In this document: piece by piece, positions 1-64,000 of the stretch
Numbering within the stretch: the stretch's first letter is position 1
How the letters are laid out: every line of letters starts with the position of its first letter
Assembly: GCA_023667315.1 (NCBI GenBank)
Contig: JAMPAI010000001.1
Span: 72,914-136,913 of the forward strand
Direction of reading: 5' to 3'
DNA length: 64,000 nt
Source: Ruminococcus flavefaciens
GTDB taxonomy: Bacteria; Bacteroidota; Bacteroidia; Bacteroidales; P3
Notes under the pieces: model-generated
Database searches by the model: none
Seen by the model: the letters and a program-made list of their open reading frames with translations, nothing else
What the model was told of the DNA's origin: nothing
Translations under genes and position numbers: made by a program

Positions 1-784
1 GGTGGTAGCCGAGGCGTTTGCCCGTTTCCTTTTCGATGATCGGGCCTATCTTCACGCCTAAGTAACGCCGTATAAAGTCGTTGTAGTCTATCTTTCCTAA
101 AAAGCAGATGCCCTGGCTGTCTTTGCGCGTGGCGCTGGGCAGTTTGGCGCTTTCGGCGATGGCGCGCACCTCGCCTTTCATCAGTCCGCCCACGGGAAAC
201 ACCAGTTTGGAGAGCTGGGCGTAGCTTATCTGGCCCAGGAAGTCGGTCTGGTCCTTCACCGGGTCTTTGGCCGTGCTCAGGAACACGCGCTGCCCTTCTT
301 CCAAGGCCTCCACGCGGTCTTTTTGTTTCGGCTGAACCGTGCAGGGGCGGTTGTTCTGATAGCAGTCGCGCATCAGGGACACGTCTGTCTTGTCGAAGAT
401 ACTCGTGGTGGCGTAGTGGCCGGTGGCGATCTTGTCGTAATCCCTGCCGTATTTTTCTTCGAACGCCCCGAACTTGATGAGCTTGTTGCACATCATGTCG
501 GGATTGGGGGTCAGTCCGCGCTTCACGGTATCGATGGTGTACTTGACCACGTTGTCCCAATACTCGCGGTGCAGGGGCACGATCTCGAAGCGGCAGCCGT
601 ATTTTTTGGCGATACAGGTGGTGATTTCGATATCCTCCTCGCTCGGGCAGTCGATAAAGCCGTCTTCCTGCTCCATGCCGATGCGGATATAGAAGATGTC
701 GGGCTCGTATCCCATTTCCTTAAGGCGGTGAACCACAACCGAGGAGTCCACCCCGCCCGAAACCAAAGCGGCGATTTTTGTCAT
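1..784 (-). CDS. mnmA: tRNA 2-thiouridine(34) synthase MnmA, 5' part only (gene runs off the left edge)
   Basis: Own translation of the minus strand from ATG 784-782 gives [36 protein letters not shown]... It has the PP-loop SGGVDSS and, later, [16 protein letters not shown]. The frame stays open to position 1, so it is not in the ORF track. ATGA start/stop overlap with rpoD. Confidence 0.85.
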
Positions 785-1647
785 TCTCCCAAGAAAGTCT
801 TGAGATGCTTGCTGCGGGAGGAGTTCTTGAGGCGGCGGATGGCCTTTTCCTTGATCTGACGCACCCGTTCGCGGGTAAGGTCGAACTTGGCGGCGATTTC
901 GTCGAGCGTAAGGCCGTGGTGGCCGCCGATGCCGTAGAAAAGGTTGATTACGTCGCGTTCCTTGTCGGTAAGCGTGGCCAGGGCGCGTTCAATCTCGCGC
1001 GAGAGCGATTCCTTCATCAGCGACTGGTCGGTCGAAGGCGCGTCGTCCGAAACATACACGTCGATGAAGTTGGTTTCCTCGTCCTGCACCAGGGGCGCGT
1101 CCATCGAGATGTAGCGCGTGGTGATGTTGAGCACTTCGGCAATCTTTTCCTTGGGCATGTCGAGGCTGGCCGCCAGCTCGTCGATGGAGGGCGGACGTTC
1201 GTATTTCTGTTCCAGTTTGGAAGATTCCTTCTTGATCTTGTTGAGCGAGCCCACCTGGTTCAAGGGCAGGCGCACGATACGCGACTGTTCGGCCAAGGCC
1301 TGCAATATAGACTGGCGGATCCACCATACGGCGTAGGAGATAAACTTGAATCCGCGCGTTTCGTCGAAACGTTTGGCGGCCTTGATCAGCCCCAGGTTGC
1401 CTTCGTTGATCAGGTCGGGAAGGCTCAGCCCCTGGTTCTGGTACTGCTTGGCCACCGACACCACAAAACGCAGGTTCGACTTTACCAGTTTGTCCAAGGC
1501 AGCCGTGTTGCCCATGCGGATAAGCCCCGCCAGGCGAACCTCTTCTTCGGCCGATATAAGTTCTTCCTTGCCGATGTCCTGCAAGTATTTGTCCAAAGAG
1601 GCGGTTTCGCGGTTGGTAATGGATTTCGAAATCTTGAGTTGTCTCAT
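781..1647 (-). CDS. rpoD: RNA polymerase primary sigma factor (short Bacteroidota SigA/RpoD type)
   Basis: 288-aa ORF with sigma-70 region 2-4 motifs ([47 protein letters not shown]). No region 1.1. Confidence 0.95.
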
Positions 1648-1668
1648 CGCTGTGGTTTTATGGTGTGC

Positions 1669-2754
1669 TTACTTCTTGATTCCCTTTTTGTTGAGTTCCC
1701 GCTGGTATGCCCGGGCGTTGGCCAGGTGCTGGGAGTAACTTTCCGCAAAGGAATGGGTGCCCGAAAAATCGGCCTTGGCGCAAAAGTACAAATATTTGGT
1801 GGGTTTATTCTGCAAAACGGCGTCGAGGCTCGAAACCGAGGGCGTGCAGATGGGTCCGGGGGGCAGACCGTACCTGAGGTAGGTGTTGTAGGGCGATTCG
1901 TATTTGAGGTGTTCCTTAAGGATGCGCTTCATGGCGAAGTCGCCGATGGCGAACTTCACCGTGGGGTCGGCCTGCAGCGGCATGCGCTTGCGGTAGCGGT
2001 TCAGATACACCGAGGCCACGTCGGGGCGTTCCTCCTTGTTGAGCGTCTCTTCCTCCACGATGGAGGCCAGCGTGGATACCTGCACCCGGTTCAGGCCCAT
2101 GGCGCGCGCCTGCCCGCGGCGGAAGTCGTTCCAGAAACGGTTCTGCTCGTAGTACATGCGCGCCAGAAATCCCTGGGCGTCCATGTTCCAGAAACAGTAG
2201 TAGGTGTCGGGAATAAACAGGCACAAGACCGTTTGTGTGGTAACGGGAAGGGTGTCGAAAGCCTCGTCTAAGGTTTCGTATTCCCTGGCCGGGAACCAGT
2301 AGCCGCTCAGGTACTCATCGTTCAGCAGCAGTTGCGCGATCGAGGCCGAATCGGCTTCAATCTGTCTGGACACATGCCCCGCCAGGGCTTCCGGCGTGCG
2401 GAACTTGCGCAGGGTAAGGCGTATCTGGTCCTGAAAGCCCATGCGCAGCTTGTTTACCGCCGCCTTGGCCGTGGAACCCCGCTGCAGCACGTAACGCCCC
2501 GGCTTTACGTACCGGGGATAGTCCTTGATGCGCGAGATGATCTCGAAATTGAACATGCTGATGTTGCCGCTGGCGCGCAGGCTGTCCTGCACCTGGGCAT
2601 AGGTGGCGCCCGAAGGGATGTAGAGTTCCGTGCGGTGCTTCACCGCCGAGCCCAGACCCACCGAAGCCACCGCGACCATCAGCGCGAAGATGCACACGGC
2701 TATCGCGTACAGGCCGTACTTAAGCTTTTTGCTGAATTTTTTCTTTTTCGCCAT
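1669..2754 (-). CDS. mltG: endolytic murein transglycosylase MltG (YceG family)
   Basis: 361 aa. N-terminal membrane anchor and YceG-like motifs (LASIVEEET, PLQADPTV, YNTYLRYGLPPGPI). Confidence 0.88.
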   Translation of the reverse strand: MAKKKKFSKKLKYGLYAIAVCIFALMVAVASVGLGSAVKHRTELYIPSGATYAQVQDSLRASGNISMFNFEIISRIKDYPRYVKPGRYVLQRGSTAKAAVNKLRMGFQDQIRLTLRKFRTPEALAGHVSRQIEADSASIAQLLLNDEYLSGYWFPAREYETLDEAFDTLPVTTQTVLCLFIPDTYYCFWNMDAQGFLARMYYEQNRFWNDFRRGQARAMGLNRVQVSTLASIVEEETLNKEERPDVASVYLNRYRKRMPLQADPTVKFAIGDFAMKRILKEHLKYESPYNTYLRYGLPPGPICTPSVSSLDAVLQNKPTKYLYFCAKADFSGTHSFAESYSQHLANARAYQRELNKKGIKK

Positions 2755-2757
2755 GGT

Positions 2758-4827
2758 CTAACGTATCTGCATGCCCGGTTCGGCATCGGCGGCGGGTTCC
2801 ACAAAGCAGAGCTTTCCGTCGGGGTTCTCGCTCATGAGGATCATGCCGTGCGACTCGATGCCCTTGAGCATCTTGGGTTCGAGGTTCGCCAGCAGGCACA
2901 CTTTCTTGCCCACCACCGCCTCCGGTTCGTAGTATTCTGCGATGCCGCTCACCACGATGCGGGTGTCGAAACCGGTGTTCAGGGTCAGTTTGAGCAGTTT
3001 CTTGGTCTTGGCCACCTTTTCGGCGGCGGTGATCTGCGCCACCCGCAGGTCGATCTTGCCGAAATCGTCGAAACTTACCGGTACCTTCTGCGCCTCGTAT
3101 TCGATGGCGGCGTTCTTCTTGTTGGCTTCCTTGGTGGCGTTCAGTTTGTCGATCTGCTTCTGGATGGCTTCGTCCTCGATCTTCTCGAACAGGAACTCGG
3201 CCGGGTTCAGCGGGTGTCCGTCCGCCAGCAGGAAGGTTTCGCGTGCCTTGTCCCAGGGCAGTTCCTCCATGTCGAGGATGCGGCGCAGCCTGGCCGCGGT
3301 AAAGGGCAGGAAGGGCTGGCAGAGCACGCACAGGTGGGCGGCGATCTGCAGGGAGACGTTCAGCACCGTCTTGACCCGTTCGGGGTCGGTCTTGAACACT
3401 TTCCAAGGTTCGTTGTCGGTAAGGTATTTGTTGCCCAGGCGCGCCAGGTTCATCAGCTCGTTGAGCGCCTCGCGGAAGCGGTATTGCTCGATGCTGGCGG
3501 CGATTCTCTCGGGATAGCTGCACATTTCGTCCAGCACCGCCCTGTCGTTGTCGGTAAGGGCGCCGGCTGCCGGAATCCTGCCTTCGAAATACTTGTGGGT
3601 CAGCACCACGGTGCGGTTCACGAAATTGCCGAACACGGCCAGCAGCTCGTTGTTGTTGCGGGCCTGGAAGTCTTTCCAGGTAAAGTCGTTGTCCTTTGCT
3701 TCGGGCGCGTTGGCGGTAAGCACGTAGCGCAGCACGTCCTGTTTTTCGGGAAAATCCTCCAGGTATTCGTGCAGCCACACCGCCCAGTTGCGCGAGGTGG
3801 AGATCTTGTCGCCCTCCAGGTTCAGGAACTCGTTGGCTGGCACGTTGTCGGGCAGGATATAGCTGCCCTCGGCCTTGAGCATGCACGGAAAGATGATGCA
3901 GTGGAAAACGATGTTGTCCTTGCCGATAAAGTGAACCAGCTTGGTATCTTCGGATTTCCAGTATTTCTCCCAGTCTTCCGGCCTCAGTTCCTTGGTGGCG
4001 GAGATGTAGCCGATGGGGGCGTCGAACCAGACGTAGAGCACCTTGCCTTCGGTATCGGGCAGGGGGAGCGGAACGCCCCAGTCTAAGTCGCGGGTAACGG
4101 CGCGGGGCTGCAGGCCGCCGTCGATCCACGACTTGCATTGGCCGTAAACGTTGGTGCGCCAGTCGTCCTTGTGTCCCTTGAGGATCCATTCGCGCAGGAA
4201 TTCCTCGTAGCGGTCGAGCGGCAGGTACCAGTGCTTGGTTTCCTTCTTGACGGGCGCGTTGCCGCTGATGGCGCTCTTGGGGTTTATCAGCTCGTCGGGG
4301 CTGAGCGAGGAGCCGCATTTCTCGCACTGGTCGCCGTAGGCCCCTTCGCTGTTGCATTTGGGGCAGGTTCCGGTAATGTAGCGGTCGGCCAGGAACTGCT
4401 TGTTTTCCTCGTCGTAGTATTGCCAGGAGGTCTTTTCGATGAACGAGCCCTTGTCGTAGAGCGTCTTGAAGAAAGCGGAGGCCGTTTCCTTGTGCGTGGC
4501 ACTGGAGGTGCGCGAGTAGATGTCGAACGAGATGCCGAACTTCTCGAACGAGTCCTTGATGAGCGTGTGGTACTGGTCCACGATGGCCTGCGGCGTGGTA
4601 TGCTGCTTGCGCGCCTTGATGGTGATGGGCACCCCGTGTTCGTCGCTGCCGCCGATAAAGAGCACGTCGCGCCCTTTGGCACGCAGGTAGCGCACGTAGA
4701 TGTCGGCCGGCACATACACGCCCGCCAGGTGTCCTATATGCACCGGGCCGTTGGCGTAGGGCAGTGCCGAGGTAACGGTATAGCGTTTGGGGTTGCGATT
4801 ATCAACGCCTGTATGTTGAGAATTCAT
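2758..4827 (-). CDS. metG: methionine--tRNA ligase
   Basis: 689 aa. HIGH motif (PVHIGHLAG), KMSKS-like KISTSRN, zinc knuckles CPKC...CEKC, and a C-terminal tRNA-binding domain. Confidence 0.97.
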
Positions 4828-4953
4828 GACAGCTTGTTTTTTAATGCTTTTCTTTTCGGGATAATTTTGCCACTTGGCGCATTATACGCGCCGCGAAGAT
4901 AATAAATTATCAAAGACAAGATTGGTTAACCAACACAAGAAAAAGTGTCGGAT

Positions 4954-6255
4954 ATGTCGAAAAAACATTTTTCTGCCTCCGTATTGCTGCTGGTGATAGG
5001 CATCACGCTCTTTACGCCCTTTCCCTGGAACAAGGTTCAGAGCGGCCAGCAGGAAGACTATGTGGGTCCTCAGACCGAAGAGGAAATCTTGCGCGCCCTG
5101 TACGAGAAGGCGCTCGATTCGGCCAAGTCGGCGCGTATCGACCAGATGCTCACCAAGGCCTACAGCCGGGGGAGCTTCAGTGGTCAGGTGCTGTTGGCCG
5201 AAAAGGGCAAGGTACTGTACAACAAGTGCTTCGGTTTTTCCAATATCCGCGCCCGCCGCGACTCCATCTGTCCGGAAAGCACCTTCCAGCTGGCCTCGCT
5301 CTCCAAGCCCTTCACGGCCACGGCGGTGATGTTGCTCTACCAGCAGGGCAAGATAGACATCAACAAGCCGGTAAAGGAATACCTGGAGGATTTTCCGTTC
5401 GAGGACATCACCGTGACCCATCTGCTCCAGCACCGTTCCGGGCTCAAGAACTACATCTACATAGCCGACAGATACTGGCCCAACAAGAAGCAGTACCTCA
5501 AGAACACCGACATATCGCCCCTCTTCGCCAAATACGCCAGGACGCTCGACTTCAAGCCGGGCACGCGCTTCAAGTACTGCAACACCAACTACGCGTATCT
5601 GGCGCTCCTGGTCGAGAAGGTGAGCGGCCAGCCCTTCGAGCGGTTCTTCGCCGAAAACATTTCGGAACCCCTCGGCATGGAGAACACGTTTTTGTTCGAC
5701 AGCCGGGACCCGCTCATGTCGGATAAGAAAGTGGTGAACGGCTATTCCTACTCGCGCCGCACGGGTTTCTACAAGCGCTATCCCGACTATCTTGACGGCG
5801 TGCTGGGCGACAAGGGGCTTTTCTCCACCGCCCAGGACATCTACCGCTTCGACCAGGCGCTGTACCGTTCCGATTTCCTGGCCGACAGCATCATCGAGCT
5901 CATGTTTACCCCCGCCGAAGAACTTACCGCCAGACACGACAACGACTACGGCCTGGGCTTCCGCATCCGTCAGGACACCGCCGGGCACCGCATCGTGTTC
6001 CACAACGGCTGGTGGAAGGGCTTCCGCACCTACTTTATCCACGACTACCAATGCGAACGCACGGTGATCTGGCTCAACAACCGCAGCGACGTAACCATCA
6101 ATCCCTATATCTCCAAAATTTTCGAGATCGTGGACACCTCGCAACTGCATTTCCCGGCTCCCGAACCCATGATTGCCAAAGATGAACGCTTCATGTCCGA
6201 TTCGGTGACCCAGCAGATTGCAGACGAGACCTACGGCTCGCAAGAACAAGAATAA
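4954..6255 (+). CDS. serine hydrolase, beta-lactamase/PBP4* family
   Basis: ORF 4945-6255. The ATG at 4954 is preferred over the GTG at 4945. N-terminal hydrophobic segment and SxxK motif (QLASLSKPFTA). Confidence 0.82.
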   Translation: MSKKHFSASVLLLVIGITLFTPFPWNKVQSGQQEDYVGPQTEEEILRALYEKALDSAKSARIDQMLTKAYSRGSFSGQVLLAEKGKVLYNKCFGFSNIRARRDSICPESTFQLASLSKPFTATAVMLLYQQGKIDINKPVKEYLEDFPFEDITVTHLLQHRSGLKNYIYIADRYWPNKKQYLKNTDISPLFAKYARTLDFKPGTRFKYCNTNYAYLALLVEKVSGQPFERFFAENISEPLGMENTFLFDSRDPLMSDKKVVNGYSYSRRTGFYKRYPDYLDGVLGDKGLFSTAQDIYRFDQALYRSDFLADSIIELMFTPAEELTARHDNDYGLGFRIRQDTAGHRIVFHNGWWKGFRTYFIHDYQCERTVIWLNNRSDVTINPYISKIFEIVDTSQLHFPAPEPMIAKDERFMSDSVTQQIADETYGSQEQE

Positions 6256-6259
6256 AGCT

Positions 6260-6970
6260 ATGGCTAAAGGAAGAACATTCGCCGGCATTTTGCTCATCGT
6301 TATCGGGGTGGCGGTTTTGGTGCTGCTGTTCTTATGGCTGATGGGATTCCGTTTGCCGGACACCGGATTGGAATCCTGGTTCCCCCAAGACGAGACCACG
6401 GAAACAAACGTCATGGAACGCCCCGTTATCGTGGCGCCTGTGCCTACCGGGAGCTCGGAGCTGAAAGAGTTTTACGCCAAGCATCCCCGGGTGGAGAAAC
6501 CCAAGAAAAAGGCGGAGGAAAAACTCGACACCTCGCTTTGGAAAAACGACTATTACACGAGTCCGGAAGGCGTTTCGTGGCAGAAAGACAGCAATTCGGA
6601 CAAGGTGAGGTCGGAAACCAAGACCGGCGAACACGAATACACCACCGCCGCCCCGCAGCCGCTGCCCGACGAGAAACCCCAGCCCCAGCAGTCGCTCCGC
6701 GTGGAATTCTGGGAATCGCCCGTCAACTACAAGGGCTATAAATTAGACAAGAAACAGCTTATTATTTTCGGCATCTCGCCCGACGACCCCTTGCGCTTCG
6801 AGAACCATACCGACGGCATCTGGATGCACCATAACGGAAAGGTGTATCTGCTTAAGCCCGGTGCGGGCTACATGCCTTTCGTGGAAAGGGGCGCGCAGGC
6901 CTCCGCGCAGGATTCCATCCAGGCGGTGCAGGCAGGCCTGGCCGCCGAAAAGAATGTAAAAGGCCTGTAA
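6260..6970 (+). CDS. hypothetical membrane-anchored protein
   Basis: The in-frame ATG at 6260 gives MAKGRTFAGILLIVIGVAVLVLLFLWL (a single TM). Codon usage looks like the neighbours. I recognise no family. Confidence 0.55.
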   Translation: MAKGRTFAGILLIVIGVAVLVLLFLWLMGFRLPDTGLESWFPQDETTETNVMERPVIVAPVPTGSSELKEFYAKHPRVEKPKKKAEEKLDTSLWKNDYYTSPEGVSWQKDSNSDKVRSETKTGEHEYTTAAPQPLPDEKPQPQQSLRVEFWESPVNYKGYKLDKKQLIIFGISPDDPLRFENHTDGIWMHHNGKVYLLKPGAGYMPFVERGAQASAQDSIQAVQAGLAAEKNVKGL

Positions 6971-6982
6971 ACACACCGTATC

Positions 6983-7867
6983 ATGGAACCTAAAACCAAG
7001 CTGCATATCTGCAAATACCAGGGGGCAGGCAACGATTTCGTATTGATCGACAATAGGCAGGGATTATATTCAAACCTTGAATATAAGCAGATAGCATTGC
7101 TTTGCGACCGGCGTTTCGGTGTAGGTGCCGACGGCTTGATGCTGCTGGAAAAGCATGAGAAATACCCGTTCTGCATGCGTTTCTTCAATTCCGACGGCAT
7201 GCCCGGCAGTATGTGCGGCAACGGCGGACGTTGTATCTCGGCTTTCGCCCTGAGGTTAGGTTTGGTAAAGGAAAACGAGCCTTTCGGTTTCTGGAGCAGC
7301 GACGGGGCGCATCAGGCCACCGTGATCTCGCAATTGGGCAACCGCTGCATGGTTCGCCTGCAGATGCGCGATGTAAGCTGCTATGCCTGCAACAAAGACA
7401 GGAACGTGTTTCTGTTGGACACGGGCTCGCCACACTACGTGACCTTCCGATCGGAATGTCAGAACATAGACGTGGTGGCGGAAGGTCGGAAAATACGCTT
7501 TTCGGATCATTTTCCCCTGGGGGTCAACGTGGACTTTGTGGAAAATGAAGGTTCCGCGCTCTTGGTGCGCACCTACGAACGTGGCGTGGAAGACGAAACC
7601 TTTTCGTGCGGAACGGGCGCGGTGGCCTCGGCGATGGCGGAAGCCCTGAAAGAATATGCACTTCCGGGACATCACCGAACGGACATCACCACGAAAGGCG
7701 GCCAGCTGCAGGTCGATTTCAAGCTTTCTTCCGCATCCCGGGATTCCGAAGAAAGCAATATCTTCGCCCTGCCGCCCCGTTTCTCGCTGTTGCGTAACCG
7801 CGTTTTTACCCAAGTCTTTCTGGAAGGTCTGGCCACTTTCGTGTTCGAAGCCGACATTGAACTGTAA
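6983..7867 (+). CDS. dapF: diaminopimelate epimerase
   Basis: 294 aa. GAGNDFVLID and two catalytic Cys motifs (SMCGNGGRC, FSCGTGAVA). Confidence 0.9.
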   Translation: MEPKTKLHICKYQGAGNDFVLIDNRQGLYSNLEYKQIALLCDRRFGVGADGLMLLEKHEKYPFCMRFFNSDGMPGSMCGNGGRCISAFALRLGLVKENEPFGFWSSDGAHQATVISQLGNRCMVRLQMRDVSCYACNKDRNVFLLDTGSPHYVTFRSECQNIDVVAEGRKIRFSDHFPLGVNVDFVENEGSALLVRTYERGVEDETFSCGTGAVASAMAEALKEYALPGHHRTDITTKGGQLQVDFKLSSASRDSEESNIFALPPRFSLLRNRVFTQVFLEGLATFVFEADIEL

Positions 7868-7873
7868 GATTTC

Positions 7874-8419
7874 ATGAAAGCCGAACTTTCTTCCGACAGC
7901 CTGTTCCTGCGCGCCATGGAACCGCGGGACGAGCCGTTTCTCTACGATATCGAGAACCGCCGGGAAGCCTTTGCAATGGGCGAAAACCATATTCCTTTCT
8001 CGCACGATTACCTGCAACGCTTTATTTACGCTTCCCTGCAGGAAAATTTTCTTTCGAGCGGACAGCTCAGGCTTATTGTCTGTTGCGGGGAAAACACGGA
8101 ACTTCAGCCGGAACAGGTCGTCGGCATCCTCGATTTCTTCAATTACGATTCCTTTCACCGGAGAGCCGAAACAGGCATCGTGGTCTGTCCTGGACACCGG
8201 AACAAGGGCATGGGCGAAAAAATATTGGTCTTGGCCTGCGATTACGCCCGAAACCAGTTAAATTTGCACCAGCTTTATGCCGAAGTGGCCGCCGACAACG
8301 AAAGCAGCCTTAGAATGTTCGGGAAATGCGGGTTTGAACGCTGCGGATTGCGCAGGCAATGGTTGCTGCAGGGCGGAGAATGGGTCGATACCGTGCTTTG
8401 GCAAAAGATTTTTGAATAG
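7874..8419 (+). CDS. GNAT family N-acetyltransferase (RimJ/RimL-like)
   Basis: 181 aa. Acetyl-CoA binding-like segment HRNKGMGEKIL and a C-terminal NESSLRMFGKCGFE. Confidence 0.8.
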   Translation: MKAELSSDSLFLRAMEPRDEPFLYDIENRREAFAMGENHIPFSHDYLQRFIYASLQENFLSSGQLRLIVCCGENTELQPEQVVGILDFFNYDSFHRRAETGIVVCPGHRNKGMGEKILVLACDYARNQLNLHQLYAEVAADNESSLRMFGKCGFERCGLRRQWLLQGGEWVDTVLWQKIFE

Positions 8420-8437
8420 AAAAGATACAATACGACA

Positions 8438-10006
8438 ATGAGTACCGAAAGAAAAGTGCGGGTGCGTTTCGCGCCCAGCCCCACCGGCCCGCTGCATATC
8501 GGCGGGGTGCGCACGGCCTTGTTCAACTACCTGTTCGCCAAACAGCACGGCGGCGATTTCCTGCTCCGTATCGAGGATACCGACTCCAACCGCTTTGTTC
8601 CCGGTGCCGAAGAATATATCATAGAAGCCTTTAAATGGCTCGGAATCCCCTTCGACGAAGGCGTGGGCATCGGCGGCCCGCACGGCCCCTACCGCCAGTC
8701 GGAAAGGCGCGACATCTACCGCAAATATGTGCAGCAGCTCTTGGATTCGGGCCACGCCTACTATGCGTTCGACACCCCCGGAGAACTGGAAGCCATGCGC
8801 AAGCGCCTGGAGGAAAGCAAGTCGAGCAGCCAGCAGTACGACGCCTCCACGCGCATGGAGATGAAGAACTCGCTGAGCCTGCCCGCCGCAGAAGTGAAGG
8901 CCCTGTTGGATGCCGGCACGCCCTACGTGGTGCGCGTCAGGATCGAACCGGGGCAGGACGTTACGGTAAACGACATGATCCGCGGCGAGGTAACGGTAAA
9001 TTCGGGCATCTTGGACGACAAGGTGCTCTACAAGAGCGCCGACGACCTGCCCACCTACCATCTGGCCAATATCGTGGACGACCACCTGATGGAAATAACC
9101 CATGTGATACGCGGCGAGGAATGGCTGCCCTCCGCACCCCTGCACGTGCTGCTTTACCAATTCTTCGGCTGGCAGGACAGCATGCCCCGCTTCGCCCACC
9201 TGCCGCTCCTGCTCAAGCCCGACGGCAACGGAAAGCTGAGCAAGCGCGACGGCGACCGTCTCGGTTTCCCGGTGTTTCCCCTGGCCTGGACCGACCCCAA
9301 GACGGGCGAGAAAAGCAGCGGCTACCGCGAAAGCGGCTACTATCCGGAAGCGGTGGTGAACATGCTGGCCTTCCTGGGCTGGAACCCCGGCACGGAAGAG
9401 GAACTCTTTACGCTCAGCGGGCTGGTGCAGGCCTTCAACCTCGAGAAGGTGAGCAAGTCGGGCGCCAAGTTCAACCTCGAGAAGGCGCATTGGTTCAACC
9501 ACCAGTACCTGCAGCAACACAGCAACGAAGATCTGGCCGAAAGCCTTAAGAAACGTCTGGCCGAACCCGGCATAAGGGGCGGATTGACGCGGGACGCGGC
9601 CTCTTTTTCCGATACCGACTTGCAGAAAATCGTGGGATTGGTGAAGGAACGCCTTTCGTTCCCCAAGGAACTGTGGGAGCAGGCCTATTTCTTCTTCGAG
9701 GCTCCGGAAGCCTACGACGAGAAGGTGGTGAAGAAACGCTGGAGCGAGGATATGCCGCAGATTCTGCGCGCCTGGTGTGCCGAAGCCGAAAAAAACGACT
9801 TCTCGGCCGCCGTACTCGAAAGCCTTACGCAAGAACTTATCGGCAAGAACGGCTGGAATGCCGGCAAGGTGTTCAACAGCATGCGCCTGAGCCTGGTAGG
9901 CGCCTCGATGGGCCCGCACATCTTCGACATCATGGAAATCATCGGCAAGCAGGAAACGCTTGCCCGCATAGAAACCGCCTGCCAAAAGATAGGCAGCGGC
10001 AACTAA
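8438..10006 (+). CDS. gltX: glutamate--tRNA ligase
   Basis: 522 aa. [22 protein letters not shown] (HIGH) and GKLSKRDG (KMSKS). Confidence 0.97.
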
Positions 10007-10015
10007 AGGCCTTGT

Positions 10016-10044
10016 GGAATAAGGCGGAAAATCCGCCTTATTCC
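10016..10044. terminator. 13-bp perfect hairpin between convergent gltX and xseB (no clear U-tract)
   Basis: ggaataaggcgga-aaa-tccgccttattcc. The right arm overlaps the xseB stop codon. Confidence 0.45.
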
Positions 10045-10256
10045 ATACCTTTCAATATCTCCTGCACCTCTTTTTCGGTGCTGCCGAGTTTCTGGCGGCA
10101 AACGGCTAACAGACCCACCGCTTCCTTAAGGTTTTCGGTAAGCTTATCTACGGTTATCTCTTCGGCGTCGAGGCTTTCCACAATCTCTTGCAGGCGTTCG
10201 AACGCCTTGTCGTAGCTCTTTTCCTTCTTGGAAGAAGTCTTGGTGTTCTTTTCCAT
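10038..10256 (-). CDS. xseB: exodeoxyribonuclease VII small subunit
   Basis: 72 aa, helical. YDKAFERLQEIVESLD is typical of XseB. It lies directly downstream of xseA. Confidence 0.85.
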   Translation of the reverse strand: MEKNTKTSSKKEKSYDKAFERLQEIVESLDAEEITVDKLTENLKEAVGLLAVCRQKLGSTEKEVQEILKGME

Positions 10257-10258
10257 GG

Positions 10259-11515
10259 TCAGTCGTTTTGGGTTTTCTGTACGCGGCTTATGATCTCGCC
10301 CTCGGCCAGCAGGGTCCTGAGGTCTTGTCCGGCCTGTACGTCCGTGGCTTTGCGTATAAGCCTGTCGCCCTGGTAGGTGAGCGAATAGCCCATTTTAAGC
10401 GTGCGTTCGGGCGAAGCGCGGTGCAGGTTTTTTTCCGTCTGCAGTAGCTCTTCCTGCCGGTTCCTTACGAATTTCAAGGCGGCCCGTTGCAGCCGTATCT
10501 GCAGTTCCAGCAGGTTTTCCCGGCGGTAGCGGAGTTTTAATCCCGGCAGCCGGAGCAGATTGCCGACCTGCGCCAGACGTTGCCTTTCGCGTTCCAGATA
10601 TGCCTGCGCCAAGGATTGAAGGCGTTCGGCGGCATCGAGCAGTTCCTGTTCAAAAGCCTCGAAGCGGCTCAGAACGAAAACGGCCAGTTCGGTGGGCGTG
10701 ATGCCGTGGAACCAGGCCACTTCCTCGCTTACGGTAAGGTTGGTGGAATGCCCGATGCCGGTAAGCACGGGAATCGGGTAAAGGCAGATGTCGCGCGCCA
10801 GTTCGTAGCGGTTGTAGGCACTTAAGCCCACTTCATCGCCTCCGCCCCGGATAATCATCACCATATCGAAATCTATCGGAAATTCCCGAACCGCCTGAAG
10901 TGCCTCCCGGATGGAGTCCACGGCCTTGTCGCCCTGCAGGAGCGCCGGAAAAAGCCTTACGTAAAAGCTGTAGCCGCGGCCGTTGCGTTCCAGCACCTGC
11001 ATGAAGTCCGAAAACCCCTTGCTGGTCTGTGCCGAGATCACGGCTATCCTGGCGGGAAGCAAGGGAAGCTCCAGCTGTCGGTTGCGTTCCAGCAGGCCTT
11101 CTTCGGCAAGGCGTTTCAAACATTGGAGACGTTCCCTTTCGAGGCTGCCCAGCACGTAGTCGGGGTCTATGTCGTGGATGTGAAGCCCCAGGCCGTAGCG
11201 CGGGTCGTATTGGATGGAGGCTGAAAACAGGATCTCGATGCCGTCTTTGAGAGGCTCGCGCACCATTTGGAGAAAGCGTTCGTTGATGCGTCGGTAGTCG
11301 CCGTTCCAAAGCGTGGCGCGCATCTGGGCGACGGTCTGGCCGTTCTCTTTTTGAAGAAGTTCGGGAAAGCAATGCCCGCTGCCGGGATAGAAATTAAGCT
11401 TATGCAGTTCGGCCTTGACCCAGAAAGGCGAGCCGTAGCGCGAGGCCAGCGTTTTCTGAATGCTCTTGCAGACATCCAGCAGCGAAAAGACGTGAACGTC
11501 GGAACCATCGGGCAT
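10259..11515 (-). CDS. xseA: exodeoxyribonuclease VII large subunit
   Basis: The ORF 10259-11632 is trimmed to the ATG at 11515 (MPDGSDVHVFSLLDV...). The longer form would overlap tRNA-Leu and its terminator. A TAtcTTTG box lies just upstream. Confidence 0.88.
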   Translation of the reverse strand: MPDGSDVHVFSLLDVCKSIQKTLASRYGSPFWVKAELHKLNFYPGSGHCFPELLQKENGQTVAQMRATLWNGDYRRINERFLQMVREPLKDGIEILFSASIQYDPRYGLGLHIHDIDPDYVLGSLERERLQCLKRLAEEGLLERNRQLELPLLPARIAVISAQTSKGFSDFMQVLERNGRGYSFYVRLFPALLQGDKAVDSIREALQAVREFPIDFDMVMIIRGGGDEVGLSAYNRYELARDICLYPIPVLTGIGHSTNLTVSEEVAWFHGITPTELAVFVLSRFEAFEQELLDAAERLQSLAQAYLERERQRLAQVGNLLRLPGLKLRYRRENLLELQIRLQRAALKFVRNRQEELLQTEKNLHRASPERTLKMGYSLTYQGDRLIRKATDVQAGQDLRTLLAEGEIISRVQKTQND

Positions 11516-11541
11516 CGTCAGAAAGGATTTGGAAACACCTG

Positions 11542-11549
11542 CAAAGATA
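11542..11549 (-). promoter_or_regulatory. Bacteroidota -7 box TAtcTTTG upstream of xseA
   Basis: Minus strand reads ccTATCTTTGcagg, 26 nt upstream of the ATG at 11515. Confidence 0.5.
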
Positions 11550-11556
11550 GGTAAAC

Positions 11557-11587
11557 GAAAAAAGCCGCGAAGAAAATCTTCGCGGCT
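11557..11587 (-). terminator. rho-independent terminator after tRNA-Leu
   Basis: 10-bp stem agccgcgaag/cttcgcggct, 5-nt loop, followed on the minus strand by a TTTTTT run. Confidence 0.75.
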
Positions 11588-11590
11588 CCG

Positions 11591-11675
11591 TACCCCGAGC
11601 GGGACTTGAACCCGCACGAATTCATCATTCACAGGATTTTAAGTCCTGCGTGTCTACCGATTCCACCATCGGGGC
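11591..11675 (-). tRNA. tRNA-Leu (anticodon UAA), long variable arm
   Basis: Reverse complement is GCCCCGATGGTGGAATCGGTAGACACGCAGGACTTAAAATCCTGTGAATGATGAATTCGTGCGGGTTCAAGTCCCGCTCGGGGTA. It folds by hand into a cloverleaf with anticodon loop CT-TAA-AA and a GTTCAAGTC T-loop. No CCA is encoded. Confidence 0.9.
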
Positions 11676-11701
11676 CCGGCGGCTTGCAAACAAGCCTCAA
11701 A

Positions 11702-11729
11702 CAAAAAAGCCGCTCATTTCGGGCGGCTC
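11702..11729 (-). terminator. rho-independent terminator after tRNA-Gly
   Basis: Minus strand reads AGCCGC-CCGAAATGA-GCGGCT followed by TTTTTTGT. Confidence 0.7.
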
Positions 11730-11733
11730 TTCC

Positions 11734-11809
11734 TGGAGCGGAAAACGAGGTTCGAACTCGCGACCTCAACCTTGGCAAGGTTGCGCTCTACCAGCTGAGC
11801 TACTTCCGC
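11734..11809 (-). tRNA. tRNA-Gly (anticodon GCC), CCA encoded
   Basis: Reverse complement is GCGGAAGTAGCTCAGCTGGTAGAGCGCAACCTTGCCAAGGTTGAGGTCGCGAGTTCGAACCTCGTTTTCCGCTCCA. Canonical D and T loops. Confidence 0.92.
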
Positions 11810-11819
11810 AATCGGACTG

Positions 11820-11827
11820 CAAAGGTA
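11820..11827 (-). promoter_or_regulatory. -7 box TAccTTTG upstream of tRNA-Gly
   Basis: Minus strand reads tgtgTACCTTTGcagtccgat, then the tRNA 5' end 10 nt downstream. Confidence 0.55.
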
Positions 11828-11979
11828 CACATAATTTTTAAACCCCCAAAAAAAATTTCGAAATCTTGATGAGTTTTTTTACAAATCGTTTTTTATCAAT
11901 GTTTTTTGACCAGTCTAAGAAGGTGGAAATTGTTCATAATGCGTTAATAATTTCTCTTGCACGCGCGGGGGAAAAAAAG

Positions 11980-11987
11980 TACTTTCG
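11980..11987 (+). promoter_or_regulatory. -7 box variant TActTTCG upstream of prs
   Basis: aaaaagTACTTTCGcagg, 18 nt upstream of the ATG at 12006. Confidence 0.4.
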
Positions 11988-12005
11988 CAGGCGGAATCAG
12001 CCTTG

Positions 12006-12971
12006 ATGGAAAACCCTCAAACCCAATATACAATGGAAAACAAACCGCAGGTTAAAATCTTTTCGTGCCGCGCCACCCGTTATCTGGCAGACAAAATCGC
12101 CAAGGAATACGGGGCGCCGCTCGGACAGTCGGACGTGGCCATCTTCTCCGATGGCGAATTCCGCCCCTCGTACGAAGAAAACGTGCGCGGAAAGGATGTC
12201 TTTATCGTGCAGTCCACCTTCGCCCCCTCCGACAACCTGTTCGAACTGCTGCTGATGATCGATGCCGCCAAGAGAGCCTCGGCCCGCAGCATCATCGCGG
12301 TGATACCCTACTTCGGCTGCGCCCGTCAGGACCGCAAGGACAAGCCCCGCGTGCCCATCACATCCAAACTGGTGGCCAATATGCTGGCTGCCGCCGGCGT
12401 GTCGCGCATCATCACCATCGACCTGCACGCCGACCAGATCCAGGGCTTCTTCGAAATGCCGGTGGACCACCTCTATGCTTCCTCGGTGTTCGTTCCCTAC
12501 CTGCGTTCGCTCAACCTCGACAACCTCATGGTGGCCTCTCCCGATACGGGTGGAACCCGCCGCGCCAGCATGTACGCCAAGATTTTCGGCACCGGATTCG
12601 CCATCTGCTACAAGCAGCGCAGCAAACCCAACGTGGTTGACAGGATGGAGCTTATCGGCGACGTGGAAGGCAAGAACGTGGTGCTGCTGGACGATATCCT
12701 CGACACGGGCAACACCATGATGAAGGCCGCCGACCTTATCCTGGAGCACGGCGCCAAGAGCGTGCGTGCGGTGGTTACCCATCCCGTGCTCTCGGGCAAC
12801 GCCATCGACCGCATCGAAAAGTCGAACCTGGCCGAACTTATCGTGAGCGACACGATTCCCACCAGCCGTCCCTCCGACAAGATCACCGTGGTTTCGGTGG
12901 CCAAGCTGCTGGCCGAAGTGATCCAGCGCATCGAATCGTACGAAAGCATATCCAATCTCTACACATTGTAG
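12006..12971 (+). CDS. prs: ribose-phosphate diphosphokinase
   Basis: ORF 12003-12971 (TTG, then ATG at 12006; an ATG at 12033 is also possible). Motifs DLHADQIQGFF, PDTGGTRRA and VLLDDILDTGNT. Confidence 0.93.
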   Translation: MENPQTQYTMENKPQVKIFSCRATRYLADKIAKEYGAPLGQSDVAIFSDGEFRPSYEENVRGKDVFIVQSTFAPSDNLFELLLMIDAAKRASARSIIAVIPYFGCARQDRKDKPRVPITSKLVANMLAAAGVSRIITIDLHADQIQGFFEMPVDHLYASSVFVPYLRSLNLDNLMVASPDTGGTRRASMYAKIFGTGFAICYKQRSKPNVVDRMELIGDVEGKNVVLLDDILDTGNTMMKAADLILEHGAKSVRAVVTHPVLSGNAIDRIEKSNLAELIVSDTIPTSRPSDKITVVSVAKLLAEVIQRIESYESISNLYTL

Positions 12972-12987
12972 ATTGGCAATAAAATGC

Positions 12988-12995
12988 TACCTTTG
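12988..12995 (+). promoter_or_regulatory. -7 box TAccTTTG upstream of rplY
   Basis: aaaatgcTACCTTTGcgccc. Confidence 0.5.
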
Positions 12996-12996
12996 C

Positions 12997-13029
12997 GCCC
13001 TTGTTTCCGAAAGGAGGCAAGGGCTTTTT
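12997..13029 (+). terminator. hairpin plus T-run, probable prs terminator overlapping the rplY promoter/TSS
   Basis: gcccttg-(14-nt loop)-caagggc followed by ttttt. The left arm starts 2 nt after the -7 box. Confidence 0.5.
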
Positions 13030-13054
13030 ATAAACATCAAAAACAAAAAAAATC

Positions 13055-13648
13055 ATGAAAGTTGTATCTATGAGCGGTTCTCCCAGAGAGAACGTAGGGA
13101 AAAAAGATGCGCGTGATCTTCGTCTGCAGGGCAACGTTCCCTGCGTGGTTTACGGAGGCGAGAAGGAAATCCGTTTCTTCGCCGCCGCCAAAGACCTGAT
13201 CGAATTGTTCAACAAACCCGAGGTATGCTTCGTGGAACTGGACATCAACGGTCAGAAGGTGAAGGCCATTCCCCAGGAAGTACAGTTCCACAAGGTTACC
13301 GACAGCCTCATGCATGTCGATTTCCTGGAATTGCGCGACGACCGTCCCATCTCGATGGCCATTCCCTTGGTCGTTACCGGTAACTCGGTAGGTGTGCTCA
13401 AGGGCGGCAAGCTCTTGAAACGCATGCGCCGCCTGCGTCTGCGCGCCCTGCCCGCCGACATGCCCGAAAACATCACCGTGGACATCACCAAGCTCGACAT
13501 CGCCGACGAAGTGAAGGTAAAGGACCTCTGCAGCGACAAGTACAAGATTATGGAAGACATGACCGCCGCCGTGGTAACCATCAAGGCTACCCGCAACGCG
13601 GTTGCCGAAGCTCCCGCCGCTGCCGAAGCCGCTGCCGAAGCGAAGTAA
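13055..13648 (+). CDS. rplY: 50S ribosomal protein L25/general stress protein Ctc
   Basis: 197 aa. RENVGKKDARDLRLQGNVPCVVYG at the N-terminus and an Ala-rich C-terminal tail. Confidence 0.9.
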   Translation: MKVVSMSGSPRENVGKKDARDLRLQGNVPCVVYGGEKEIRFFAAAKDLIELFNKPEVCFVELDINGQKVKAIPQEVQFHKVTDSLMHVDFLELRDDRPISMAIPLVVTGNSVGVLKGGKLLKRMRRLRLRALPADMPENITVDITKLDIADEVKVKDLCSDKYKIMEDMTAAVVTIKATRNAVAEAPAAAEAAAEAK

Positions 13649-13687
13649 TCTGGAAAACACGGCCGGAAGGCCGCTCCTTGATAAAAA

Positions 13688-13717
13688 CCGCCGCGAGAAA
13701 TCGCGGCGGTTTTTTTT
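13688..13717 (+). terminator. rho-independent terminator after rplY
   Basis: ccgccgcga-gaaa-tcgcggcgg followed by tttttttt. Confidence 0.8.
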
Positions 13718-13872
13718 ATACCCCGAGCCACCGTTTTTCTGCCGATAAGTAGCGCGCGTTGGTCGGACAAATCGGGTGTTCTGCCGAAAAAACGCCCTAC
13801 AGGTACATCCAGGCCTTGTCTGACAGCCGCCGAAGCCCTAATTTCGCCGGGTATCAAAATACAGCATCATTC

Positions 13873-15252
13873 ATGGTTCGGCATCAAAAATCTACAGAAA
13901 ACCTGCTCAGGACGATGTTTCTGGCCGGAGCTTTCTTCCTGCTTGGTTTCTTGCCTGCACAGACCGACAGCACGGGGCTCTTGCCTGCGGTGAAACCGGC
14001 CGTTTGGTCGCTGCAGCACTGCATCGACTACGCACGCGAGAACAACCTGCAGGTAAAGTCGGCGCAGTTGGACCTTGCGGGCACCGAGGTGGAACTCAAG
14101 ACCGCCAAGGCCTCCCGCTGGCCGTCGTTGAGTTTCAGTTCCAGCCAGGGGTTCACCAACGGAAACAGGTTCAATGAAGGCAACGGCAAGTTCGTGACCA
14201 CCTCCCAATATACGGGCACCTACGCCTTATCGACCGGTCTTACGCTTTACAACGGCGGAAAGATCAACAACACCATCAAGCAGCAGAAGGTGCTGCACGA
14301 AGCCAACCGCTTTCTGGTGGAGAAGGCGCGCAACGACATAGAGATCTCGGTAACCGCCTCGTTCCTGGAAGTGCTCTACGCGCTCGAGACCCTGCACACC
14401 GATTCCGTGGTGTTGGAGAATTCCCGCGCCCAGCTGGAGCAGGCGCAGGCCCGATACGAGGCCGGTGCGATACGCCAGAGCGAATATTCCAGCATCCGGG
14501 CGCAGTACGAAACCGACCGGTACAACTACGTGGTGTCCGAAAACAACCTCTCCAACCGCAGGCTGGAACTGAAGCAGCTGCTGGAATTCGGGCCTGACGA
14601 AGCCTTGGACGTGGCCGTTCCCGCCACCGAACAGCTCAACCTGCTCCGCCGCATGCCTCCGGCCGCCGAAATCTACGAGACCGCCTTGCAGAACATGCCG
14701 GAAATCAGGGCTTCGGAACTCCGTATCTCGGCTTCCGAATACGCCCGCAAGGCCGCCCGCGCCCAGATGATACCCTCCCTTTCGCTCAACGCCTCGGTGG
14801 GAACGGGCTACTACACCACGGCGCAGTTCGCCTTCCTGAACCAGATGCGCAACAACCTGAACGAAAACGTGAACGTGGGCATCAACATCCCCATCTACCA
14901 GCGCCGTCAGGCCAAGTCTTCCATCGAGACGGCCAAGATCAACACCGAGCAGGCCATGCTGAACCTGCAGACCGAGCAGAAGCAGCTGCTCAAGGAAGTG
15001 GAACAGGCCTGGCAGGACGCGCGTTCGGCGCAGTCGCGCTACGAGGCCGCCAACCGTCAGTACGAGGCCGCCGTGTTGAGCTACAACCTGGTGCAGGAAG
15101 AATACGGCGCGGGCGGAAAGACGCTGGTGGACGTGCTCAGCGAAAAATCCACCTATCTGGCTTCGGTGGAAGAAATGCTCAAGTCCAAATACCAGGCGGT
15201 GCTTTCCATGCGTCTGCTTGATTTTTATATGAACCGTCCGGCTTCGTTTTAG
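13873..15252 (+). CDS. TolC-family outer membrane efflux protein
   Basis: ORF 13759-15252 trimmed to the ATG at 13873 (MVRHQKSTENLLRTMFLAGAFFLLGFLPAQ signal). Two-repeat coiled/OEP-like sequence. First gene of the efflux operon. Confidence 0.82.
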   Translation: MVRHQKSTENLLRTMFLAGAFFLLGFLPAQTDSTGLLPAVKPAVWSLQHCIDYARENNLQVKSAQLDLAGTEVELKTAKASRWPSLSFSSSQGFTNGNRFNEGNGKFVTTSQYTGTYALSTGLTLYNGGKINNTIKQQKVLHEANRFLVEKARNDIEISVTASFLEVLYALETLHTDSVVLENSRAQLEQAQARYEAGAIRQSEYSSIRAQYETDRYNYVVSENNLSNRRLELKQLLEFGPDEALDVAVPATEQLNLLRRMPPAAEIYETALQNMPEIRASELRISASEYARKAARAQMIPSLSLNASVGTGYYTTAQFAFLNQMRNNLNENVNVGINIPIYQRRQAKSSIETAKINTEQAMLNLQTEQKQLLKEVEQAWQDARSAQSRYEAANRQYEAAVLSYNLVQEEYGAGGKTLVDVLSEKSTYLASVEEMLKSKYQAVLSMRLLDFYMNRPASF

Positions 15253-15288
15253 CCGGTACGGAAGAATGATGATTGAAACTAAAAGGAG

Positions 15289-16647
15289 ATGAAAAGAAAA
15301 CAGGTATTAATCTGGACGGGAATCGTGGTTCTGGTGGCCGCAACCGCTTTCCTTATCGTCAGGAAAAGCGGCGGGAAGGCCGGCAAGGCAACCTACGAGA
15401 CCCAGGTGATAGGCCGGGGCGACATGGAGAACAGCGTTACCGCCACCGGCACCGTCGAACCCATGGAACAGGTGGAGGTGGGCACGCAGGTGTCGGGCAT
15501 CATCGACAAGATCCATGTGGATTACAACAGCAAGGTAAAAAAAGGCGAGGTGATCGCCGAGCTGGACAAGACCGTGCTGCAGGCCGAGCTGGAAACGGCG
15601 CGGCTGAGCGTGGAGTCGAACCGCAACGAGTTCAACTACCAGGAAAAGAACTACAGGCGCAACAAACAGCTGTACGACAAGAAGCTTATCAGCGACAGCG
15701 AGATCGAGACCGCCGAATACAACTACCACAAGGCCAAGATAGCCTACGAGCAGTCGCTGGCGCAGGAGGTGAAGGCGCGCACCAACCTCGGCTACGCCAC
15801 CATCTATTCGCCCATCGACGGCATCGTGATCTCCAAGGCCGTGGAAGTGGGGCAGACGGTGGCTTCCTCGTTCAGCACGCCCACGCTATTCACCATTGCC
15901 GACGACCTGCACCGCATCCAGGTGGTGGCCGACGTGGATGAGGCCGACATAGGCCAGGTGGAGGAAGGCGCCGAGGTTACCTTCAGCGTGGACGCATATC
16001 CGGACGAACGTTTCGAGGGCAAGGTGAACCAGGTGCGCATGGAGGCCGTAACCACCAACAACGTGGTTACCTACGAGGTGGTGATCCATGCCGAGAACCC
16101 CGACCTGAAGCTAAAGCCGGGGCTTACCGCCAACATCAACATCTATTCGATGCGGCGTCAGAACGTGCTGAGGCTGCCGGTAAAGGCCACCAAGTTCCGG
16201 CCGGCCGAGAGACCCGATTTCAAGGACAGGCCCGAACCGAAAGGCCGTCCTGAATCGGGCGACACGATGCACCGCAGGCCTCCCTTCCCCAAGGACTCCG
16301 CGATGCGCCCGCACCGTGGCCCCAGACCGGGCGATTCGATGCACCGCAGGCCTCCCTTCCCCCATGGTGAAAGGCCCTTTATGGAAGATTCCGCCGACAG
16401 CGATATAAAGCTGGTGTTCGTGATGGGCAGTGCCGAAGGCTCGGATGAGCCCGTATTGCAGCCGAGAAAGGTGCGCGTGGGGGTTTCCGACCGCATCTAT
16501 TATGAGGTGCTGGGCGGCCTGGGCGAAGGCGAGCAGGTGTGCGTGGGCATGGGCTCGGCCAACACAAAGGCCATGGAGATGGGTTCGGCCCAGCGCAGCC
16601 CCTTCATGCCGGGACCTCCGGGCCGGGGCAACAACCGCAAAAAATAA
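15289..16647 (+). CDS. efflux transporter periplasmic adaptor subunit (HlyD/MacA-like) with a Pro/Arg-rich insert
   Basis: 452 aa. N-terminal TM, lipoyl/hairpin/beta-barrel type sequence (GTVEPMEQVEVGTQVSGII..., IYSPIDGIVISK). Confidence 0.85.
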   Translation: MKRKQVLIWTGIVVLVAATAFLIVRKSGGKAGKATYETQVIGRGDMENSVTATGTVEPMEQVEVGTQVSGIIDKIHVDYNSKVKKGEVIAELDKTVLQAELETARLSVESNRNEFNYQEKNYRRNKQLYDKKLISDSEIETAEYNYHKAKIAYEQSLAQEVKARTNLGYATIYSPIDGIVISKAVEVGQTVASSFSTPTLFTIADDLHRIQVVADVDEADIGQVEEGAEVTFSVDAYPDERFEGKVNQVRMEAVTTNNVVTYEVVIHAENPDLKLKPGLTANINIYSMRRQNVLRLPVKATKFRPAERPDFKDRPEPKGRPESGDTMHRRPPFPKDSAMRPHRGPRPGDSMHRRPPFPHGERPFMEDSADSDIKLVFVMGSAEGSDEPVLQPRKVRVGVSDRIYYEVLGGLGEGEQVCVGMGSANTKAMEMGSAQRSPFMPGPPGRGNNRKK

Positions 16648-16654
16648 CAGGGAA

Positions 16655-17401
16655 ATGGCGTTGAAGAAGATTATAGAAGTGGCCGACCTGCGCCGCGATT
16701 TCAAGGTGGGCGCGGAAACCGTGCATGCCTTGCGCGGCGTAAGCTTCGAGATAGAGGAGGGCGAGTTCGTCACCATCATGGGCACCAGCGGTTCGGGCAA
16801 GAGCACGCTGCTGAACATGCTGGGCTGCCTGGACACGCCCACTTCGGGCGAGTACCGCCTGGACGGAATCCCGGTGCGCAGCATGAACCGGAACCAGCGG
16901 GCGGACATCCGCAACCGCAAGATCGGCTTCGTGTTCCAGTCGTACAACCTGCTATCCAAGACCACCGCGCTCGAGAACGTAGAACTGCCGCTGCTCTACA
17001 ACAAGTCGGTGAACGCGGCCATGCGCCGCAAGCGCGCCGAGGAGGCCCTGTGCAAGGTGGGGCTGGCCGACCGCATGGAACACCGTTCCAACCAGATGTC
17101 GGGCGGGCAGCAGCAGCGGGTGGCCATTGCCCGCGCCCTGGTGAACGAGCCGGTGCTCATTCTGGCCGACGAGGCCACCGGGAACCTCGACTCCCGCACG
17201 TCTTACGAGATCCTGAGCCTTTTCCAGGACCTGCACGCCGAGGGGCGCACCATCGTGTTCGTTACCCACAACCCCGAGCTGGCAAGCTTCAGCAGCCGCA
17301 ACATCGTGCTCAAGGACGGCCATGTGGTGGAAGACCGCCGCAATCCCGATGTGCGTTCGGCCAAAACCGTTTTGGAATCGCTTCCCAAAGAAGACGATTA
17401 G
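16655..17401 (+). CDS. ABC transporter ATP-binding protein (MacB ATPase part)
   Basis: ORF 16430-17401 trimmed to the ATG at 16655 ([19 protein letters not shown]). Walker [10 protein letters not shown], signature [15 protein letters not shown], Walker [12 protein letters not shown]. Confidence 0.93.
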
Positions 17402-17420
17402 ATCCCTTAATCCGCGAAAG

Positions 17421-18641
17421 ATGAATTGGAAGAATTTGATACAGATGGCGTTCCGCTCGCTCAAGAGCAACAAGTTCCGCTGTTTCCTCACGATGCTGGG
17501 CATTATCATCGGCGTGTCGTCGGTCATCACGATGCTGGCCATCGGACAGGGTTCCAAGCAGAGCATACGGGCGCAGATTTCCGAGATGGGCTCGAACGTA
17601 ATCATGGTCTTTCCCGGCAACCGCAAGGCGGGCGGGGTGAGGCTCAGCGCCAGCGAGATGCAGACGCTCAAGCTTGCAGACTACGAGGACGTGAAGAACG
17701 AGGCCACCCTGTTGAGCCGGGTCTCTCCCATGGCCAGCAGCAGCGGGCAGTTTATCTACGGCGCCAAGAACACGCCCTCCACGCTCTACGGCATAAACGC
17801 CGACTACCTGGAGATACGCAAGCTGGAAGTGGAGCAGGGCGAGATGTTCGGCGAGGAAGACATCCGTTCGTTGGCCAAGGTGTGCATCGTGGGGCAGACC
17901 GTTATCGACAACCTGTTCGAGGCGGGGGAGGAAGTCCTGGGCAAGACCATCCGCTTTAACGCCACGCCTTTCAAGATTATCGGCATCCTCAAGAAAAAGG
18001 GTTACAACAGCATGGGGCAGGATCAGGACGACCTGGTGCTGGCGCCCTACACCTCGGTGCAGAAACGTATTCTGGCGGTAACCTACCTGCGCGGACTGTA
18101 CGCCAGCGCGGTCAAGGAAGAGGAGAGCGAGGCGGCCATCGAACAGATCACCGCCATCCTGCGCCGCAACCACCACCTGCAGGAAGGGGCCGACAACGAT
18201 TTCGAGGTGCGCTCCCAGGAAGAGCTCAGCAACATGCTCAGCTCCACCACCAACCTGCTTACGGTGCTGCTGGCCAGTATCGCCGGCATCTCGCTTCTGG
18301 TGGGCGGCATCGGCATCATGAACATCATGTACGTGTCGGTTACCGAACGCACCAAGGAGATAGGCCTACGGCTCTCCATCGGCGCCAAGGGGCGGCATAT
18401 CCTGTGGCAGTTCCTCATCGAGTCGGTGTTCATCAGCGTGAGCGGCGGCCTGGTTGGCGTGCTTTTGGGTATCCTGGCCTCGATGGCGGTGAAATATATG
18501 GCGGGATGGCCTATCTTTGTGCAGCCGTGGTCGGTATTGCTGGCCTTTGCCGTATGTACGGTGACGGGCGTTTTCTTCGGCTGGTACCCGGCAAAGAAGG
18601 CGGCGAACCTCGACCCCATCGACGCCTTGCGTTACGAATAG
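17421..18641 (+). CDS. ABC transporter permease (MacB_PCD + FtsX domains)
   Basis: ORF 17322-18641 trimmed to the ATG at 17421 (MNWKNLIQMAFRSLKSNKFRCFLTMLGIIIGVSS). C-terminal TERTKEIGLRLSIGA and PAKKAANLDPIDALRYE. Confidence 0.92.
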   Translation: MNWKNLIQMAFRSLKSNKFRCFLTMLGIIIGVSSVITMLAIGQGSKQSIRAQISEMGSNVIMVFPGNRKAGGVRLSASEMQTLKLADYEDVKNEATLLSRVSPMASSSGQFIYGAKNTPSTLYGINADYLEIRKLEVEQGEMFGEEDIRSLAKVCIVGQTVIDNLFEAGEEVLGKTIRFNATPFKIIGILKKKGYNSMGQDQDDLVLAPYTSVQKRILAVTYLRGLYASAVKEEESEAAIEQITAILRRNHHLQEGADNDFEVRSQEELSNMLSSTTNLLTVLLASIAGISLLVGGIGIMNIMYVSVTERTKEIGLRLSIGAKGRHILWQFLIESVFISVSGGLVGVLLGILASMAVKYMAGWPIFVQPWSVLLAFAVCTVTGVFFGWYPAKKAANLDPIDALRYE

Positions 18642-18650
18642 CAGAAAGCC

Positions 18651-19748
18651 ATGAACACAGACATTACGGGCAGGGAAATGAATCTTGGCAACCGCCGACC
18701 CTTCGTGGCCGTGGTGCACGTGGCCGCATGGCTGTTCTTCTTCCTTTGGCCGTGGCTGCTCTTTCAGGGCGAGACGCCCAGGTTCGAGCGCTTCTACGTG
18801 CGCTACCTCATCTTCCCCTTCCTTTCGGTGGGCGTGTTCTACCTCAACTACGCGCGCTGGATTCCCCGGTATTTCTTCGAGCACCGCATAGGCCGGTTCA
18901 TCGTACTGAACCTCGTGCTGCTGCTGGCGGGCATGGCGGTGATCCATTTCTGGCACGAAAACGTGATCGACTGCATCTACGGCGCCCCTCCGGGCAGGCG
19001 TCCGCCGGGCGGTTTCCGCTGGTTCTTTATCTTCCAGAACTTCATGAACCTGCTTATGGTGGCCGTGGTGGCGCTGGTGCTGCGGCTCACCGGGCGCTGG
19101 TACAAGTCGGAGATAGACCGGCAGGCTCTGGCCAACCAGCGGAACCTGGCCGAACTGAAGAACCTCAAGAGCCAGCTGCACCCGCATTTCCTGTTCAACA
19201 CCCTCAACAACATCTACGCCCTGATAGCGATTGAACCCGAGAAGGCGCAGGGCGCCGTGTACGACTTGGGCAGCCTGCTCCGCTACGTGCTCAAGGAAAG
19301 CGAGCGGGAGCGCGTGCCGCTTAAGGACGAGGTGGCGTTCATGAAGAACTACATCGGGCTGATGAAGCTCCGCATCGACGAAAGGACCGCGCTCCGCGTG
19401 GAGCTTCCCGGCGAGGAGAAGACGCACAACTGCACGATTCCGCCGCTGTTGTTCATCAACCTGATAGAAAACGCGTTCAAGCACGGTATCGGCGCCGCCG
19501 GATCCGAGATCTCGATAAAGTTTGAACTCGACAGGATACAGAGACGCCTGTTCTTTACCTGCCGCAACACCGTGGCCGGGCAGCCCGAAAGCGACGGCCC
19601 TCCGCTGCTGCAGCAAGACACGGGCGTGGGGCTGGCCAACCTCAGGAAACGCCTGGCGTACATCTACGGCGAGGATTACCGTTTCGACCTGAAGCTGGAA
19701 AACGGTTTCTACACCGCTTTTCTCGCGATACCCTTGGAATACGATTAA
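18651..19748 (+). CDS. LytS/YehU-type sensor histidine kinase
   Basis: 365 aa. Several N-terminal TM helices, then LKSQLHPHFLFNTLNNIYALI (His_kinase motif) and an HATPase-like C-terminus. Confidence 0.85.
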   Translation: MNTDITGREMNLGNRRPFVAVVHVAAWLFFFLWPWLLFQGETPRFERFYVRYLIFPFLSVGVFYLNYARWIPRYFFEHRIGRFIVLNLVLLLAGMAVIHFWHENVIDCIYGAPPGRRPPGGFRWFFIFQNFMNLLMVAVVALVLRLTGRWYKSEIDRQALANQRNLAELKNLKSQLHPHFLFNTLNNIYALIAIEPEKAQGAVYDLGSLLRYVLKESERERVPLKDEVAFMKNYIGLMKLRIDERTALRVELPGEEKTHNCTIPPLLFINLIENAFKHGIGAAGSEISIKFELDRIQRRLFFTCRNTVAGQPESDGPPLLQQDTGVGLANLRKRLAYIYGEDYRFDLKLENGFYTAFLAIPLEYD

Positions 19749-19766
19749 ACCCTGAAAGGAGAGCGT

Positions 19767-20552
19767 ATGCAGACAATACGATGTGTGGTGGTGGACGACG
19801 AGCCCCTGGCGCTCAAGATGATGTGCGCCTACGTGGAGAAAACGCCGGGACTGGAGCTGTACGGCGCGTTCTCAAACAGCGCGGAGGCTCTGGAGTTCCT
19901 GCGTTCCGAGCCGGTTCAGCTGGCCTTTCTCGACATTCAGATGCCGGGGCTCAACGGTCTGGAACTGAGTACGCTCATCGAAGACCGGCCGCTGCGCATC
20001 GTGTTCGTTACCGCCTTCGAGCAGTACGCCCTGCAGGGTTTCAAAGCCAACGCGCTCGACTACCTGCTCAAGCCCGCCAGCTACGACGACTTCATGCGGG
20101 CCGTTAAGCGGGCGCAGGCCTGGTTCGGGAGAGATGATGCGGGTGCAGGTCAGAACGATGGGCAGAACGCCTTTTTCCGCAGCGATTCGGCGCATAAGGA
20201 CGGCTTTTTCGTGCGCGCCGACTACCGCTGGGTGCATATCCGGGTCGAAGACATCCTGTTCGTGGAAAGCGACAAGGATTACGTAAAGATACACCTCGAC
20301 CCCGAGGGCAGGTCGCGTCAGGACACGCCCGGTTCCCCGTTCTGCGTCATGACCCTGCAATGCCTCAAGGTGCTGGAGGAAAAACTCTCTCAGGAAGATT
20401 TCGTGCGGGTCCACCGTTCCTTTCTGGTGAACCTGAACCGGGTGGCGAGCATCGAGAAAAGCCGCGTCGTGTTCGCCGGCGGACAGGCCGTGCCCGTGTC
20501 GGATTCCTACCGGCAGGCGCTCGACAGCCGCATTTCCGGCCGCAGCCTATAG
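19767..20552 (+). CDS. LytTR-family response regulator
   Basis: 261 aa. Receiver domain (VVDDEPLAL...LDIQMPGLNG...LLKP) and a C-terminal LytTR region (FVRVHRSFLVNLNRV). Confidence 0.9.
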   Translation: MQTIRCVVVDDEPLALKMMCAYVEKTPGLELYGAFSNSAEALEFLRSEPVQLAFLDIQMPGLNGLELSTLIEDRPLRIVFVTAFEQYALQGFKANALDYLLKPASYDDFMRAVKRAQAWFGRDDAGAGQNDGQNAFFRSDSAHKDGFFVRADYRWVHIRVEDILFVESDKDYVKIHLDPEGRSRQDTPGSPFCVMTLQCLKVLEEKLSQEDFVRVHRSFLVNLNRVASIEKSRVVFAGGQAVPVSDSYRQALDSRISGRSL

Positions 20553-22736
20553 TCTCCTTTTGCCGCCCCTCCTGGCCGGCGCGGGTGCCGGAATGGCCTC
20601 CCGCACAAACGAAAAGGTAAGCTGCTTCTTGTTCATGTCTATTTCCTGCACGCGTATCCTTACCGGCTGTCCCAGCATATAGGTCTGCCCCGTGTGCAGC
20701 CCCACCACGCGGTAGTTGTCTTCGTCCAGTTCGTAGTGGTCGTCGTTGAGCGAGCGCAGGGGAACCATGCCCTCGCAATAGTTCTCGTCCAGACAGACGT
20801 ACAGTCCCCACTTGCTCACGCCCGAGATGACGCCCGGGAACACCTGGCCCACCTTGTCGGAAAGGAATTCGGCCTGCTTGTATTTTACCGATGCCCTTTC
20901 GGCCTCGGCGGCGCGTTTCTCCATGTCCGAGCTATGCAGGCAGTATTCCTCGTACTCTTCCTGGTTCACGCTCTCGCCTCCGGAGAGATAGCGTTCCAAC
21001 AGGCGGTGAACCATCAGGTCGGGGTAGCGGCGTATGGGCGAGGTGAAGTGGGTGTAGAACGGGAACGACAGGCCGTAGTGCCCTATGTTCTGCGTGGAGT
21101 AGCAGGCCTTGGCCATCGTGCGGATGGCGATGCTCTCGATCATGTTCTGCTCCGCCTTGCCGTGTATGTCTTCCAGCAGGTTGTTGAACGACTTCACCAG
21201 TCCGGCGCGGGTCTTGAGGTTCATCTTGTAGCCTAATTTGCCCACGAACAGCGACAGCGCCGACACTTTTTCGGGATTGGGCTCGTCGTGCACGCGATAG
21301 ACGAAGGTCTTGGCCTTTTCCTTGCCGCGCACCTTGCCCACCCGCTCGGCCACGTACCGGTTGGCCAGCAGCATGAATTCCTCCACCAGATGGTTGCTTT
21401 CCTTGCTCTCCTTGATGTAAACGCCCAGGGGCTTGGCGGTTTCGGGTTCCAGTTTGAACCTCACCTCCCGCGAGTGGAAATTGATGGAGCCGGTCTTGAA
21501 CCGCCGCTCGCGCAGGATCTTGGAAAGCCTGAACATCTCGGTAACCGCCTCCGTGTCCTGTCTGGAATCGCGTTTTTTGGCGCCTGCCTTGGCCTCCGCC
21601 TTCGGAGCCGGGCTTGCCTTTGGGGCTTCGGCGGCCAGTCCCGCCTTCTCAATAATGGCCTGCGCCTCCTCGTAGGTGAACCGGCGGTCGGAGTGTATGA
21701 TGCCCCGGCCTATCCAGCAGTCGAGCACCTTGGCGTTTTCGTCCATCTCGAACACGGCGCTGAAGCAGAAGCGGTCCTGGTTAGGGTTGAGCGAGCAGAG
21801 GTCGTTGCACAGCCTTTCGGGCAGCATGGGGATGGTCCTGTCCACCAGATAGACCGAGGTGGCGCGCTCGTAGGCCTCGCGGTCGATGGGCGTGCCCGGC
21901 TTCACGAAATGGCTCACGTCGGCGATATGCACGCCGATCTCGGTGTTGCCGTTGGGCAGCTTGCGGTAGGAAAGGGCGTCGTCGAAGTCCTTGGCGTCGG
22001 CGGGGTCTATGGTGCAGGTGTAGATGTCGCGGAAATCGCGGCGTTCCTTCAGGTCTTTGGGCGTAACCTCCCCGCTCATCTTCTGTGCCTGGCGTATGGC
22101 TTCCTTGGGGTACTCGAGCGGAAAGTCGAACTCGGCCAGGATGCTCTGCATCTCCACGTTGTTGTCGCCGGGTTCGCCCAGCACCGCCGTAATCTCGCCG
22201 ATGGGGCTGTTGAGGTGCTGTGGCCAGCTTACGATACGCGCCACTGCCTTCTGTCCGGCCTTGGCGCCGTGCAGGGCGTCGGAGGGCAGCATCACGCTTA
22301 CGTTCATGTTCTGGCTGTCGGGCACCAGGTAGGCGTACTTGCCCTCGAATTCCACCGTGCCCACGATATTCTGCTTGTTGCGCTTGAGCACTTCGGTAAT
22401 CTGCCCCTCGATATGGCGCATGCTGCTCCGTTGCGGGAACACCAGCACCCGCACGTGGTCGCCGTGCAGGGCGTGCCCCACGTTGTTGGGCATGATCAGC
22501 ACGTCTTCCAGTTCCTTGTTGTCGGGCAGGATATAGGCCTTTCCGGTCGATTTCATGTCCACCGTACCGGTGATGTAGCTGCGCAGGCTTTCGGGGATGT
22601 GCCGGCGGCGGTTGTCCCGCTTGTCGCGGCTGCTTTGGCGTTGGCGCGAACCCTGGCGTCTGGCCTCGCGTTCGCCCTGTCTGTGTTTGGAAGAATTTCG
22701 TTTATTCGTTTTTCCTGAGTTTCTCTTTCTGGTCAT
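20547..22736 (-). CDS. rnr: ribonuclease R
   Basis: 729 aa. Basic N-terminus, RNB catalytic region (TIDPADAKDFDDALS, HYGLSFPFYTHFTSPIRRYPDL) and a C-terminal S1 domain. Confidence 0.93.
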   Translation of the reverse strand: MTRKRNSGKTNKRNSSKHRQGEREARRQGSRQRQSSRDKRDNRRRHIPESLRSYITGTVDMKSTGKAYILPDNKELEDVLIMPNNVGHALHGDHVRVLVFPQRSSMRHIEGQITEVLKRNKQNIVGTVEFEGKYAYLVPDSQNMNVSVMLPSDALHGAKAGQKAVARIVSWPQHLNSPIGEITAVLGEPGDNNVEMQSILAEFDFPLEYPKEAIRQAQKMSGEVTPKDLKERRDFRDIYTCTIDPADAKDFDDALSYRKLPNGNTEIGVHIADVSHFVKPGTPIDREAYERATSVYLVDRTIPMLPERLCNDLCSLNPNQDRFCFSAVFEMDENAKVLDCWIGRGIIHSDRRFTYEEAQAIIEKAGLAAEAPKASPAPKAEAKAGAKKRDSRQDTEAVTEMFRLSKILRERRFKTGSINFHSREVRFKLEPETAKPLGVYIKESKESNHLVEEFMLLANRYVAERVGKVRGKEKAKTFVYRVHDEPNPEKVSALSLFVGKLGYKMNLKTRAGLVKSFNNLLEDIHGKAEQNMIESIAIRTMAKACYSTQNIGHYGLSFPFYTHFTSPIRRYPDLMVHRLLERYLSGGESVNQEEYEEYCLHSSDMEKRAAEAERASVKYKQAEFLSDKVGQVFPGVISGVSKWGLYVCLDENYCEGMVPLRSLNDDHYELDEDNYRVVGLHTGQTYMLGQPVRIRVQEIDMNKKQLTFSFVREAIPAPAPARRGGKRRL

Positions 22737-22745
22737 TTTTACAAT

Positions 22746-23669
22746 TTAGATGATGCCGATAATGTCCTGTATGCGGACTAATTTCTGCCGGTCGCCGTAG
22801 GCTTGCAGCCCCTCGGCAACCTCTTGCGTTACGGCGGGGTTCACGAAGTTGGCGGTGCCTATCTCGATGGCGCTCGCCCCGGCCATGAGGAATTCCAGCG
22901 CGTCGGTGGTGCAGCGGATGCCGCCTATGCCGATAACGGGAATCCTGACCCGTTTGGCCACCTGCCACACCATGCGCAGGGCCACCGGCTTCACGCAGGG
23001 ACCCGACAGGCCGCCGGTCACGGTGCTCAGCACGGCCTTGCGTTTCTCCACATCCACAGCCATGCCCAATAGCGTGTTGATGAGCGAGACCGAGTCGGCG
23101 CCCGCGCCTTCCACGGCCTCGGCCATCGACGCGATGTCGGTGACGTTGGGCGAGAGCTTCACGATTATGCAGCGGTCGAAAGCCTTGCGTACCGCCGAGG
23201 TAACTTCGGCCGCCATGGCGGGCACCGTGCCGAAGGCCATGCCGCCCTGCTTTACGTTGGGGCAGGAAATGTTCACTTCGATCGCGTCCACTTCCGGGCA
23301 GGCATTCAGTTTCTGAGCCACTTCCACGTATTCGTCGATCGTGGAGCCCGACACGTTCACGATAAGGCGGGTGGGGATTTCCTGTGTGTAGTCGATTTTC
23401 TCCTTGATCTGCGGCAGGATGTGTTCGATGAGGTAATCGACCCCCTTGTTCTGAAGCCCCACGGCGTTGAGCATGCCCAGCGGGGTCTCGGCCATGCGCG
23501 GATAGGGATTGCCCTCGCGCGGAGTGGCCGTGGTGCCTTTCACCACGAAGCCGCCCAAGGCGTTCAGGTCCACGAAATCGCAGAATTCCAGACCATAGCC
23601 GAAAGTACCGGAGGCCGTGAGCACGGGGTTCTTGAGTTCCAGCGAGCCTATGTTCGTTCGAGTTTCCAT
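22746..23669 (-). CDS. pyrD: dihydroorotate dehydrogenase (class 1B) catalytic subunit
   Basis: ORF 22746-24380 trimmed to the ATG at 23669 (METRTNIGSLELKNPVLTASGTFGYG...). Motifs NISCPNV and GGLSGPCVKPVALR. Confidence 0.9.
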   Translation of the reverse strand: METRTNIGSLELKNPVLTASGTFGYGLEFCDFVDLNALGGFVVKGTTATPREGNPYPRMAETPLGMLNAVGLQNKGVDYLIEHILPQIKEKIDYTQEIPTRLIVNVSGSTIDEYVEVAQKLNACPEVDAIEVNISCPNVKQGGMAFGTVPAMAAEVTSAVRKAFDRCIIVKLSPNVTDIASMAEAVEGAGADSVSLINTLLGMAVDVEKRKAVLSTVTGGLSGPCVKPVALRMVWQVAKRVRIPVIGIGGIRCTTDALEFLMAGASAIEIGTANFVNPAVTQEVAEGLQAYGDRQKLVRIQDIIGII

Positions 23670-23680
23670 AAGATGCGAGA

Positions 23681-24466
23681 TTACCAGCCGAGCTTGCGGC
23701 TGTCGAATACCGGGCCTTCGGTGCAGACGCAGGTGTTGTGTCCGTCGGCCATGGGGGTTACGCAGCACAGGCAGGCGCCCAGGCCGCAGGCCATCGTGTT
23801 CTCGAGACTCACCTGACAGTATGTGCCTTTTTCCGCAGCCTTCCGTGCCACGGCCTTCATCATGGGCGTGGGGCCGCAGGTATAGACGAGGCTTATGTTC
23901 GCCTCTTTCCACAGCGGATGTTCTGTCACCAGGCCCTTGAATCCTTGCGAGCCGTCTTCGGTGCATATTTCGAGCGGGGCCATCCGCGCCAGTTCTTCGG
24001 TAAGCGCCAGACGTTCCCTGATTCTGGCTCCTGTCAGGAAGCGGAACGGCAGGTTCCATTCCTTGAGCCGGATGCCGAGGTAATACAGGGGAGCGATGCC
24101 GCAACCGCCGCCAACCAGCAGGATTTCGGAGCCGTTTGCCGTGTTTTCCTGCGGCAGCGCGAAGCCTTGTCCGAGCGGCAGCACGAGGTTCACCTTCCCG
24201 CCTTCCTGCAAGGCGGCAATTTTCCGGGAGCCGTCGCCCACCTTCTGCACCAGGAGCCATACCTGCCCCTTGGCGGCGTCGGCGAAATGAACGGAGACGG
24301 GAATGCGCAGCCATCCGTGAACCGAAGAAGGTATCTGTACTTGCACAAACTGCCCGGGAGCAATCTCGGGCAGTTCGCAATCCGCCTGTAACGACAGACG
24401 GGTGAAGTTATAGCCCAACGCTTCGTTGCGCTGCACTATAAAATCAACTATTTTCTTGTTTTTCAA
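23681..24466 (-). CDS. pyrK: dihydroorotate dehydrogenase electron-transfer subunit
   Basis: 261 aa. FAD/NAD-binding fold and a C-terminal 2Fe-2S Cys cluster (MACGLGACLCCV...CVCTEGPVF). Confidence 0.88.
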   Translation of the reverse strand: MKNKKIVDFIVQRNEALGYNFTRLSLQADCELPEIAPGQFVQVQIPSSVHGWLRIPVSVHFADAAKGQVWLLVQKVGDGSRKIAALQEGGKVNLVLPLGQGFALPQENTANGSEILLVGGGCGIAPLYYLGIRLKEWNLPFRFLTGARIRERLALTEELARMAPLEICTEDGSQGFKGLVTEHPLWKEANISLVYTCGPTPMMKAVARKAAEKGTYCQVSLENTMACGLGACLCCVTPMADGHNTCVCTEGPVFDSRKLGW

Positions 24467-24487
24467 TATGCTGTTGTTTCTGTCGGC

Positions 24488-25156
24488 TTATTTCGCGCTG
24501 GCCGAAGTTTTCTTAACCGTGGCTTTTGTCTTGGTGGAACCTGCGGCGGCAGCGGCCTTGGGTTTCGCGGCGGCTTTGGCGGCCGGTTTGGCCGTGCTCT
24601 TGGCGGCTTTTTCGGCGGCGGGCTTGGCGGCGGCCTTAGGTTCGGCTTTCTTGGCCTTGGCAGCCGGTTTGGCGGCGGTCTTGGCCGGCTTCTCTTCGGC
24701 TTCCTTGGCTTCGGCCGCTTCTTCGGCCTCGTGCTGCGCCAGACCCTCTATCTGCGCCTTTTCGCGTTCGGAAAGTTCCTGATCCACCAGGTTGTTGTCG
24801 ATCAAAAGGTTGTACCAGGCCAACACTTTCTTGATATTGCTGTCGTACACGTGTTCGGTGTCGAAATCGGGCACGAACTGTGCGAAGTACTCCTTCAGGT
24901 TCTTGATCTGTGCCGGTTCCTGCGCCTTCTTGCCGTCCAGGGCCTTGTGCATGGCGCGGAAAACGTTGGGCAGGCTCATCTTGCCGTCCTGGGTGTAGAT
25001 GGCTATCTCGGCCAGGGAGCTGACTTTCTCCAGCCCGAAGACGGGCATCCGCTTTTTGTCTTGCAGGCTTTCAACAATAGCCGATACCTTGCTCTGGCTA
25101 ACCAGCCTGTAGAGCGACGGCTTGGTAGGAATCGTAAGGATTTTTTCTAAGTCCAT
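24488..25156 (-). CDS. DUF5606-like protein with a histone H1-like Ala/Lys/Pro-rich C-terminal tail
   Basis: ORF 24488-25273 trimmed to the ATG at 25156 (MDLEKILTIPTKPSLYRLVSQSK...). The DUF5606 assignment is from memory of that family. The tail reads AKPAAKAKKAEPKAAAKPAAEKAAK... Confidence 0.65.
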   Translation of the reverse strand: MDLEKILTIPTKPSLYRLVSQSKVSAIVESLQDKKRMPVFGLEKVSSLAEIAIYTQDGKMSLPNVFRAMHKALDGKKAQEPAQIKNLKEYFAQFVPDFDTEHVYDSNIKKVLAWYNLLIDNNLVDQELSEREKAQIEGLAQHEAEEAAEAKEAEEKPAKTAAKPAAKAKKAEPKAAAKPAAEKAAKSTAKPAAKAAAKPKAAAAAGSTKTKATVKKTSASAK

Positions 25157-25177
25157 CTTTATCGAAATTGGTGAGGG

Positions 25178-25185
25178 CAAATTTA
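25178..25185 (-). promoter_or_regulatory. -7 box TAaaTTTG upstream of the DUF5606-like gene
   Basis: Minus strand reads gtTAAATTTGccctc, 21 nt upstream of the ATG at 25156. Confidence 0.5.
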
Positions 25186-25198
25186 ACTCTTTTTTATA

Positions 25199-25320
25199 AA
25201 AACGATTTAGGCGGATGAGATGCAAGACGGAAGCCTCAGGAACGCGCGGGAGCGTACAGAAGTACGTGGCCAAGCGAGCCTAAGGCTTCCAACGCGGCAG
25301 CTCGCCGCCTAATTCGTTTT
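25199..25320. repeat. copy A of a 90-nt GC-rich element enclosed by a 16-bp inverted repeat that includes the deoC stop codon
   Basis: The arms at 25199-25214 and 25305-25320 match 15/16. The 90-nt interior contains the mini-hairpin cgtac-agaa-gtacg. It is homologous by eye to 32208-32297. Confidence 0.75.
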
Positions 25321-26103
25321 GGAGGCGGTGTAGAGCGCGTCGGCCAGGCGGCTGGCGCCGATACGGAAAAGCGAGGGGTTCATCCATTTCTCGCCCAGGA
25401 TCTGATACACCAGCTTGAAGTAGGGGATGGCGCCTTCCACCGAGGAGATGCCGCCGGCGGGCTTGATGCCCACGATACGGCCCTGCGCCGCGTAGCGTTC
25501 AATCACCTTCAGCATTACGTAAAAGGCTTCCGTGGTGGCCGAAACCGAGGTCTTTCCGGTGGAGGTCTTGATGAAGTCGGCGCCGTTGTCGATGGCGATG
25601 CACGAGGCCTTCTCGATATTGTCGGGCGTGTTCAGGTTGCCCGTTTCCAGAATCACCTTCAGGTGCGCCTTGCCGCAGCATTCCTTGATGGCCTTCACCT
25701 CGTCGCCCACGCGTTTGTAGTCGCCTTCCAGGAACGCGCCCTGCGAGATCACCATGTCGATTTCGTCCGCGCCGTCCTTCAGGGTCTGTTCCACCTCGAA
25801 CAGCTTGGTCCTGAGCGGCAGCTGCGAGGCCGGGAAACCGCCCGCCACGCAAGCGGTCTGGATCTTGGTGCCTTCCAGGTTCTTCTTTACCTGCGCGGCA
25901 TAATAAGGATACACGCAGACGGCAGCCGTGCCGTAGTCCTTGGCCTTCTGGCAGAGGTCATCGACCCGTTTTTGGGTGTCGGTGCCGTCGAGTGTGGTGA
26001 GGTCGATAAACGACAGCATCCTGGCGCACATTTCCTTTTCGGAGAACGGCACCGGTTTGGCCAGCAGGGCGGCCACTTCTTTCTGAACGTCTTCTATAGT
26101 CAT
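25309..26103 (-). CDS. deoC: deoxyribose-phosphate aldolase
   Basis: 264 aa. IDLTTLDG, DMVI, and the Schiff-base Lys context FIKTSTGK. Confidence 0.9.
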   Translation of the reverse strand: MTIEDVQKEVAALLAKPVPFSEKEMCARMLSFIDLTTLDGTDTQKRVDDLCQKAKDYGTAAVCVYPYYAAQVKKNLEGTKIQTACVAGGFPASQLPLRTKLFEVEQTLKDGADEIDMVISQGAFLEGDYKRVGDEVKAIKECCGKAHLKVILETGNLNTPDNIEKASCIAIDNGADFIKTSTGKTSVSATTEAFYVMLKVIERYAAQGRIVGIKPAGGISSVEGAIPYFKLVYQILGEKWMNPSLFRIGASRLADALYTASKTN

Positions 26104-26106
26104 GGT

Positions 26107-27471
26107 CTATTGGTTTTCCGTGTTTTTCTCCAGCCACAGCATCCGGAAACTCTTTTGGTTGAAGTCGGGAAATTCCTTTTGCTGGCCGAATCTTTTCTTA
26201 AAGTGAAGTTTCATCGAGAAACGGCTCACGGGCGATTGCAGCGACTTGGTCTTGAGCAGCATCCGCTTGAGGGTCTTCATCTGCTTGCGCTCGATCGCGA
26301 AGAAGGCGTCGCCCTCCACCGATTCCTTGCGGTTAAACAGGATCAGTTCCTGAAAGTTGATGCCGGAAGGGCACACCTCGCTGCACTTGCCGCAAAGGGT
26401 GCAGGCGAAAGGCAGGAAGCCGCTTTCCCTGAAACCGTGCTTGATGGGGTCCACCACGCAGTTGAGGGGGCCGGCGAGCGGCATCCCGTCGAAGGTGTTC
26501 ACGTATTTGAACACCGGGCAGAGCGCCGTGCAGGCCTGGCAGTGGATGCAGTTGAGCACACTCCGCTGGTTCTTTTTCTTGAGCACGTCCGTGCGGCCGT
26601 CGTCCACCAGGATCAGGTAGAACTCGTCGGGACCGTCCATCTCGCCCGGCTGCCGGGGGCCGCGCAGCAGCAGCTGGCTCCAGGCGTAGGCCTGGCCGTG
26701 GGCGTGGGCGGAAAGCATGCAGGTAAAGTATTCCAGCTCGTTGAGCGAGGGCACCAGGCTGTCGATGCCCGCCACCACGATATGGGTCTTGCAGAACGAC
26801 ACCGGCAGGGTGTGGGTGCCCTCGTTCTCGAGCAGCACCACGCAGCCGGGGTCGCACACCAGGAAGTCGGCGCCCGTAAGCGCCACCGCGTTGCCGAACA
26901 TCTCGTTCACGAGCTTGCGTTTCTTGAGCGAGAGCACGTCTTCGGCCTTCACCGCCTTCTTGGCGTCTTCGGCCTTCCCGTCCGAGAGCTCGTTCATCCT
27001 CAGCTCGTCCTGCAGGCGGTGCAGAACCTTGTCTTTGGGTTCGGGCAGTATGTTGTACGGAAAATAGCTCGGACCCACCTGCTGCAGGTTCATCTTCCGG
27101 CCTTTGAGCGAACGGGTCAGCCCCATCTGGTCCAGACACTCGTTCTTGCTCAGGAAAACCTTCTGCGAGGGCTTCACGATGTTGGCGATCTCGCGTGCCA
27201 CGTCTTCCACCGTCTCGGCGTAGAGCACCTTGGCGCCCGAAGCCGACAGGTTCTGCTCGAGGGCGATCAGATAGTCGGGCAGGCCCGCCATCACCTTGTT
27301 CTTGTAGAAAGCGATCCGCTCCCGCAGCGAGTTGTAACGCGAAAAGTAGTTCTTGGCGTCCAGGGCGTTCTTCTCGTAATACTCGCTCACCGCCTCGAAA
27401 AGGGGCGACTCGTCCTTCTTCCGCATATTCTCGGAAACCTTACGTAGAAAAACCTGCCTGTAGAAGTCCAT
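26107..27471 (-). CDS. LUD-domain / 4Fe-4S cluster protein (LutB-like)
   Basis: 454 aa. Two ferredoxin-type motifs (CIHCQACTALCP, CTLCGKCSEVCP) after an LUD/DUF162-like region. Confidence 0.78.
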   Translation of the reverse strand: MDFYRQVFLRKVSENMRKKDESPLFEAVSEYYEKNALDAKNYFSRYNSLRERIAFYKNKVMAGLPDYLIALEQNLSASGAKVLYAETVEDVAREIANIVKPSQKVFLSKNECLDQMGLTRSLKGRKMNLQQVGPSYFPYNILPEPKDKVLHRLQDELRMNELSDGKAEDAKKAVKAEDVLSLKKRKLVNEMFGNAVALTGADFLVCDPGCVVLLENEGTHTLPVSFCKTHIVVAGIDSLVPSLNELEYFTCMLSAHAHGQAYAWSQLLLRGPRQPGEMDGPDEFYLILVDDGRTDVLKKKNQRSVLNCIHCQACTALCPVFKYVNTFDGMPLAGPLNCVVDPIKHGFRESGFLPFACTLCGKCSEVCPSGINFQELILFNRKESVEGDAFFAIERKQMKTLKRMLLKTKSLQSPVSRFSMKLHFKKRFGQQKEFPDFNQKSFRMLWLEKNTENQ

Positions 27472-27483
27472 GGTGGCCTGAGG

Positions 27484-27927
27484 TTAAAGGTCTATCTTGT
27501 CGATCCGCCGCTGGTGCCGCCCGCCTTCGAACCCGGTGGAGAAGAAGGCGCGCACCGTTTCCAGGGCTTCCTCCTTGGAGATGAAGCGTCCCGGCATGGC
27601 CAGTATGTTGGCGTTGTTGTGTTGGCGCGACAGTTTCGCTATCTCGCGCATCCAGCACAGGGCGCAGCGCACGTGCGGGTGCTTGTTGGCCGAGATGGAG
27701 ATGCCGACCCCCGAACCGCAGATGAGGATGCCGAACGGCAGGCGGCCGTCCTGGATTTCCTGCGCCACCGCGTGGGCGAAATCGGGATAGTCCACGCTCT
27801 CGGGGCCGTTCGTGCCGAAGTCCTTGAAGCGGAAGCCTTCCTTGCCCAACACCTCCTTGAGGTATTCCTTGAGTTCGAAACCGGCATGGTCGCAGCCGAT
27901 GCCGACGGTCATATCCTTGCTGAACAT
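27484..27927 (-). CDS. rpiB: ribose 5-phosphate isomerase B
   Basis: 147 aa. GIGCDHAGFELK and ICGSGVGISISANKHPHVRCA. Confidence 0.9.
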   Translation of the reverse strand: MFSKDMTVGIGCDHAGFELKEYLKEVLGKEGFRFKDFGTNGPESVDYPDFAHAVAQEIQDGRLPFGILICGSGVGISISANKHPHVRCALCWMREIAKLSRQHNNANILAMPGRFISKEEALETVRAFFSTGFEGGRHQRRIDKIDL

Positions 27928-27957
27928 ATTGCCAAAACTTTAGGTATGAAAACTTCG

Positions 27958-27965
27958 CGAAGTTA
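27958..27965 (-). promoter_or_regulatory. -7 box variant TAacTTCG upstream of rpiB, inside the 14-bp palindrome aacttcgcgaagtt
   Basis: Minus strand reads ttaTTAACTTCGcgaag. The palindrome is at 27951-27964. Confidence 0.4.
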
Positions 27966-28168
27966 ATAAGAAAGTGTTTTGATTCGTTACAAAAGGGCTT
28001 GGAATGGGCAAAAAAATTGCGGTCGGGAACGGAAAAAGGCCGGGGTTGCGGCAACATATCAACAACTTATCAACAGGTGTTGATAAACAAAATAGTTGAT
28101 TGTCAGATGTTTGTACGAAAACCGTAAAAAATACCTGGGGAAATGTAGGCGGTTTCAAAAAACTTGTC

Positions 28169-28176
28169 TATCTTTG
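28169..28176 (+). promoter_or_regulatory. -7 box TAtcTTTG upstream of rplU
   Basis: acttgtcTATCTTTGcgcc, 29 nt upstream of the ATG at 28206. Confidence 0.55.
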
Positions 28177-28205
28177 CGCCCCTAATTGAGAAAAAACGTT
28201 TAGTC

Positions 28206-28514
28206 ATGTACGCTATTGTAGATATAGCCGGCCAGCAGTTGAAGGTTGAAGAAAACCAGAAGGTTATCGTGAACCGCCTGGAAGCCGCCGAAGGCGACAA
28301 GGTTGAATTCGAAAAGGTGTTGTTGAAAGACAACAACGGTCAGGTTGAAGTGGGTACGCCCGTGGTTTCGGGAGCCAAGGTAACCGCCAAGGTGTTGGGT
28401 CACCTCAAGGGCGACAAGGTTACCATCTTCAAGAAGAAGAGAAGGAAAGGCTATCAGAAGAGAACCGGTTTCCGCGCTTCCCTCACCCAGATCCAAATCG
28501 AAAAGATCGCCTAA
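28206..28514 (+). CDS. rplU: 50S ribosomal protein L21
   Basis: ORF 28164-28514 trimmed to MYAIVDIAGQQLKVEENQKV. Confidence 0.93.
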   Translation: MYAIVDIAGQQLKVEENQKVIVNRLEAAEGDKVEFEKVLLKDNNGQVEVGTPVVSGAKVTAKVLGHLKGDKVTIFKKKRRKGYQKRTGFRASLTQIQIEKIA

Positions 28515-28561
28515 GTTGCAGGCACAGTAAACGGAGTAGAAATTTTTAACAGAATAAGACA

Positions 28562-28825
28562 ATGGCACATAAGAAAGGTGTCGGTAGTTCCGATAACGGT
28601 CGTGAATCAGAAAGCAAGCGCTTGGGCGTTAAAATCTTTGGCGGACAGGCCGTAACCGCCGGCAATATCATTATTCGCCAACGTGGAACCAAATACCATC
28701 CCGGTCAGAACGTGGGCATGGGCAAAGACCATACCCTGTTCGCCCTGGTGAACGGTACGGTTGCCTTTAAACGCAAAAGAGACACTGGACGTCCGTTCGT
28801 ATCGGTGGTTCCCGCAGAAAGCTAA
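28562..28825 (+). CDS. rpmA: 50S ribosomal protein L27
   Basis: 87 aa. [24 protein letters not shown]. Confidence 0.95.
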
Positions 28826-28854
28826 GAGTTTTCATAGTTTTAGTTATAGTGATG

Positions 28855-28881
28855 GGGGTGTCCTTTTGGGGCACCCTTTTT
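28855..28881 (+). terminator. rho-independent terminator after rpmA
   Basis: gggggtgtcc-tttt-ggggcaccc followed by ttttt. Confidence 0.65.
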
Positions 28882-28922
28882 CATATACCGGACTCTCGTA
28901 AACTTGCTTATGTTGCAAATTG

Positions 28923-30326
28923 ATGACAAGCTATATGGAAAAGAAAAAATTGACGATTGAACAATTGATCTCTATGCGGGAAAGCGAGGATCGTGTAGAG
29001 TTTAAAGCTTGTCAGCAAGGAAATATGTCGTTTAACGGTGTCGATAAAACCAAACCGAGCGATCGTCGAAAATGCATACTCGGTTATACGGTTGCCCTTT
29101 CCAATGCCGGTGGCGGTTATCTCGTGTTTGGAATGCACGATGCATATCCTCATAAAGTTGTGGGAACCAAACAAAACGAGAATTCTTTGGGGCAACTTGA
29201 AAATGACATATACAAGGCATTTCCACAAGCCAAGGTGATGCACGAGTATCGTAATACCGAAGGACAGGAACGCTTTGACAAACGTATGTCTTTTGGCGAA
29301 CCTTTCTACATTTTGATTGATAAAGTCTGGAAGGCCATCGATGCCCGTAATGGAAATGTTCCCGTTCAAGAGGGAGCCTATATATTTGATATACCTTTCT
29401 TTAACGAGGAAGTGATTCGTGAAGTGGTTAACAATGCTTTTGCACACCGTGATTATCGCCTTGGCAGTGAAATTGTCATCAAGCAATGCCCTACCAAATT
29501 GTCGATTGTAAGTCCCGGCGGCTTTCCTCTGGGTGTTACCCTCGATAATATACTGACTGTTTCAAGTACGCCCCGCAACCGGCTTTTGGCGGATGTACTT
29601 GCGATGACCGGTATTGTGGAACGTTCCGGTCAGGGAATGGATGTAATCTTTCGATTGACCCTTTCGGAGGGAAAACAAAAACCAGACTATAATCAAACGG
29701 ATGACTATCAAGTTACAGCCATCTTGTCTGCAACCGTGAAAGATCCGGGTTTCGCCTTGTTTATCAAAAGCATTCAACAAGAACTACCGGAAAACCAAAA
29801 ATTATCGGTGTTTGATATATTGACTTTTCGTGCCATACACGAGGGGTATCAACCTAAGGATAAGGACACTGCGAAAAGGTTGTTTTCTATGGGTTTTCTC
29901 GAGAAAAGAGGCAAGACCTCGGCCATACGTTATATTTTGCCGCGTCGTTATTATGAGTTGACCAATAAACTTTCGGAGTATTCAAGGTTGACAGATTGGG
30001 ATGACGAACAGGTTTGGGCTGTTTTGTTTCCCTACCTTCGTAAGTATGGAAAGGCCAAGAAAGCAGATATAGCCAACCTGATAGGCAACCATATATCGGA
30101 GACTCAATTACGCCGGGTTATCGAACGGTTAACAGAGCAGGGAATGCTTACCAAAAACGGCAAAACAACAAATACCGTGTATTCTATATCCTCGGCGTAT
30201 CTGGCTCGATTGGATGTACTGACCGAAGCAACCAAGATAGGGCTTGGCCAAATGAAGAAAGATGCGGGGTTATCATCAAGTGACGGAACAAGTGACGGAA
30301 CAAGAGGACAAAAAGAAGAGGTTTAA
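28923..30326 (+). CDS. AlbA_2 (Schlafen-like) DNA-binding domain + HATPase_c_4-like protein, annotated in databases as putative ATP-dependent DNA helicase RecG-related/transcriptional regulator
   Basis: ORF 28920-30326 (TTG; ATG at 28923 or 28935). N-terminal ESEDRVEFKA (AlbA_2 signature). Mid-region REVVNNAFAHRDYRLGSEIVIKQCPTKLSIVSPGGFP...STPRNRLLADVL...ERSGQGMDVI. Visibly AT-richer than its neighbours. Confidence 0.75.
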   Translation: MTSYMEKKKLTIEQLISMRESEDRVEFKACQQGNMSFNGVDKTKPSDRRKCILGYTVALSNAGGGYLVFGMHDAYPHKVVGTKQNENSLGQLENDIYKAFPQAKVMHEYRNTEGQERFDKRMSFGEPFYILIDKVWKAIDARNGNVPVQEGAYIFDIPFFNEEVIREVVNNAFAHRDYRLGSEIVIKQCPTKLSIVSPGGFPLGVTLDNILTVSSTPRNRLLADVLAMTGIVERSGQGMDVIFRLTLSEGKQKPDYNQTDDYQVTAILSATVKDPGFALFIKSIQQELPENQKLSVFDILTFRAIHEGYQPKDKDTAKRLFSMGFLEKRGKTSAIRYILPRRYYELTNKLSEYSRLTDWDDEQVWAVLFPYLRKYGKAKKADIANLIGNHISETQLRRVIERLTEQGMLTKNGKTTNTVYSISSAYLARLDVLTEATKIGLGQMKKDAGLSSSDGTSDGTRGQKEEV

Positions 30327-30369
30327 ACAATGATAATGTTTTATAATTAATTATATATCATTGTTTTTT
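30326..30369 (+). terminator. AT-rich hairpin plus T-run immediately before the ygiQ start
   Basis: aacaatgata (30326-30335) and tatcattgtt (30356-30365) form a perfect 10-bp inverted repeat with a 20-nt loop, followed by tttt. Confidence 0.55.
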
Positions 30370-30370
30370 G

Positions 30371-32203
30371 ATGACGGAACAAGTGACGGAACAGGATATG
30401 AAAACTGAAGTTTTCAATAAGATAGACCCCGACGCCCTGCCCATCGAGGCCTGGCTGCCCGTTTCCAAAAAGGAAATGGAGAAGCGCGGCTGGGAGCAGG
30501 CCGACATCATCCTGATAAGCGGCGACGCGTATGTGGACCATCCCTCGTTCGGCATCGCCGTGATCGGGCGTACCCTGGAGGCCGCCGGCTACAGGGTGGC
30601 CATCCTGCCGCAGCCCAACTGGCGCGACGACCTGCGCGACTTCAGGAAACTGGGCAGGCCGCGGCTGTTCTTCGGCGTTTCGGCGGGCAGCATGGACTCG
30701 ATGGTGAACCACTACACGGCGCGCAAGCGCCTGCGCAGCAACGACGCCTATACCCCCGGCGGGCAGGCCGGTTTTCGCCCCGATTACCCCACCATCGTTT
30801 ATTCAAAGATACTCAAGGAGATATATCCCGACGTGCCGGTGGTTGTCGGCGGCATCGAGGCCTCGATGCGCCGCATCACGCACTACGACTACTGGCAGGA
30901 TAGGCTGCGGCCCTCTTTTCTGGTGGAAAGCGGCGCCGACCTGCTCGTGTACGGCATGGGCGAGAAACCCATCGTGGAGATAGCCCGGCAACTGGAGCGG
31001 AACCCGCGCGCCGAGGCCTGCCGGAACATCCTGCAGGTATCTTACCTGGAGAAAGGCGCGCCGAGGCCTTCGCCGGTGCCCGAAGCCGACCTGGTGCTGG
31101 AGCCGCACGAACGCTGCCTTAAGGACAAGCGTTGCCAGGCCGGGAACTTCGCCGTGGTGGAAACGGCCTCGAACATGATGCGCTGCGGGCGTATCCTGCA
31201 GAAGACCGCTTGGGGCACGGTGGTGGTGAACCCGCCCTTTCCGTTCGAGCCGGGCGGCCACGAGATCGACAAAAGCTTCGACCTGCCGTACACCCGCCTG
31301 CCGCACCCCCGCTACAAGAACCGGGGCGAGATACCGGCCTTCACGATGATCCAGAACTCGATCACCCTGCACCGGGGCTGTTTCGGCGGCTGCTCGTTCT
31401 GCACCATTTCCGCCCATCAGGGCAAGCACGTGCACAGCCGCAGCGAGGAATCGGTACTGAAGGAGATACAACAGCTTGCCCGGATGCCGTATTTTAAGGG
31501 CAATCTGAGCGATTTGGGTGGGCCGAGCGCCAATATGTACGGAATGCACGGAAAAGACCTCGCAAAATGCGCCAGATGCAAGAAGCCGTCCTGTCTCTTT
31601 CCGTCCATCTGCCCGAACCTGAACCCCGACCACAGTACACTGCTCGAATTATACAAAAAGGCGGCATCCCTGCCCGGCGTGCGCCGCGTGTTCATCGGCA
31701 GCGGCGTGCGCTACGACCTGCTGGTGCCCTACCTCGAGACGGGCGGCAGGGGAAGGCCCTCGCAGAACCATGCGCGGGAATACGCCCAATGGCTTATAGA
31801 AAACGGGGTTTCGGGACGCCTGAAGGTGGCGCCCGAACACACCGAGGCGTCGGTGCTGGAAAGGATGCGCAAGATGCCGTTCTCGCAGTTCGAGGAATTC
31901 AAGCGTTTCTTCGACGGGCACTGCCGCAGCCGCCACCTCAACTTCCAGCTGATTCCGTATTTTATCTCCGCCCATCCGGGCTGCACCCAAAAGGATATGG
32001 AACGCCTGCAGGAGAAAACCAGACACCTGGGCTACAAGCTGGAGCAGGTGCAGCTCTTTACGCCCACCCCGATGACGCTCTCCACCGAAACCTACTACAC
32101 GGGACTGGACCCCTACACGCTAAAGCCGGTGTTTACGGAGCGGGATTTTGCCAGACGGGACAGGCAGACCGATTGTTTCTTCTGGTACAAAATTCGGCAA
32201 TAA
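30371..32203 (+). CDS. ygiQ: YgiQ-family radical SAM protein (UPF0313)
   Basis: ORF 30368-32203 (ATG at 30371). ILISGDAYVDHPSFGIAVIGR, MDSMVNHYTARKRLRSNDAYTPGG and the CxxxCxxC motif CFGGCSFC closely parallel E. coli YgiQ. Confidence 0.9.
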   Translation: MTEQVTEQDMKTEVFNKIDPDALPIEAWLPVSKKEMEKRGWEQADIILISGDAYVDHPSFGIAVIGRTLEAAGYRVAILPQPNWRDDLRDFRKLGRPRLFFGVSAGSMDSMVNHYTARKRLRSNDAYTPGGQAGFRPDYPTIVYSKILKEIYPDVPVVVGGIEASMRRITHYDYWQDRLRPSFLVESGADLLVYGMGEKPIVEIARQLERNPRAEACRNILQVSYLEKGAPRPSPVPEADLVLEPHERCLKDKRCQAGNFAVVETASNMMRCGRILQKTAWGTVVVNPPFPFEPGGHEIDKSFDLPYTRLPHPRYKNRGEIPAFTMIQNSITLHRGCFGGCSFCTISAHQGKHVHSRSEESVLKEIQQLARMPYFKGNLSDLGGPSANMYGMHGKDLAKCARCKKPSCLFPSICPNLNPDHSTLLELYKKAASLPGVRRVFIGSGVRYDLLVPYLETGGRGRPSQNHAREYAQWLIENGVSGRLKVAPEHTEASVLERMRKMPFSQFEEFKRFFDGHCRSRHLNFQLIPYFISAHPGCTQKDMERLQEKTRHLGYKLEQVQLFTPTPMTLSTETYYTGLDPYTLKPVFTERDFARRDRQTDCFFWYKIRQ

Positions 32204-32315
32204 AAGGGTGATCTGCTTCCTTGCTTCGGGCTCGCTCTTCGGTCACGTACTGAAGTACGCTCCCTCAGGCTTAGACCTCGCGGCGTTGCATCTCACACCT
32301 TTTATTGCCGAATTT
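32190..32315. repeat. copy B of the 90-nt GC-rich element enclosed by an 18-bp perfect inverted repeat that includes the ygiQ stop codon
   Basis: The arms are aaattcggcaataaaagg (32190-32207) and ccttttattgccgaattt (32298-32315). The 90-nt interior contains cgtac-tgaa-gtacg (32246-32259). Confidence 0.78.
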
Positions 32316-32354
32316 GGCGGTCTGGCGGGTTTTCTGCGAGATGGCTTGTAAAAC

Positions 32355-32383
32355 AAAAGGGCTTGTCTGTGACAAGCCCTTTT
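32355..32383. terminator. bidirectional rho-independent terminator between ygiQ and tdh
   Basis: aaaagggcttgtc-tgt-gacaagccctttt, a perfect 13-bp stem with A/T runs on both sides. Confidence 0.8.
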
Positions 32384-32405
32384 GTAAAAATTGCAGTGCA
32401 AGGTT

Positions 32406-33374
32406 TTAGAACTTGCCGGCCTTGTATTTTTCGCCCACCAGCTGGAGCATTTCCTTGGTCATGGTGTCCAGGTCGTAGGCCGGTTTCCAATCCCATTCAG
32501 CGCGGGCGCAGCTGTCGTCGATCGAATTGGGCCACGAGTCGGCGATGGCCTGGCGGAAGTCGGGCTTGTACACGATTTCCAGGTTCGGCATGTATTTCTT
32601 TACCGATTCGTACATGTCCTTGGGCGTTACGCTGAAGGCGGCGATGTTGTAACCCGTGCTGTGCTTGAGGCGGCTCTTTTCGGCATGGAAAAGGTCGATG
32701 GTGGCCTTCAAGCAGTCGGGCATGTACATCATGGGAAGCATGGAGTTCTCGGACAGGAAGCATTCGAACTTGCCGTACTTGATGGCGTCGTAGTAAATCT
32801 GCACCGCGTAGTCGGTGGTGCCGCCGCCGGGCAGGGTCTCGCTCGAGATGATGCCGGGGTAGCGCACGCCGCGGATATCCATGCCGAACTTGTCGATGTA
32901 GTACTGACCTAAGAGTTCGCACGAAACCTTGGTGATGCCGTACATGGTGGAAGGTTGCAGCACGGTGTCCTGCGGGGTCATGTCGGCGGGGGTGGTGGGG
33001 CCGAAGGCGGCCATGGAGCTGGGGGCGAAGATACGCTTGATGCCCTTTTCCTTGGCCACGTTATATACGTTGATGGTGCCGCCCATGTTGATGTTCCAGG
33101 CCAGCATGGGGTTCTTCTCGCCCACGGCCGACAGGATGGCGGCCAGGTGGAAGATGGCGTCGATCTGGTACTTGTCGATGAGTTCTGCCAAACGCTTGCC
33201 GTCCAAAACATCCAGTTGTTCGATAGGACCGCCGTTCTTGATCTTGTCGGTTACCCGGTTCAAGTCCAAGTCGGTGGCAATTACATTTTCACCTCCGTAA
33301 ATCTTACGCAAGGCACAGGTAAGTTCCGAGCCGATCTGCCCGAAAGAACCCGTTAACAGAATACGCTTTATCAT
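32406..33374 (-). CDS. tdh: L-threonine 3-dehydrogenase, SDR/UDP-glucose 4-epimerase-like type
   Basis: 322 aa. ILLTGSFGQIGSEL Rossmann motif, YGITKVSCE (YxxxK) and GGGTTDYAV, typical of short-chain type TDH. Confidence 0.85.
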   Translation of the reverse strand: MIKRILLTGSFGQIGSELTCALRKIYGGENVIATDLDLNRVTDKIKNGGPIEQLDVLDGKRLAELIDKYQIDAIFHLAAILSAVGEKNPMLAWNINMGGTINVYNVAKEKGIKRIFAPSSMAAFGPTTPADMTPQDTVLQPSTMYGITKVSCELLGQYYIDKFGMDIRGVRYPGIISSETLPGGGTTDYAVQIYYDAIKYGKFECFLSENSMLPMMYMPDCLKATIDLFHAEKSRLKHSTGYNIAAFSVTPKDMYESVKKYMPNLEIVYKPDFRQAIADSWPNSIDDSCARAEWDWKPAYDLDTMTKEMLQLVGEKYKAGKF

Positions 33375-33403
33375 AATGATTATTGTTTTCCCTTAAGCGG
33401 GCG

Positions 33404-33411
33404 CGAAGTTA
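33404..33411 (-). promoter_or_regulatory. -7 box variant TAacTTCG upstream of tdh
   Basis: Minus strand reads aaaatgTAACTTCGcgccc, 29 nt upstream of the ATG at 33374. Confidence 0.4.
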
Positions 33412-33552
33412 CATTTTTTTTTGATTGATTGGGCGGGGTGTTTTGGGGCGAGTCGGGCAGTTTTTGGGGCGATAGGGGCCAGTCATCAACAGCATCGCTG
33501 TGTCACGCAACGGCTTCGACAGAGAGATAAAGAGGCTGAAAGAAAATGGTTT

Positions 33553-33586
33553 ACAAAAAAGGGGGCGATTCTTACGAATCGCCCCA
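33553..33586 (-). terminator. rho-independent terminator after the NfnAB-like gene
   Basis: Minus strand reads GGGGCGATTC-GTAA-GAATCGCCCC followed by CTTTTTTGT. Confidence 0.8.
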
Positions 33587-33612
33587 CCTCATAACATCAG
33601 AGTTCCGGAAAA

Positions 33613-35913
33613 CTATTTCCCCATAACATAAGCATCGATCGCGGCGGCGGCCTTGCGGGCGGCGCCCATGGCGAGGATAACCGTGGCGGCGCCGCTTACC
33701 ACGTCGCCGGCGGCGAATACGCCGGGACGGGAGGTAACGCCCTTTTCATCGGCCACGATGCAGCCCTTGCGGTTGGTTTCCAGGCCTTGTATCGAGTGCG
33801 CCAGCATCGGGTTGGCCACCGTGCCGAGCGACATGATCACTTCGTCCACCTCCACGTCGAATTCCGAACCGGGCATTTCCACCGGGCTGCGGCGGCCCGA
33901 AGCGTCGGGTTCACCCAATTCCATGCGGATGCAGCGGATGGCACGCACCCAGCCGTTTTCATCGCTCAGGATTTCCACCGGGTTGGTCAACTCCATAAAG
34001 TGGATGCCTTCTTCGTGCGCGTGGTGCACCTCTTCCTTGCGGGCCGGCATCTCGTTTTCGGTACGGCGGTAGATGATATACACGTCAGAACCCAGACGCT
34101 TGGCGGTGCGGGCGGCATCCATGGCCACGTTTCCCCCGCCCACCACGGCCACCTTCTTGCCGATGAACACCGGCGTGGCGTAGTCCTCGCGGTAAGCCTT
34201 CATCAAGTTGGAGCGCGTCAGCAACTCGTTGGCCGACACGACCCCGTTCAGATTCTCGCCCGGAATGTTCATGAAGCGGGGCAGACCCGCGCCCGAGCCG
34301 ATAAACACGGCATCGTATTTCTCAACGTCCATCAGGTGGTTCACTGTGTCGGTCTTGCCGATAATCACGTCCGTCTCGAATTCCACGCCCAGTTTCTTGA
34401 GGTTCTCGATTTCGTGCGCCACGATTGCCTTGGGCAGACGGAATTCGGGAATACCGTACACCAACACGCCGCCGGCCTTGTGCAGGGCCTCGAAAACGGT
34501 TACGGAGTAGCCTTTCTTGGCAAGGTCGCCGGCACAGGTAAGACCTGCGGGGCCGCTGCCCACCACGGCGATGCGCTTGCCGTTGGAGGCCGGTTTCTCC
34601 ACCTTTGCGCCACCCTTGGCACGGGTGTAGTCGGCCACGAAACGTTCCAGCTTGCCGATGGCCACCGGCTCGAACTTCTTGCCCATCACGCAGGAGCCTT
34701 CACATTGCGATTCCTGCGGGCACACGCGGCCGCACACCGCCGGCAGCGCCGAGTCGATGGCGATCACGCGGGCGGCTTCCTCGAAATTGCGTTCGGTAAT
34801 CTGGTGGATGAACTGCGGAATCTTGATCGACACCGGGCAGGCGTCCATACAGGCCGGTTTCTTGCATTGCAGGCAGCGCGAGGCTTCCAGTACGGCTTCT
34901 TCCTCGTTGTATCCTAAGCAGACTTCCTTAAAGTTCCTGCTGCGTTCAACGGGATCCTGTTCCTTTACGGGTACGCGCTTTTTCTTGTCCAGTTCGCAGA
35001 CACCGCCCTCGCAGGCGCGCAGGGCCGCCGATTCTTCTACGGCAGCGGCCAGGTTGCAGTGATGGTCTTCGGTGTTCTTGGCGATTTCGTGTTTCTTGTA
35101 CATGCCCTGACGGCGCATGGCCTCGTCGAAATCCACCTGATGGGCGTCGAATTCGGGGCCGTCCACGCAGGCGAACTTGGTCTTGCCGCCCACCGTTACG
35201 CGGCAGGCGCCGCACATGCCCGTTCCATCGACCATAAGCGTGTTGAGGCTCACCACGGTGGGAATGTTGTATTCCTTGGTGAGCAAGGACACGAACTTCA
35301 TCATGATCATGGGGCCGATACAGATTACTTGGTCGTATTTCTTGCCCTTGTTGTCGATAAGGTCCTTGATGAGGTCGGTAACGCGGCCGTGGAAACCGGC
35401 GGTGCCGTCGTCGGTGCAGAGGAACACTTCCTTGCCTACCGCGCGCATTTCTTTTTCGAGTACGAAAAGATTGGCCGAACGCGCACCGAGAATAACATCA
35501 CAGTTCACCCCGTTTTCGTGCATCCACTTAACCTGCGGATATACGGGAGCGGCCGCGAAACCACCCGCCACAAAGAGGATATTGCGTTTCTTTACTTCCG
35601 CCAGGTCTTCTTCCATAAAGTCGGAAGGCCGTCCGAGGGGTCCCACCACATCCTGGAAGCAGTCTCCCACGTTGAACGCGCCCAGTTTCTTGGTGGATGC
35701 GCCCAGCATCTGGAAAACGATGCGGATGGTGCCGCGCTGCGTGTCGTAATCGCACACGGTGAGGGGAATGCGTTCGCCCTTTTCGTCGGGAATCACGATA
35801 AGGAACTGTCCCGGCTTGGCCGATTCCGCCAGACGGGGCGCATAGACCTGCATGCTGATGATTTCGGGAGCAAGGGTTTCTTTCTCCAGAATTTCAAAAC
35901 GTTTTGTTGCCAT
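33613..35913 (-). CDS. fused NfnA-like (FAD/NAD, 2Fe-2S) + NfnB/GltD-like (NADPH-dependent glutamate synthase small-subunit type) oxidoreductase
   Basis: 766 aa. The N-terminal half resembles PyrK/sulfide dehydrogenase gamma (GTGMCGACRV). The C-terminal half has CLQCKKPACMDACP and VAVVGSGPAGLTCAGDLAKKG. Confidence 0.85.
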   Translation of the reverse strand: MATKRFEILEKETLAPEIISMQVYAPRLAESAKPGQFLIVIPDEKGERIPLTVCDYDTQRGTIRIVFQMLGASTKKLGAFNVGDCFQDVVGPLGRPSDFMEEDLAEVKKRNILFVAGGFAAAPVYPQVKWMHENGVNCDVILGARSANLFVLEKEMRAVGKEVFLCTDDGTAGFHGRVTDLIKDLIDNKGKKYDQVICIGPMIMMKFVSLLTKEYNIPTVVSLNTLMVDGTGMCGACRVTVGGKTKFACVDGPEFDAHQVDFDEAMRRQGMYKKHEIAKNTEDHHCNLAAAVEESAALRACEGGVCELDKKKRVPVKEQDPVERSRNFKEVCLGYNEEEAVLEASRCLQCKKPACMDACPVSIKIPQFIHQITERNFEEAARVIAIDSALPAVCGRVCPQESQCEGSCVMGKKFEPVAIGKLERFVADYTRAKGGAKVEKPASNGKRIAVVGSGPAGLTCAGDLAKKGYSVTVFEALHKAGGVLVYGIPEFRLPKAIVAHEIENLKKLGVEFETDVIIGKTDTVNHLMDVEKYDAVFIGSGAGLPRFMNIPGENLNGVVSANELLTRSNLMKAYREDYATPVFIGKKVAVVGGGNVAMDAARTAKRLGSDVYIIYRRTENEMPARKEEVHHAHEEGIHFMELTNPVEILSDENGWVRAIRCIRMELGEPDASGRRSPVEMPGSEFDVEVDEVIMSLGTVANPMLAHSIQGLETNRKGCIVADEKGVTSRPGVFAAGDVVSGAATVILAMGAARKAAAAIDAYVMGK

Positions 35914-35924
35914 TATTGTGCTTT

Positions 35925-37946
35925 TTATTTTTTCTTACGCTTGTTGGTCTTCGTTTCGCGGGCGGCCTCTACGGCTCTGCCCGCCCTTTTCCCTGCGGCG
36001 CTCTTGCGCTTGGGCGCGGGCGATTCGAAAGCCGAGCGGTCGAAGGCCGAGAAATCGTAGCCCCGTTTCTTGCCGCGGGAACCGCGCTCGTATTCGGCTT
36101 CGTCGGGATCCACCATGCTCTGCCAGCCCGAGCGGCTGGTTTTCCATTCGGACCTGCGGTCGTTGAAATCCTCGTAATCGTTGTTTCGCCTGCCGCCCCG
36201 GCCCTTGGCGCGGGAATAGCGTTCTTCGCGCGGTTTCTCATCGGCATAGGCGCGGCCGCCTCTCCGTTCGCTTCTTGCGCCGGAAGACCTCCTTGTTTCC
36301 GAGGGCTTTTCATCCTTGCCGGAGGCCGGTTCGGAGAACAGTTTCCGGTCGCCCCAAACGGTATGGTTCAGGCCGTCTATGATGTCTTCGCAGTAGTTTC
36401 TGTCCACTTCCACGAACGAGCAGGTCTTGTAGATCTCGATGCGTCCGATGCGGGCTTCGTTGGTGCCGATGCAGTCGTTGATGATGCCCAGCATGTTCTG
36501 CGGCTTGAGCCCGTCCATGTGGCCGAGGTTCACGAAGATACGCGTCAGACCTTCTTCCACACCTTTCTGTCCGCGTTTGGAATCGCCCCTGAGCTGTTTC
36601 TTTTCGTCGGGTCGGCTCAGATCCTCCACTACTGGCGCGTTGGCGTAGTATTCCGAAAAACGGTTGAACTCGCGCCATACGAAGCGTTTGATGATTTCTT
36701 CCTTGCTCAGGTCCTGCAATTTCTCGTAGATGCCCGGCAGGTAGTTTTCGATGGGCCCCGCGCCGTCGCCCATGTCGAGCTGCATCATGCGGTTGATCTG
36801 GTAGAGCAGCTGTTTTTCGCAGATTTCCTCGCCTTGGGGAACGGGTTGCAGGATAAAGTCTTTCTTGAGCACCTTCTGGATTTCCCTGAGGCGGCCTTTC
36901 TCGCGCGGGGTGATGATGGCGATCGAGATGCCGGTGGCCGAGGCCCGTCCGGTACGGCCGCTGCGGTGCACGTACTGCTCGGTTTCGTCGGGCAGGTTGT
37001 AGTTGAGCACGTGGGTCAGGTTGGTTACGTCCAGACCGCGCGCGGCCACGTCGGTGGCCACCAGGAGCTGCAGGTTCTTTAGGCGGAAGCGGCTCATGGC
37101 GTTGTCGCGCTGCGCCTGCGAGAGGTCGCCGTGCAGGGCGTCGGCGTTGTAGCCGTCCTTGATCAACTGTTCGGCCACTTCCTGGGTCTCGCGGCGGGTG
37201 CGGCAGAAGATGATGGAGTAGATTTCGGGGTAGAAGTCGATGATGCGCTTGAGGGCCAGGTAGCGTTGGCGTGCGTTCACCATGTAGTAGTGGTGCGTTA
37301 CGTTGGCCGAACCTTCGTTGCGCGTGCCGATGGTTACTTCCTGCGGGTCGTGCATGTAGCGGTTGGCCAGCGTGCGGATTTCCTTGGGCATGGTGGCCGA
37401 GAAAAGCCAGGTGTGCTTGTCTTCGGGCGTGTTCTCCAGAATGCCGTCCAGTTCGTCGCGGAAGCCCATGTTGAGCATCTCGTCGGCTTCGTCGAACACC
37501 ACGGTGCGCAGGGAACTGAAGTCTATCTTGCCGCGGCGTATGATGTCGAGCATACGTCCCGGCGTGGCCACCACGATCTTCACGCCACGGGCGATTTCGT
37601 CCAGCTGGCGTTCGATGCTGGCGCCGCCATATACAGCGCAGATACGCAGGTTCTTTATGTTCTTGGAAAAGTTCTTGAGGTCTTTGGCGATCTGCATGCA
37701 CAGCTCGCGGGTGGGGCTGAGCACGAGGGCTTCCACACCGGCCTGGTGCGGGTCGCATCGCTGCAAGAGGGGCAGGCCGAAGGCGGCGGTCTTGCCGGTG
37801 CCGGTCTGCGCCAGGGCGATCATGTCGGTTTCTTCGGTAAGCAATATGGGCAACACCTGCGCCTGTACGGGCATGGGTTCCGAAAAGCCAAGGTCTTCTA
37901 TAGCGGATAAAATCTCGGGACGAAGATTGAGTTCTGAAAAAGTCAT
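35925..37946 (-). CDS. deaD: DEAD-box ATP-dependent RNA helicase (DeaD/CsdA-like) with a DbpA-type RNA-binding domain and an RG-rich tail
   Basis: 673 aa. AQTGTGKT, VFDEADEML, SAT, HRSGRTGR. Confidence 0.92.
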   Translation of the reverse strand: MTFSELNLRPEILSAIEDLGFSEPMPVQAQVLPILLTEETDMIALAQTGTGKTAAFGLPLLQRCDPHQAGVEALVLSPTRELCMQIAKDLKNFSKNIKNLRICAVYGGASIERQLDEIARGVKIVVATPGRMLDIIRRGKIDFSSLRTVVFDEADEMLNMGFRDELDGILENTPEDKHTWLFSATMPKEIRTLANRYMHDPQEVTIGTRNEGSANVTHHYYMVNARQRYLALKRIIDFYPEIYSIIFCRTRRETQEVAEQLIKDGYNADALHGDLSQAQRDNAMSRFRLKNLQLLVATDVAARGLDVTNLTHVLNYNLPDETEQYVHRSGRTGRASATGISIAIITPREKGRLREIQKVLKKDFILQPVPQGEEICEKQLLYQINRMMQLDMGDGAGPIENYLPGIYEKLQDLSKEEIIKRFVWREFNRFSEYYANAPVVEDLSRPDEKKQLRGDSKRGQKGVEEGLTRIFVNLGHMDGLKPQNMLGIINDCIGTNEARIGRIEIYKTCSFVEVDRNYCEDIIDGLNHTVWGDRKLFSEPASGKDEKPSETRRSSGARSERRGGRAYADEKPREERYSRAKGRGGRRNNDYEDFNDRRSEWKTSRSGWQSMVDPDEAEYERGSRGKKRGYDFSAFDRSAFESPAPKRKSAAGKRAGRAVEAARETKTNKRKKK

Positions 37947-38043
37947 TGTTCTAATTAAGAGGGTCTGTTTGTTTTAATAATCGGTAAAGGTACATAATTT
38001 TCCCCTGCGGGGCGGCTTTTTTCGCGTTTGGTGCGATGGGAAT

Positions 38044-38075
38044 GTTACTTTTTTGGTCTTGCCCAAAAAAGTAAC
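38044..38075. other. perfect 13-bp A/T-rich hairpin
   Basis: gttacttttttgg-tcttgc-ccaaaaaagtaac. Confidence 0.6.
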
Positions 38076-38300
38076 CAAAAAAGGCGCGTCCTGCGCGGAC
38101 GGCGCTCCTATGGCGGAGGGCAATTGGTGCTTGCCAAGGCTTCGGCCGCTCCCGCACCCTGCGCGCTTGTCTTGTGCTATGGAATAACTTCCGAGGCTGC
38201 GCCTCGAAAGAACGCGCGCCCACGTGGCGGTCGGTGCCTCTGGCGGTTGGTTGAGTGCGCTCGCTTCGCTTGTGCGTGGTGGGAGCCTTCGGCGAGGGGA
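38076..38300. repeat. non-coding GC-rich block, apparently two degenerate inverted relatives of the 90-nt element
   Basis: By-eye similarity to copy A: caagac..gcgggagcg and ccacgt..cgcgcgttc..gaggc blocks, with the central mini-hairpin missing. Confidence 0.4.
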
Positions 38301-38315
38301 AAATCGGTTGTTTGA

Positions 38316-39611
38316 TTAAACCACCGTCGCGATGCCGTAGAGCGGAAGGTTGGTGATGCCGTTGGCGTTGTCGTGGTAAGGCAGAGAGGAAGCTTTGTAG
38401 GCGTGTTGCGGCCGGTGGGTCTGGCAAAAGAGCGTAAAGCTTCGCGACCTCAGGTTTTCGCCCGCCTTTACCTCGATGGGGATTACCTCCCCTTTGTTCT
38501 GAATCACGAAATCCACTTCAGAGGTGCTGCGCTCGTTGGTCCAATAACCGATGTAATCGCAAGAAGAGCAGGTAAGTTCCTGCATTACGAATTGTTCGGT
38601 CAACGCCCCCTTGAATTCGGTAAATATGCGGTTTCCGTCGGCCAGAACCTGTGCCTCCAAGCCCGTAAGGGCGCACAGCAAGCCCACATCCACCAAAAAC
38701 AGCTTGAACACGTGCATGTCCTGGTAGGCCTTGAGGGGCATGCGCGGCGCGCTTACCCGGTGCGATTTAAGCACCAGTCCGCAGTCGTGCAGCCACATAA
38801 TGGCCAGTTCAAAGTCTTTGGCGCGCGCACCCGTACGCAACACGCCGTAGATAAACTTCTTGTTTTCCTTGGCCAATTGCGCCGGCAGGCTGTCCCACAC
38901 CATATTGATGCGCGGTACCTGTTCGTAGGGCGCGTGTTTCGAAAAATCGGCCTGATAGGAATGCAGTATCTCGAACTGCGTTTCCCTTACAGTGATATAA
39001 TCCTGCGTGTCAATCCATTGTTGAACCACTTCCGGCATTCCGCCCACGTAGAGATAGGTGCGCATGAGGTGCAGCAATTCCTCGTGAAAGAACGAAACGC
39101 TTTCCCATTCTTTTTTCAGCAGGGATTCCCGCAGCATTTCCTTGCCGCAGGCCTGTAGGAATTCGCCGAAAGAAAGCGGGTACAGTTCCAAGAATGAAAC
39201 CTTACCCACCGGAAACGACTGATGTTGGTGCAGGTTGATTCCGAGTAGCGAACCGGCAGCCACGATAGCGTATTGCGGAGCGTTCTCGCAAAAATATTTC
39301 AAGGAAGTCAGGCCACCCGTCACCGACTGGATTTCATCAAAGATAATCAGTGTATCGGCGGCTTCTATCTTTTTGTTGAAATGCAGCTGGATGGTATCGA
39401 TAATCCGTTTCGTATCGAAATTTTCCTCAAACAGGTTCTTGAACCGGATATCGTTCTCGAAGTTGATATACAGCGTTTCCTTAAAGCAAACCCTGCCGAA
39501 TTCTTTCATCAGTCAGGTCTTGCCCGTTTGCCGCGCTCCCCTTATGATCAAAGGTTTGCGACCTTTTTTTGCCTTCCATTCCTGTAAACTCCGTAACGCA
39601 TCTCGTTTCAT
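38316..39611 (-). pseudogene. AAA ATPase (AAA_14 + DUF4143 type) interrupted by an in-frame TGA right after the Walker A motif
   Basis: Minus strand from ATG 39611 reads MKRDALRSLQEWKAKKGRKPLIIRGARQTGKT-TGA(39515-39513)-L-MKEFGRV..., continuing in the same frame as the ORF 38316-39509. The C-terminus has EVDFVIQNKGEVIPIEVKAG. Confidence 0.8.
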
Positions 39612-39667
39612 GACAAACTCCGAATCTTTGCTGCAAAGATGCCCATTTTTACCGAGTTTTCAAAATT

Positions 39668-39733
39668 ATCTTGATAAAAATGTATTACAGCAACACTTTT
39701 ATCTTGATAAAAATGTATTACAGCAACACTTTT
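39668..39733 (+). repeat. exact tandem duplication of a 33-bp unit
   Basis: atcttgataaaaatgtattacagcaacactttt occurs twice, followed by the inverted atcaagat. Confidence 0.9.
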
Positions 39734-39934
39734 ATCAAGATAATACGCTTTCGTGTGTGTTGTGTTTTTTGTTAAGATACTGTTTTAAAATTAATTTGTT
39801 GTTTTGTTGTATCGAAACGTCCCAAAAAATCAGCGATTCTTTGATTTTTCGGAACGTTTTAATGTAAGCCGAATGCGGAAATTAAAGGTCGGTTTAAAAC
39901 CAATGTTTTGATCAAAATCCGTACATTCGCACCC

Positions 39935-40492
39935 ATGAAAAAGATTTGGTTGATTCTTGCGGTCTTGGTTTCAGGAGCCATGCTCTCGGAGGCTTCCGCA
40001 CAGTGCCTTCGTTGGCGTTCGTTCGAGGAATCGTTGGTGGAGAATGGGGTCCGTTCCCAAATGCGAATGCCCCTCAAGAAGGTGTTCATCGATGTCTATA
40101 CCGACTGGTGCGGCTGGTGCAAACGCCTGGATGCCACCACCTTCACGCATCCCGAGATTGTGCGCTACATGGACAGCGCCTTTATCACCGTTAAGCTGAA
40201 CGCCGAGCGCACAGATACCGTCTATATTAACGGAAACGCCTTCGTGAACCAGTCGGCGGCTTCCGGCAAGCGCGGTTCCCACGACCTGGCCATCCAGCTC
40301 CTGCAAGGCAAGATGTCGTATCCCTCCTGTACTTTCTTGGACGAAAAAGGGCAGCAGATTACCGTGGTGCCCGGCTATATGGATGCCAAACAGTTCGAGG
40401 TGCTGCTGCATTTCGTGGCCGAGGAAGCCTACAAGACCACCTCTTGGGAAGATTTCTCCGCCGCGTTCGCGCCCCGCGCCAAGGTCCAGTAG
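39935..40492 (+). CDS. secreted thioredoxin-fold protein (CxxC)
   Basis: ORF 39908-40492 trimmed to the ATG at 39935 (MKKIWLILAVLVSGAMLSEASAQ signal). VYTDWCGWCKRLD active-site motif. Confidence 0.8.
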   Translation: MKKIWLILAVLVSGAMLSEASAQCLRWRSFEESLVENGVRSQMRMPLKKVFIDVYTDWCGWCKRLDATTFTHPEIVRYMDSAFITVKLNAERTDTVYINGNAFVNQSAASGKRGSHDLAIQLLQGKMSYPSCTFLDEKGQQITVVPGYMDAKQFEVLLHFVAEEAYKTTSWEDFSAAFAPRAKVQ

Positions 40493-40501
40493 AACAAAAT
40501 C

Positions 40502-42052
40502 TCAATGACCCGCTTCGGGAGAGAACGCTCCCGGACGGTAGTATTCCTTAAAGTAGCTCATATCCGGCGCCACGGCGGGTTGTTTTACCGCCGCCTCCCA
40601 GTCTTCCAGCGAGAAGGCCGCCATGTTGCGGCTCAAGGTCGGGAACAGGAAAGAGCGCGTGTTCTTCGTGTAAAAATTGTCTTCCTCCTGCGGCAATACG
40701 AAAGGCGTGGAGAAACGGCCCCTGCGGTCGAAGTAGGCGATGTAAACCTGCGAGGTTCCACCGTTGATGCGCTTGCTTCCGAACACCACCCAACGCCCGT
40801 TGCCGCTCCAGCTGTGGTATTTCTCCCCGTCGGGGCTGTTGAGTTCCTGCGCGCGGCGCACCTTGCCCGTCCAAAGGTCTATCAGGCACAGATCGCCCTG
40901 GTTCTGCGAGGGAAACGAGCCCAACAGCAGCGAGGATGCCAGGATATACCTGCCGCTGGGGTCGGCCTGCGGCATCGAGAGGCTTCGGTCGCTGCCTTCC
41001 TGTAGGCTGCACACCTCCTTTACCATTCCGAAACTGCCTTTCTGCGTATCGAAGGCAATGGAATACAGGCTGTATTGGAAATTCTTGGGATCCGTCAGCC
41101 TTTCGGTGCGGAGGAAATAGAGCCTGCCGCCGTCGGCGCTCCATGTCGGAAACGAGTATTCGTAGCGTTCGTCCATCAGTTCGGGGCAGGAAAACAGGCG
41201 GTTTCCCGCCACATCGTAAATCAGTATCTTGCCCAAGGTGTCGGCAATCAGGTCTTGGGTGCGGTGGCGGTTCGCGTACGCATCCACATGAATGCGCGTG
41301 CTGGCGAAGGCGATGTATTTTCCGTCGCGGCTCCACGAAGGATAGGCCAGCCGCAGGTCGGGATATCCTTCGGGAATGGCGATCTTGAGAAATCCGTTAT
41401 CGTTAAAGAGCAACGTTCCCGCGTGCTGCCCCCGCAGGTGAACCAGCATCCGCCGGGCATCGTTGCCGCTGTTGGTGTGGCAGTTCATGCAGTTGTTGCC
41501 GGTAAAGCGGTTGTCCATCAAGAGCCGTTTGGAGAAATCGGCCAGCGAGCGTTCATACACCTGCAGGTTCAGGCAGGGGTTCTCGTCGTGCGCGCTCAAA
41601 CGATAGGTAAGGTAAGGGTCTATGCTGTCGGAGGCCACCCGCCAGGTCTTGCGGGCGTAGCGTATGCGGTTTTCCTTGCCGCAGGCGTAGATGTCCACCA
41701 GCAGGCTGCCCTCGCACTGCACCGCCTTCTGCAACAGGCCGTGCCATGTGCTTGGCCCGAAACTTACATGGCGTTTGGTGTAGCAGTGCGCCGAATCCAC
41801 CAGGTCGCCCGTCTCCGAGCGCACGTACAGGTTGATGTGGTAAGAGCCGTCCGAGAACGAATCGGCCAGAATCCTGAAGTTGAGCGGCGCGATGTTGGGT
41901 GGAAGCACCAGCGTGTCGGCGTAGTTGGGGAAGATGGGTGCCGGAATCCCCGTCTGCAGGGCGGAACCCTCGTATTTCTTGCAGGCGGGCCTGCAGGCCG
42001 CCGTCAGGCCCGCGATAAGCGCCGCGCATAGGATTGCTTTGGTCTTGGTCAT
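40502..42052 (-). CDS. lipoprotein with one CXXCH heme-binding motif and TolB-like PD40 beta-propeller repeats
   Basis: 516 aa. Lipobox LTAAC, NNCMNCHTNS, and PD40-like repeats (PSWSRDGKYIAFAS, PTWSADGGRLYF, HSWSGNGRWVVFGS). Confidence 0.72.
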   Translation of the reverse strand: MTKTKAILCAALIAGLTAACRPACKKYEGSALQTGIPAPIFPNYADTLVLPPNIAPLNFRILADSFSDGSYHINLYVRSETGDLVDSAHCYTKRHVSFGPSTWHGLLQKAVQCEGSLLVDIYACGKENRIRYARKTWRVASDSIDPYLTYRLSAHDENPCLNLQVYERSLADFSKRLLMDNRFTGNNCMNCHTNSGNDARRMLVHLRGQHAGTLLFNDNGFLKIAIPEGYPDLRLAYPSWSRDGKYIAFASTRIHVDAYANRHRTQDLIADTLGKILIYDVAGNRLFSCPELMDERYEYSFPTWSADGGRLYFLRTERLTDPKNFQYSLYSIAFDTQKGSFGMVKEVCSLQEGSDRSLSMPQADPSGRYILASSLLLGSFPSQNQGDLCLIDLWTGKVRRAQELNSPDGEKYHSWSGNGRWVVFGSKRINGGTSQVYIAYFDRRGRFSTPFVLPQEEDNFYTKNTRSFLFPTLSRNMAAFSLEDWEAAVKQPAVAPDMSYFKEYYRPGAFSPEAGH

Positions 42053-42067
42053 GGTCTTGTCTTTGCC

Positions 42068-44074
42068 CTATCGGATCACGCCGAACAGGTAGTGGTAGGT
42101 GTAGGTGGCGTTGTAGCGGCGGGTAACTTCCTCGAAGGCGATGCCTCGCTGCCTGAGCTGCTCGAGCGCCAGGGTGACGCTCTGCACATCGGCCGCCGCG
42201 CCCGCGCCGATACGGTAGCCTTGATAATCGTTTTCGAGCAAACGCTGCTTGAATATCTGTTGCGGATAGCCTTCCTTAATGCACACGGCCTCCTGCATGT
42301 AGCGCGGCAGGTTCTTTATCTCCGCCAGGCGGTAGAGGCGCAGCAGCAGGTCTATCCTGTCTATCCGTTTTTCCATCAGGTTCAGGAAAGCGTAGTAATC
42401 CACCATTTGGGGCGAAAAGACGGAATCGCCCTGCGAAAGCCGGTGTTCCGCCTCGCTCATCACCCATTGGTCGATGAACCCGCCCGCCTTGTGCAGTGCC
42501 GGGTCATCCAAATTAACGGGTCGGCTGCCGTCTGTGCCCCGGGCAAGCATCGCGCTTACGGTATCGCGGTTGGCCAGGTAGAACGGCCGGCAGTAGAACG
42601 ATTTCTTGGCGTAGTAGAACGTGGTCTGCATGAGCCGCACCTGCGCCGTGCCCACCTGGGCGCGTATCAAGGGTTCGATAAAGCGGTTCTGGATTCCGAA
42701 AAGCTCCATGTTGGAGCGGATCTGCGGCACGTTGGGCGCGAACAGCCCCAAGTTATCGTAGGTCTTGATGTAGGAGTAGTCGTAAGGGCCTATGAACGGC
42801 AGCGGCGCGGGATACATCAGCCCCATTTCGTGCAGGTCGGAGTAGTCGAGGAAGCGGTTGTTGAGTTCCCCCTCCATGAGAAGGCTCAGCCGCAGGTAGG
42901 AAGCCAGGCGGTAGCGCCCCGTCAGGGTCTTTTCGCCGGGGTGTTTCTTCAGTACGCCGAATTTCTGGAAATAACGGTCGCAGAGTTTGAGGCTCTTGGC
43001 GTAATCGCCGCGCACCACGGCGTTCTCCACGCGCGTGGTCATGTGCAGCAGGGGGCTGTGTGCGCAGACGAACACGAGCAAGCAGGTAAACGCGGAGGCG
43101 ATCAGGGTAAGCAGGATGTGGTAGGGATGCGCCAGGGCCGGCTTGCCGTCCTGTATCTTGCCCTGTTTGCGGGCGGTTTCGTAGAGATAGGTCTTCTGGT
43201 TGTTGTAGGCTTGCAGCACGATGCCGGGAACGCAGGCCAGCGCGAACACAACCAAGGCCACCCAGGTGTACCAGGGCGCGCTGAAACCGGGATAGGACGA
43301 GGCTTTCCAGAAGAACAGCCCCGGGGCGAGGGCGATGGCGAGGGCGATGCCCAGATCCCAGAGGCGTATCTTCATGAGGCGTTTTTCCTTGGCCGAAAGC
43401 GCCATGGGAACCCCGATCAGGTGAACGAGCACCACGGCGATCGAGAACATCAGCGCCCAGTGTCCGGTAATATGGTAAAGCGCCACCGAGAAAACGGCGG
43501 AAAGCAGGTGCATGGCGATCAGCGGACCCAGTGCCCCCCGGTGCCGGGCGGCCATGTGGAACAGCAGGAAATAAGGCCACAGAAAGAACATGATGATCCA
43601 CAGGCTTACGGCGATGCTGGCGTGCGTGGGGTTGGGCGAGGGGAACGTGAGGAAGAAGAAAGGCAGAAGGAAAGGCGTGTAGGGGCCGGCGATGCGCCAC
43701 GAGGTAATGCAGAAACCTATTACCAGAAAGGCCACCGTCAGTACGGTAAGCGGCACGTTCAGGTAGAACTGGGCCACGAACCGCCAGATGAACTCGCTGA
43801 TATGGAGGGCGTTCGTATGGTCGAAGAACTGGCGCGCGTAGTTGTTCGAGTAGGCGAAGAAGCTTACGTCCGCCTGATGCAGGAAATAGGGCAGGCTGAA
43901 GATGATCCATAGGCAGGTGGTGATGCCCACGAGGATAATCGTGCCCCACTTGAGGTAGTTTTTCTGTCGTGCGGTGATGTTCATGCCCGCCGCGTTCTGC
44001 CGGTAGGCGCGCACCAAGGGAGGCCAATGCTTGAATATGTTGAGGTTGTTCCAGAGTTCGGATAGACTGTTCAT
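42068..44074 (-). CDS. large polytopic membrane protein with a C-terminal soluble domain (DUF6057-like by recollection)
   Basis: 668 aa. About 9-10 hydrophobic helices in the first ~345 aa, then a ~320-aa hydrophilic domain. Confidence 0.65.
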   Translation of the reverse strand: MNSLSELWNNLNIFKHWPPLVRAYRQNAAGMNITARQKNYLKWGTIILVGITTCLWIIFSLPYFLHQADVSFFAYSNNYARQFFDHTNALHISEFIWRFVAQFYLNVPLTVLTVAFLVIGFCITSWRIAGPYTPFLLPFFFLTFPSPNPTHASIAVSLWIIMFFLWPYFLLFHMAARHRGALGPLIAMHLLSAVFSVALYHITGHWALMFSIAVVLVHLIGVPMALSAKEKRLMKIRLWDLGIALAIALAPGLFFWKASSYPGFSAPWYTWVALVVFALACVPGIVLQAYNNQKTYLYETARKQGKIQDGKPALAHPYHILLTLIASAFTCLLVFVCAHSPLLHMTTRVENAVVRGDYAKSLKLCDRYFQKFGVLKKHPGEKTLTGRYRLASYLRLSLLMEGELNNRFLDYSDLHEMGLMYPAPLPFIGPYDYSYIKTYDNLGLFAPNVPQIRSNMELFGIQNRFIEPLIRAQVGTAQVRLMQTTFYYAKKSFYCRPFYLANRDTVSAMLARGTDGSRPVNLDDPALHKAGGFIDQWVMSEAEHRLSQGDSVFSPQMVDYYAFLNLMEKRIDRIDLLLRLYRLAEIKNLPRYMQEAVCIKEGYPQQIFKQRLLENDYQGYRIGAGAAADVQSVTLALEQLRQRGIAFEEVTRRYNATYTYHYLFGVIR

Positions 44075-44098
44075 TGCTAAATAAAAGCTTTTTCAGCA

Positions 44099-44106
44099 CA
44101 AATTTA
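44099..44106 (-). promoter_or_regulatory. -7 box TAaaTTTG upstream of the polytopic membrane protein gene
   Basis: Minus strand reads gccTAAATTTGtgctg, 24 nt upstream of the ATG at 44074. Confidence 0.5.
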
Positions 44107-44131
44107 GGCAAAAGTGCGTAAATTAGCCCCT

Positions 44132-46708
44132 ATGAAAAGTCGTGTATCCGGTAGGCTTTTTCTCCTTTTTTCCCTCATCTGTTTGCCGCTCGCAGGCTAC
44201 GCCACCCACCAGAAGGCCGCCGAGCTTACGGTCAGGCATGTGTCGGGCTATACCTACCGCGCCATATTGACCACCTACACCTATACGGGAACGCCCGTTG
44301 ACCGTCCCGAAATAGAGCTGGCCTGGGGCGACGGCACCGTCGAGGTGGTCTCGCGCAGCGGCGAGCAGTATCTGGGCAACGACACCAAGATGAACCGCTA
44401 CGAGGCCGTACACACCTATTCGGGTCCCGGGGTCTATACGCTCTACATGGAAGACCCCAACCGAAATTCGGGGGTCATCAATGTGCCCAACAGCGTGCTC
44501 ACCTACATGTACATCTCCACCTCCATCATCATAAGCCCCTGGCTGGGCGAGGGCAACAGCACGCCCGTAACCACCCACCGCCCGGTGGATGACAACGCCT
44601 GCCTGGGCAAGCGCTACACCCATAACCCGGGTGCCTACGACCCCGATGCCGACAGCCTTTCGTACCGTCTGGTACCCTGCCGCACCATGAACGGCGAGGA
44701 CGTGCCGGGCTATTCCTATCCCGTGGCGAGCGACACTTTCTTTCTCCATCCCACCACCGGAACCTTGGTGTGGCAAAGCCCCATGGCGCAGGGCGAATAC
44801 AATGTGGCCATCCTGATGGAGGAATGGCGCAACGGCATAAAGCTGGGGCATGTTACGCGCGACATGCAGATTCTGGTGCGCACCTGCAGCAACAACCCGC
44901 CCTACATCGAGGCCGGGGAAGAACACTGCGTGCTGGCCGGCACCGACCTGCACCTGCCCGTAAGCGTGCGCGACCAAGACGGCGACCGCCTGCGGCTTAC
45001 CGCGTTCGGCGAGATCCTTTCGGGCGGCAGGCGTTCGGGGCTGAACGAACTCTACAACGGCATCGATTCGGCCGAATACGACTTCTACTGGGTAACGGGG
45101 CTGGCCGATTCGCGCAGGCAGCCCTACATGCTCTACCTGCGTGCGCAAGACAACGGAGATCCCAACCTGAGCGACGTGCGCACCGTTTCGGTGCGGGTGG
45201 TGGCTCCGGCGGTAACTTTTTCCAATGCGCAGGCGAGCCGCGACCGCGTGGAACTGGCCTGGAACAGGAGCCTTTCACCCCACGCCTCGGGCTACGAACT
45301 GTACCGCCGCGACTTTTACCGCGACGAAACGCCCGCCGACACCTGTTTCACGGGCATTTCCGATTCTTCGTACATCCTTGTCGGCAGCTTTGCCGCCACC
45401 GATACGAGCTTTATCGATTTCTCGGTGCAGGAAGGCATGGAATACTGCTACAAGGTGGTGGTTACGTTTCCCGACGGCGACAGGAGCCGCGAGTCGGAGC
45501 CCGTCTGCGTGGAAACGCCCAATTTCTCGCCGCTCATCACGCAGGTAAGCGTGCTGGAGACCGATGTTTTCGAAGGCTGCCTGCAGGTTTCCTGGGTCCG
45601 CCCCAAAGATCTTGACAGCGGGTCGCAACGCTACCGTCTGTATGGCGGTCAGGTTCCCGACAGTCTGGCGTTCCTGGCCGATTTCGCCTTCGATTCCTGT
45701 GTGCAATACATCGATTCGGGGCGCAATACCGAGCGGATACGCTATTTCTACCGGGTGGAGGTTGACAGTTTCGCTTCCCGCCGGGCCTCCTCGGTTTACC
45801 TTACCGCCATCGGAAAGCCGCGCCGCGTGGAACTGCAGTGGGTCTGCGACGTGCCTTGGATCGTGGAACGCTACGATGTGTACCGCTACAACGACAGCGC
45901 GCAGGCTTTCGGTTTGATAGGCAGCACGAAAGACCGCATGTATTCCGACCGCCATCTGGAACCTGGAACGGAATACACCTACTATGTGGACGCGATAGCC
46001 ACCTACGGCAGCCGCCGCCTGAACGGATACACGCACAATCTCTCCAACATTATCGGCGAAACCGCCCGTCCCGGCGAGCCCTGCCAGCCCTACGTATTTG
46101 TGGTTCAGTCGAATTGCGACCCTTTTTACAACAAGATCGTGTGGAGTTTCGACAGTGCCTACGACCCCTTCGCCCCCGAACGGAACGACATGCAGGACGA
46201 ATACCTGGAAGACTGCCGCCTTTCGACCGACTATTACGAGATATACCGGCGCGAACCGGATAAAGGCGATTGGGACCTGATAGCCACCGTGCCCGAAACC
46301 GAATATACCGACAACGAGCCGGGTTCGCTCTTTTCGTGCTACCGGGTGGTGGGCGTGGCCGATGCCGGGCTGTACAGCGAGCCCAGCCGGGAGGCCTGCA
46401 CCGACAACTGGAACTGTTTCGTGTTCGACCTGCCCAACGTGTTCACTCCGAACGGCGACGGGGTCAACGATGTGCTCAAGCCGCGGAAATACAGGGACAT
46501 CAGCGAGTTTTACATCAAGATAGTGAACCGATGGGGCGTGGAAGTGTTCAAATCCTCCAAACCCGATTTCGAATGGAACGGACAGATGTACAACAAGGGC
46601 AAGGAATGCCCCGACGGAGCCTATTTCTATATGGCCGAGTTCAAGGCCAGGGCTTCGGGAAGAACGTTTAAGAAAGTGCAGTCGGGCAGCGTGACCATTC
46701 TGCGTTAG
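44132..46708 (+). CDS. large secreted protein with a T9SS type-B (gliding motility-associated) C-terminal sorting domain
   Basis: ORF 44114-46708 (GTG) trimmed to the ATG at 44132 (MKSRVSGRLFLLFSLICLPLAGYA signal). The C-terminus has LPNVFTPNGDGVNDVLKP...WNG...DGAYFY, typical of TIGR04131-type CTDs. Confidence 0.85.
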   Translation: MKSRVSGRLFLLFSLICLPLAGYATHQKAAELTVRHVSGYTYRAILTTYTYTGTPVDRPEIELAWGDGTVEVVSRSGEQYLGNDTKMNRYEAVHTYSGPGVYTLYMEDPNRNSGVINVPNSVLTYMYISTSIIISPWLGEGNSTPVTTHRPVDDNACLGKRYTHNPGAYDPDADSLSYRLVPCRTMNGEDVPGYSYPVASDTFFLHPTTGTLVWQSPMAQGEYNVAILMEEWRNGIKLGHVTRDMQILVRTCSNNPPYIEAGEEHCVLAGTDLHLPVSVRDQDGDRLRLTAFGEILSGGRRSGLNELYNGIDSAEYDFYWVTGLADSRRQPYMLYLRAQDNGDPNLSDVRTVSVRVVAPAVTFSNAQASRDRVELAWNRSLSPHASGYELYRRDFYRDETPADTCFTGISDSSYILVGSFAATDTSFIDFSVQEGMEYCYKVVVTFPDGDRSRESEPVCVETPNFSPLITQVSVLETDVFEGCLQVSWVRPKDLDSGSQRYRLYGGQVPDSLAFLADFAFDSCVQYIDSGRNTERIRYFYRVEVDSFASRRASSVYLTAIGKPRRVELQWVCDVPWIVERYDVYRYNDSAQAFGLIGSTKDRMYSDRHLEPGTEYTYYVDAIATYGSRRLNGYTHNLSNIIGETARPGEPCQPYVFVVQSNCDPFYNKIVWSFDSAYDPFAPERNDMQDEYLEDCRLSTDYYEIYRREPDKGDWDLIATVPETEYTDNEPGSLFSCYRVVGVADAGLYSEPSREACTDNWNCFVFDLPNVFTPNGDGVNDVLKPRKYRDISEFYIKIVNRWGVEVFKSSKPDFEWNGQMYNKGKECPDGAYFYMAEFKARASGRTFKKVQSGSVTILR

Positions 46709-48204
46709 AGCCGGAACAGCGTTATCAGAACCGCGACGAGGGCGGTAATCAGGAATTTTACGAAGAGCGGGGCGCGTTCGAAAATGCGCATCCATGATTT
46801 TTTTTGCCGTTCGCGTACGAAGACCAGGCAGAAGAACACGAGCATCAGCAGTAGGAACGCCATGCCGTAGGTGTAGTCGAGCACCGAGATGCGGCTCCAG
46901 CCGGCGGGGTCGAACAGCCCGAAAAAGAAATCGGCGGCCGACTGCAGGCTTCCCGAACGGAAAAAGATCCAGCCGAAGCTTATCAGGTTAAAGGTAATGA
47001 ACCAGCCCGTCAGGCGCAGCCAGCGGTTCCGTTCCACCTTGGCATCCCAGCGGCTCAGTTTCTCGATGCAAAGCACCGCGGCATGCAGGGCAGCCCACAG
47101 CAGGAATCCCAGGCCGGCGCCGTACCAGAGCCCTGCCAGCAGCATGGTAATGAGCAGTGCCGTCACCATGCGGAACTGCCCGTGGCGGTTGCCTCCCAAG
47201 GGTATATACACGTAATCCTTGAACCAGTCGTGCAGCGTGATGTGCCAGCGGCACCAGAAATCGCTAAGGCTCGATGCCTTGTAAGGAGAGTGGAAGTTCT
47301 CGGGCATGGAGAAACCCAACAGGGAGGAAAGCCCCGAAGCTATGTCGGTATAGCCCGAAAAGGCACAGTAAATCCATACCGAGAAACCGTAGAGCGCCAT
47401 CCATTTCTCAATGCCCGAGAACAGGTCGGGATTGTCGAAAACGGGCGAGACGATATGTGTGTCCAGAAAGTAAGCCACCGCGCCCGCCTTTACCAGGCCG
47501 AGCAGGATCTGTGTGAGCCCGCTCGAGAATTCCTGGCGTGTAAGCATGTAGTGGCTCTGCATCTGCGCCATGAAGGTCTCGGTGCGCACGATGGGGCCGG
47601 CCAGCATCTTGGGGAAGAACATTAGGTAGAAGCCGAAATCGCCCGCGCTTGCGAACGAAACCGTGTGTCCGCGCTTTAAATCGATCAGGTAGGAAAGGGC
47701 GTGGAGGGTAAAGAACGACAGTCCCACGGGAGGTATGAGCCGCTCTATGGTTTCGGGAAACAGCCGTCCGGAAGAGGTTTCGCTTAAGGGAAAGCCGTCC
47801 GCCAGGTAGTCGATGGCCGGCATTCCGCCGCCCCAGAGGGCGTTCCACAACTGGGTAAAGAACACGTTGTATTTAAAGACCGCCAGGATGCCGAGGTTCA
47901 GCAGAACCCCCACGGTCAGCCATGCCGCGCTCCCCTTGTCGGAACTTCTCTCGATTATCTTGCCGATGCCGTGGTTGAGGAACATCGACAGCAGCAGGAT
48001 AAAAACGAACAGCCCGCCCGTCTTGTAGCAGAAAAACAGGCTGCAAAGCAGCAGGAAAGTGTTCCTTGCCCGGCGGTTCCTGTAGCAGAGCGAGAGGCCG
48101 CCCAGCACGATGCACACGAAGATCCAGAAGGAGATTCCGGTAAACAGGAAACCCTTCTGTGGCGAGAACAAAAAGAAGTCCGACACTAAATCCAAGAGGT
48201 TCAT
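46705..48204 (-). CDS. MBOAT-family O-acyltransferase (AlgI/DltB/PatA-like)
   Basis: 499 aa, polytopic. Signature FWCRWHITLHDWFKDYVYIPLGGNR. Confidence 0.9.
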   Translation of the reverse strand: MNLLDLVSDFFLFSPQKGFLFTGISFWIFVCIVLGGLSLCYRNRRARNTFLLLCSLFFCYKTGGLFVFILLLSMFLNHGIGKIIERSSDKGSAAWLTVGVLLNLGILAVFKYNVFFTQLWNALWGGGMPAIDYLADGFPLSETSSGRLFPETIERLIPPVGLSFFTLHALSYLIDLKRGHTVSFASAGDFGFYLMFFPKMLAGPIVRTETFMAQMQSHYMLTRQEFSSGLTQILLGLVKAGAVAYFLDTHIVSPVFDNPDLFSGIEKWMALYGFSVWIYCAFSGYTDIASGLSSLLGFSMPENFHSPYKASSLSDFWCRWHITLHDWFKDYVYIPLGGNRHGQFRMVTALLITMLLAGLWYGAGLGFLLWAALHAAVLCIEKLSRWDAKVERNRWLRLTGWFITFNLISFGWIFFRSGSLQSAADFFFGLFDPAGWSRISVLDYTYGMAFLLLMLVFFCLVFVRERQKKSWMRIFERAPLFVKFLITALVAVLITLFRL

Positions 48205-49766
48205 GAGGCAGGGTTTGGCGTTTCCGAAATCAGTTTTTTGGCGCGCTGCAGCATGCTGCGCTTTCTTTCCTGCAACAGGAAACGGCGGTATTCACCAAGG
48301 AACGAACGGTAAAAGAGTTTGCCCACCCATTCGGCGCCGCGCGGGGTAAAGTGGCTCAGGTTGCGCGATACCAAGGGTGTCTGTGCCTCCGCCCAGCGCG
48401 CCATGGCGTTTCCGCCGCCCAAGGCCTCGTTCATGTTCCAGAACACGCAGCCGCAGGCAAAGGCGCATTCCCGCTGTATGTCTGTCAGTTGTTCGATGTC
48501 GCCCGAAGAGGCCGTGCCCATCACGATTACCGGGGTCTGCGGCATAAGCATGCGCAGGTAGGCCAGTTCCTTCATGAGCAGCACGCGGTAGCTGCCGTAG
48601 TCCTTGTTTCTAAGCGCCGCGCTGCCGTCGAACTGGTAGAGCACCAGGCCGGTGTTGAGCAGCACCATCTGGTTGATGAGGAAGCGGCGGTTGTTTGGTG
48701 AGAAAACGGCGCCCTCATAGCCTTTTACCGACATATTGTCCACGCAGACACCCGTCGTGTCGTTGAGCGAGAGCGCGTACAGGCAGGCGTTTTTCGATAA
48801 GGTGAGCGTCAGTTCCACTTCCTTGGCGCCGGAGGGCAGGGCGTAGGTGTAGCGTTGCTGTCCAGGCACTTCCAACACTTGTGCGGGGGTCTTGTGTCTG
48901 TCGGCGGTTACGGCAATCTGTTTGCCCGCCACTTCGTCGTGCAGTACGGCTTCCAGAAACAGGGTCTGCTGCTGCAGTTTTTCGGGAATGCGGATGCGCA
49001 GGAAGCCCTTGTCGGCGGTTTTCTGCCCGAAGGCGTTTACCGGGGGCGGGTTCAGCGAGGCGCCATACACCCCGAAGTTGCCGCGCGGTGTGCTCTTGGA
49101 AGGCTGGGAAACGTGCCATTTTCCGCTGCGCTTTACCGATATAAAGTTGGCGTTGGTCTGGAAAAGCGGCAGCAAGCCCACACCCGCCCCGCCGAAATCC
49201 CGCTGCATAAGCTGCCGCAGGGTACCGCTCACGTAGTCGTTCTCGATAAGGCTTCCGCCGTAATGCAGCACCCGCACGAAACTTTTGCGGGCGGCGGCCA
49301 GGTCGTCGTTCCAGAAATCGGGCTTCTCGTACCAGTCGGCGATCCGGTCGGCATGCGGTGGGTTGCGCAGGGCCAGCAGTTTGGCGAAGAAATCCTGCAA
49401 CAGGTATTTTCCGGCGCCTGCGCTGTCGTATTCGAACGGAAAGAGGGGCACGTCGGCCAATTCCCCGTTCTCGAAAATATCGGTGTCCAGACGGTAGAGA
49501 TACTTGTAGAGAAGCATCAGGCTGTCGGTTTCCCAACGGCGCGACACATCGGCCAAGACCTTGGCTTCCTTTTCTTCCTGCTGTCGCTGCTTTTTCTGCA
49601 TCTGCTGCCGGACGGCCTTCTGCCGCTGCACCTTTTCAGATTTGGGCGCGGCGGGCGACGGTTTGGGCAGTTCGATGCTCAGATCAGGCGCATACAGGCA
49701 GAGGTAAACCGCCGCCACGACAAGCAGGGTGCAGGCCAAAAACAGGAATGTCTTGAAAGGTTTCAT
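48201..49766 (-). CDS. membrane-anchored SGNH-like protein partnered with the MBOAT
   Basis: 521 aa. N-terminal TM and a charged coiled segment. Block-I-like VLHYGGSLIEND and block-V-like NLSHFTPRGAEW. ATGA overlap with the MBOAT start. Confidence 0.55.
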   Translation of the reverse strand: MKPFKTFLFLACTLLVVAAVYLCLYAPDLSIELPKPSPAAPKSEKVQRQKAVRQQMQKKQRQQEEKEAKVLADVSRRWETDSLMLLYKYLYRLDTDIFENGELADVPLFPFEYDSAGAGKYLLQDFFAKLLALRNPPHADRIADWYEKPDFWNDDLAAARKSFVRVLHYGGSLIENDYVSGTLRQLMQRDFGGAGVGLLPLFQTNANFISVKRSGKWHVSQPSKSTPRGNFGVYGASLNPPPVNAFGQKTADKGFLRIRIPEKLQQQTLFLEAVLHDEVAGKQIAVTADRHKTPAQVLEVPGQQRYTYALPSGAKEVELTLTLSKNACLYALSLNDTTGVCVDNMSVKGYEGAVFSPNNRRFLINQMVLLNTGLVLYQFDGSAALRNKDYGSYRVLLMKELAYLRMLMPQTPVIVMGTASSGDIEQLTDIQRECAFACGCVFWNMNEALGGGNAMARWAEAQTPLVSRNLSHFTPRGAEWVGKLFYRSFLGEYRRFLLQERKRSMLQRAKKLISETPNPAS

Positions 49767-49768
49767 GC

Positions 49769-51361
49769 CTAATGCTGCGTGGTAACGATTTTAAGCGACT
49801 GGCCGGGATAGATGGTTCCTTTCTTGCTGAGTTTGTTGTCGCGGATGATGCCGTTTACCGACGAGCCCTGGTAGCGGCGCGAGATGGAATAGATCGTCTC
49901 GCCCTTGCGTACCACGTGGGTGTAGGTGCGGGTCGCCTGCATCTGCGAGGGGCTTTTCACGGCCGGTTTGTCGTCGCGTGGCTTGGTAACGGTCATGCTT
50001 ACCTTGCCCTTGTCGGAGTTGCCCGTTACATGGTCGGCAGGGTATCTGAGGGTCGAGTTCGACTGGTACGGACGGTTGCCGGTGTAGATGTACAGGATCT
50101 GGTTGGGATAGATGGTGGAAGAACGCAGGTTGTTCCACTTCATCAGGTCGGACACCTTTACATGGAATTTGGCGGCGATGTTCGAGAGGGTCTGCCCGCG
50201 CTGCACGCGATAGGGAAAGCGCACGGGCGTGGGCGGAATGCGGTTGTTGGTGTCGGCGTAGATGTCTTCCTCGTTCTCCATGAACTTGATCGTGAAGTTT
50301 ACCGGAAGGCGGATGCTGTAGTAGTCGGTGTTGCCGGGAATCACGTCGCGGCGGTACTGGGGGTTGAGGTCGCGCAGCACCTGCAGGGGAATGTTGAGCC
50401 GTTCGGCCACCACGCCCAGGTTCAGGTCTTTATCGACCATGAGCGTATCGGTGAGCAGGGGTACGGAATTGGGGGCTTCGAAACCGTATTCGCGGTAGTA
50501 GTTCATGATGTAGGTGGCGCCGATAAAGGCGGGCACGTAGCCCCTTGTCTCGCGCGGCAGGAACGGATAGATCTGCCAGAAGTCGGTCTTGCCCTGCGCC
50601 CTGCGGATGGCGCGGTTCACGTTGCCGGGGCCACAGTTGTAGGCGGCGATGGCCAGGATCCAGTCGCCGAAGTTGTCGTAGAGGTCTTTGAGGTAGCGCG
50701 CGGCCGCGTTGCCGGCCTTTTCGGGGTCGAAGCGTTCGTCCACGTGTTGGTCTATCTTAAGGCCGTACATCCGTCCGGTCTGGTACATGAACTGCCAGCT
50801 TCCCGAAGCACCCACGCGCGACACGGCGCGCGGATTGAGGGCCGACTCGATGATGGCGAGGTATTTCAGTTCCTGCGGAACGCCGTTGCGCTCCATGGCC
50901 TGTTCGAAAATGGGAAAGTAATACTGCGAGAGGGCCAGCATCACGTTGATTTGCTGGCGGCGTTTGTTTACGTAAACGTCTATGTAATTCTTTATCTTTT
51001 GGTTGTAGGGAAGCTTGACCACGAAGTGTTCGCTCAGCCCGTCCAGCCTTGCCCGATACACCGAGTCGGGATCATTGTAATAGGGAATGTCGCCCGTAAG
51101 TTCGGGGCGTTCCTGAATCTGCGCGGTGTCGCTGCCCTTTTTGTAGTTCTTGTTGAAGAACAGCAGTTCCTTCGAGAGAAAGAACTCTTCCAGCAGCACG
51201 TCCGCCAGACTGTCTTCGCGCGTGATGGCCTGCGCCCTGGCCGGGCCTTCATCGGCCACGGGAGGCACCAAGACCTGCCCCTGCGCCACCGGCAAAAGGC
51301 TCATCACCGCCCCCAGGCAAAGCAAAACGACAACCCTGAAATTTTTGATTTGGAATCGCAT
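49769..51361 (-). CDS. mltD: lytic transglycosylase with C-terminal LysM repeats (MltD-like)
   Basis: ORF 49769-51391 (TTG) trimmed to the ATG at 51361 (MRFQIKNFRVVVLLCLGAVMSLLPVAQG). SLT core IIESALNPRAVSRVGASGSWQFM. LysM-like YRVQRGQTLSNIAAKF and HVVRKGETIYSISRRY. Confidence 0.86.
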   Translation of the reverse strand: MRFQIKNFRVVVLLCLGAVMSLLPVAQGQVLVPPVADEGPARAQAITREDSLADVLLEEFFLSKELLFFNKNYKKGSDTAQIQERPELTGDIPYYNDPDSVYRARLDGLSEHFVVKLPYNQKIKNYIDVYVNKRRQQINVMLALSQYYFPIFEQAMERNGVPQELKYLAIIESALNPRAVSRVGASGSWQFMYQTGRMYGLKIDQHVDERFDPEKAGNAAARYLKDLYDNFGDWILAIAAYNCGPGNVNRAIRRAQGKTDFWQIYPFLPRETRGYVPAFIGATYIMNYYREYGFEAPNSVPLLTDTLMVDKDLNLGVVAERLNIPLQVLRDLNPQYRRDVIPGNTDYYSIRLPVNFTIKFMENEEDIYADTNNRIPPTPVRFPYRVQRGQTLSNIAAKFHVKVSDLMKWNNLRSSTIYPNQILYIYTGNRPYQSNSTLRYPADHVTGNSDKGKVSMTVTKPRDDKPAVKSPSQMQATRTYTHVVRKGETIYSISRRYQGSSVNGIIRDNKLSKKGTIYPGQSLKIVTTQH

Positions 51362-51367
51362 AAGGTG

Positions 51368-51375
51368 CAAAGATA
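51368..51375 (-). promoter_or_regulatory. -7 box TAtcTTTG only 6 nt upstream of the mltD ATG
   Basis: Minus strand reads ttttgTATCTTTGcaccttATG. Confidence 0.45.
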
Positions 51376-51474
51376 CAAAAGCCGAGAGCAAAGAGAAAAT
51401 TTATTTTTTCTTTGCCGAGGCGAAGTACCTTCTGTGAGGCAAAAGAGAGCTCCACATATGGAAAATGAATTGAA

Positions 51475-51597
51475 TTTCTCAAAAATGTGTAAAACTAAAC
51501 CCGATGAGTTTCTCAAAAACGTGTAAAATTTATCTTGTTAAGTTTCTTAAAAATGTGTAATTTTGTCTCTGATAAGTTTCTAAAAAACGTGTATATG
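51475..51597 (+). repeat. four direct repeats with an exact 34-bp period (20-bp conserved core + 14-bp variable part), the last containing the ATPase start codon
   Basis: Units start at 51475, 51509, 51543 and 51577. The cores are tttctcaaaaatgtgtaaaa, tttctcaaaaacgtgtaaaa, tttcttaaaaatgtgtaatt and tttctaaaaaacgtgtatat. Confidence 0.9.
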
Positions 51598-52962
51598 AAA
51601 CGTAAGGTTTATCAAGATTTGCTGACTTGGAAAAAAGAGCATAAAGGAGATACGGCGCTTTTGATAGAAGGTGCGCGGCGTATCGGAAAAAGCTATATCG
51701 CGGAAGAATTTGCCAAAAGGGAATACGACGCTTATCTTTTGGTCGATTTCAGTAAGGCTCATCCCAAGGTAAAGGAGCTTTTTGATCTTTATTTAGACGA
51801 TATTGATACACTTCTGAGTAATCTTGAGGTTTATTACAAGAGGAAACTCACTCCGCGCCCTTCGCCTCAATCCGAAGCGAAATCCCTTGTCATTTTCGAT
51901 GAAGTGCAGTTTTGTCCGCGAGCCCGCGCAGGCATCAAGCATCTGGTGGCGGACCGTCGATACGATTACATAGAAACGGGTTCGCTTATCTCGATCAAGA
52001 AAAATGTAAAGGGCATCATGTTGCCCTCGGAAGAACATTCCCTCGAAATGTTCCCGATGGATTTTGAAGAATTTTTGTGGGCGATGGGCGATGAAATGCT
52101 GATGCCGTACATCCGCACGCAGTTCGAAAAGAGGCGGCCGATGCAGATGTTTCACCGCCGCGCCATGGATTACTTCCGTCAATACCTTATTGTGGGAGGA
52201 ATGCCCCAGGCCGTGGAACGCTATGTGGCAACACGGGATTTTGTTTCTGTGGATGAAGTGAAGCGGGATATTTTGACGCTGTATAGGAACGATATCCGAA
52301 AATATGCCGACCGTCAAGAGACCAAAGTAGCCTCCATATTTGAAGAGATTCCCGGGCAACTGCAAAAGCACGAAAAAAAGTTTCGTTTGTCAGACTTGCA
52401 GGAAGATGCCCGTATGCGCGATTACCGGCAGGCCTTTTTTTGGTTGACCGATGCCAAGATAATCAACTGCTGCTATAATTCCACCGAACCGAGCATAGGT
52501 TTGAAATTGAAGGAAGACCGCACTTCGATGAAATGTTATATGGGTGATACCGGCTTGCTGATAAGCCAGGCTTTCGATGAACGGAGTCTGGTATCCGGAG
52601 AATTATATAAAAAGTTGATGTTCGATAAATTGGAGGTGAACAGCGGCATGTTGGTCGAAAATATTGTGGCGCAGATGCTTCGGGCGGCAGGTCATAGACT
52701 GTACTTTTACAGCAGAAATTCAGCAAATGCCGAAGAACGTATGGAAATCGATTTTTTGGTGTCGAAACCGGTGATAACGAGCCGGCATAACATCAGTCCG
52801 ATAGAGGTGAAATCGGGGAGGCAATATACGCTCTCATCGCTCCGGAAGTGCATTGCAAAATACGGCCCCCGTCTTGCTACCCCGTATGTCCTTCACGACA
52901 AAGACCTTAAGGTTGAAGACGGTATTGTTTATTTGCCCTTGTATATGACGCCATTGCTGTAA
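51595..52962 (+). CDS. AAA ATPase (AAA_14 + DUF4143 type)
   Basis: ORF 51535-52962 trimmed to the ATG at 51595 (MKRKVYQDLLTWKKEHKGDTALLIEGARRIGKSYI, Walker A). Walker B-like LVIFDEVQ. C-terminal MEIDFLV...SPIEVKSG. Confidence 0.87.
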   Translation: MKRKVYQDLLTWKKEHKGDTALLIEGARRIGKSYIAEEFAKREYDAYLLVDFSKAHPKVKELFDLYLDDIDTLLSNLEVYYKRKLTPRPSPQSEAKSLVIFDEVQFCPRARAGIKHLVADRRYDYIETGSLISIKKNVKGIMLPSEEHSLEMFPMDFEEFLWAMGDEMLMPYIRTQFEKRRPMQMFHRRAMDYFRQYLIVGGMPQAVERYVATRDFVSVDEVKRDILTLYRNDIRKYADRQETKVASIFEEIPGQLQKHEKKFRLSDLQEDARMRDYRQAFFWLTDAKIINCCYNSTEPSIGLKLKEDRTSMKCYMGDTGLLISQAFDERSLVSGELYKKLMFDKLEVNSGMLVENIVAQMLRAAGHRLYFYSRNSANAEERMEIDFLVSKPVITSRHNISPIEVKSGRQYTLSSLRKCIAKYGPRLATPYVLHDKDLKVEDGIVYLPLYMTPLL

Positions 52963-52990
52963 AGCCGCTTTCCATTAAAGCTATTCAATC

Positions 52991-53059
52991 CGCATAATTC
53001 GATTTGCATAAATCATGCAGTCGGTCATGTAGATGGCCCGCCTGTACGGAAATCCCTAA
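52991..53059 (+). pseudogene. ghost of a paralogue of the 55502-56656 ATPase gene: upstream repeat plus the last ~11 codons only
   Basis: cgcataattcgatttgcataaatcat (52991-53016) matches the 14-bp repeats at 55423-55478. atgtagatggcccgcctgtacggaaatccc (53027-53056) matches 56612-56641 at 28/30, with TGG changed to TAG. Confidence 0.65.
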
Positions 53060-53066
53060 AAAAGCG

Positions 53067-53074
53067 TACCTTCG
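53067..53074 (+). promoter_or_regulatory. -7 box variant TAccTTCG upstream of the OM barrel gene
   Basis: aaagcgTACCTTCGgagcc, 21 nt upstream of the ATG at 53096. Confidence 0.4.
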
Positions 53075-53095
53075 GAGCCGTTAAAGGTTCGGGAC

Positions 53096-55375
53096 ATGAA
53101 GCAAAGGTATCAACTGTTACTTTTTATTCTCTTGTTGCCCATGTCGGCTTTCTCGCAAGGGCGGGTGAGCGGCGTGGTGACCGATGCGGGCGGGTTGCCG
53201 TTGGAGGGCGTGACGGCTGTTTTCGCGGGCAGGGATACGGTGGCCCTCATCACGGGAAAGGACGGGCGTTTTTCGCAGGAACTTTCAGGAGGGAATTATC
53301 AACTGCATCTGCGGCACCTGGGCTATGAAGAACAAGCCGTTTCCGTTCACAACACGGGCGACACGAACTTGGGTTCCATCGTTTTGCAACGAAAGGCGTA
53401 CGACTTGAAAAGCGTTACCGTGCAGGGCAAGTTTATCCAAAAGAGAGGTTCGGGCTACACGATGCACATGCGCGGGAATCCGATCGCGGAGGGAAAGAGC
53501 CTGGGCGAACTCCTTACCAAGGAGATGCCGAACGTGTCGCCCGACCTGCGCATCGAGGGGAATGAAGCCGTTTCGGTGGTCTATGTGAACGGGCGCAAGC
53601 TGAACATGCCCAAGGAACAGCTTTTCCGTTACCTGCAGAGCCTGCCGGCCGAGTCGGTGGAAAAAATCAAGGTCCAGGCGGGGAATACCGTCAGGGGCGG
53701 GGGAAGCCAGCAGGGCGGCGCCATCTATATCTCGACCCGGATAGGCGACAGCAGCCTGTTTTTCGGCACGGTGAACGCCTCGTTGTCGGTGGGTGCGGAA
53801 TATGTGGGCCTGGAGCCCGACGCCACCTTCTCACTGGGGTATTCGGGCAAAAAGGTTTCGGTGAACACCTCGCTGATGGCCACCGGCGCGTGGGACAAGG
53901 CCAACGAACAGACCCTGTCCACTGCGGCGGGGAAATGGGAAGAACTTACGAAGACCACCGGTTTCTCGAATCTCGATGTAATGTGGGACAACAGCGTCGT
54001 GTATGAAATCACAGACCGACAGCAGATAGGCCTCGGCTTCAACCTTTGGTACATGCCGTTCTGGAACGAAAGGATGCAGACGTCGTCCGCCGACGGGCTT
54101 TTCCTGCAGGAACACAAGACGCACACGCACGAGGAAGACGTTTTCGTGAGCTACGAGCTTACGTTCGGAAAGAAAGGGAACCGCTTCCAGGTGGTCGCGG
54201 ACTTTCTGAACAATCAGGACGGATACGCGGAAAAATCATTGCCGTCGGGCGAGAGAACCTCGGGGCAGACAACGGGGCGGCAGGTGTTTTCGGGCAAGGC
54301 GGAATTCGGCATTCCGCTCGGGGAGGTCTGTGAGTTGACGGTGGGGGCGGACTACCTTTATCTTAACGGCCGGCAGACCTATCAGGGGCTTGTAAGGAAT
54401 CCTCCGTTCAACTACAAGGAATCGACGGCGGGAGCCTATGTGGAGTTTTTCGGGGAGTTCTGGGACTGCCTGGACATAACCGCCGGATTCCGCTACGAGT
54501 GGGCGATGTTCAGGGCGCTTTCCGACAATGCGGACTATAGGCGCAAGGACGGTTTCCACGACTATTTCCCCACCCTCGACATAGGGTATAACTTCCCCAA
54601 ACAAGGCTTCAGCCTCAACGGGGGTTACCTCCGCAGCGTGTCCCGCCCCGCGATGAACAACTACACGCCCTTTGTCTATACGGAAGGCGAGCATGTCTTC
54701 TATACGGGAGGCGGGGTCGCCCCCGAGTATCAGAACAAGGTCTATCTAACGCAGATGCTCGGAAACTCCCATTCGGTGGGGCTTTCCTATGTATGGGGCA
54801 ACAATTCTCCTTCGGCGTTCTACCGTTGGGAGGGCGAGGATCTCATCACGACATTTTCCGAGATCAAGCACCGGCGGACGGCCACGCTATGGGGCAAGAC
54901 CGCCCTCTGGGTGGTGAAGGATTGGCTGCGTTTCGGCTTTTACGGAGAGGTGTTCCATCGCTTCTGCCAGGACGATGCGCACGGAAAGTCGGCCATGTGG
55001 GGCTTTGAGGGAAGCGCCGCATTGGGTCTGTATCTTCCCAAGAAGTGGAAGATAGAGGTGAATGCCCTGTACAACACGCCGCAGAGGGACTTGTTTTACC
55101 GGATGTCCCACCTTTATTTCTTGGGCGCGGCGGTGCAGAAGGATTTCGGGAAACGGTGCCGGCTGCGGGTTTCGGTTCCCTACATTCTCCTGAACCGGAA
55201 ATCGGAAAAGGTTTCGTTGATCGAGGGGGTGGACTATAGGGCCTTGACGACAAGGTGGTTCAGGCGCGTGGACATTTCGTTCGTCTATAATTTCGGCAGT
55301 GCGCTCGCCCGCAACCGAAGCAGACAGACCTACGGCGTGGACGCGGTCAAAGAGCGTGCCACCACGGAAAAATAG
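53096..55375 (+). CDS. outer membrane beta-barrel protein with an N-terminal carboxypeptidase-regulatory-like domain (TonB-dependent-receptor-like)
   Basis: 759 aa. Signal peptide, GRVSGVVTDAGGLPLEGVTAV (CarbopepD_reg-like), long beta-rich body, and a C-terminal aromatic-rich strand region. Confidence 0.78.
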   Translation: MKQRYQLLLFILLLPMSAFSQGRVSGVVTDAGGLPLEGVTAVFAGRDTVALITGKDGRFSQELSGGNYQLHLRHLGYEEQAVSVHNTGDTNLGSIVLQRKAYDLKSVTVQGKFIQKRGSGYTMHMRGNPIAEGKSLGELLTKEMPNVSPDLRIEGNEAVSVVYVNGRKLNMPKEQLFRYLQSLPAESVEKIKVQAGNTVRGGGSQQGGAIYISTRIGDSSLFFGTVNASLSVGAEYVGLEPDATFSLGYSGKKVSVNTSLMATGAWDKANEQTLSTAAGKWEELTKTTGFSNLDVMWDNSVVYEITDRQQIGLGFNLWYMPFWNERMQTSSADGLFLQEHKTHTHEEDVFVSYELTFGKKGNRFQVVADFLNNQDGYAEKSLPSGERTSGQTTGRQVFSGKAEFGIPLGEVCELTVGADYLYLNGRQTYQGLVRNPPFNYKESTAGAYVEFFGEFWDCLDITAGFRYEWAMFRALSDNADYRRKDGFHDYFPTLDIGYNFPKQGFSLNGGYLRSVSRPAMNNYTPFVYTEGEHVFYTGGGVAPEYQNKVYLTQMLGNSHSVGLSYVWGNNSPSAFYRWEGEDLITTFSEIKHRRTATLWGKTALWVVKDWLRFGFYGEVFHRFCQDDAHGKSAMWGFEGSAALGLYLPKKWKIEVNALYNTPQRDLFYRMSHLYFLGAAVQKDFGKRCRLRVSVPYILLNRKSEKVSLIEGVDYRALTTRWFRRVDISFVYNFGSALARNRSRQTYGVDAVKERATTEK

Positions 55376-55380
55376 ACCGG

Positions 55381-55399
55381 TTTTCAAAAACGTGTAACC
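55381..55399 (+). repeat. solo copy of the 34-bp-array core motif
   Basis: ttttcaaaaacgtgtaacc versus tttctcaaaaacgtgtaaaa. Confidence 0.7.
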
Positions 55400-55422
55400 T
55401 ACCATCGGTCACCGAAAATTAT

Positions 55423-55478
55423 TCGATTCGCATAATTCGTTTCACATAATTCGATTTGCATAATTCGATTTGCATAAT
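55423..55478 (+). repeat. four tandem 14-bp repeats overlapping the ATPase promoter
   Basis: ttcgattcgcataa, ttcgtttcacataa, ttcgatttgcataa, ttcgatttgcataa. Confidence 0.88.
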
Positions 55479-55486
55479 TATTTTTG
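55479..55486 (+). promoter_or_regulatory. -7 box TAttTTTG upstream of the 55502 ATPase gene
   Basis: TATTTTTG, 15 nt upstream of the ATG. A TTTG inside the repeat lies about 20 nt further upstream (-33 position). Confidence 0.5.
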
Positions 55487-55501
55487 CCGAAAAATCATCC
55501 G

Positions 55502-56656
55502 ATGGAAAAGGTAGGCAATCCGTTTATTGTGGCGGGAAAAATAGAACCGGAATACTTCTGCGACCGGATAACGGAATCCGCGCGTCTGATAAAATCCATT
55601 ACCAACGGCAACAATATGGTGGTTATTTCGCCGCGCCGTATGGGCAAGACAGGATTGATCCGCTTTTGCTACGACAAGCCCGAAATCGCCAAGGGATATT
55701 ACACGTTCTTTATCGACATTCTCCATACCTCGAGTCTGCGGGAGTTCACCTATCTGCTCGGGCGGGAGATCTACGAAACGCTCCGGCCCCGAAGCCGCAA
55801 GATGGCAGACCTGTTTATCAGAACCCTTAAGTCGCTTAGCGGACAGTTCGGGTTCGACCCCTTTTCGGGTACGCCCACGTTCAATGTGGAGTTGGGCGAT
55901 ATCGAACGTCCGGAATATACGCTGGAAGAAATTTTCCGCTACCTTGCCGCGGCGGATAAACCGTGTATCGTGGCGATCGACGAGTTTCAGCAGATTGCCA
56001 AATATCCGGAAAAGAATATCGAGGCCTTGCTGCGCACGCATATCCAGAATTTGAGCAATTGCCATTTTATCTTTGCAGGAAGCGAACGGCACATGATGCA
56101 GGAGATGTTTACCTCCGCCGCCCGCCCGTTCTATAACAGTGCGGATATGCTGGAGCTGCGGGCCATCGTGCCGGAAATCTACATTCCGTTTATCGTGGGT
56201 CATTTCAAGAAACGCAAGCGGAAAATAGCGGAAGAGAACGTGGAGAAGGTCTATGACCTCTTCAAGGGGCATACCTACTACATCCAGAAGACGTTCAACG
56301 AAGCCTTCGCGGATACGCCCCAAGGTGGGGAATGCACGCTTGAGATTATCCAATCGGCCATCGACAGCATGCTGGCGGCGAACGACACCGTTTTCCGCGA
56401 GATTCTCTCGAACATCCCCGAAAAGCAGAAAGAGTTGCTCTACGCCATTGCCAAAGACGGCGAGGTGTCGCGCCTCACGTCGGCCGATTTTATCAAACGC
56501 CACCGCCTCGCGTCGGCAAGTTCCGTGCAGTCGGCCATAAAGAAACTGCTCGAAAAAGACCTCATTACCGAAATCAGCAAGGTCTTTTCCGTTACAGACA
56601 AACTGTTCGCCATGTGGATGGCCCGCCTGTACGGAAACCCCAGGGGCTTATTGTAG
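55502..56656 (+). CDS. P-loop NTPase of the Arch_ATPase (PF01637-like) type with a C-terminal DUF234/wHTH-like region
   Basis: ORF 55484-56656 (TTG) trimmed to the ATG at 55502 (MEKVGNPFIVAGK...). Walker A SPRRMGKTGL and Walker B IVAIDEFQ. Confidence 0.82.
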   Translation: MEKVGNPFIVAGKIEPEYFCDRITESARLIKSITNGNNMVVISPRRMGKTGLIRFCYDKPEIAKGYYTFFIDILHTSSLREFTYLLGREIYETLRPRSRKMADLFIRTLKSLSGQFGFDPFSGTPTFNVELGDIERPEYTLEEIFRYLAAADKPCIVAIDEFQQIAKYPEKNIEALLRTHIQNLSNCHFIFAGSERHMMQEMFTSAARPFYNSADMLELRAIVPEIYIPFIVGHFKKRKRKIAEENVEKVYDLFKGHTYYIQKTFNEAFADTPQGGECTLEIIQSAIDSMLAANDTVFREILSNIPEKQKELLYAIAKDGEVSRLTSADFIKRHRLASASSVQSAIKKLLEKDLITEISKVFSVTDKLFAMWMARLYGNPRGLL

Positions 56657-56726
56657 CGGAAAATACGATATATCTCCCGTTTCCAAACTCAGGTATGGAA
56701 TAAATTTCACTTATAAATAAAAATTA

Positions 56727-56734
56727 TATCTTTG
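56727..56734 (+). promoter_or_regulatory. -7 box TAtcTTTG upstream of the toxin-like gene
   Basis: aaattaTATCTTTGcaagac, 20 nt upstream of the ATG at 56755. Confidence 0.55.
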
Positions 56735-56754
56735 CAAGACTAAAAGCAAATACT

Positions 56755-57225
56755 ATGAGTGAAGCAGAATTGAAGTTGGTGAAAGAGGCCAAGAATTGTA
56801 CGCTGTACACGATACAATTTTTGGCGGCAGATAATAGCGAGTTTGAGCGGTTTTACACCAAATTCAAGGATGATGTAGAGCTGAGTCCCGATTTGATGCG
56901 TATTGTTGATTTTCTTGGGCGTATAGCTGATTTCGGGGCGTTGGAACGTTTTTTCCGTCCTGAAGGCAAGATGAGTGATAATGTCTGTGCGCTTCCTGTC
57001 GTTCAATCCAAGTTGCGTCTTTATTGTCTGCGTTTGTCGGATAAGATATTGATATTGGGTAATGGGGGCGTTAAGAAAACGAAGACGTACAATGAAGATG
57101 ATGAATTGCGGGGGTACGTCTTAACTTTGCAGAAATTTGACCGATTGATAAAACAAGGTCAGAAAGAAGGTTCAATAGTAGTGTCGGAAAACAGAATAGA
57201 AACTGATAAATCTTTTCCGTTATGA
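56755..57225 (+). CDS. RelE/HigB (Gp49/DUF891)-like putative toxin with an N-terminal extension
   Basis: 156 aa. SKLRLYCLRLSDKILILGNGGVKKTKTYNEDDEL resembles the RelE-fold core (..RI.Y....IILL.GF.KK...). ATGA overlap with the downstream HTH gene. Confidence 0.55.
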   Translation: MSEAELKLVKEAKNCTLYTIQFLAADNSEFERFYTKFKDDVELSPDLMRIVDFLGRIADFGALERFFRPEGKMSDNVCALPVVQSKLRLYCLRLSDKILILGNGGVKKTKTYNEDDELRGYVLTLQKFDRLIKQGQKEGSIVVSENRIETDKSFPL

Positions 57226-57491
57226 AATCCATAAAAATGTCTTTTGACAAGATGATTGCGGCGGTTCCTGACGATATAAGACAGGAAGTGGAATTGGAAT
57301 TTGCCATTTCCAACCGTATATGTGCGCTTATGGAGAAACAAGGTTTGTCTAAAATAGCGTTTGCCAAAGCTTTGGACAAAAAGCCGAGCGAAGTAACCAA
57401 ATGGTTGAGCGGGCAGCATAATTTTACGCTGCGAACCATTTCGCTGATATCATCCTTTTTTGGTGAACCCCTTATTCAAGTGAAATACTGA
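57222..57491 (+). CDS. XRE-family helix-turn-helix protein (HigA-like putative antitoxin)
   Basis: 89 aa. QGLSKIAFAKALDKKPSEVTKWLSGQHNFTLRTISLI is a canonical HTH_3. Confidence 0.8.
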   Translation: MKSIKMSFDKMIAAVPDDIRQEVELEFAISNRICALMEKQGLSKIAFAKALDKKPSEVTKWLSGQHNFTLRTISLISSFFGEPLIQVKY

Positions 57492-57492
57492 T

Positions 57493-59310
57493 ATGAAAAA
57501 GACCCTCCATACATTGACGCTTTTCCTGATGTTTGCCTTGGTTTTACCCGCGCAGACAGGCAAGAACAGGAAAGCCGAGCCGGAAGCCGAGGAGCTTCCG
57601 CGCAACCACGTCTCGTTGGTCGAGAACAAGATGGGCACCCTCTTGCAGATGATACGCTACGCCTATGTGGAAGACGTGGATATGTCGCCCATTGTGGAGA
57701 AAGGCATCGTGAACATCCTCGAGCAGCTCGACCCTCATTCGGCCTATATCGCCGCCAAAGACCTGAAGCGCACCAACGAACCTCTGGTGGGCAATTTCGA
57801 CGGCATCGGCGTCTCGTTTCAGATCTTTGAAGACAGCGTGATGGTGGTCGACGTCATTTCGGGCGGTCCCGCGCAGAAGGTGGGTGTGCTGCCCGGCGAC
57901 CGCATCGTGCGCATCGACACCCTCGACGCCACCGGCAAGAACGCCAACACCAACTTCGTGTTCACCCACCTGCGCGGCAAGAAAGGCACGCGGGTCGAGG
58001 TGGGCATCCGCCGCAAGGGAGATCCCGAAACCATGGTGTTCGAGATCGAACGCGACAAGATTCCCCTGCACAGCGTGGACACCTATTTTATGATCGACAA
58101 GCGCAACGGCTACATTCAGCTAGACCGCTTCTCCCGCACCAGCGCCGAAGAAGTGGCCGCCGCCCTGGCCGACCTCAAGAAGCAGGGCATGAAGAACCTG
58201 ATCCTGGATTTGCGCGGCAACACGGGCGGTTACTTGGATATCGCCGTCTCGTTGGCCGACCAGTTCCTGCCCAAAGACCGCCTGGTGGTGTATATGCAGG
58301 GCAAGGCGCAGGAACGCGAGGAATTCCGCACCACCGGCAAGGGCCAGTTTATCGAAGGCCGCATGGTGGTGATGATAGACGAGAACTCGGCCTCGGCCAG
58401 CGAGATTCTGGCCGGCGCGCTGCAAGACTGGGACCGGGTCATCGTAGTGGGCCGCCGTTCGTTCGGCAAGGGCCTGGTGCAACGCCCCTTCAACCTGCCC
58501 GACCACTCCAACGTGCGCCTTACCATAGCCCGCTACTACACTCCTTCGGGGCGCTGCATACAGAAGCCCTATAAAGACGGTATGGAAGCCTACTACAAAG
58601 ACATCATGAACCGCTACCGCCACGGCGAGATGGTGCATCCCGACTCGGTAAAGATGCCCGACTCCCTGCGTTACTACACGGCGGGCAACCGCCTGGTGTA
58701 CGGGGGCGGCGGCATCATGCCCGACGTGTTCGTGCCGGCCGACACCACGCGCGCCAGCGACTACTATGTGGCCCTGCGCAGCAAGAACCTGCTGAACCGC
58801 TACGTGCTGAGCGTGCTCGACAAGGGACGGGATGCCTACAAGGCGAGATACCCCGACTTCAAGACCTTCTACGAGAACTTCGAGGCCGACAGCGCCTTCA
58901 TGCAGGGATTTTACGGCTACGCCGCCCAAAAAGGCGTTCCGCACACCAACTTCAAGGAAGCCCAGGCAAGCCGTTTCCTGCAGGATCTGCTTAAGGAAAT
59001 GCAGGCCGACACCACGCTCAAAAAGGCGCAGACCTACACCGAATACATGCAGAACGTGCTTTGGGACGAAGCCCGCATAAACGCCTACCTGCACGAAAAG
59101 GCGCAGAAGGAAGACGAGAACCAGCGGCACTACAACGACAATTCCGACAGGTTCCTGCGCGCGCAGATCAAGGCGCTCTTTGCCAGCAACCTCTACGGAA
59201 CGCCCTATTTCTACCGCGTCACAAAGGAGGTGGACGACGCCTTCTCCACCGCCGTGCGCGTGCTCAACGACAAGGCGCTGTTCGACAAGATGGGCATCCA
59301 TGACCGATAA
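57493..59310 (+). CDS. S41-family C-terminal processing (tail-specific) peptidase
   Basis: 605 aa. Signal peptide, PDZ region (GGPAQKVGVLPGDRIVRID), and catalytic region LDLRGNTGGYL, DENSASASEI, FGKGLVQ. Confidence 0.92.
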   Translation: MKKTLHTLTLFLMFALVLPAQTGKNRKAEPEAEELPRNHVSLVENKMGTLLQMIRYAYVEDVDMSPIVEKGIVNILEQLDPHSAYIAAKDLKRTNEPLVGNFDGIGVSFQIFEDSVMVVDVISGGPAQKVGVLPGDRIVRIDTLDATGKNANTNFVFTHLRGKKGTRVEVGIRRKGDPETMVFEIERDKIPLHSVDTYFMIDKRNGYIQLDRFSRTSAEEVAAALADLKKQGMKNLILDLRGNTGGYLDIAVSLADQFLPKDRLVVYMQGKAQEREEFRTTGKGQFIEGRMVVMIDENSASASEILAGALQDWDRVIVVGRRSFGKGLVQRPFNLPDHSNVRLTIARYYTPSGRCIQKPYKDGMEAYYKDIMNRYRHGEMVHPDSVKMPDSLRYYTAGNRLVYGGGGIMPDVFVPADTTRASDYYVALRSKNLLNRYVLSVLDKGRDAYKARYPDFKTFYENFEADSAFMQGFYGYAAQKGVPHTNFKEAQASRFLQDLLKEMQADTTLKKAQTYTEYMQNVLWDEARINAYLHEKAQKEDENQRHYNDNSDRFLRAQIKALFASNLYGTPYFYRVTKEVDDAFSTAVRVLNDKALFDKMGIHDR

Positions 59311-60106
59311 CGAAAACACTTCAGGCTGGCAACAGCGCACCGAACTTCTCCTGGGTGGAGAAGCGGTAAAAAGGCTGAACCGGGCCTCCGTGCTGGTGGT
59401 GGGCTTGGGCGGCGTGGGTGCCTATGCGGCCGAGATGATCGGGCGCGCCGGGGTGGGGAACCTCACCGTGGTGGACGGCGACCGGCTTCACCCCACCAAC
59501 CTGAACCGTCAGCTGCCCGCGCTCCTGCCTTGCATGGGGCGTCTCAAGGCCGAAGTGATGGCTGAACGCCTGCGGGGCATCAACCCGGAACTGCACTTGG
59601 AAGTCATTCCCGAATACGTGAAGGACGGGCGCATGATCGAGATTCTCGAAAGCAAGCCCTACGATTATGTGGTGGATGCCATCGACACCCTCTCGCCCAA
59701 AATCTACCTGCTCTATCATTGTGTGAACCGCCGTCTGCCGGTGGTGAGCGCCATGGGCTCGGGCGGCAAGCTCGACCCCATGCAGTTCAAGATCTGCGAC
59801 ATTTCTCAGACCTACAACTGTCCCCTGTCCGACGTGCTGCGCAAGCGCCTGCACAAACTGGGCGTCTATACGGGCATCCAGGCGGTGTTCTCGCCCGAAA
59901 GCGTGCCCGCGCAGGCCGTCCGCGAGGTGGAGGGCGAGGCCAACAAGAAGTCGATGGTGGGCACCGTTTCGTATATGCCCTCGATAGCCGGCTGCCTGTG
60001 CGCCTCGGTGGTGATTCGGGAACTGTGCGGGCAGAAAGTGGTGTCCGACCTGCCTGTTCCACCCTCGGTGCGCAGGAAAATCAAGGCGCAGGAAAATGGT
60101 GAGTGA
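59300..60106 (+). CDS. tcdA: tRNA threonylcarbamoyladenosine dehydratase (ThiF/HesA family)
   Basis: ORF 59180-60106 trimmed to the ATG at 59300 (MTDNENTSGWQQRTELLLG...). VLVVGLGGVGAYAAEMIGRAGVGNLTVVDGD...NLNRQ. Confidence 0.86.
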   Translation: MTDNENTSGWQQRTELLLGGEAVKRLNRASVLVVGLGGVGAYAAEMIGRAGVGNLTVVDGDRLHPTNLNRQLPALLPCMGRLKAEVMAERLRGINPELHLEVIPEYVKDGRMIEILESKPYDYVVDAIDTLSPKIYLLYHCVNRRLPVVSAMGSGGKLDPMQFKICDISQTYNCPLSDVLRKRLHKLGVYTGIQAVFSPESVPAQAVREVEGEANKKSMVGTVSYMPSIAGCLCASVVIRELCGQKVVSDLPVPPSVRRKIKAQENGE

Positions 60107-60182
60107 CAAGATGTGTTAATAATTGAAATACAGGTTGGTATGTTCGGTTTATAAAATTTGGCGCGCCAATCGAAAAAAGATG

Positions 60183-60190
60183 TAAATTTG
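60183..60190 (+). promoter_or_regulatory. -7 box TAaaTTTG upstream of gdhA (would give a ~125-nt leader)
   Basis: agatgTAAATTTGctcc. Confidence 0.45.
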
Positions 60191-60323
60191 CTCCTGCTTT
60201 GGGCGGTGGAACGGATAGAGATACTCGTGGGGAATTTTTCCCGTGGTGGAACCGGTTCGGCCGCTTTAAGTTTTTTAAGACGACAAACAAAAAATTAACT
60301 AATAACCTAAAAACAAAGTTGCC

Positions 60324-61658
60324 ATGGACGTAAAAAAAATCTTGGCCGATCTGAAGGAAAAACATCCTGACGAACCCTTGTTCCTCCAGGCTGTGGAAGA
60401 AGTGCTCTACACTATCAAGGACTACTACGAAGCCCATCCGCAGTACGAAAAACACAAAATCATCGAACGTATGGTCGAACCCGATCGTATCTTCACTTTC
60501 CGTGTGGAATGGGTTGACGACAAGGGCGAAATCCAGATCAACACCGGCTACCGCGTTCAGTTCAACAACGCGATCGGACCTTACAAAGGCGGTCTGCGTT
60601 TCCACCCCAGCGTTAAGCTCGATACCCTCAAGTTCCTGGGCTTCGAACAGACGTTCAAGAACAGTTTGACCACCTTGCCCATGGGCGGTGGCAAGGGTGG
60701 TTCCGACTTCAACGCCAAGGGTCGTTCCGACAACGAAATCATGCGTTTCTGCCAGGCCTTCATGATGGAACTGCAGAAATATGTTGGTCCTGAAACCGAT
60801 GTTCCCGCCGGCGATATAGGCGTAGGTGGCCGCGAAATCGGTTACATGTACGGCATGTACAAGAAACTGCGTCGTGAAAACACTGGTGTATTGACCGGTA
60901 AGGGTGCCGGCTGGGGTGGCTCCATCCTCCGTCCCGAAGCTACCGGTTTCGGTGCCGTTTACTTCGTGGAACACATGCTCAAGGCCCACAATATGGACAT
61001 CAAGGGCAAGACCGTTGCCATCTCCGGCTTCGGTAACGTTGCCTGGGGTGCCGTGACCAAGGCCACCGAACTGGGCGCCAAGGTTGTCACCATCTCCGGT
61101 CCCGACGGCTATGTATATGACCCCGAAGGCTTCAACCAGGAAAAGATCGAATACATGCTCGAACTTCGTGCCAGCAACAACGACGTTGTAGCTCCTTTCG
61201 CCGACAAGTTCAAGAGCGCCAAGTTCGTTGCCGGCAAGAAACCTTGGGAAGTCAAGGTTGACATCGCCATGCCTTGCGCCACTCAGAACGAACTTCGCGA
61301 AGAAGATGCCAAGGCTTTGATTGCCAACGGTGTTACCTTGGTTGCCGAAGTTTCGAACATGGGTTGCCACGCCGATGCCGTGAACGCGTTCATCGCCAAC
61401 AAGACGATCTTCGCTCCCGGTAAGGCCGTGAACGCCGGTGGTGTTTCGGTTTCCGGTCTGGAAATGAGCCAGAACGCCGAAAAACTTTCCTGGACGGCTG
61501 CCGAAGTTGATGCCAAACTGCATCAGATCATGGCCAGCATCCACGAAAACTGCGTGAAGTACGGTAAAGACGGCAACTATATCAACTACGTGAAGGGTGC
61601 CAACGTGGCCGGCTTCATCAAGGTTGCCGACTCCATGATTGAACAAGGCGTTTGCTAG
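60324..61658 (+). CDS. gdhA: NADP-specific glutamate dehydrogenase
   Basis: 444 aa. KGGLRFHPSV, PMGGGKGGSDF, GFGNVAWG. Confidence 0.97.
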   Translation: MDVKKILADLKEKHPDEPLFLQAVEEVLYTIKDYYEAHPQYEKHKIIERMVEPDRIFTFRVEWVDDKGEIQINTGYRVQFNNAIGPYKGGLRFHPSVKLDTLKFLGFEQTFKNSLTTLPMGGGKGGSDFNAKGRSDNEIMRFCQAFMMELQKYVGPETDVPAGDIGVGGREIGYMYGMYKKLRRENTGVLTGKGAGWGGSILRPEATGFGAVYFVEHMLKAHNMDIKGKTVAISGFGNVAWGAVTKATELGAKVVTISGPDGYVYDPEGFNQEKIEYMLELRASNNDVVAPFADKFKSAKFVAGKKPWEVKVDIAMPCATQNELREEDAKALIANGVTLVAEVSNMGCHADAVNAFIANKTIFAPGKAVNAGGVSVSGLEMSQNAEKLSWTAAEVDAKLHQIMASIHENCVKYGKDGNYINYVKGANVAGFIKVADSMIEQGVC

Positions 61659-61690
61659 TTGAATCATTCAGGGGCATTGCCCCGATAGCG

Positions 61691-61721
61691 AAAAGGACGG
61701 GCGCAAGGCCGTCCTTTTTTT
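61691..61721 (+). terminator. rho-independent terminator after gdhA
   Basis: aaaaggacgg-gcgcaagg-ccgtcctttt followed by ttt. Confidence 0.8.
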
Positions 61722-61767
61722 GTTTGGAATACTTCTTGCTGTCAGGTAGGAATATGTAGTGTGGATA

Positions 61768-61804
61768 TAAAAAAGCTCTGCCGTGACATGGCAGAGCTTT
61801 TTTC
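61768..61804. terminator. bidirectional terminator downstream of the lipocalin-like gene
   Basis: aaaaaagctctgcc-gtgacat-ggcagagctttttt. Confidence 0.75.
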
Positions 61805-61822
61805 AGAAATTGCAAGGTTACG

Positions 61823-62209
61823 TTATCGTTTCCTCAGTTCCAACTTATCACCACCGTAGTCTTCGTCGCGCCACATCATCTTTCCTGATGTGATCGACTC
61901 TATCGTCCACTTTTCGACCTCATTATCACCATAGTCGATATATAGTGTTTTTCCTTTAATCGAGTAATCGAATTCGTCTTCAAACTCATCATCACCCAAA
62001 AGACCTGTTCCGTTGCTTCTGAAACGATAAAATAGTTCATAATCGTCATCATAATAATCCCACTCACCCTCTTCGTTATCATAGTAACGGTAGGGTTCCC
62101 ACGTTCCAACGATGTCATTATTCGAAAAGCCATCGTCGTCTTTCTTGCAACTCACAAAAGCGAGCGCGCAGACTGTCAGTGCAAACACTGAAAAAATAAG
62201 TTTTTTCAT
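61823..62209 (-). CDS. small lipocalin-like lipoprotein
   Basis: 128 aa. Lipobox AFVSC, IVGTWEPY... and WTIESITSGKMMW, very acidic. AT-rich gene. Confidence 0.72.
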   Translation of the reverse strand: MKKLIFSVFALTVCALAFVSCKKDDDGFSNNDIVGTWEPYRYYDNEEGEWDYYDDDYELFYRFRSNGTGLLGDDEFEDEFDYSIKGKTLYIDYGDNEVEKWTIESITSGKMMWRDEDYGGDKLELRKR

Positions 62210-62453
62210 GAAACTTTTTTTTGTTTTCCATCCGGGACTATAGATGGAATTTTACAATTTTTGTTGTTAGAAAAATGTAATCCCAGTTTCTTTATGATGT
62301 TATGTATTTGATGTTAAATACATAACAGAGAAACTCATTTTTCCTTTGCCAAAATTACTGTGCAAATATATTAATAAATATTTCATATAACAAATACTTA
62401 TCGCTTGCAAAAGATATTAACCAATATCCTTTGTTTTATAGCGCGTGTATCGC

Positions 62454-62461
62454 TACCTTTG
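62454..62461 (+). promoter_or_regulatory. -7 box TAccTTTG upstream of the 62503 gene
   Basis: tatcgcTACCTTTGtaggc. Confidence 0.5.
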
Positions 62462-62502
62462 TAGGCTTATAATTTAGTGTCTTACCAAGAAGTTAAATTT
62501 AA

Positions 62503-64000
62503 ATGAGAAAGCGGATTTACCCGTTGCTTTGCTTGTTGTCGGCGGGGCTGTGGGGATCCTGTATGCGGTCTGAAGACTTCAATACGGATATGTTTGCCGA
62601 TTCTTCCTTCAACTACGATGTGGCCATACCCCTTACGTCCACGAAGTTGACCATGGAGAACCTGATCGATTTGAAGGGCGGTCTTTTCGTGCCCGACGAC
62701 ACCAGCCTGCTGCACATCATCTACACAGTAAAACCGGTAAAGGCCGAACTGATAAAGGACGTTAACCTGGGGCAGGTGGCCCCTTTCGTGGTTTCAACGC
62801 CCACCGTCACCTATATGTGTTTAAAAGACACCTTGATTACCGTGCCCTTTACCGACACGGTCTTTTTCGATATAGAGGGCATGAACGCACAGGTAAAGAC
62901 CCTTTATTTTTCCTCCCTGCAGATGGCGGTGCGTTCCGACAACCGCTTTATCTTCCCGATGGAAATGGAAATGAATTTCGACAACATTATCGGTGAAAAC
63001 GGCCAGAAGATGGTTTATCGGAACAACACGCAGGCCAAGGCCAATCACGATACGGTGGTGGACATGCGGAATGTGCGTCTGCAGATGGACGAGGCCCAGC
63101 AGCCCTTTGTCGTGCTGTCGGGTTCGATCAAGGTTAACGTAAAGCGTACGCCGGGCGACAGCGCCCTCTATACGGGCACGATGTATTCCACGGCCAGTTT
63201 CAAGGAGATGAATTTTCAGCGCGCCGACGGCTATCTGGACAGTACCGCATACAAGATAGAAGGTTCGATGTCGATTGCCGGTTTCGGTTTGGAACGCATG
63301 ACCAACATCGATTTCGAGGATGCCTCGTTGATAGCCGATGTTAAGGTGGAAGGCGTGAGCGCTCCCCTGCGCTTGAAGAATTCCAAAGTGCTGATTCACA
63401 ATATGGAAGGTGAAGCTTCGGTAATTCCCCTCTTTCCGGAGAATTACGATGTGGCCTGTCCCGCCATTACCGACAATCCCTTGGCAAAGGAAAGCCGGGA
63501 GTCGGCGGGAATCGTGGACATACTGATAGACCGTCCCTATATGGCCACCTATGTGCTGGACGGCCTGCTGAACCCCGAACACGATAAATCGCAGCTTCAG
63601 GCCATCGAGAAGGGCGGCAATATGTCGGTGGGGCTCACCTGCGACATTCCCCTGCGTTTCTCGGCCGACAGCTACGCCCTGTGCGACACGCTGGAGGTTT
63701 CCTTAGACGATTTGGACGAGAATACGGAAGTGAGTTATTTCGATGTGAAGTCGATTGTAAAGAACGCCTTCCCCTTGGACCTCACTTTCTCGCTGCATTT
63801 CCTCGATGCCGGATACAACAACCTGTTCTCGCTTTTCCACGATGATCTGATTGCGGGCGGCAAGGTGGGTCCCGCGCCGGGCCTTCATGTGGTGGAACCC
63901 ACGGTGGCCCGCTTCGAGGATGTGTTGGATATAGCCGAGATGGCCAAGGCCAGGCGGATGCACTATGTGGTGGTGGATGCCAAGATCGGAACCACCGACG
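62503..64000 (+). CDS. hypothetical lipoprotein, 5' part (runs off the right edge)
   Basis: Own translation from ATG 62503: MRKRIYPLLCLLSAGLWGSCMRSEDFNTDMFADSSFNYDVAIPL... It has no stop through position 64000 (499 codons) and genome-typical codon usage. Absent from the ORF track because it is edge-truncated. The minus-strand ORFs here look like antisense artefacts. Confidence 0.75.
   Translation, partial: MRKRIYPLLCLLSAGLWGSCMRSEDFNTDMFADSSFNYDVAIPLTSTKLTMENLIDLKGGLFVPDDTSLLHIIYTVKPVKAELIKDVNLGQVAPFVVSTPTVTYMCLKDTLITVPFTDTVFFDIEGMNAQVKTLYFSSLQMAVRSDNRFIFPMEMEMNFDNIIGENGQKMVYRNNTQAKANHDTVVDMRNVRLQMDEAQQPFVVLSGSIKVNVKRTPGDSALYTGTMYSTASFKEMNFQRADGYLDSTAYKIEGSMSIAGFGLERMTNIDFEDASLIADVKVEGVSAPLRLKNSKVLIHNMEGEASVIPLFPENYDVACPAITDNPLAKESRESAGIVDILIDRPYMATYVLDGLLNPEHDKSQLQAIEKGGNMSVGLTCDIPLRFSADSYALCDTLEVSLDDLDENTEVSYFDVKSIVKNAFPLDLTFSLHFLDAGYNNLFSLFHDDLIAGGKVGPAPGLHVVEPTVARFEDVLDIAEMAKARRMHYVVVDAKIGTTD

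Follow-up and report, generated by a model that had tools for sequence, protein, structure and literature searches.

The question raised by the 3' end of deoC in this genome is whether the long hairpin which spans the stop codon belongs to the gene or has come to it from elsewhere, and in the latter case where the newcomer begins and ends. A reading of the letters alone (the original prediction) had noticed 90 nt of GC-rich sequence between two complementary arms, one of them containing the deoC stop codon, and a second copy of the arrangement further along. The window, i.e., the whole stretch of 64 kb that was analysed, is from a Bacteroidales MAG which encodes MCM1530727.1 and MCM1554199.1; its DeoC matches MCM1530727.1 with 100% identity, and among named relatives the closest belong to the Bacteroidales. 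Exact look-ups of DeoC, of the LUD-domain protein and of the gene at 32406-33374 returned no record, and the genome was reached through cluster members. The answer is that the whole unit, including the arms, entered by insertion at the final codons of deoC and of a radical-SAM gene in an ancestor shared with the sister genome GCA_023663425.1, and that each insertion displaced the original stop and added 2-3 residues and a new stop.

Two copies in the window

Covariance models find two copies of the element in the window (77 and 75 bits), the third-best match being at 11 bits. The copy at deoC is called A and the copy at the radical-SAM gene B. Their parts are listed in Table 1.

Table 1. Positions in the window of copies A and B, their parts and the neighbouring genes.
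Feature	Position	Strand	Description and basis
Next gene after deoC, DUF5606/DUF6852 protein	24488-25156		Pfam
TAAATTTG, promoter-like box of next gene	25178-25185	-	Outside the element; sequence
Copy A, complete element	25199-25320	+ (purine-rich GGGAGC strand)	122 nt; antisense to deoC; sequence, fold, model R1 74.9 bits
Copy A outer arm (terminal inverted repeat), deoC-distal, aaaacgatttaggcgg	25199-25214	+	Pairs 15/16 with 25305-25320
Copy A interior	25215-25304		Exactly 90 nt between the arms
Conserved TGAGATGC, copy A	25216-25223	+	Pairs with GCAGCTC (25297-25303) via tandem G.A mismatch; block kept in alignments A3, A6, A7
Purine-rich internal loop, 5' half, copy A	25224-25228	+	AAGAC (family consensus AAGGC); faces AACGCG 25291-25296
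Variable inner stem, 5' side, copy A, ggaagcctcagg	25229-25240	+	Pairs with 25279-25290
Apical core, copy A, GGGAGCGTAC-AGAA-GTACGTG	25248-25268	+	5-6 bp stem, G.U pair, adjoining tandem G.A
Central hairpin cgtac-agaa-gtacg, copy A	25253-25266		Direct sequence reading
Variable inner stem, 3' side, copy A, cctaaggcttcc	25279-25290	+	Fold
AACGCG loop half, then GCAGCTC, copy A	25291-25303	+	Family consensus CAACGCnGCAGATC; conserved in alignments
Copy A outer arm, deoC-proximal, ccgcctaattcgtttt	25305-25320	+	Minus strand codes last Lys and Thr-Asn-stop (AAA ACG AAT TAG)
deoC (deoxyribose-phosphate aldolase, 264 aa)	25309-26103	-	Stop TAG 25309-25311; last two residues and stop supplied by the element
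Radical-SAM gene (Radical_SAM_N/DUF3362 type)	30368-32203	+	Final IRQ and stop TAA (32201-32203) in copy B left arm; Pfam run on orthologues
Copy B, complete element, second subfamily	32189-32315	- (GGGAGC strand)	127 nt; antisense to upstream radical-SAM gene; model R1 77.2 bits
Copy B arms	32190-32207 and 32298-32315		90-nt interior
Copy B core GGGAGCGTAC-TTCA-GTACGTG	32244-32264	-	Sequence
Separate hairpin after copy B	32353-32385

The features that had been described for copy A were all recovered. The arms are inverted repeats with the complementarity given in the original prediction, the open reading frame places the deoC stop codon inside the proximal arm, and the 90-nt interior with its mini-hairpin and inner near-palindrome is present in the sequence. 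The box TAAATTTG, which we take to be a promoter-like -7 box of the Bacteroidetes type, is found on the minus strand where it had been placed. The compound hairpin with a U-run in the deoC sense was borne out by the fold: in this sense the region of copy A forms one long hairpin followed by UUUUUAUAAAAAA, at -66.4 kcal/mol compared to -38.6 +/- 3.6 for shuffled sequences (z = -7.8). The U-run comes from an A-run (25198-25202) together with the distal arm. The inner stem differs in sequence from that of the orthologous copy in a sister genome (locus L124) and has kept its self-complementarity.

Copy B folds at -56.2 kcal/mol (z = -3.9), and its relatives in the second subfamily are L035, L079, L074 and L065. 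A local alignment of A and B scores 38; 500 dinucleotide shuffles score 15.7 +/- 2.3 with a maximum of 26, so that the similarity is well above the shuffles with which the original prediction had proposed to compare it. The plus strand of A aligns to the minus strand of B, and the two copies therefore share their orientation relative to the host genes, as had been claimed along with the equal length of the interior.

A multicopy hairpin family and its probable relation to ERIC

The family is multicopy and is present in many phyla. The core pattern was found in at least 118 loci of genome contigs, nearly all within hairpins of about 120-130 nt, and the hairpins of about 125 nt which contain it come from Bacteroidota, Myxococcota, Verrucomicrobiota, Firmicutes and several proteobacterial groups. 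P. somerae, a Polyangia MAG and a Muribaculaceae MAG carry many copies each. The unit of about 122-127 nt is composed of taxon-specific arms, a GAGATGC/GCAGATC stem with tandem G.A, a purine-rich AAGGC/AACGC loop, a fast-evolving stem and an apical hairpin, and the consensus blocks are GAGATGC, AAGGC, GGGAGCGTAC-N4-GTACGTGACCGA, CAACGC and GCAGATC. Tandem arrays and truncated copies occur.

It should be noted that most copies were ascertained by an exact 17-nt core pattern, which inflates the apparent conservation of the core. Blocks outside the search pattern are also conserved in the alignments, and copies found without the core pattern have compensatory variants in the apical core. When MAFFT alignments span all phyla, the variable stems are misaligned and RNAalifold therefore recovers only an 8-bp apical hairpin; the full hairpin is recovered within one subfamily, in an alignment of which 25 of the 41 pairs have compensatory changes, arms included. 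A metagenome scan with an arm pattern gave 38 matches, 36 by chance and two true copies, the latter with the E. coli-type core GGGAGCTTAC/GTAAGTGAC. Among viral contigs a short variant was found in only two near-identical ones, which gives no evidence of phage carriage.

The author of the original prediction recognised no named repeat family. Rfam agrees: a search of the whole window at gathering thresholds, and of both loci at E <= 10, returned no relevant family. The best sub-threshold match on copy B is RtT (17.9 bits), absent on the other copies. A resemblance of words to SRP (4.5S) RNA was considered and dropped: Rfam does not support it, and the arms come in a different order.

The known repeats most like the element are ERIC/IRU/RU-1, which in reviews are confined to Enterobacteriaceae and Vibrionaceae. 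These too are imperfect palindromes of about 125 nt (ERIC about 127 bp) which form one long stem-loop with purine-purine mismatches. They have the apical core GGGAGC[G/T]TAC-N4-GTA[C/A]GTGAC, the AAGGC/AACGC internal loop and a GCA..TGCAAC-type stem; they are dispersed, multicopy and extragenic, adjoin genes, have variants with internal insertions as well as truncated copies, and are able to fuse to the 3' ends of genes and alter the C-terminus of the product, a remodelling which has been described (PMC2759123). A model built from Bacteroidota only (R2) matches a bona fide E. coli ERIC over its full length with 24.5 bits and E = 7e-5, an E-value that is rough because of the short calibration, and it also matches other ERICs which lack the search pattern. 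Copies of the L016 type have about 11 matches in every E. coli genome, and the E. coli copy between yeiL and psuT contains the exact ERIC2 primer sequence.

The differences should also be stated. The host here is one of the Bacteroidales. The arms and the termini of ERIC are unrelated. TA ends or a TA duplication are not consistently present, and the TA dinucleotide stands at no more than about half of the element ends in Bacteroidales. The CCCC/GGGG clamp around the ERIC core is replaced by GA/ACCGA, and the flanks of the primer sites GAATCCCC/GGGGTGAGCG (the ERIC1R and ERIC2 region) are not shared. Finally, the polarity towards the upstream stop is strict, and opposite to that of the enterobacterial copies sampled. 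A literature search on the core sequence and on "ERIC-like" elements outside enterobacteria gave nothing relevant.

We consider it likely that A and B represent two subfamilies, both of the Bacteroidales, within a non-autonomous and MITE-like hairpin repeat, and that this repeat is of the same superfamily as ERIC/IRU. The element shares with MITEs such as Correia/NEMIS, RUP and RPE that it is small, non-coding and multicopy with inverted termini, that its presence is polymorphic, and that it sits at gene ends with occasional in-frame fusion. It differs from them in having an interior that is better conserved than the termini, and conserved across phyla, and in that sites A and B show no clear target-site duplication, the junctions being ambiguous through A-runs.

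Polarity at stop codons and possible function

Outside Enterobacterales the element adjoins stop codons with a fixed polarity. It lies 0-8 nt from a Pfam-verified stop or overlaps it, and the gene and the purine-rich strand are antisense to each other (37 vs. 1). Counted by sides, 38 Pfam-verified genes end about 0-25 nt from the 3' side of the GGGAGC strand and only four from its 5' side, three of these four in Enterobacterales. Every adjacent ORF was rechecked with Pfam for these counts, as ORF calling gave at least one shadow ORF (L096). The host genes are mutually unrelated, and the copies are dispersed after housekeeping genes. In the original prediction the element was placed at the 3' ends of genes, overlapping the stop codon and with a single orientation, and this part of it is supported.

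Two simple causes of the polarity were rejected. It is not the direction of replication, because A and B are 7 kb apart and in opposite absolute orientation; and it is not that the element supplies early stops, because the purine-rich strand has more stops than the strand read by the hosts.

The element might be transcribed together with the gene and open the 3' UTR, in which case its pyrimidine-rich strand would form the long imperfect hairpin. For copy A, with its A-run and U-run, the hairpin could terminate transcription or stop 3'-exonucleases, and insulate deoC from the next promoter. Copy A and the first Bacteroidales subfamily resemble SPRITE and other terminator-like repeats in having an A-run, a hairpin and a T-run, as bidirectional intrinsic terminators do, directly after genes; their hairpin is however far longer than that of a canonical terminator, and the other subfamilies, copy B included, have no T-run. 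A scan with consensus terminators and promoters flagged neither copy. Read in the sense of the host gene, copy A ends in UUUUU and copy B only in UUU; because B lacks a genuine U-run and a separate hairpin comes after it, termination is excluded as a general function.

ERICs have been reported to be co-transcribed and, in Yersinia, to destabilise the upstream mRNA depending on their orientation (PMC2229807; PMC3184786). By analogy, orientation-dependent effects of this kind on the upstream mRNA may select the polarity observed here. Mobilisation would be in trans by an enzyme, which would probably recognise the folded, strand-asymmetric core and not the variable termini.

A different reading puts the function in the GGGAGC strand. 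This would act either as RNA, be it antisense or a small RNA produced by processing, or as single-stranded DNA in its folded state, recognised as in REPIN/RAYT by a structure-specific recombinase (HUH-, Y1-type or other); the polarity would derive from the mechanism of insertion and not from selection on mRNA. This strand folds better in 120 of the 127 copies, by a mean difference of -11 kcal/mol, and the conserved motifs that are not Watson-Crick are all on it (two tandem G.A, one G.U and the purine loop); yet the G.U pairs outside the core are equally frequent on both strands (296 vs. 311), and the variable stems show no strand-specific G.U signal. A core which is more conserved than the termini is unusual for inverted repeats bound by a transposase. 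In tRNA/rRNA operons of Lysinibacillus, Sporosarcina, Psychrobacillus and Marinobacter the GGGAGC strand is in the sense orientation and precedes tRNAs or 16S by 5-15 nt. This strand of ERIC also gives a half-match to the Rfam family V_AS5, an antisense RNA detected by experiment in Vibrio, but on an enterobacterial ERIC the match is 38.6 bits against a gathering score of 96. The enterobacterial copies, of opposite polarity, also speak against the reading. As to REP/REPIN, these are extragenic and strand-asymmetric hairpin repeats at gene 3' ends as well, they are recognised as a folded single strand, and REPIN doublets are of similar length; the element is however a single long hairpin and not two inverted REPs, and its core and other conserved blocks (alignments A3, A6 and A7) have no 20-40-nt unit with a GTAG or CGTC head. 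Altogether we find it unlikely that the GGGAGC strand is the functional form.

A wider proposal, which we offer tentatively and hold to be possible rather than probable, is that strand-asymmetric hairpins of this kind form one pan-bacterial family, with ERIC as no more than its enterobacterial branch, and that their folded core and not the termini is read by the cell or by a mobilising enzyme. In most phyla the element would be integrated or retained only at stop codons with the purine-rich strand antisense, and in stable-RNA operons it would be transcribed in the sense orientation a short way upstream of tRNAs and 16S rRNA.

Insertion and the origin of the arms

The insertion is seen by comparing filled and empty orthologous sites. 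The deoC site is filled in the window and in the sister genome, of which the DeoC is 97% identical; both arms are common to the two, and the homology stops exactly after ...CGTTTT, which sets the outer boundary of copy A at 25199. At site B the sister genome carries a truncated copy. In three relatives with a DeoC of 93-94% identity (L125-L127) the deoC site is empty and reads ...TCC AGA TAA cctatccgc ATG, and it is also empty in three further ones (L001-L003, 89-92%); covariance models find no copy in any of these empty-site loci. The comparison with related strains had been suggested as a check, with an empty site expected to be a simple small-loop hairpin: empty sites exist, but they are hairpin-free. 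The proteins tell the same. DeoC goes from ...ASK* to ...ASKTN* with the element, relatives without it ending in ...ASK* or ASR*, and the radical-SAM protein goes from ...FWYKR* to ...FWYKIRQ*, the orthologues ending in FWYKR*, FWYKKF* or FWYKRG*. Both insertions follow AAA.

The arms are the terminal inverted repeats of the element itself and not host DNA. This follows from their recurrence at unrelated loci, from the end of the homology with the sister genome, from the empty sites without hairpin and from the codons encoded by the arms. The arm type AAAAA-CG-TTTTGGAYGG / CCRTCCAAAA-CG-TTTTT, with TTTAGG variants such as copy A, surrounds the same core at unrelated Bacteroidales loci, and the type of copy A recurs in L034, L039 and L124. 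Of the two explanations in the original prediction, the small non-autonomous inserted element has stood, without its landing in a pre-existing terminator hairpin of the host. The other, a closing stem rebuilt from the 3' end of each host gene, has things the wrong way round: the arm supplies the C-terminal codons and the stop.

It could still be argued that a 90-nt core inserts into the loops of host hairpins which overlap stop codons, so that the arms would be host DNA. The arms do vary between A, B and the different genomes while remaining complementary, and in L001 the radical-SAM stop is surrounded by AAATTC-TGA-GAATTT, which equals the outermost 6 nt of the copy B arms; each subfamily could have originated once by such an insertion. 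For copy A the model is already largely refuted, and as a general account it is quite improbable: the closest relatives have no hairpin at their empty sites, the same arm types recur where the loci are unrelated, also inside a single genome (P. somerae, the Polyangia MAG and Bacteroides sp. NALB), and the arm codes for residues missing from every orthologue without the element.

That the element is a vertically inherited, non-mobile cis-regulatory module, i.e., a 3' UTR or terminator RNA, must be regarded as highly improbable. Such a module would agree with the position after the stop and the polarity, both conserved across phyla, and with a stable hairpin which in copy A ends in a U-run. It is at variance with the difference in presence and absence among relatives whose DeoC is 93-97% identical, with the unrelated host genes, the tandem arrays and truncated copies and the remodelled C-termini, and with most subfamilies being without U-runs. 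An integron attC-like or other site-specific recombination site, suggested by an imperfect hairpin with CAAC motifs and a length near that of Vibrio VCR/attC, can practically be dismissed, as the base of the hairpin is an A-run/T-run without paired RYYYAAC/GTTRRRY boxes, CAACGC faces AAGGC unpaired, and the dispersed copies after housekeeping genes have no cassette array or integrase context.

For the annotation of Bacteroidales MAGs the element accounts for short lineage-specific C-terminal extensions, as in DeoC and the radical-SAM protein, and is a marker of breaks in gene order; masking or modelling it is advisable. If the pan-bacterial proposal is true, integration would be tied to the termination of translation or transcription, e.g., through DNA that is single-stranded past the stop, or else the element would have a conserved RNA-processing function across phyla. 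Strain typing has relied on ERIC repeats for 35 years. Relatives that carry the same asymmetric core in Bacteroidota, Myxococcota, Verrucomicrobiota, Firmicutes and other groups, should they exist, would open ERIC to comparative study, and this could find the genes which co-vary with copy number and are candidates for the mobilising enzyme, the strand which is read, and the cause of the polarity at stop codons.

The two copies and their arms

Copies A and B are inserted, repeated hairpin units of the ERIC (enterobacterial repetitive intergenic consensus, or IRU) superfamily, which have rewritten two gene ends and obey a family-wide rule of position and polarity. A covariance-model search of the whole window with filters off finds these two copies only. 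The arms of copy A pair at 15 of 16 positions, enclose exactly 90 nt and contain the deoC stop codon in the right arm, all as originally described, and in the deoC sense the sequence gives the proposed compound hairpin with a U-run, a single long fold of −66.4 kcal/mol (z = −7.8 against shuffles). Copy B has the same 90-nt interior and a weaker z of −3.9; the stop codon of the upstream radical-SAM gene falls within it. Its orientation relative to the host gene is that of copy A, since A(+) aligns with B(−), and the alignment score of 38 versus 15.7 ± 2.3 for shuffles rejects a similarity no better than that of shuffled sequence. The original observation is confirmed; support for its interpretation is partial. 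The G+C content of the window is 56%, and its DeoC is 100% identical to NCBI MCM1530727.1 and MCM1554199.1, labelled MAG 'Bacteroides sp.'; the named DeoC homologues all come from Bacteroidales MAGs.

Coordinates of the features in the window and in loci (L-numbers) from other genomes
Sequence	Position	Strand	Feature
Window	25199-25214; 25305-25320		Arms of copy A
Window	25309-26103	minus	deoC (ORF call); stop TAG 25309-25311
Window	32190-32207; 32298-32315		Arms of copy B
Window	32201-32203		TAA stop of radical-SAM gene
Window	32353-32385		Separate short hairpin
Window	32406-33374	minus	Convergent gene
Window	11591-11675; 11737-11809	minus	Two tRNA genes (Rfam), unrelated to the element
L124	8784-8905		Counterpart of copy A
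L124	3310-3395	minus	Half of copy B orthologue
L001	1335-1365	minus	Mini-palindrome at radical-SAM stop
L096	2035-2141		TPP riboswitch, then thiE-like gene
L011	11-231		Stable-RNA operon copy
L028	706-940		Stable-RNA operon copy
L030	75-199		Stable-RNA operon copy
L117	100-224		Stable-RNA operon copy
L008	2308-2578		Stable-RNA operon copy
L042	6942-7066		Stable-RNA operon copy
L088	4030-4129		Stable-RNA operon copy
L118	35-134		Stable-RNA operon copy
L101	261-1221		Array of seven copies
L166	11030-11150		Viral variant
L167	4445-4565		Viral variant
L016	135-258		ERIC aligned to V_AS5

The 17-nt core GGGAGCGTACNNNNGTACGTG, searched in one genome per species, matched at least 118 loci, and nearly all listed matches sit at the apex of ~120-130-nt hairpins. 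Among the matches listed, arms of the form AAAAA(n)CGTTTTGGAYGG ... CCRTCCAAAACG(n)TTTTT are common to many Bacteroidales copies at unrelated loci. The TTTAGG variants of the copy A type are present in L034, L039 and L124. A second subfamily (copy B, L035, L079, L074 and L065) has AT-rich arms ending AAGG(G) and the interior GATGCAACGCCGC...GGCAAGGAAGCAGA. Copies within one genome have common arms in Porphyromonas somerae, a Polyangia MAG, a Muribaculaceae MAG and Bacteroides sp. NALB_7963_6. The consensus fold of 13 copies of subfamily 1, that of copy A, is a 41-pair hairpin in which 25 pairs, outer-arm pairs included, have changed on both sides with pairing kept. Judged from these comparisons the arms belong to the element. 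The idea that they are host DNA, with a stem built from the host gene, is not upheld, because arm types recur at unrelated loci and empty sites have no hairpin.

Filled and empty sites

The sister genome GCA_023663425.1 (L124) has a DeoC which is 97% identical in protein and 95.5% in DNA. The element is present at the corresponding deoC site too; its arms are almost the same (30 of 32 positions agree), and the protein likewise ends ...ASKTN*. Homology ends exactly after the distal ...CGTTTT, so the element boundary is the originally proposed coordinate 25199. Gene order breaks precisely at this distal end. Beyond it the sister runs into unrelated DNA and a series of ~190-aa genes and the window into a DUF5606/DUF6852 gene; in relatives without the element a Ham1-like gene follows 9 nt after deoC. 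At site B the sister has the same junction (FWYKIRK*) with the copy B orthologue halved at the apical loop, only the gene-proximal half being left. Palindrome-induced deletions are described for ERIC, and the half-copy resembles their outcome.

Neither site is filled in L125-L127 (DeoC 93-94% identical) or L001-L003 (89-92%), and the covariance models find no copy in these loci. Their gene ends read ...TCC AGA TAA cctatccgc ATG and ...TGG TAT AAA CGA TAG tttt, with no hairpin at either site; the empty deoC sites anticipated in the original prediction thus exist, the simple small-loop hairpin expected in them does not. DeoC proteins without the element are all 262 aa and end ...ASK or ...ASR, which means that the last residues and the stop codon came with the arm, and not the arm from the host. 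An AAA lysine codon immediately precedes each insertion.

Copy A and its orthologue in the sister are only 79% identical (74% in the interior), and the inner stem of the sister's copy is largely different and still self-complementary. Such a low interior identity beside a far better conserved gene suggests conversion between copies or hairpin-templated repair. In L001, a 90% relative, the radical-SAM stop carries a mini-palindrome, AAATTC-TGA-GAATTT, whose two halves are the outermost 6 nt of both copy B arms; it may mark a preferred target, be the footprint of a deletion, or have arisen by chance.

Position and polarity at stop codons

Long ORFs were called around all 131 listed pattern matches, and every adjacent ORF was then checked by Pfam. 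Among these matches 38 verified genes have their end on the 3' side of the purine-rich GGGAGC strand, at 35-90 nt from the centre of the core, and another 4 3'-side cases have no Pfam match. There is a sharp peak in these distances at 60-69 nt; a stop codon at that range falls inside the arm or 0-8 nt away from it. The hosts include PPDK, EngA, ribosomal protein S1, MutS, IMPDH, PurH, ribonucleotide reductase, ArgRS, PolA, RRF and the two genes in the window. Only 4 verified stops are on the 5' side among the matches listed, three in Enterobacterales and the fourth at a convergent gene pair with stops at both sides. Outside Enterobacterales the count among these matches is 37 versus 1, in agreement with the expectation of copies at gene 3' ends in one orientation, and the order in the mRNA of the upstream gene is stop, arm, GAUCUGCnGCGUUG, ..., GGUCACGUAC-N4-GUACGCUCCC, ..., GCCUUGCAUCUCA, arm. 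The same polarity is found across Bacteroidota, Myxococcota, Verrucomicrobiota/Lentisphaerota and several proteobacterial groups, whereas enterobacterial copies tend to the opposite one (7 sense-oriented versus 1 not, from 5'-side stops and 3'-side starts); in E. coli the yeiL stop is 16 nt from the 5' side of the element. One 3'-side ORF, in L096, was discarded as a shadow ORF of the caller; the real gene is thiE-like, behind a TPP riboswitch directly downstream of a subfamily-1 copy in GGGAGC sense.

Among the matches listed the GGGAGC strand is 59% purine; its GC skew is positive in 119 of 127 copies, and in 120 of 127 it outfolds its complement, by a mean of 11 kcal/mol. The asymmetry is located in conserved motifs: two tandem G.A mismatches (GAGAUGC/GCAGAUC and GGGAGC/GUGACC), one G.U pair and a purine loop. 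The G.U pairs of the variable stems have no strand bias (296 versus 311), so these data do not tell RNA from a folded DNA strand as the form which is read.

The most economical explanation of the polarity would be orientation-dependent selection of the type suggested by Yersinia ERICs, for which co-transcription with the upstream gene and an orientation-dependent destabilisation of its mRNA, with ribosomes exposing an RNase E site in the stop-proximal element, have been reported (PMC2229807; PMC3184786). The element would likewise be transcribed with the upstream gene and form the beginning of its 3' UTR. Copy A has an A-run, hairpin, U-run layout 13 nt upstream of the promoter-like box TAAATTTG of the next gene, which would fit a terminator or exonuclease block; it is not called by the consensus terminator scan. 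In copy B the U-run is missing and a separate hairpin follows, so termination is not the general function. This hairpin, acaaaagggcttgtc-tgt-gacaagcccttttgt with A-runs on both flanks, separates copy B from the convergent gene and looks like the real bidirectional terminator of the pair; the consensus scan did not flag it. A possible source of polarity other than selection is an integration mechanism coupled to the gene end; the element ends have no consistent TA duplication. Target choice alone is ruled out by the symmetry of the terminal repeats, and replication direction by copies A and B, which are 7 kb apart in opposite absolute orientation.

Other arrangements and the relation to ERIC

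Copies in GGGAGC sense, often tandem, lie within stable-RNA operons of Lysinibacillus, Sporosarcina, Psychrobacillus, a Coriobacteriales MAG, Marinobacter and other gammaproteobacteria, 5-15 nt upstream of a tRNA or 16S rRNA 5' end; the polarity beside protein genes is opposite to this. In Falsiporphyromonas endometrii (L101) seven copies are arrayed head to tail, one every ~136 nt, and 66 nt separate the end of the array from the stop codon of a class-V aminotransferase gene; shorter tandems are found in L039, L121, L065, L033 and L120. Some copies have an extra internal hairpin of ~40-60 nt in one arm (P. somerae L026, L043, L100, L106; Polyangia MAG L023, L040, L046, L091, L103), comparable to the long ERIC variants with internal insertions. 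The only matches in viral contigs are two near-identical IMG/VR contigs with a shorter variant of ~95 nt.

The enterobacterial matches of the core scan are classical ERIC elements. One of them (L016) is matched over its full 127 nt in every one of the 5,426 complete E. coli genomes, with a median of 11 sites per genome. The ERIC2 and ERIC1R primer sequences are both present in the E. coli yeiL-psuT copy, the former perfectly and the latter with a single mismatch. ERIC and the Bacteroidales copies share the apical GGGAGC[G/T]TAC-N4-GTA[C/A]GTGAC, the facing AAGGC/AACGC loop and overall size and fold. A model built solely from 30 Bacteroidota copies recovers the whole length of the E. coli copy with 24.5 bits (E = 7e-5, model E-values being rough) and detects other ERICs without the search pattern at 25-29 bits. 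Most copies were ascertained by the exact core pattern. A search with the Bacteroidales arm sequence yielded two metagenome copies whose core is of the E. coli type, GGGAGCTTAC/GTAAGTGAC, with U-A in place of G-C as a compensatory change. Additional copies detected independently of the core pattern keep the tandem G.A and have further compensatory changes in their apical stems.

Rfam has no model for the element or its ERIC relatives. Its V_AS5, a Vibrio cholerae antisense RNA, aligns full-length to the GGGAGC strand of the L016 ERIC with 38.6 bits, below the gathering score of 96; V_AS5 RNA may thus be a transcribed ERIC copy. The reviews consulted restrict ERIC to Enterobacteriaceae and Vibrionaceae, and a literature search for the core sequence or 'ERIC-like' elements outside these families found nothing relevant; an earlier description elsewhere is possible. 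The element is a new Bacteroidales variant of the ERIC kind, and the distribution across many phyla and the polarity rule at stop codons are the parts worth following up.

Follow-up and report, generated by a model that had tools for sequence, protein, structure and literature searches.

The two imperfect palindromes located at the 3' ends of ygiQ (copy B) and deoC (copy A) in the genome of an uncultured Bacteroidales bacterium are probably full-length members of a family of non-coding, multi-copy, MITE-like repeats of approximately 122 to 127 nt, distantly related to ERIC/IRU, whose terminal arms were inserted together with the element and which, by analogy with the ERICs of Yersinia, could act in the case of ygiQ as a co-transcribed 3'-UTR hairpin. 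This type of element is ordinary and has relatives in at least 8 bacterial phyla, far past the usual ERIC range. The locus itself is of modest interest and its result is a correction, since a mobile repeat has rewritten the last codons and the stops of two housekeeping genes and no new insertion mechanism is involved; the cross-phylum family is a notable by-product. The stretch of DNA analysed as a whole (64 kb) is hereafter called the window, and the positions of the features are given in Table 1.

Table 1. Position of the two repeat copies, their parts and the neighbouring genes in the window.
Feature	Position	Strand	Remarks
Copy A, complete element	25199-25320	-	122 nt, deoC orientation; profile E 6e-16
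Copy A 3' arm	25199-25214	-	16 nt
Copy A core	25248-25268	-	CACGTAC-N4-GTACGCTCCC
Copy A 5' arm	25305-25320	-	contains deoC tail Thr-Asn and TAG (25309-25311)
deoC, deoxyribose-phosphate aldolase family (DeoC)	25309-26103	-	PF01791 recorded on orthologues
Schlafen/AlbA_2 protein gene	28920-30326		extra gene beside ygiQ; not a transposase
ygiQ, YgiQ-family radical SAM protein	30398-32203	+	95% identity to protein so named
Copy B, complete element	32190-32315	+	126 nt, ygiQ orientation; family profile match 32202-32303, E 5e-18
Copy B 5' arm (terminal inverted repeat) AAATTCGGCAATAAAAGG	32190-32207	+	codes ygiQ tail Ile-Arg-Gln and TAA
Copy B left conserved block GATCTGCTTCCTTGC	32210-32224	+	family consensus ATCTGCnGCGTTGC
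Copy B apex TCGGT-CACGTAC-TGAA-GTACGCTCCC-TC	32239-32266	+	conserved across family
Copy B right conserved block GGCGTTGCATCTCA	32282-32295	+	family consensus CGCCTTGCATcTcA
Copy B 3' arm	32298-32315	+	perfect complement of 32190-32207
Separate terminator-like hairpin	32353-32385	.	15-bp perfect inverted repeat, A-run before, T-run after
Epimerase gene, convergent to ygiQ	32406-33374		terminator-like hairpin sits between

The description of copy B in the first-pass annotation of this DNA was confirmed: its arms are complementary at 18/18 positions, its interior measures exactly 90 nt and, according to the ORF translation, the TAA of ygiQ (32201-32203) falls within the 5' arm. The ORF, whose start is uncertain (ATG at 30371 or 30398), ends in ...FWYKIRQ*, its final conserved codon being the Lys AAA at 32189-32191. 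When perfect inverted repeats of at least 15 nt within 250 nt were sought in the whole window, the terminator-like one downstream of copy B was the only other case. In copy A, bounded by A4 and T5, the 16-nt arms are complementary at 15/16 positions and are also 90 nt apart. The resemblance of both interiors holds as well. The core CACGTAC-N4-GTACGCTCCC is exact in both copies (2 matches in the window versus 0.14 expected by chance), the apical 5-bp stem CGTAC/GTACG is the same with unlike loops (TGAA versus TTCT), the blocks GGCTCGCT and TTGCATCTCA are common to both, and the overall identity of 62% exceeds the 50% line set beforehand for refutation. In copy B, the 5-bp stem closes a 4-nt loop and the flanking internal loops are pyrimidine-rich. 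At full length, both copies fold much more strongly than shuffled sequence (z of -6.5 and -9.3), and their coding content consists of a host read-through of 2-3 codons and nothing else. A putative third copy with the same arm and spacer geometry (47296-47422) was rejected, as it is intragenic, has an unrelated interior and gives no profile match.

The arms of the two copies, AAATTCGGCAATAAAAGG (B) and AAAACGAATTAGGCGG, are mutually unlike, as noted earlier, but their proposed origin in the host genes did not stand. Comparison with orthologues shows that they are the element's own fast-evolving and mutually complementary termini. The element is missing from three independent orthologues of ygiQ and from two of deoC, which stop at the final conserved Lys or Arg, the proteins ending in WYK*, WYKR*, ASK* or ASR* (for ygiQ ...tggtacaaa TAA in L124, ...aaa aga TAG in L122/L123 and ...aaa cgt TGA in L128; for deoC ...tccaaa TAA in L122 and ...cgt TAA in L124). 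Neither a hairpin nor an arm-like sequence was found at the stop of the element-free ygiQ (L122, L123, L124, L128) or deoC (L122, L124), and all these orthologues are shorter by exactly the arm-encoded codons. Therefore the tails IRQ* and TN* arrived with the element, no hairpin existed beforehand and the arm was not copied from an ancestral target. Both mechanisms envisaged for copy B, an insertion into a pre-existing hairpin and an inverted duplication of the target, are thus contradicted, the element-free C-terminus being moreover shorter instead of identical, while the insertion of a dispersed element, as opposed to the duplication of one locus, is upheld. The terminal codons IRQ* of ygiQ are absent from the orthologues and were supplied by the element, the 5' arm of copy B now giving the gene three extra codons and its stop codon. 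Judged from the orthologue junctions, the element, both arms included, was inserted right behind the final conserved Lys codon of ygiQ, in an ancestor shared by the window genome and MAG GCA_023663425.1. An exact look-up found no identical protein entries on record for the DeoC and YgiQ of the window.

The hypothesis that a 90-nt element was put into the loop of an existing stop-codon hairpin, or came with an inverted duplication of the upstream target, so that the arms would be host sequence, is in agreement with the unlike arms of A and B, each overlapping the stop of its own host gene, and with the 5' arms of different copies across the family, which are no more alike than random sequence (mean likeness of 26%). 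In addition, the relatives that provide the empty sites have 85-88% protein identity and are other species; a metagenome scan for a same-species ygiQ junction, empty or filled, found none, one contig representing another, more distant empty site. This hypothesis nevertheless fails to explain why host-gene conservation ends where the arm starts, in addition to the missing hairpins and shorter proteins described above. Between the window and its relative at 95% identity (L121), synteny is lost immediately outside arm 2 at both loci, and therefore the arms belong inside the element. The same arms also recur at many unrelated loci per genome (e.g., in Porphyromonas somerae, a Polyangia MAG and a Muribaculaceae MAG), and compensated variants of a single arm, AAAA-NN-GTTTTGGACGG, recur in Bacteroidales MAGs, neither of which would be expected of target-derived arms. 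A host origin of the arms is consequently very improbable and already largely refuted. The likeness of the window arms to arms elsewhere is marginal (p about 0.05-0.09). An orthologous element copy is present at deoC in L121 and absent from L122 and L124, and the element family is found elsewhere in the very MAG with empty sites (L032 and L124). On the right-hand side of both window copies, the sequence is unlike that of every empty site because the downstream genes differ.

The 21-nt core CACGTAC-N4-GTACGCTCCC is found at more than 118 loci in at least 8 phyla (each locus being taken as an 8-kb block of contig), at the apex of hairpins of approximately 126 nt. Among the core matches with full flanks (n=127), 106 are central in a hairpin of at least 22 bp, the median length being 126 nt, and the members have common blocks that are absent from the search pattern. 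The apex and two internal blocks are shown to be the conserved parts of the element, part of the invariance of the apex following from the exact-core search that seeded the alignment. A set of 55 copies, window and enterobacterial copies being excluded, was made into an nhmmer profile, which recovers window B (E-value 5e-18), window A (6e-16), the deoC copy of L121 (7e-15) and a half-copy at ygiQ in L121 (9e-3), and these four also rank first when the core is masked and the left flank is used by itself. The window has its nearest relatives among uncultured Bacteroidales MAGs. Many copies per genome occur in P. somerae and in Polyangia and Verrucomicrobia MAGs, some family copies being arranged in tandem arrays (L099); the window holds two copies in 64 kb, in a family that is dispersed and for which filled and empty orthologous sites exist. 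No mobilising gene is recurrent among the ORFs clustered from 118 neighbourhoods of 8 kb each, where the best cluster reaches 6 of about 70 genomes and housekeeping families make up all the top clusters, nor is a transposase or autonomous partner with matching ends recurrent in the 8-kb neighbourhoods of the copies. The product of the gene at 28920-30326 was considered as the transposase of the element and rejected, being a Schlafen/AlbA_2 protein.

ERIC-PCR has been used for decades in the typing of all kinds of bacteria. The core matches obtained in Enterobacter, Klebsiella and Citrobacter are genuine ERIC elements; one of them (L014) is identical at 112/127 positions to the ERIC/RU-1 consensus of E. 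coli given in PMC2759123 and matches 5,426/5,426 E. coli genomes, the median being 11 places per genome. The profile without enterobacterial copies finds the E. coli ERIC in L127 with a modest E-value of 3e-3. The window copies have 54-55% pairwise identity to the E. coli ERIC consensus (local-alignment z of 3.8-5.4) and share their exact 21-nt apex with ERICs having 88% identity to that consensus. The comparison points to a distant relationship to ERIC, and not to membership in the strict sense. ERIC, IRU or RU-1 elements are MITE-like imperfect palindromes of 127 bp and the window copies, at 122-126 nt, have nearly the same size; both form a single long bulged hairpin with the same order of blocks (CTGC-GCGTTGG, stem, (C/G)AGTCAC-stem-loop-stem-GCTCC(C/T), stem, GCCGCCTTGC), both are multi-copy, intergenic and located at gene 3' ends with a presence or absence that varies between relatives, and in both the stop-adjacent copies lie in one orientation and can replace the stop codon of the host gene. 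Indeed, ERICs are known to fuse to gene 3' ends with the loss of the native stop (PMC2759123). In contrast, the arms of the window copies are unrelated to the TATACCC.../...GGGTATA ends of ERIC and differ between copies in one genome, and no TA flanks either copy, whereas ERIC carries 5'-TA-3' at both ends and duplicates a TA target (PMC2229807, PMC3184786). The apex of the E. coli ERIC is a compensated variant, CTTAC/GTAAG, of the CGTAC/GTACG found in the window. Finally, the host lies outside the stated taxonomic range of ERIC, the Enterobacteriaceae and Vibrionaceae (PMC10969869), and a literature search on the core sequence, or on ERIC outside gamma-proteobacteria, found nothing relevant.

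At gathering thresholds, Rfam returned two tRNAs in the window and nothing else. The model RF02818 (Vibrio RNA AS5), a full-length single hairpin of 129 nt, in practice represents the Vibrio ERIC read on the complementary strand. It matches E. coli and Enterobacter ERICs end to end with 39-49 bits, below its gathering score of 96 bits, and gives no match at E<=0.01 for window copy B or the other Bacteroidales copies. It also has GUGAC beside the apical stem, as in the present family, whereas the Vibrio consensus has a longer apex of another sequence. A weak full-length match of copy B to RtT (E 0.44) was dropped, since genuine ERIC loci match RF02818 and not RtT.

The two copies also have the generic features of MITEs, with terminal inverted repeats of 16-18 nt, a length of 122-126 nt and no coding capacity. 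The Correia/NEMIS elements of Neisseria and other MITEs (RUP, SPRITE, RPE) are likewise small non-coding inverted-repeat elements, which form co-transcribed RNA hairpins, may change how transcripts are processed or terminated and can become fused in frame with the ends of ORFs (PMC10969869, PMC2229807). They are unrelated in sequence, and their termini are conserved and transposase-related, whereas in the present family conservation is central and the termini vary. The BrickBuilt MITE of Porphyromonas was considered as a relative and found to be unrelated. REPINs are abundant extragenic palindromic hairpins of about 100 nt whose two halves evolve in concert (PMC3116915); their conserved sequence lies in the two REP arms and not at the apex as observed here. 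A REPIN consists of two inverted REP units with a conserved head, and its genome carries a RAYT gene that REPs flank. That the copies would be another structured DNA site, such as a RAYT-mobilised REPIN, an integron attC or an invertible segment bounded by inverted repeats, is extremely unlikely, although a long imperfect palindrome directly after ORFs recalls the placement of attC and the shape of a REPIN, and inverted repeats do enclose a short segment. REP-type GTAG heads are absent, and neither a RAYT nor another recurrent gene lies nearby; the arms contain neither attC R''/R' core sites nor GTTRRRY-type cores, the outer arms vary around a conserved centre whereas an attC (R''/L''...L'/R') keeps its outer core sites, and the integrase and cassette array that accompany attC are absent from the window. 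As for an invertible segment, the inversion of a palindrome with perfect arms leaves the host ORF unchanged, and arms that differ between copies could not serve one recombinase.

To characterize the placement of the element, the orientation of the copies abutting a stop codon was compared with that of the neighbouring gene. A total of 37 copies are co-oriented with the upstream gene versus 3 convergent (p 2e-8), or 26 versus 2 when counted by genome. Both window copies are in the preferred orientation, which is also that of the ORF-fused ERICs in PMC2759123, and copy B is thus shown to be in the orientation in which the family typically adjoins a co-oriented upstream stop. The orientation of ERIC is crucial (PMC2229807). 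The element is co-transcribed and exposes an RNase E site depending on orientation and ribosomes (PMC2229807, PMC10969869).

Another hypothesis is that of a repeated intrinsic (bidirectional) transcription terminator, normally a compact GC-rich stem with a U-tract right behind it, to which the A4 and T5 that bound copy A, the A-runs and T-runs edging several Bacteroidales copies and the location of both window copies at gene 3' ends lend some weight. However, a T-run of at least 4 is found at the 3' edge of just 15/105 copies, and of at least 5 in 3/105, the stems are long and bulged with an AT-rich base, and copy B is followed by T3 alone with a separate T-run hairpin 40 nt downstream. The family being in itself a terminator is therefore highly unlikely, and copy B, as previously proposed, is probably not needed for termination. 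The separate bidirectional terminator reported in the same annotation is a real 15-bp perfect inverted repeat, but a simple terminator scan of 32100-32500 made no call there or elsewhere in that interval.

In the Yersinia ERICs of De Gregorio et al. 2005, the copies that overlap or adjoin stop codons reportedly share one preferred orientation. By analogy with these elements, copy B would be co-transcribed as the start of the ygiQ 3' UTR and would fold into a long hairpin. Since the ygiQ stop codon is situated 11 nt inside the basal stem, a terminating ribosome would have to open this stem. Translation would then govern folding and, through it, how stable the upstream mRNA is or how it is processed. 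The hairpin at 32353-32385 would probably be left to ensure termination. The element would thus probably act as a co-transcribed 3'-UTR hairpin with its base opened by terminating ribosomes.

The stems of the family co-vary strongly. Using a consensus of the per-sequence MFE pairs and pair counting, 73% of the pair cells are paired versus 54% in shuffles, double-sided changes number 581 versus 251 +/- 13, and the covariation score is 0.425 versus 0.154 in shuffles and 0.14-0.21 in slid registers. The apical stem has three independent compensated variants. RNAalifold on the MAFFT alignment returned the invariant apical stem alone because the variable stems are out of register. On the mRNA-sense strand, G.T mismatches (243) are not favoured over A.C (303), and RNA-level selection on that strand has thus not left its classic signature in the helix. 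A functional cis-acting structured RNA, i.e., a regulatory or stabilising 3'-UTR module with an apex bound by a widely conserved RNA-binding protein or RNase and with incidental or ancient mobility, would fit this strong covariation and the compensated apex variants, the conservation of apex and internal loops between phyla, the orientation bias with precise stop-codon abutment, and the cataloguing of the Vibrio ERIC as an expressed RNA (RF02818). As the primary nature of the element it is nonetheless unlikely: presence or absence varies at the same loci between close relatives, copy numbers are high with some tandem arrays, the host genes are mutually unrelated, the mRNA strand shows no G.U preference, and DNA-level processes can also maintain the complementarity of a palindrome. 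It overlaps the reading as a MITE-like mobile repeat instead of excluding it.

A tentative and rather doubtful extension of these data is that ERIC may be the enterobacterial twig of an essentially pan-bacterial superfamily of hairpins of approximately 125 nt, present in Bacteroidota, Gamma- and Alphaproteobacteria, Myxococcota, Desulfobacterota, Verrucomicrobiota, Lentisphaerota, Bacillota and Coriobacteriales. The conserved part would comprise the apex together with two internal loops rich in pyrimidines, stems and termini would be free provided that they pair, and copies would home to, or be kept at, the 3' boundary of ORFs in one orientation. Such a superfamily would imply that a folded single strand (RNA or ssDNA) is recognised by a widely conserved partner, a logic other than that of transposase binding at terminal repeats. 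If the cross-phylum family holds, it would offer many independent lineages, including the cultivable Porphyromonas somerae, Falsiporphyromonas endometrii, Sporosarcina luteola and Marinobacter nauticus, as well as a sharply defined conserved motif with which to seek the partner protein, and the model of a ribosome-dependent 3'-UTR hairpin could be tested outside enterobacteria. In genome annotation, the C-terminal tails and stops supplied by such repeats will resemble lineage-specific protein extensions.

The geometry that the first-pass annotation had described for copy B, the element at the ygiQ stop codon, was verified (18-nt perfect arms, a 90-nt interior, the ygiQ TAA in the left arm), as were its sister copy A at the deoC stop codon, the blocks common to both copies and every other factual detail of the observation. 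Perfect inverted repeats of such length are very rare within the window. The long ORF ending at 32203 encodes a YgiQ-family radical SAM protein, and the DeoC-family gene has its final two codons and its TAG within the 5′ arm of copy A. The core CACGTAC-N4-GTACGCTCCC is exact in both copies (2 matches in the window against 0.14 expected), the blocks GGCTCGCT and TTGCATCTCA are likewise shared, and pairwise alignment of the two copies gave an overall identity of 62%. Each copy folds as one long bulged hairpin (z -6.5 and -9.3), with a 3′ edge of T5 in copy A and T3 in copy B.

Features of the window and state of the ygiQ and deoC sites in relatives (L121, 95%-identity relative; L122-L124 and L128, other relatives)
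Feature	Position	Strand	Description
Copy B arms	32190-32207 (AAATTCGGCAATAAAAGG) and 32298-32315	+	18/18 complementary, exactly 90 nt between
ygiQ stop TAA	32201-32203	+	inside copy B left arm, with preceding Ile-Arg-Gln codons
Copy A	25199-25320	minus	16-nt arms, 15/16 complementary, 90 nt between
Two tRNA genes	11591-11675, 11737-11809	minus	only Rfam matches in window at gathering threshold
Schlafen AlbA_2 / HATPase_c_4 gene	28920-30326	+	468 aa; between rpmA and ygiQ
25-nt direct repeat TGACGGAACAAGTGACGGAACA(A/G)G	30281-30305, 30372-30396		after Schlafen gene
19-nt inverted repeat	47296-47314, 47404-47422		18/19, around 89 nt
Membrane-protein ORF	46705-48204	minus	499 aa; contains the 19-nt inverted repeat
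18-nt motif TTATCTTGATAAAAATGT cluster	39665-39744		intergenic; two direct, one inverted
ygiQ site, window			WYK-IRQ*; element complete
ygiQ site, L121			95% identity to window; WYK-IRK*; only the left half present, unrelated sequence beyond
ygiQ site, L122 / L123			88% identity to window; ...aaa aga TAG; no element
ygiQ site, L124			85% identity to window; ...tggtacaaa TAA, next gene 3 nt off; no element
ygiQ site, L128 (metagenome)			...aaa cgt TGA; no element
deoC site, window			ASK-TN*; element complete
deoC site, L121			ASK-TN*; element complete
deoC site, L122			...tccaaa TAA; no element
deoC site, L124			...cgt TAA; no element

Both elements belong to a large dispersed family, for which a scan of reference genomes with the 21-nt core yielded more than 118 loci. 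A hairpin of at least 22 bp is centred on the core in 106 of the 127 listed matches with full flanks, the median length being 126 nt. The family frame comprises, from the outside to the centre, a variable outer arm, (A/G)TCTGC-n-GCGTTG, a variable inner stem and TCGGT-CACGTAC-N4-GTACGCTCCC-TC, followed outward by the complementary inner stem, GCCTTGCATCTCA and the complementary outer arm. Because the search that assembled the set required an exact core, part of the apex conservation reflects the way members were chosen; the frame blocks common to all members include ones absent from the search pattern. Among the matches listed, the cultured carriers are Porphyromonas somerae, P. levii and Falsiporphyromonas endometrii (Bacteroidota), Sporosarcina luteola, Lysinibacillus and Psychrobacillus (Bacillota), Marinobacter nauticus, Pseudomonas and several Enterobacteriaceae (Gammaproteobacteria) and Lacibacterium aquatile (Alphaproteobacteria), and the MAG carriers belong to Myxococcota, Desulfobacterota, Verrucomicrobiota, Lentisphaerota and Coriobacteriales. 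One or two core matches, e.g. locus L053, look like chance hits, and L108, listed as Clostridiales, appears to be a Porphyromonas contig placed in the wrong bin. No protein family recurs beside the elements in the neighbourhoods of the matches listed. In F. endometrii (L099, about 340-1210) seven copies lie head-to-tail with a period of 135-136 nt, which shows that family members can be arrayed in tandem; tandem pairs are found in L006, L026 and L031. Several P. somerae copies (L024, L041, L098, L104) carry an additional segment of ~35-40 nt in the hairpin's right half, perhaps a small insertion nested in the element, perhaps a length variant of the family.

The Enterobacteriaceae core matches are genuine ERIC/IRU sequences: an Enterobacter copy (L014) agrees at 112 of 127 positions with the ERIC/RU-1 consensus of E. 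coli given in PMC2759123 and has full-length matches in every one of the 5,426 complete E. coli genomes, at a median of 11 places per genome. In ERICs of E. coli and Salmonella a single apical-stem pair departs from the general core, with compensation (CTTAC...GTAAG). A profile HMM built from 55 family copies, window and enterobacterial copies being left out, matched copy B (E 5e-18), copy A (6e-16), the orthologous deoC copy in L121 (7e-15), the half-copy at L121 ygiQ (9e-3) and an E. coli ERIC in L127 (3e-3). Once the core columns are removed, the left flank by itself still puts the four Bacteroidales copies at the top (E 0.016-0.047). Aligned directly with the E. coli ERIC consensus, the window copies show only 54-55% identity. 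Rfam holds no family for these copies and the Bacteroidales ones match nothing there; true ERICs match RF02818 (Vibrio RNA AS5) at full length but below threshold, on the complementary strand. Because of these profile, identity and Rfam results, the window elements are treated as a putative distant branch of an ERIC-type superfamily and not as ERIC in the strict sense. Reviews give the range of ERIC as Enterobacteriaceae and Vibrionaceae (PMC10969869, PMC3184786), and our literature search, incomplete in coverage, turned up no paper describing the conserved core, nor one describing ERIC relatives in any other phylum.

Pairing of the stems is kept through extensive sequence change. In a 55-sequence alignment, 73% of cells are paired versus 54% in shuffles (a level attained by 0 of 500), 581 cells are changed on both sides versus 251 +/- 13, and the covariation score is 0.425 versus 0.154, slid registers giving 0.14-0.21. 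The central stem, for which covariation had been raised as a check, follows the same rule: copies without the exact core show three independent compensated apical variants, one wobble and one mismatch. The element is also strand-asymmetric, with 865 T.C/C.T mismatches on the strand shown versus 46 A.G/G.A, and G.T is no commoner than A.C (243 versus 303). Read on the strand opposite in sense to the host mRNA, the internal loops conserved in the family alignment are tandem G.A appositions, e.g. GAGAUGC/GCAGAUC, and this is also the strand on which Rfam models the Vibrio AS5 RNA; an antisense transcript may be the better-structured RNA.

The gene order deoC-LUD-rpiB-rplU-rpmA-ygiQ is kept in the nearest relatives. 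Conserved YgiQ sequence stops at ...CFFWYK, orthologues differ beyond it, and those lacking the element end in WYK*, aga TAG or cgt TGA, so that the terminal codons IRQ* of the window gene are element-supplied. The first-pass annotation had proposed insertion into a pre-existing hairpin, yet no hairpin was found at the stop codon in any of the four ygiQ empty sites (L122, L123, L124, L128). Its other option, an inverted target duplication, is contradicted by the element-free orthologue 3′ ends, according to which the arm was not copied from ancestral target sequence. The family is present elsewhere (L032) in a MAG with empty sites. Across copies the 5′ arms are 26% alike, no better than random sequence, and within one copy the arms are complementary; in multi-copy genomes the same arms are repeated at many loci. 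Arms of Bacteroidales MAGs are compensated variants of AAAA-NN-GTTTTGGACGG, to which the copy A arm is related, and the arms nearest to that of copy B are those of L033 and L077; taken alone, such similarities of the window arms are marginal (p 0.05-0.09). Window and L121 are unrelated directly beyond arm 2 at ygiQ and deoC alike. Taken together, the empty sites, the arm-2 breaks and the recurring arms indicate that the arms are part of the element and that the host 3′ tails derive from it, the reverse of the proposal that each arm came from its host gene's 3′ end. The earlier reading of copy B as a novel mechanism is not supported.

At deoC the window and L121 elements are 80% identical, the values being 95.5% for CDS, 91% for third codon positions and 88-98% for intergenic DNA; arms and conserved blocks are kept, and inner stems and loops differ, each internally compensated. 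Such divergence requires one of three events: conversion by a different copy, a second insertion at the site already used, or template switching directed by the palindrome. Beyond the left half-element at ygiQ in L121 (9376-9445) come unrelated sequence and a tRNA gene. Since synteny between window and L121 ends exactly at the element right edge at both sites, the elements may mark rearrangement breakpoints.

For the position of the elements, ORFs of at least 200 codons with a stop inside an arm or at most 10 nt from it were counted. Among the matches listed, a co-oriented ORF stops at the 5′ arm in 37 copies versus a convergent ORF at the 3′ arm in 3 (p 2e-8), or 26 versus 2 by genome. The stop-codon content of the arms is not the cause of this bias, because the arms are mutually complementary. 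In most stop-adjacent copies among these matches the stop lies exactly at the element edge, and in both window copies the ORF runs 3-4 codons into the arm. A T-tract 3′ of the hairpin is uncommon (15 of 105 copies among the matches listed).

At the ygiQ end, the element is inserted in the stop-adjacent orientation, supplies stop and tail, and maintains its hairpin. ERICs are co-transcribed with flanking genes and affect upstream mRNA in an orientation-dependent manner; this is put down to ribosomes, which block hairpin folding and so make accessible a site for RNase E within the right-hand repeat (PMC2229807, PMC10969869). Cases are also documented in which an ERIC has joined the 3′ end of a gene and removed its native stop (PMC2759123). 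As the TAA of copy B sits 11 nt inside the 18-bp basal stem, a terminating ribosome would have to open this stem. By analogy with the published ERIC work, folding of the ygiQ 3′-UTR hairpin could then be coupled to ygiQ translation. Termination probably comes from a separate hairpin (32353-32385), also serving the convergent epimerase gene. What is seen at the copy B locus is ordinary for a miniature repeat that has inserted at a stop codon; the by-product, moderately interesting, is a family of ERIC type, apparently cross-phylum, in which the apex is conserved, the stems vary freely but stay paired, and copies abut stop codons in a preferred orientation.

Other features of the window were noted. 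The Schlafen AlbA_2 gene is missing from the syntenic relatives L121, L122 and L124, and the long ygiQ ORF opens with MTEQVTEQ, encoded by the second copy of the 25-nt repeat; the arrangement looks like an inserted gene with a duplicated junction. The inverted repeat at 47296-47422 has the geometry of the ERIC-like copies with an unrelated interior, and an in-frame recoding switch was ruled out, as inversion would add three stop codons. The TTATCTTGATAAAAATGT cluster looks like an operator.

What the first reader, a model, noticed from the sequence alone, without database searches (positions are those of the whole stretch)
51475..51597. Four direct repeats with an exact 34-bp period leading into, and including, the start codon of a DUF4143-type ATPase gene
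Seen: the units start at 51475, 51509, 51543 and 51577.
- Each has a 20-bp conserved core: tttctcaaaaatgtgtaaaa, tttctcaaaaacgtgtaaaa, tttcttaaaaatgtgtaatt and tttctaaaaaacgtgtatat.
- Each core is followed by a 14-bp variable part ending in (g/t)a(g/a)ag-like bases.
- Position 12 alternates t/c/t/c across the four units.
- The ATG of the ATPase (51595) lies inside the fourth core.
- A solo core copy sits at 55381-55399, and a related 33-bp repeat at 39668-39733 sits in front of the other DUF4143 gene.

34 bp is a little over three helical turns, so all cores face roughly the same side of the helix.

Inference: this could be an iteron- or operator-like array for a DNA-binding protein, possibly the ATPase itself. 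It could also be arm-type sites left by an integrative element, or a recombination substrate.

I know of no described regulatory array of this form for these widespread orphan ATPases.
Basis: seen in the sequence. Interest (0 to 1): 0.62.

Follow-up and report, generated by a model that had tools for sequence, protein, structure and literature searches.

The report
Private repeat array of ATPase-nuclease gene
The four 34-bp repeats are real and are one example of a 33/34-bp-spaced repeat array built into the promoter of nearly every gene of a very common, untested candidate anti-phage ATPase-nuclease family (PDC-S01); the array is most likely that protein's own docking and self-control site, which gives a direct experimental handle on the family.

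Summary
Four units start at 51475, 51509, 51543 and 51577 with an exact 34-bp period, and the ATG (51595) abuts the last core. No such match is expected by chance.

The gene is an AAA_14/DUF4143 ATPase-nuclease, PADLOC candidate PDC-S01.

In 82 homologous loci (64-99% identity, many Bacteroidales genera, unrelated neighbourhoods) the same array recurs:
- 1-7 units per locus, mostly 3.
- Core AAAATCTCRAAAASGTGTAAA, with GTG-to-GTG spacing of 33 bp (133/168) or 34 bp (27/168).
- Sites are about 400-fold denser than in flanking DNA.
- One unit carries the Bacteroidetes -7 box directly after GTG. In the window this is unit 3.

Spacers between cores have diverged to random similarity, yet locus-specific core variants stay identical within a locus. 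A loop of the nuclease domain (residues 374-378) co-varies with core bases 8-10.

Three further subfamilies, including the window's second paralogue, carry different cores at the same period.

A high-confidence model shows an Orc1/Cdc6-like AAA+ and winged-helix fold followed by a PD-(D/E)xK domain.

Best reading (about 0.6): the array is a cognate operator or assembly site for the encoded protein. Binding has not been shown. I found no publication describing it, but earlier notes of this scan describe the same class.

The parts
51472..51505 (+). Repeat unit 1 (core 51475-51494 plus variable spacer), upstream of the promoter
   Evidence: The family PWM scores it 22.4 bits.
51506..51539 (+). 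Repeat unit 2. Its spacer ends in the -33-like CTTG (51534-51537).
   Evidence: PWM score 20.8 bits. The CTTG lies 20 nt before the -7 box, which is the geometry seen for box-bearing units in relatives.
51540..51573 (+). Repeat unit 3. Its GTG (51555-51557) is followed directly by the Bacteroidetes-type -7 box TAATTTTG (51558-51565), so the core fills the promoter spacer.
   Evidence: sequence. PWM score 16.0 bits. In 61 of 79 related loci one unit has GTG followed by [TC]AnnTT[TC]G.
51574..51597 (+). Repeat unit 4, probably in the short 5' leader. Its GTG is at 51589-51591, 6 nt before the A of the ATG (51595).
   Evidence: PWM score 17.1 bits. In relatives the last GTG lies 5-10 nt or 13-18 nt before the ATG.
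51595..52962 (+). AAA_14/DUF4143 ATPase-nuclease gene (455 aa). It is PADLOC candidate PDC-S01 and lies in low-GC DNA (about 45-48% against about 58% in the flanks).
   Evidence: - Pfam hits AAA_14 and DUF4143.
- PADLOC PDC-S01, E 3.6e-112.
- GC profile.
- Invariant G31-K32, D386 and E404-V-K406.
- AF2 model with pLDDT 89; Foldseek matches Arch_ATPase and Orc1/Cdc6.
55381..55397 (+). Solo half-core TTTTCAAAAACGTGTAA just after the outer-membrane barrel gene. It is probably a relic of a deleted array and gene, or an extra docking site.
   Evidence: It matches unit 2 at 16 of 17 positions (D3). It matches only the right half of the family motif (5.7 bits). Orphan arrays and gene remnants are common elsewhere.
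39666..39743 (-). Array of the second DUF4143 paralogue: 2.4 units of 33 bp. In gene orientation each unit reads GATAAAAGTGT-N9-ACATTTTTATC. It lies just upstream of that gene's predicted promoter.
   Evidence: TRF and sequence. The same 33-bp architecture appears in homologues L209-L222.
38316..39611 (-). Second AAA_14/DUF4143 paralogue, 27% identical to the first. It has an in-frame TGA at codon 33 (39513-39515).
   Evidence: The homologue P0121 (97% identical) has Trp at that codon.

Best explanation
The array is the cognate DNA site of the protein encoded immediately downstream. That protein has an Orc1/Cdc6-like AAA+ and winged-helix module joined to a PD-(D/E)xK nuclease domain, and belongs to PADLOC candidate defence family PDC-S01.

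Anatomy of a unit:
- Each 33/34-bp unit has a roughly 20-bp core, (A)AATCTCRAAAASGTGTAAA, followed by a free spacer.
- One unit doubles as the promoter. Its core fills the 20-nt gap between a -33 TTG and a -7 TAnnTTTG box.
- In the window this is unit 3. Units 1 and 2 then lie upstream of the promoter, and unit 4 lies between the promoter and the ATG.

Inferred mechanism:
- Protein molecules bind the phased cores cooperatively, probably as an ATP-dependent oligomer.
- Binding occludes the promoter and the leader, so the gene represses itself and the nuclease is held at a low, buffered level.

What is shown and what is inferred:
- Shown: the repeats, their phasing, their strict association with this gene family, their overlap with the promoter motif, locus-specific conservation of the cores, covariation with a protein loop, and the fold.
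- Inferred: binding by the encoded protein, repression, and oligomer assembly.
For: 1. The array travels with the gene.
- 82 upstream regions of homologues (64-99% identity; Bacteroides, Prevotella/Segatella, Phocaeicola, Parabacteroides, Muribaculaceae and others; different neighbours) hold 250 motif sites. That is 3.05 per 230 nt, against 0.0076 per 230 nt in 963 kb of flanking DNA.
- GTG-to-GTG spacing is 33 bp in 133 and 34 bp in 27 of 168 intervals.

2. The reverse test agrees. Of 114 assessable metagenome arrays found by DNA pattern alone, 66 are followed by the gene and 23 by its remnants.

3. The array overlaps the promoter. In 61 of 79 loci one unit has GTG followed directly by [TC]AnnTT[TC]G, and in 29 of the 62 such units a TTG sits at the canonical 19-20-nt distance.

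4. Selection acts on locus-specific cores.
- Within-locus identity at core positions 9-13 is 0.83-0.96, against 0.47-0.82 between loci.
- Spacer identity within a locus (0.32) equals that between loci (0.32).

5. Specificity belongs to the gene, not the host. The window carries two paralogues with different cores. Four subfamilies have different cores at the same 32-33-bp period.

6. Protein and DNA co-vary.
- Residues 374-378, the beta1-beta2 loop next to catalytic D386, give the highest normalised mutual information with core positions 8-10 (0.77-0.82; the control-trait maximum is 0.57).
- Tyr375 pairs with G at position 10 in 10 of 10 loci and 0 of 67 others.
- Each trait needs 6 parsimony changes on a tree built without the loop. 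All 3 well-supported independent contrasts go the same way and none goes the opposite way.

7. The fold fits a DNA binder. The AF2 model has pLDDT 89.2 and pTM 0.90. Foldseek's best matches are archaeal Arch_ATPases 2qen and 2fna (E 7e-8), then ORC/Cdc6 subunits, including Orc1/Cdc6 bound to origin DNA (2qby).
Against: - No binding, footprint or expression data exist. The transcription start is predicted from motifs only.
- RNA contigs laid on a related locus were uninformative.
- The covariation test is underpowered: 3 supported contrasts give a sign-test p of 0.25. The loop is also the most variable part of the protein, so shared descent could inflate the association.
- 42% of pattern-found arrays lack an intact gene. 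That is unexpected for a pure cis operator, unless gene loss is recent or the sites also act in trans.
- The co-varying loop lies in the nuclease domain and not in the winged helix. The array could therefore be a nuclease recognition site rather than a classical operator.
Confidence: 0.6

Rival explanations
1. The units are tandem duplicates of the promoter itself. They would be read by RNA polymerase, or act through DNA curvature from phased A-tracts, and would tune expression without any binding by the ATPase.
For: - Each unit resembles a promoter module: TTG, then a 17-20-nt A-rich core, then TA...
- One unit is a consensus promoter.
- The A-tracts are spaced about 9-10 bp apart within a core.
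Against: - Promoter spacers are not normally sequence-conserved, yet here the spacer-filling core is the conserved part and GTG is invariant.
- Units without a -7 box have their TTG at a non-canonical distance, yet they keep the core.
- Some subfamilies replace the A-run with TTTT, GATT or GCGGAGAG and keep the period.
- In the second subfamily the array lies wholly upstream of the -33 element.
- This reading does not explain why cores are identical within a locus, or why they co-vary with a protein loop.
Confidence: 0.13
2. The array is a recombination or mobility substrate. Options are the end of a gene cassette, arm-type or att sites, or a contingency locus in which gain and loss of units switches or tunes expression.
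For: - Clean one-unit (33-bp) copy-number differences occur between loci that encode the identical protein: L003-L005 have 2 units and L006 has 3 (L033, with the same upstream sequence, also has 3).
- 33-bp and 66-bp variants appear in gut contigs.
- Unit number ranges from 1 to 7.
- The gene sits in a low-GC islet, and a solo core lies 3.8 kb downstream.
- Many arrays sit next to deleted genes.
Against: - There is no integrase or transposase in the islet.
- No repeat was found at the 3' end of the gene and no target-site duplication was seen.
- Deletion junctions in the remnant genes differ between loci and show only microhomology.
- Cores are conserved at 64% protein identity although the spacers are saturated, which indicates long-term selection rather than recent duplication.
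- Copy-number change is compatible with an operator array and could be a secondary tuning feature.
Confidence: 0.1
3. The repeats act in the mRNA leader, as binding sites for a translational regulator or for the protein itself on RNA.
For: - In most loci the -7 box is in unit 1, so two units would be transcribed.
- The last unit abuts the start codon, 5-10 or 13-18 nt away.
Against: - In the window, and in at least seven other loci, the units upstream of the promoter are equally conserved.
- In the second subfamily the whole array is upstream of the promoter.
- The RNA fold is not significant (z = -0.96), and no Rfam family matches.
Confidence: 0.07
4. The cores are bound by a conserved host factor of Bacteroidales, such as a global regulator, and not by the adjacent gene product.
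For: The GTG and ATCT parts of the core are shared across subfamilies.
Against: - Different core variants coexist in one genome.
- The motif is essentially absent from 963 kb of other Bacteroidales DNA.
- Core variants track the linked protein.
Confidence: 0.07

Closest known systems
PADLOC phage-defence candidate PDC-S01 (AAA_14 + DUF4143; COG1373)
   Same: The window protein matches PDC-S01 models over its full length (E 3.6e-112). It has the AAA_14 and DUF4143 domains and the D...EVK nuclease motif. The literature describes PDC-S01 as one of the most abundant candidate defence genes, still untested (PMC12988326, PMC13356809), and DUF4143 as a PD-(D/E)XK family (PMC3424549).
   Different: None of the papers I found mentions a cis-acting repeat array or any DNA specificity. 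That array is what the finding adds.
Archaeal Orc1/Cdc6 with origin recognition boxes (ORB) next to its own gene
   Same: Both have an AAA+ module, lid and winged helix. Foldseek hits 1w5s, 2qby_B and 1fnn at probability 1.0. Both have repeated DNA elements directly upstream of the gene that encodes the binder.
   Different: - The repeats here are direct and strictly 33-bp phased, and they embed a promoter. They do not flank an AT-rich unwinding element.
- The protein carries a C-terminal nuclease domain.
- The gene is a dispensable, frequently deleted accessory gene.
- There is no evidence of replication function.
Plasmid iterons with an autoregulated rep gene (P1, R6K, RK2; from my own knowledge)
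   Same: Both have phased direct repeats private to one protein, next to its gene. Both show coevolution of protein and site, and a variable repeat number.
   Different: - The period here is 33 bp rather than about 22 bp.
- The protein is not a Rep-family initiator.
- The location is chromosomal, with no origin features.
- The repeats overlap the promoter itself.
Arch_ATPase / ATPase_2 proteins (PDB 2qen, 2fna)
   Same: These are the best structural matches (E 7e-8 and 2.5e-7, TM 0.53-0.54 on the target). A member of this family lies 2.5 kb downstream in the same islet (55502-56656) and also has tandem repeats in its promoter.
   Different: Those proteins lack the DUF4143 nuclease domain. Their function is also unknown.

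Membership tests
PADLOC PDC-S01 (AAA_14 + DUF4143 single-gene candidate) | Full-length match to the PDC-S01 profile HMMs | tested here: met
   PDLC04786 matches with E 3.6e-112 over residues 1-452, and PDLC04792 with E 6e-111.
PADLOC PDC-S01 (AAA_14 + DUF4143 single-gene candidate) | N-terminal AAA_14 P-loop ATPase plus C-terminal DUF4143 (PD-(D/E)xK) domain with catalytic residues | tested here: met
   - Pfam: AAA_14 at residues 20-161 and DUF4143 at 232-408, both above their cut-offs.
- G31-K32, D386 and E404-V405-K406 are invariant in 60 sequences from four subfamilies.
PADLOC PDC-S01 (AAA_14 + DUF4143 single-gene candidate) | Protection against phage | not testable with these tools
   The literature says validation is still pending (PMC12988326, read).
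Autoregulatory operator / iteron-like array | Several phased copies of one motif, far above chance, next to the gene of the presumed binder, conserved across homologues | tested here: met
Autoregulatory operator / iteron-like array | Overlap with the promoter or leader of the regulated gene | tested here: met
   The -7 box motif follows the GTG of one unit directly in 61 of 79 loci, and in the window at 51558-51565. The promoter is predicted from the motif only.
Autoregulatory operator / iteron-like array | Specific binding by the encoded protein, and repression | not testable with these tools
   Only indirect support exists: the loop 374-378 covaries with core positions 8-10, and the protein has an Orc1/Cdc6-like winged-helix fold.
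Replication-origin iterons / Orc1-Cdc6 ORB origin | Initiator-type AAA+ protein with a winged helix | tested here: met
   Foldseek matches ORC, Cdc6 and Orc1 chains at E 2e-5 to 3e-4 and probability about 1.0 over 380-420 columns. Global TM is low (0.2-0.3) because domain orientations differ.
Replication-origin iterons / Orc1-Cdc6 ORB origin | Repeats flank an AT-rich unwinding element and lie at a replicon's origin | tested here: not met
   The units are head-to-tail and abut the ATG, with no separate AT-rich block. The loci are chromosomal, in varied contexts, and the gene is often deleted.
Integrase arm-type sites / mobile-element terminal repeats | A recombinase gene in the element, repeats at both ends, and a target-site duplication | tested here: not met
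   - No integrase or transposase lies between mltD and ctp.
- No array lies 3' of the gene.
- Arrays occur only at the 5' end of this gene family or its remnants.
CRISPR-like repeat-spacer array | Spacers replaced between related loci, with cas genes nearby | tested here: not met
   Spacers are orthologously conserved among close relatives, for example L076-L086. One of them holds the -7 box. No cas genes are present.
Bacteroidetes primary-sigma promoter (-33 TTTG / -7 TAnnTTTG; from established knowledge) | TAnnTTTG with TTG 19-21 nt upstream | tested here: met
   In the window, CTTG lies at 51534-51537, followed by a 20-nt spacer and TAATTTTG at 51558-51565. Relatives show the same geometry. 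The TSS has not been mapped.

The most novel reading that the evidence does not exclude
The array is more than an operator. It would be the assembly track on which an Orc1/Cdc6-like ATPase-nuclease builds an ATP-dependent oligomer. Three units, each taking a dimer, would make a hexamer. This fits the modal three units and the palindromic units of the second subfamily.

The nuclease-domain loop 374-378 would read core bases 8-10 directly. Every PDC-S01 protein would then be a sequence-specific, programmable nuclease whose recognition site can be read off its own promoter.

Orphan arrays and solo cores would be trans docking sites. Self-cutting at the array would explain the many internally deleted remnant genes. 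Defence would work by recognising similarly phased sites on invading DNA.
Probability: 0.2. Interest if true: 0.85.

Novelty: new variant of a known kind. Interest (0 to 1): 0.62.

Why it matters
PDC-S01 (AAA_14/DUF4143) is reported as one of the most frequent candidate defence genes in prokaryotes and the most frequent single locus in rumen genomes (PMC12988326, PMC13356809). Nothing is known about its ligand, regulation or mechanism.

A private, strictly phased DNA array at each gene's promoter gives three things:
- A concrete candidate ligand.
- A predicted specificity determinant, the loop at residues 374-378.
- Simple experiments: EMSA, reporter assays and loop/core swaps.

The array also serves as an annotation marker. 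It finds intact genes, their true start codons and their deleted remnants.

Tried and rejected
I could not survey all DUF4143 paralogues of this genome or its relatives, and used the search for related loci, a pattern scan and the look-up of encoding contigs instead.
- RNA evidence for the transcription start. Metatranscriptome contigs laid on the Segatella copri-type locus break at the repeats and mix strains. They revealed 33/66-bp unit-number variants but no usable 5' end.
- DNA contigs of four runs that hold the window's organism or a relative. They show the four-unit array without variants.
- Structured RNA. There is no Rfam hit, and the fold z-score is -0.96. Rejected.
- First AF2 model from 32 close homologues. 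It was poor (pLDDT 63.7), and its Foldseek result was weak. It was superseded by the 60-sequence model.
- Sequence searches of the PDB. They found nothing.
- Winged-helix columns (251, 257, 273, 277). They associate with core position 14, but they mark a single clade and also associate with the spacer control traits. Rejected as evidence.
- Similarity between the sequence after the solo core and the gene's 3' end. It is too weak to call (by eye).
- TRF alone. It detects only 34 of 80 arrays because the spacers are diverged, so a motif model was needed.

Full report
**1. Observation**

The window sequence shows four head-to-tail units starting at 51475, 51509, 51543 and 51577, with an exact 34-bp period.
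- Each unit has a 20-bp core, TTTCTNAAAAAYGTGTAA.., and a 14-bp variable part.
- ATG 51595 follows the GTG of the fourth core, with three bases (TAT) in between.
- TRF and the repeat finder recover the array.
- The 20-mer with up to 3 mismatches occurs 3 times here and never in 100 shuffles.

The solo copy at 55381-55397 matches at 16 of 17 positions. It covers only the right half of the family motif.

The 33-bp repeat at 39666-39743 is real. The gene it precedes runs on the minus strand from 39611 and has an in-frame TGA at codon 33. The homologous protein P0121 (97% identical, same species label) has Trp at that codon.

**2. The gene**

- The ORF 51595-52962 has AAA_14 and DUF4143 domains.
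- It matches PADLOC's candidate defence family PDC-S01 over its full length (E 3.6e-112).
- It lies in a lower-GC stretch, in an islet between mltD and ctp.
- The window comes from GCA_023667785.1, a 'Bacteroides sp.' MAG.
- A sister genome has the same locus and the same four units, with one substitution.
- Papers describe PDC-S01 as very abundant and untested, and DUF4143 as a PD-(D/E)XK family.
- I found no paper that mentions upstream repeats.

**3. The array is a family-wide feature**

The search for related loci returned 80 loci with homologues of 64-99% identity, from many Bacteroidales genera and in unrelated neighbourhoods. Printing the 170 nt before each ATG showed repeats nearly everywhere.

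A 22-nt motif model (consensus AAAAATCTCRAAAASGTGTAAA, GTG invariant) gave these figures:

| Measure | Result |
|---|---|
| Sites in 82 upstream regions | 250 (3.05 per 230 nt) |
| Sites in 963 kb of flanking DNA, both strands | 32 (0.0076 per 230 nt) |
| Units per locus | 1 to 7; 52 of 82 loci have three |
| GTG-to-GTG spacing | 33 bp in 133 and 34 bp in 27 of 168 intervals |
| Distance from last GTG to ATG | 5-10 nt or 13-18 nt |

The window's exact 34-bp period is therefore a local variant of a 33-bp norm.

**4. The reverse test**

Of these:
- 66 are followed within 8-50 nt by the ATPase gene: 49 full-length, and 17 that run off the contig.
- 23 are followed only by remnants. Several of these keep the first 10-20 codons (MKRKIYQQLL..), joined to the last dozen codons or to other DNA, with different microhomology junctions.
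- 25 have no trace of the gene.
- 6 have no room left on the contig.

So the array occurs only at the 5' end of this gene or where the gene used to be. Gene loss is frequent.

**5. Relation to the promoter**

In 61 of 79 loci, one unit's GTG is followed directly by [TC]AnnTT[TC]G, the Bacteroidetes -7 box.
- In 29 of the 62 such units a TTG lies 19-20 nt upstream of the box, so the conserved core fills the promoter spacer.
- Units without the box mostly have their TTG at a non-canonical 17-nt distance.
- The box is usually in unit 1, which leaves two units in the leader.
- In the window the box is in unit 3: TAATTTTG at 51558-51565, with CTTG at 51534-51537.
- The window therefore has two units upstream of the promoter and one between the promoter and the ATG.

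**6. Evidence that the cores are read by a locus-specific factor**

Cores vary between loci, for example ..CTTGTTTTCGTG....CTAAGATTCGTG....CTCGATTTGGTG.. and ..CTCAGAAAGGTG... Within one locus they are the same:

| Region | Identity within a locus | Identity between loci |
|---|---|---|
| Core positions 9-13 | 0.83-0.96 | 0.47-0.82 |
| Spacer positions 22-32 | 0.32 | 0.32 |

The units are therefore old enough for the spacers to be saturated. Recent duplication cannot explain the identical cores, so selection must be keeping them alike.

The window's own two paralogues (27% identical) have different cores, so the specificity belongs to the gene and not to the host. The obvious candidate reader is the linked protein.

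**7. Covariation with the protein**

- Among about 250 variable alignment columns, residues 374-376 give the highest normalised mutual information with core positions 8-10 (0.77-0.82). No spacer control trait exceeds 0.57.
- The loop motif tracks the trinucleotide: N-x-S/D-R goes with TGA or AGA, K-Y-S/D goes with xAG, K-P-S-A-K goes with CGA, and K/R-x-S/D goes with CAA.
- Tyr375 goes with G at position 10 in 10 of 10 loci and in none of the other 67.
- On a tree built without the loop, both traits need six changes.
- The three well-supported independent contrasts all agree and none disagrees. Three contrasts cannot reach significance (p = 0.25).
- The signal is suggestive, not proven.

**8. 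Other subfamilies**

- Homologues of the window's second paralogue (L209-L222) carry two or three units at a 33-bp period. Each unit is a near-palindrome, CACTTTTATC-AA-GATAAAAGTG, placed just upstream of the -33 element.
- Two more distant paralogues turned up by chance in flanking DNA.
- One has 3 x ttcttggaaaagtggcaaaa at 32-33 bp.
- The other has 3 x aaattttgcggagagcggtaaa at exactly 33 bp, with the -7 box in unit 2.
- The period and layout are thus conserved across at least four subfamilies while the core changes.
- Arrays placed wholly upstream of the promoter argue for a DNA-level role rather than an RNA-level one. So do the missing RNA structure and the missing Rfam match.

**9. The protein fold**

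A 60-sequence alignment gave a confident model, with pLDDT 89.2 and pTM 0.90.
- The domains run in this order: AAA+ core, helical lid, a winged helix (helix 274-286 and hairpin 290-316), then a PD-(D/E)xK domain.
- In the nuclease domain, beta1 spans 370-374 and beta2 spans 383-390 with D386. Beta3 spans 400-405 with E404, directly followed by K406.
- The co-varying loop is the beta1-beta2 hairpin.
- Foldseek's best matches are the archaeal Arch_ATPases 2qen and 2fna, followed by ORC, Cdc6 and Orc1 chains including DNA-bound 2qby.
- The protein is therefore an Orc1/Cdc6-like DNA-binding ATPase fused to a nuclease.

**10. Dynamics**

- Loci encoding the identical protein P0056 differ by exactly one 33-bp unit: L003-L005 have two units and L006 has three. 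L033, whose upstream sequence matches L006, also has three.
- Gut contigs show one-unit and two-unit variants of the Segatella-type array.
- Contigs of four runs that hold the window's organism, or a relative about 95% identical, show the four-unit form only.

**11. Interpretation**

The best-supported reading is a cognate operator or assembly site through which the ATPase-nuclease binds its own promoter region and limits its own synthesis (confidence about 0.6).

The rivals each explain less of the evidence:
- promoter duplicates or curvature;
- a recombination or contingency substrate;
- an RNA leader element;
- a host factor.

An origin-iteron reading fails on anatomy and context. The high share of orphan arrays, and the fact that the co-varying loop lies in the nuclease domain, leave room for a bolder reading in which the array is the nuclease's recognition and assembly track.

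**12. Relation to earlier notes of this scan**

I reached this reading first and then looked up earlier notes. Many describe the same class of arrays before PDC-S01 genes in other genomes. They are unpublished AI notes and I do not count them as support. They do mean this window is a further instance, not a first sighting within the scan.

**13. Limits**

- The promoter, transcription start, binding and repression are all inferred.

Noticed in passing
window 52977-53059 and 55415-55486: A second repeat family, the 14-bp unit ATTCGATTTGCATA, forms a four-copy array ending in a TAttTTTG -7 box just before the ATPase_2 gene (55502-56656). One degenerate copy lies right after the DUF4143 stop codon. 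Together with the solo core at 55381, this suggests an old duplication of an [array-DUF4143-array-ATPase_2] block around the outer-membrane barrel gene, followed by reciprocal deletions.
   Followed up: partly
loci L091, L103, L111, L127, L132, L134, L142, L144, L157 and others (metagenome contigs): Many arrays are followed by remnant genes. The ATG and the first 10-20 codons are joined, at differing microhomology junctions, to the last dozen or so codons (..YLPLYMTPLL*) or to unrelated DNA. Of 114 assessable arrays, 48 lack an intact gene. Gene loss by internal deletion is recurrent, and arrays outlive their genes.
   Followed up: partly
window 51369-51441; L002 5700-5850: A unit of about 73 bp (gagagcaaag..tttgccgag..agtaccttctgtga.gcaaaaga), which contains an inverted repeat, lies between mltD and the array. 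It is present once in the window and twice in the sister genome. One related strain shows a 'goes back 73' joint there.
   Followed up: no
window 56755-57491 versus L002: The toxin-antitoxin-like pair (a 156-aa protein plus an HTH_3 protein) between ATPase_2 and ctp is absent from the sister genome GCA_023662825.1. There ctp follows ATPase_2 directly.
   Followed up: no
window 39513-39515 (minus strand): An in-frame TGA replaces the Trp codon after the Walker A motif (GKT-W-LMKEFG) of the second DUF4143 paralogue. The homologous protein P0121 (97% identical, same species label) has Trp there. This is either a recent pseudogene or an assembly error.
   Followed up: yes
L025, L034, L065 (about 100-170 nt upstream of the ATG): The motif cgtgtctactttt..gctggtaca recurs just upstream of the array in three loci from different Bacteroidales lineages. 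It may be a conserved insertion hotspot or the end of a small RNA gene.
   Followed up: no
L144 and L157, ORF starting MSISKDVLKQ.. (415 aa): A distant ATPase, with a weak match to the family profile, lies next to a remnant gene. It has its own short repeats (ttataaaat) upstream, two of them 33 bp apart.
   Followed up: no
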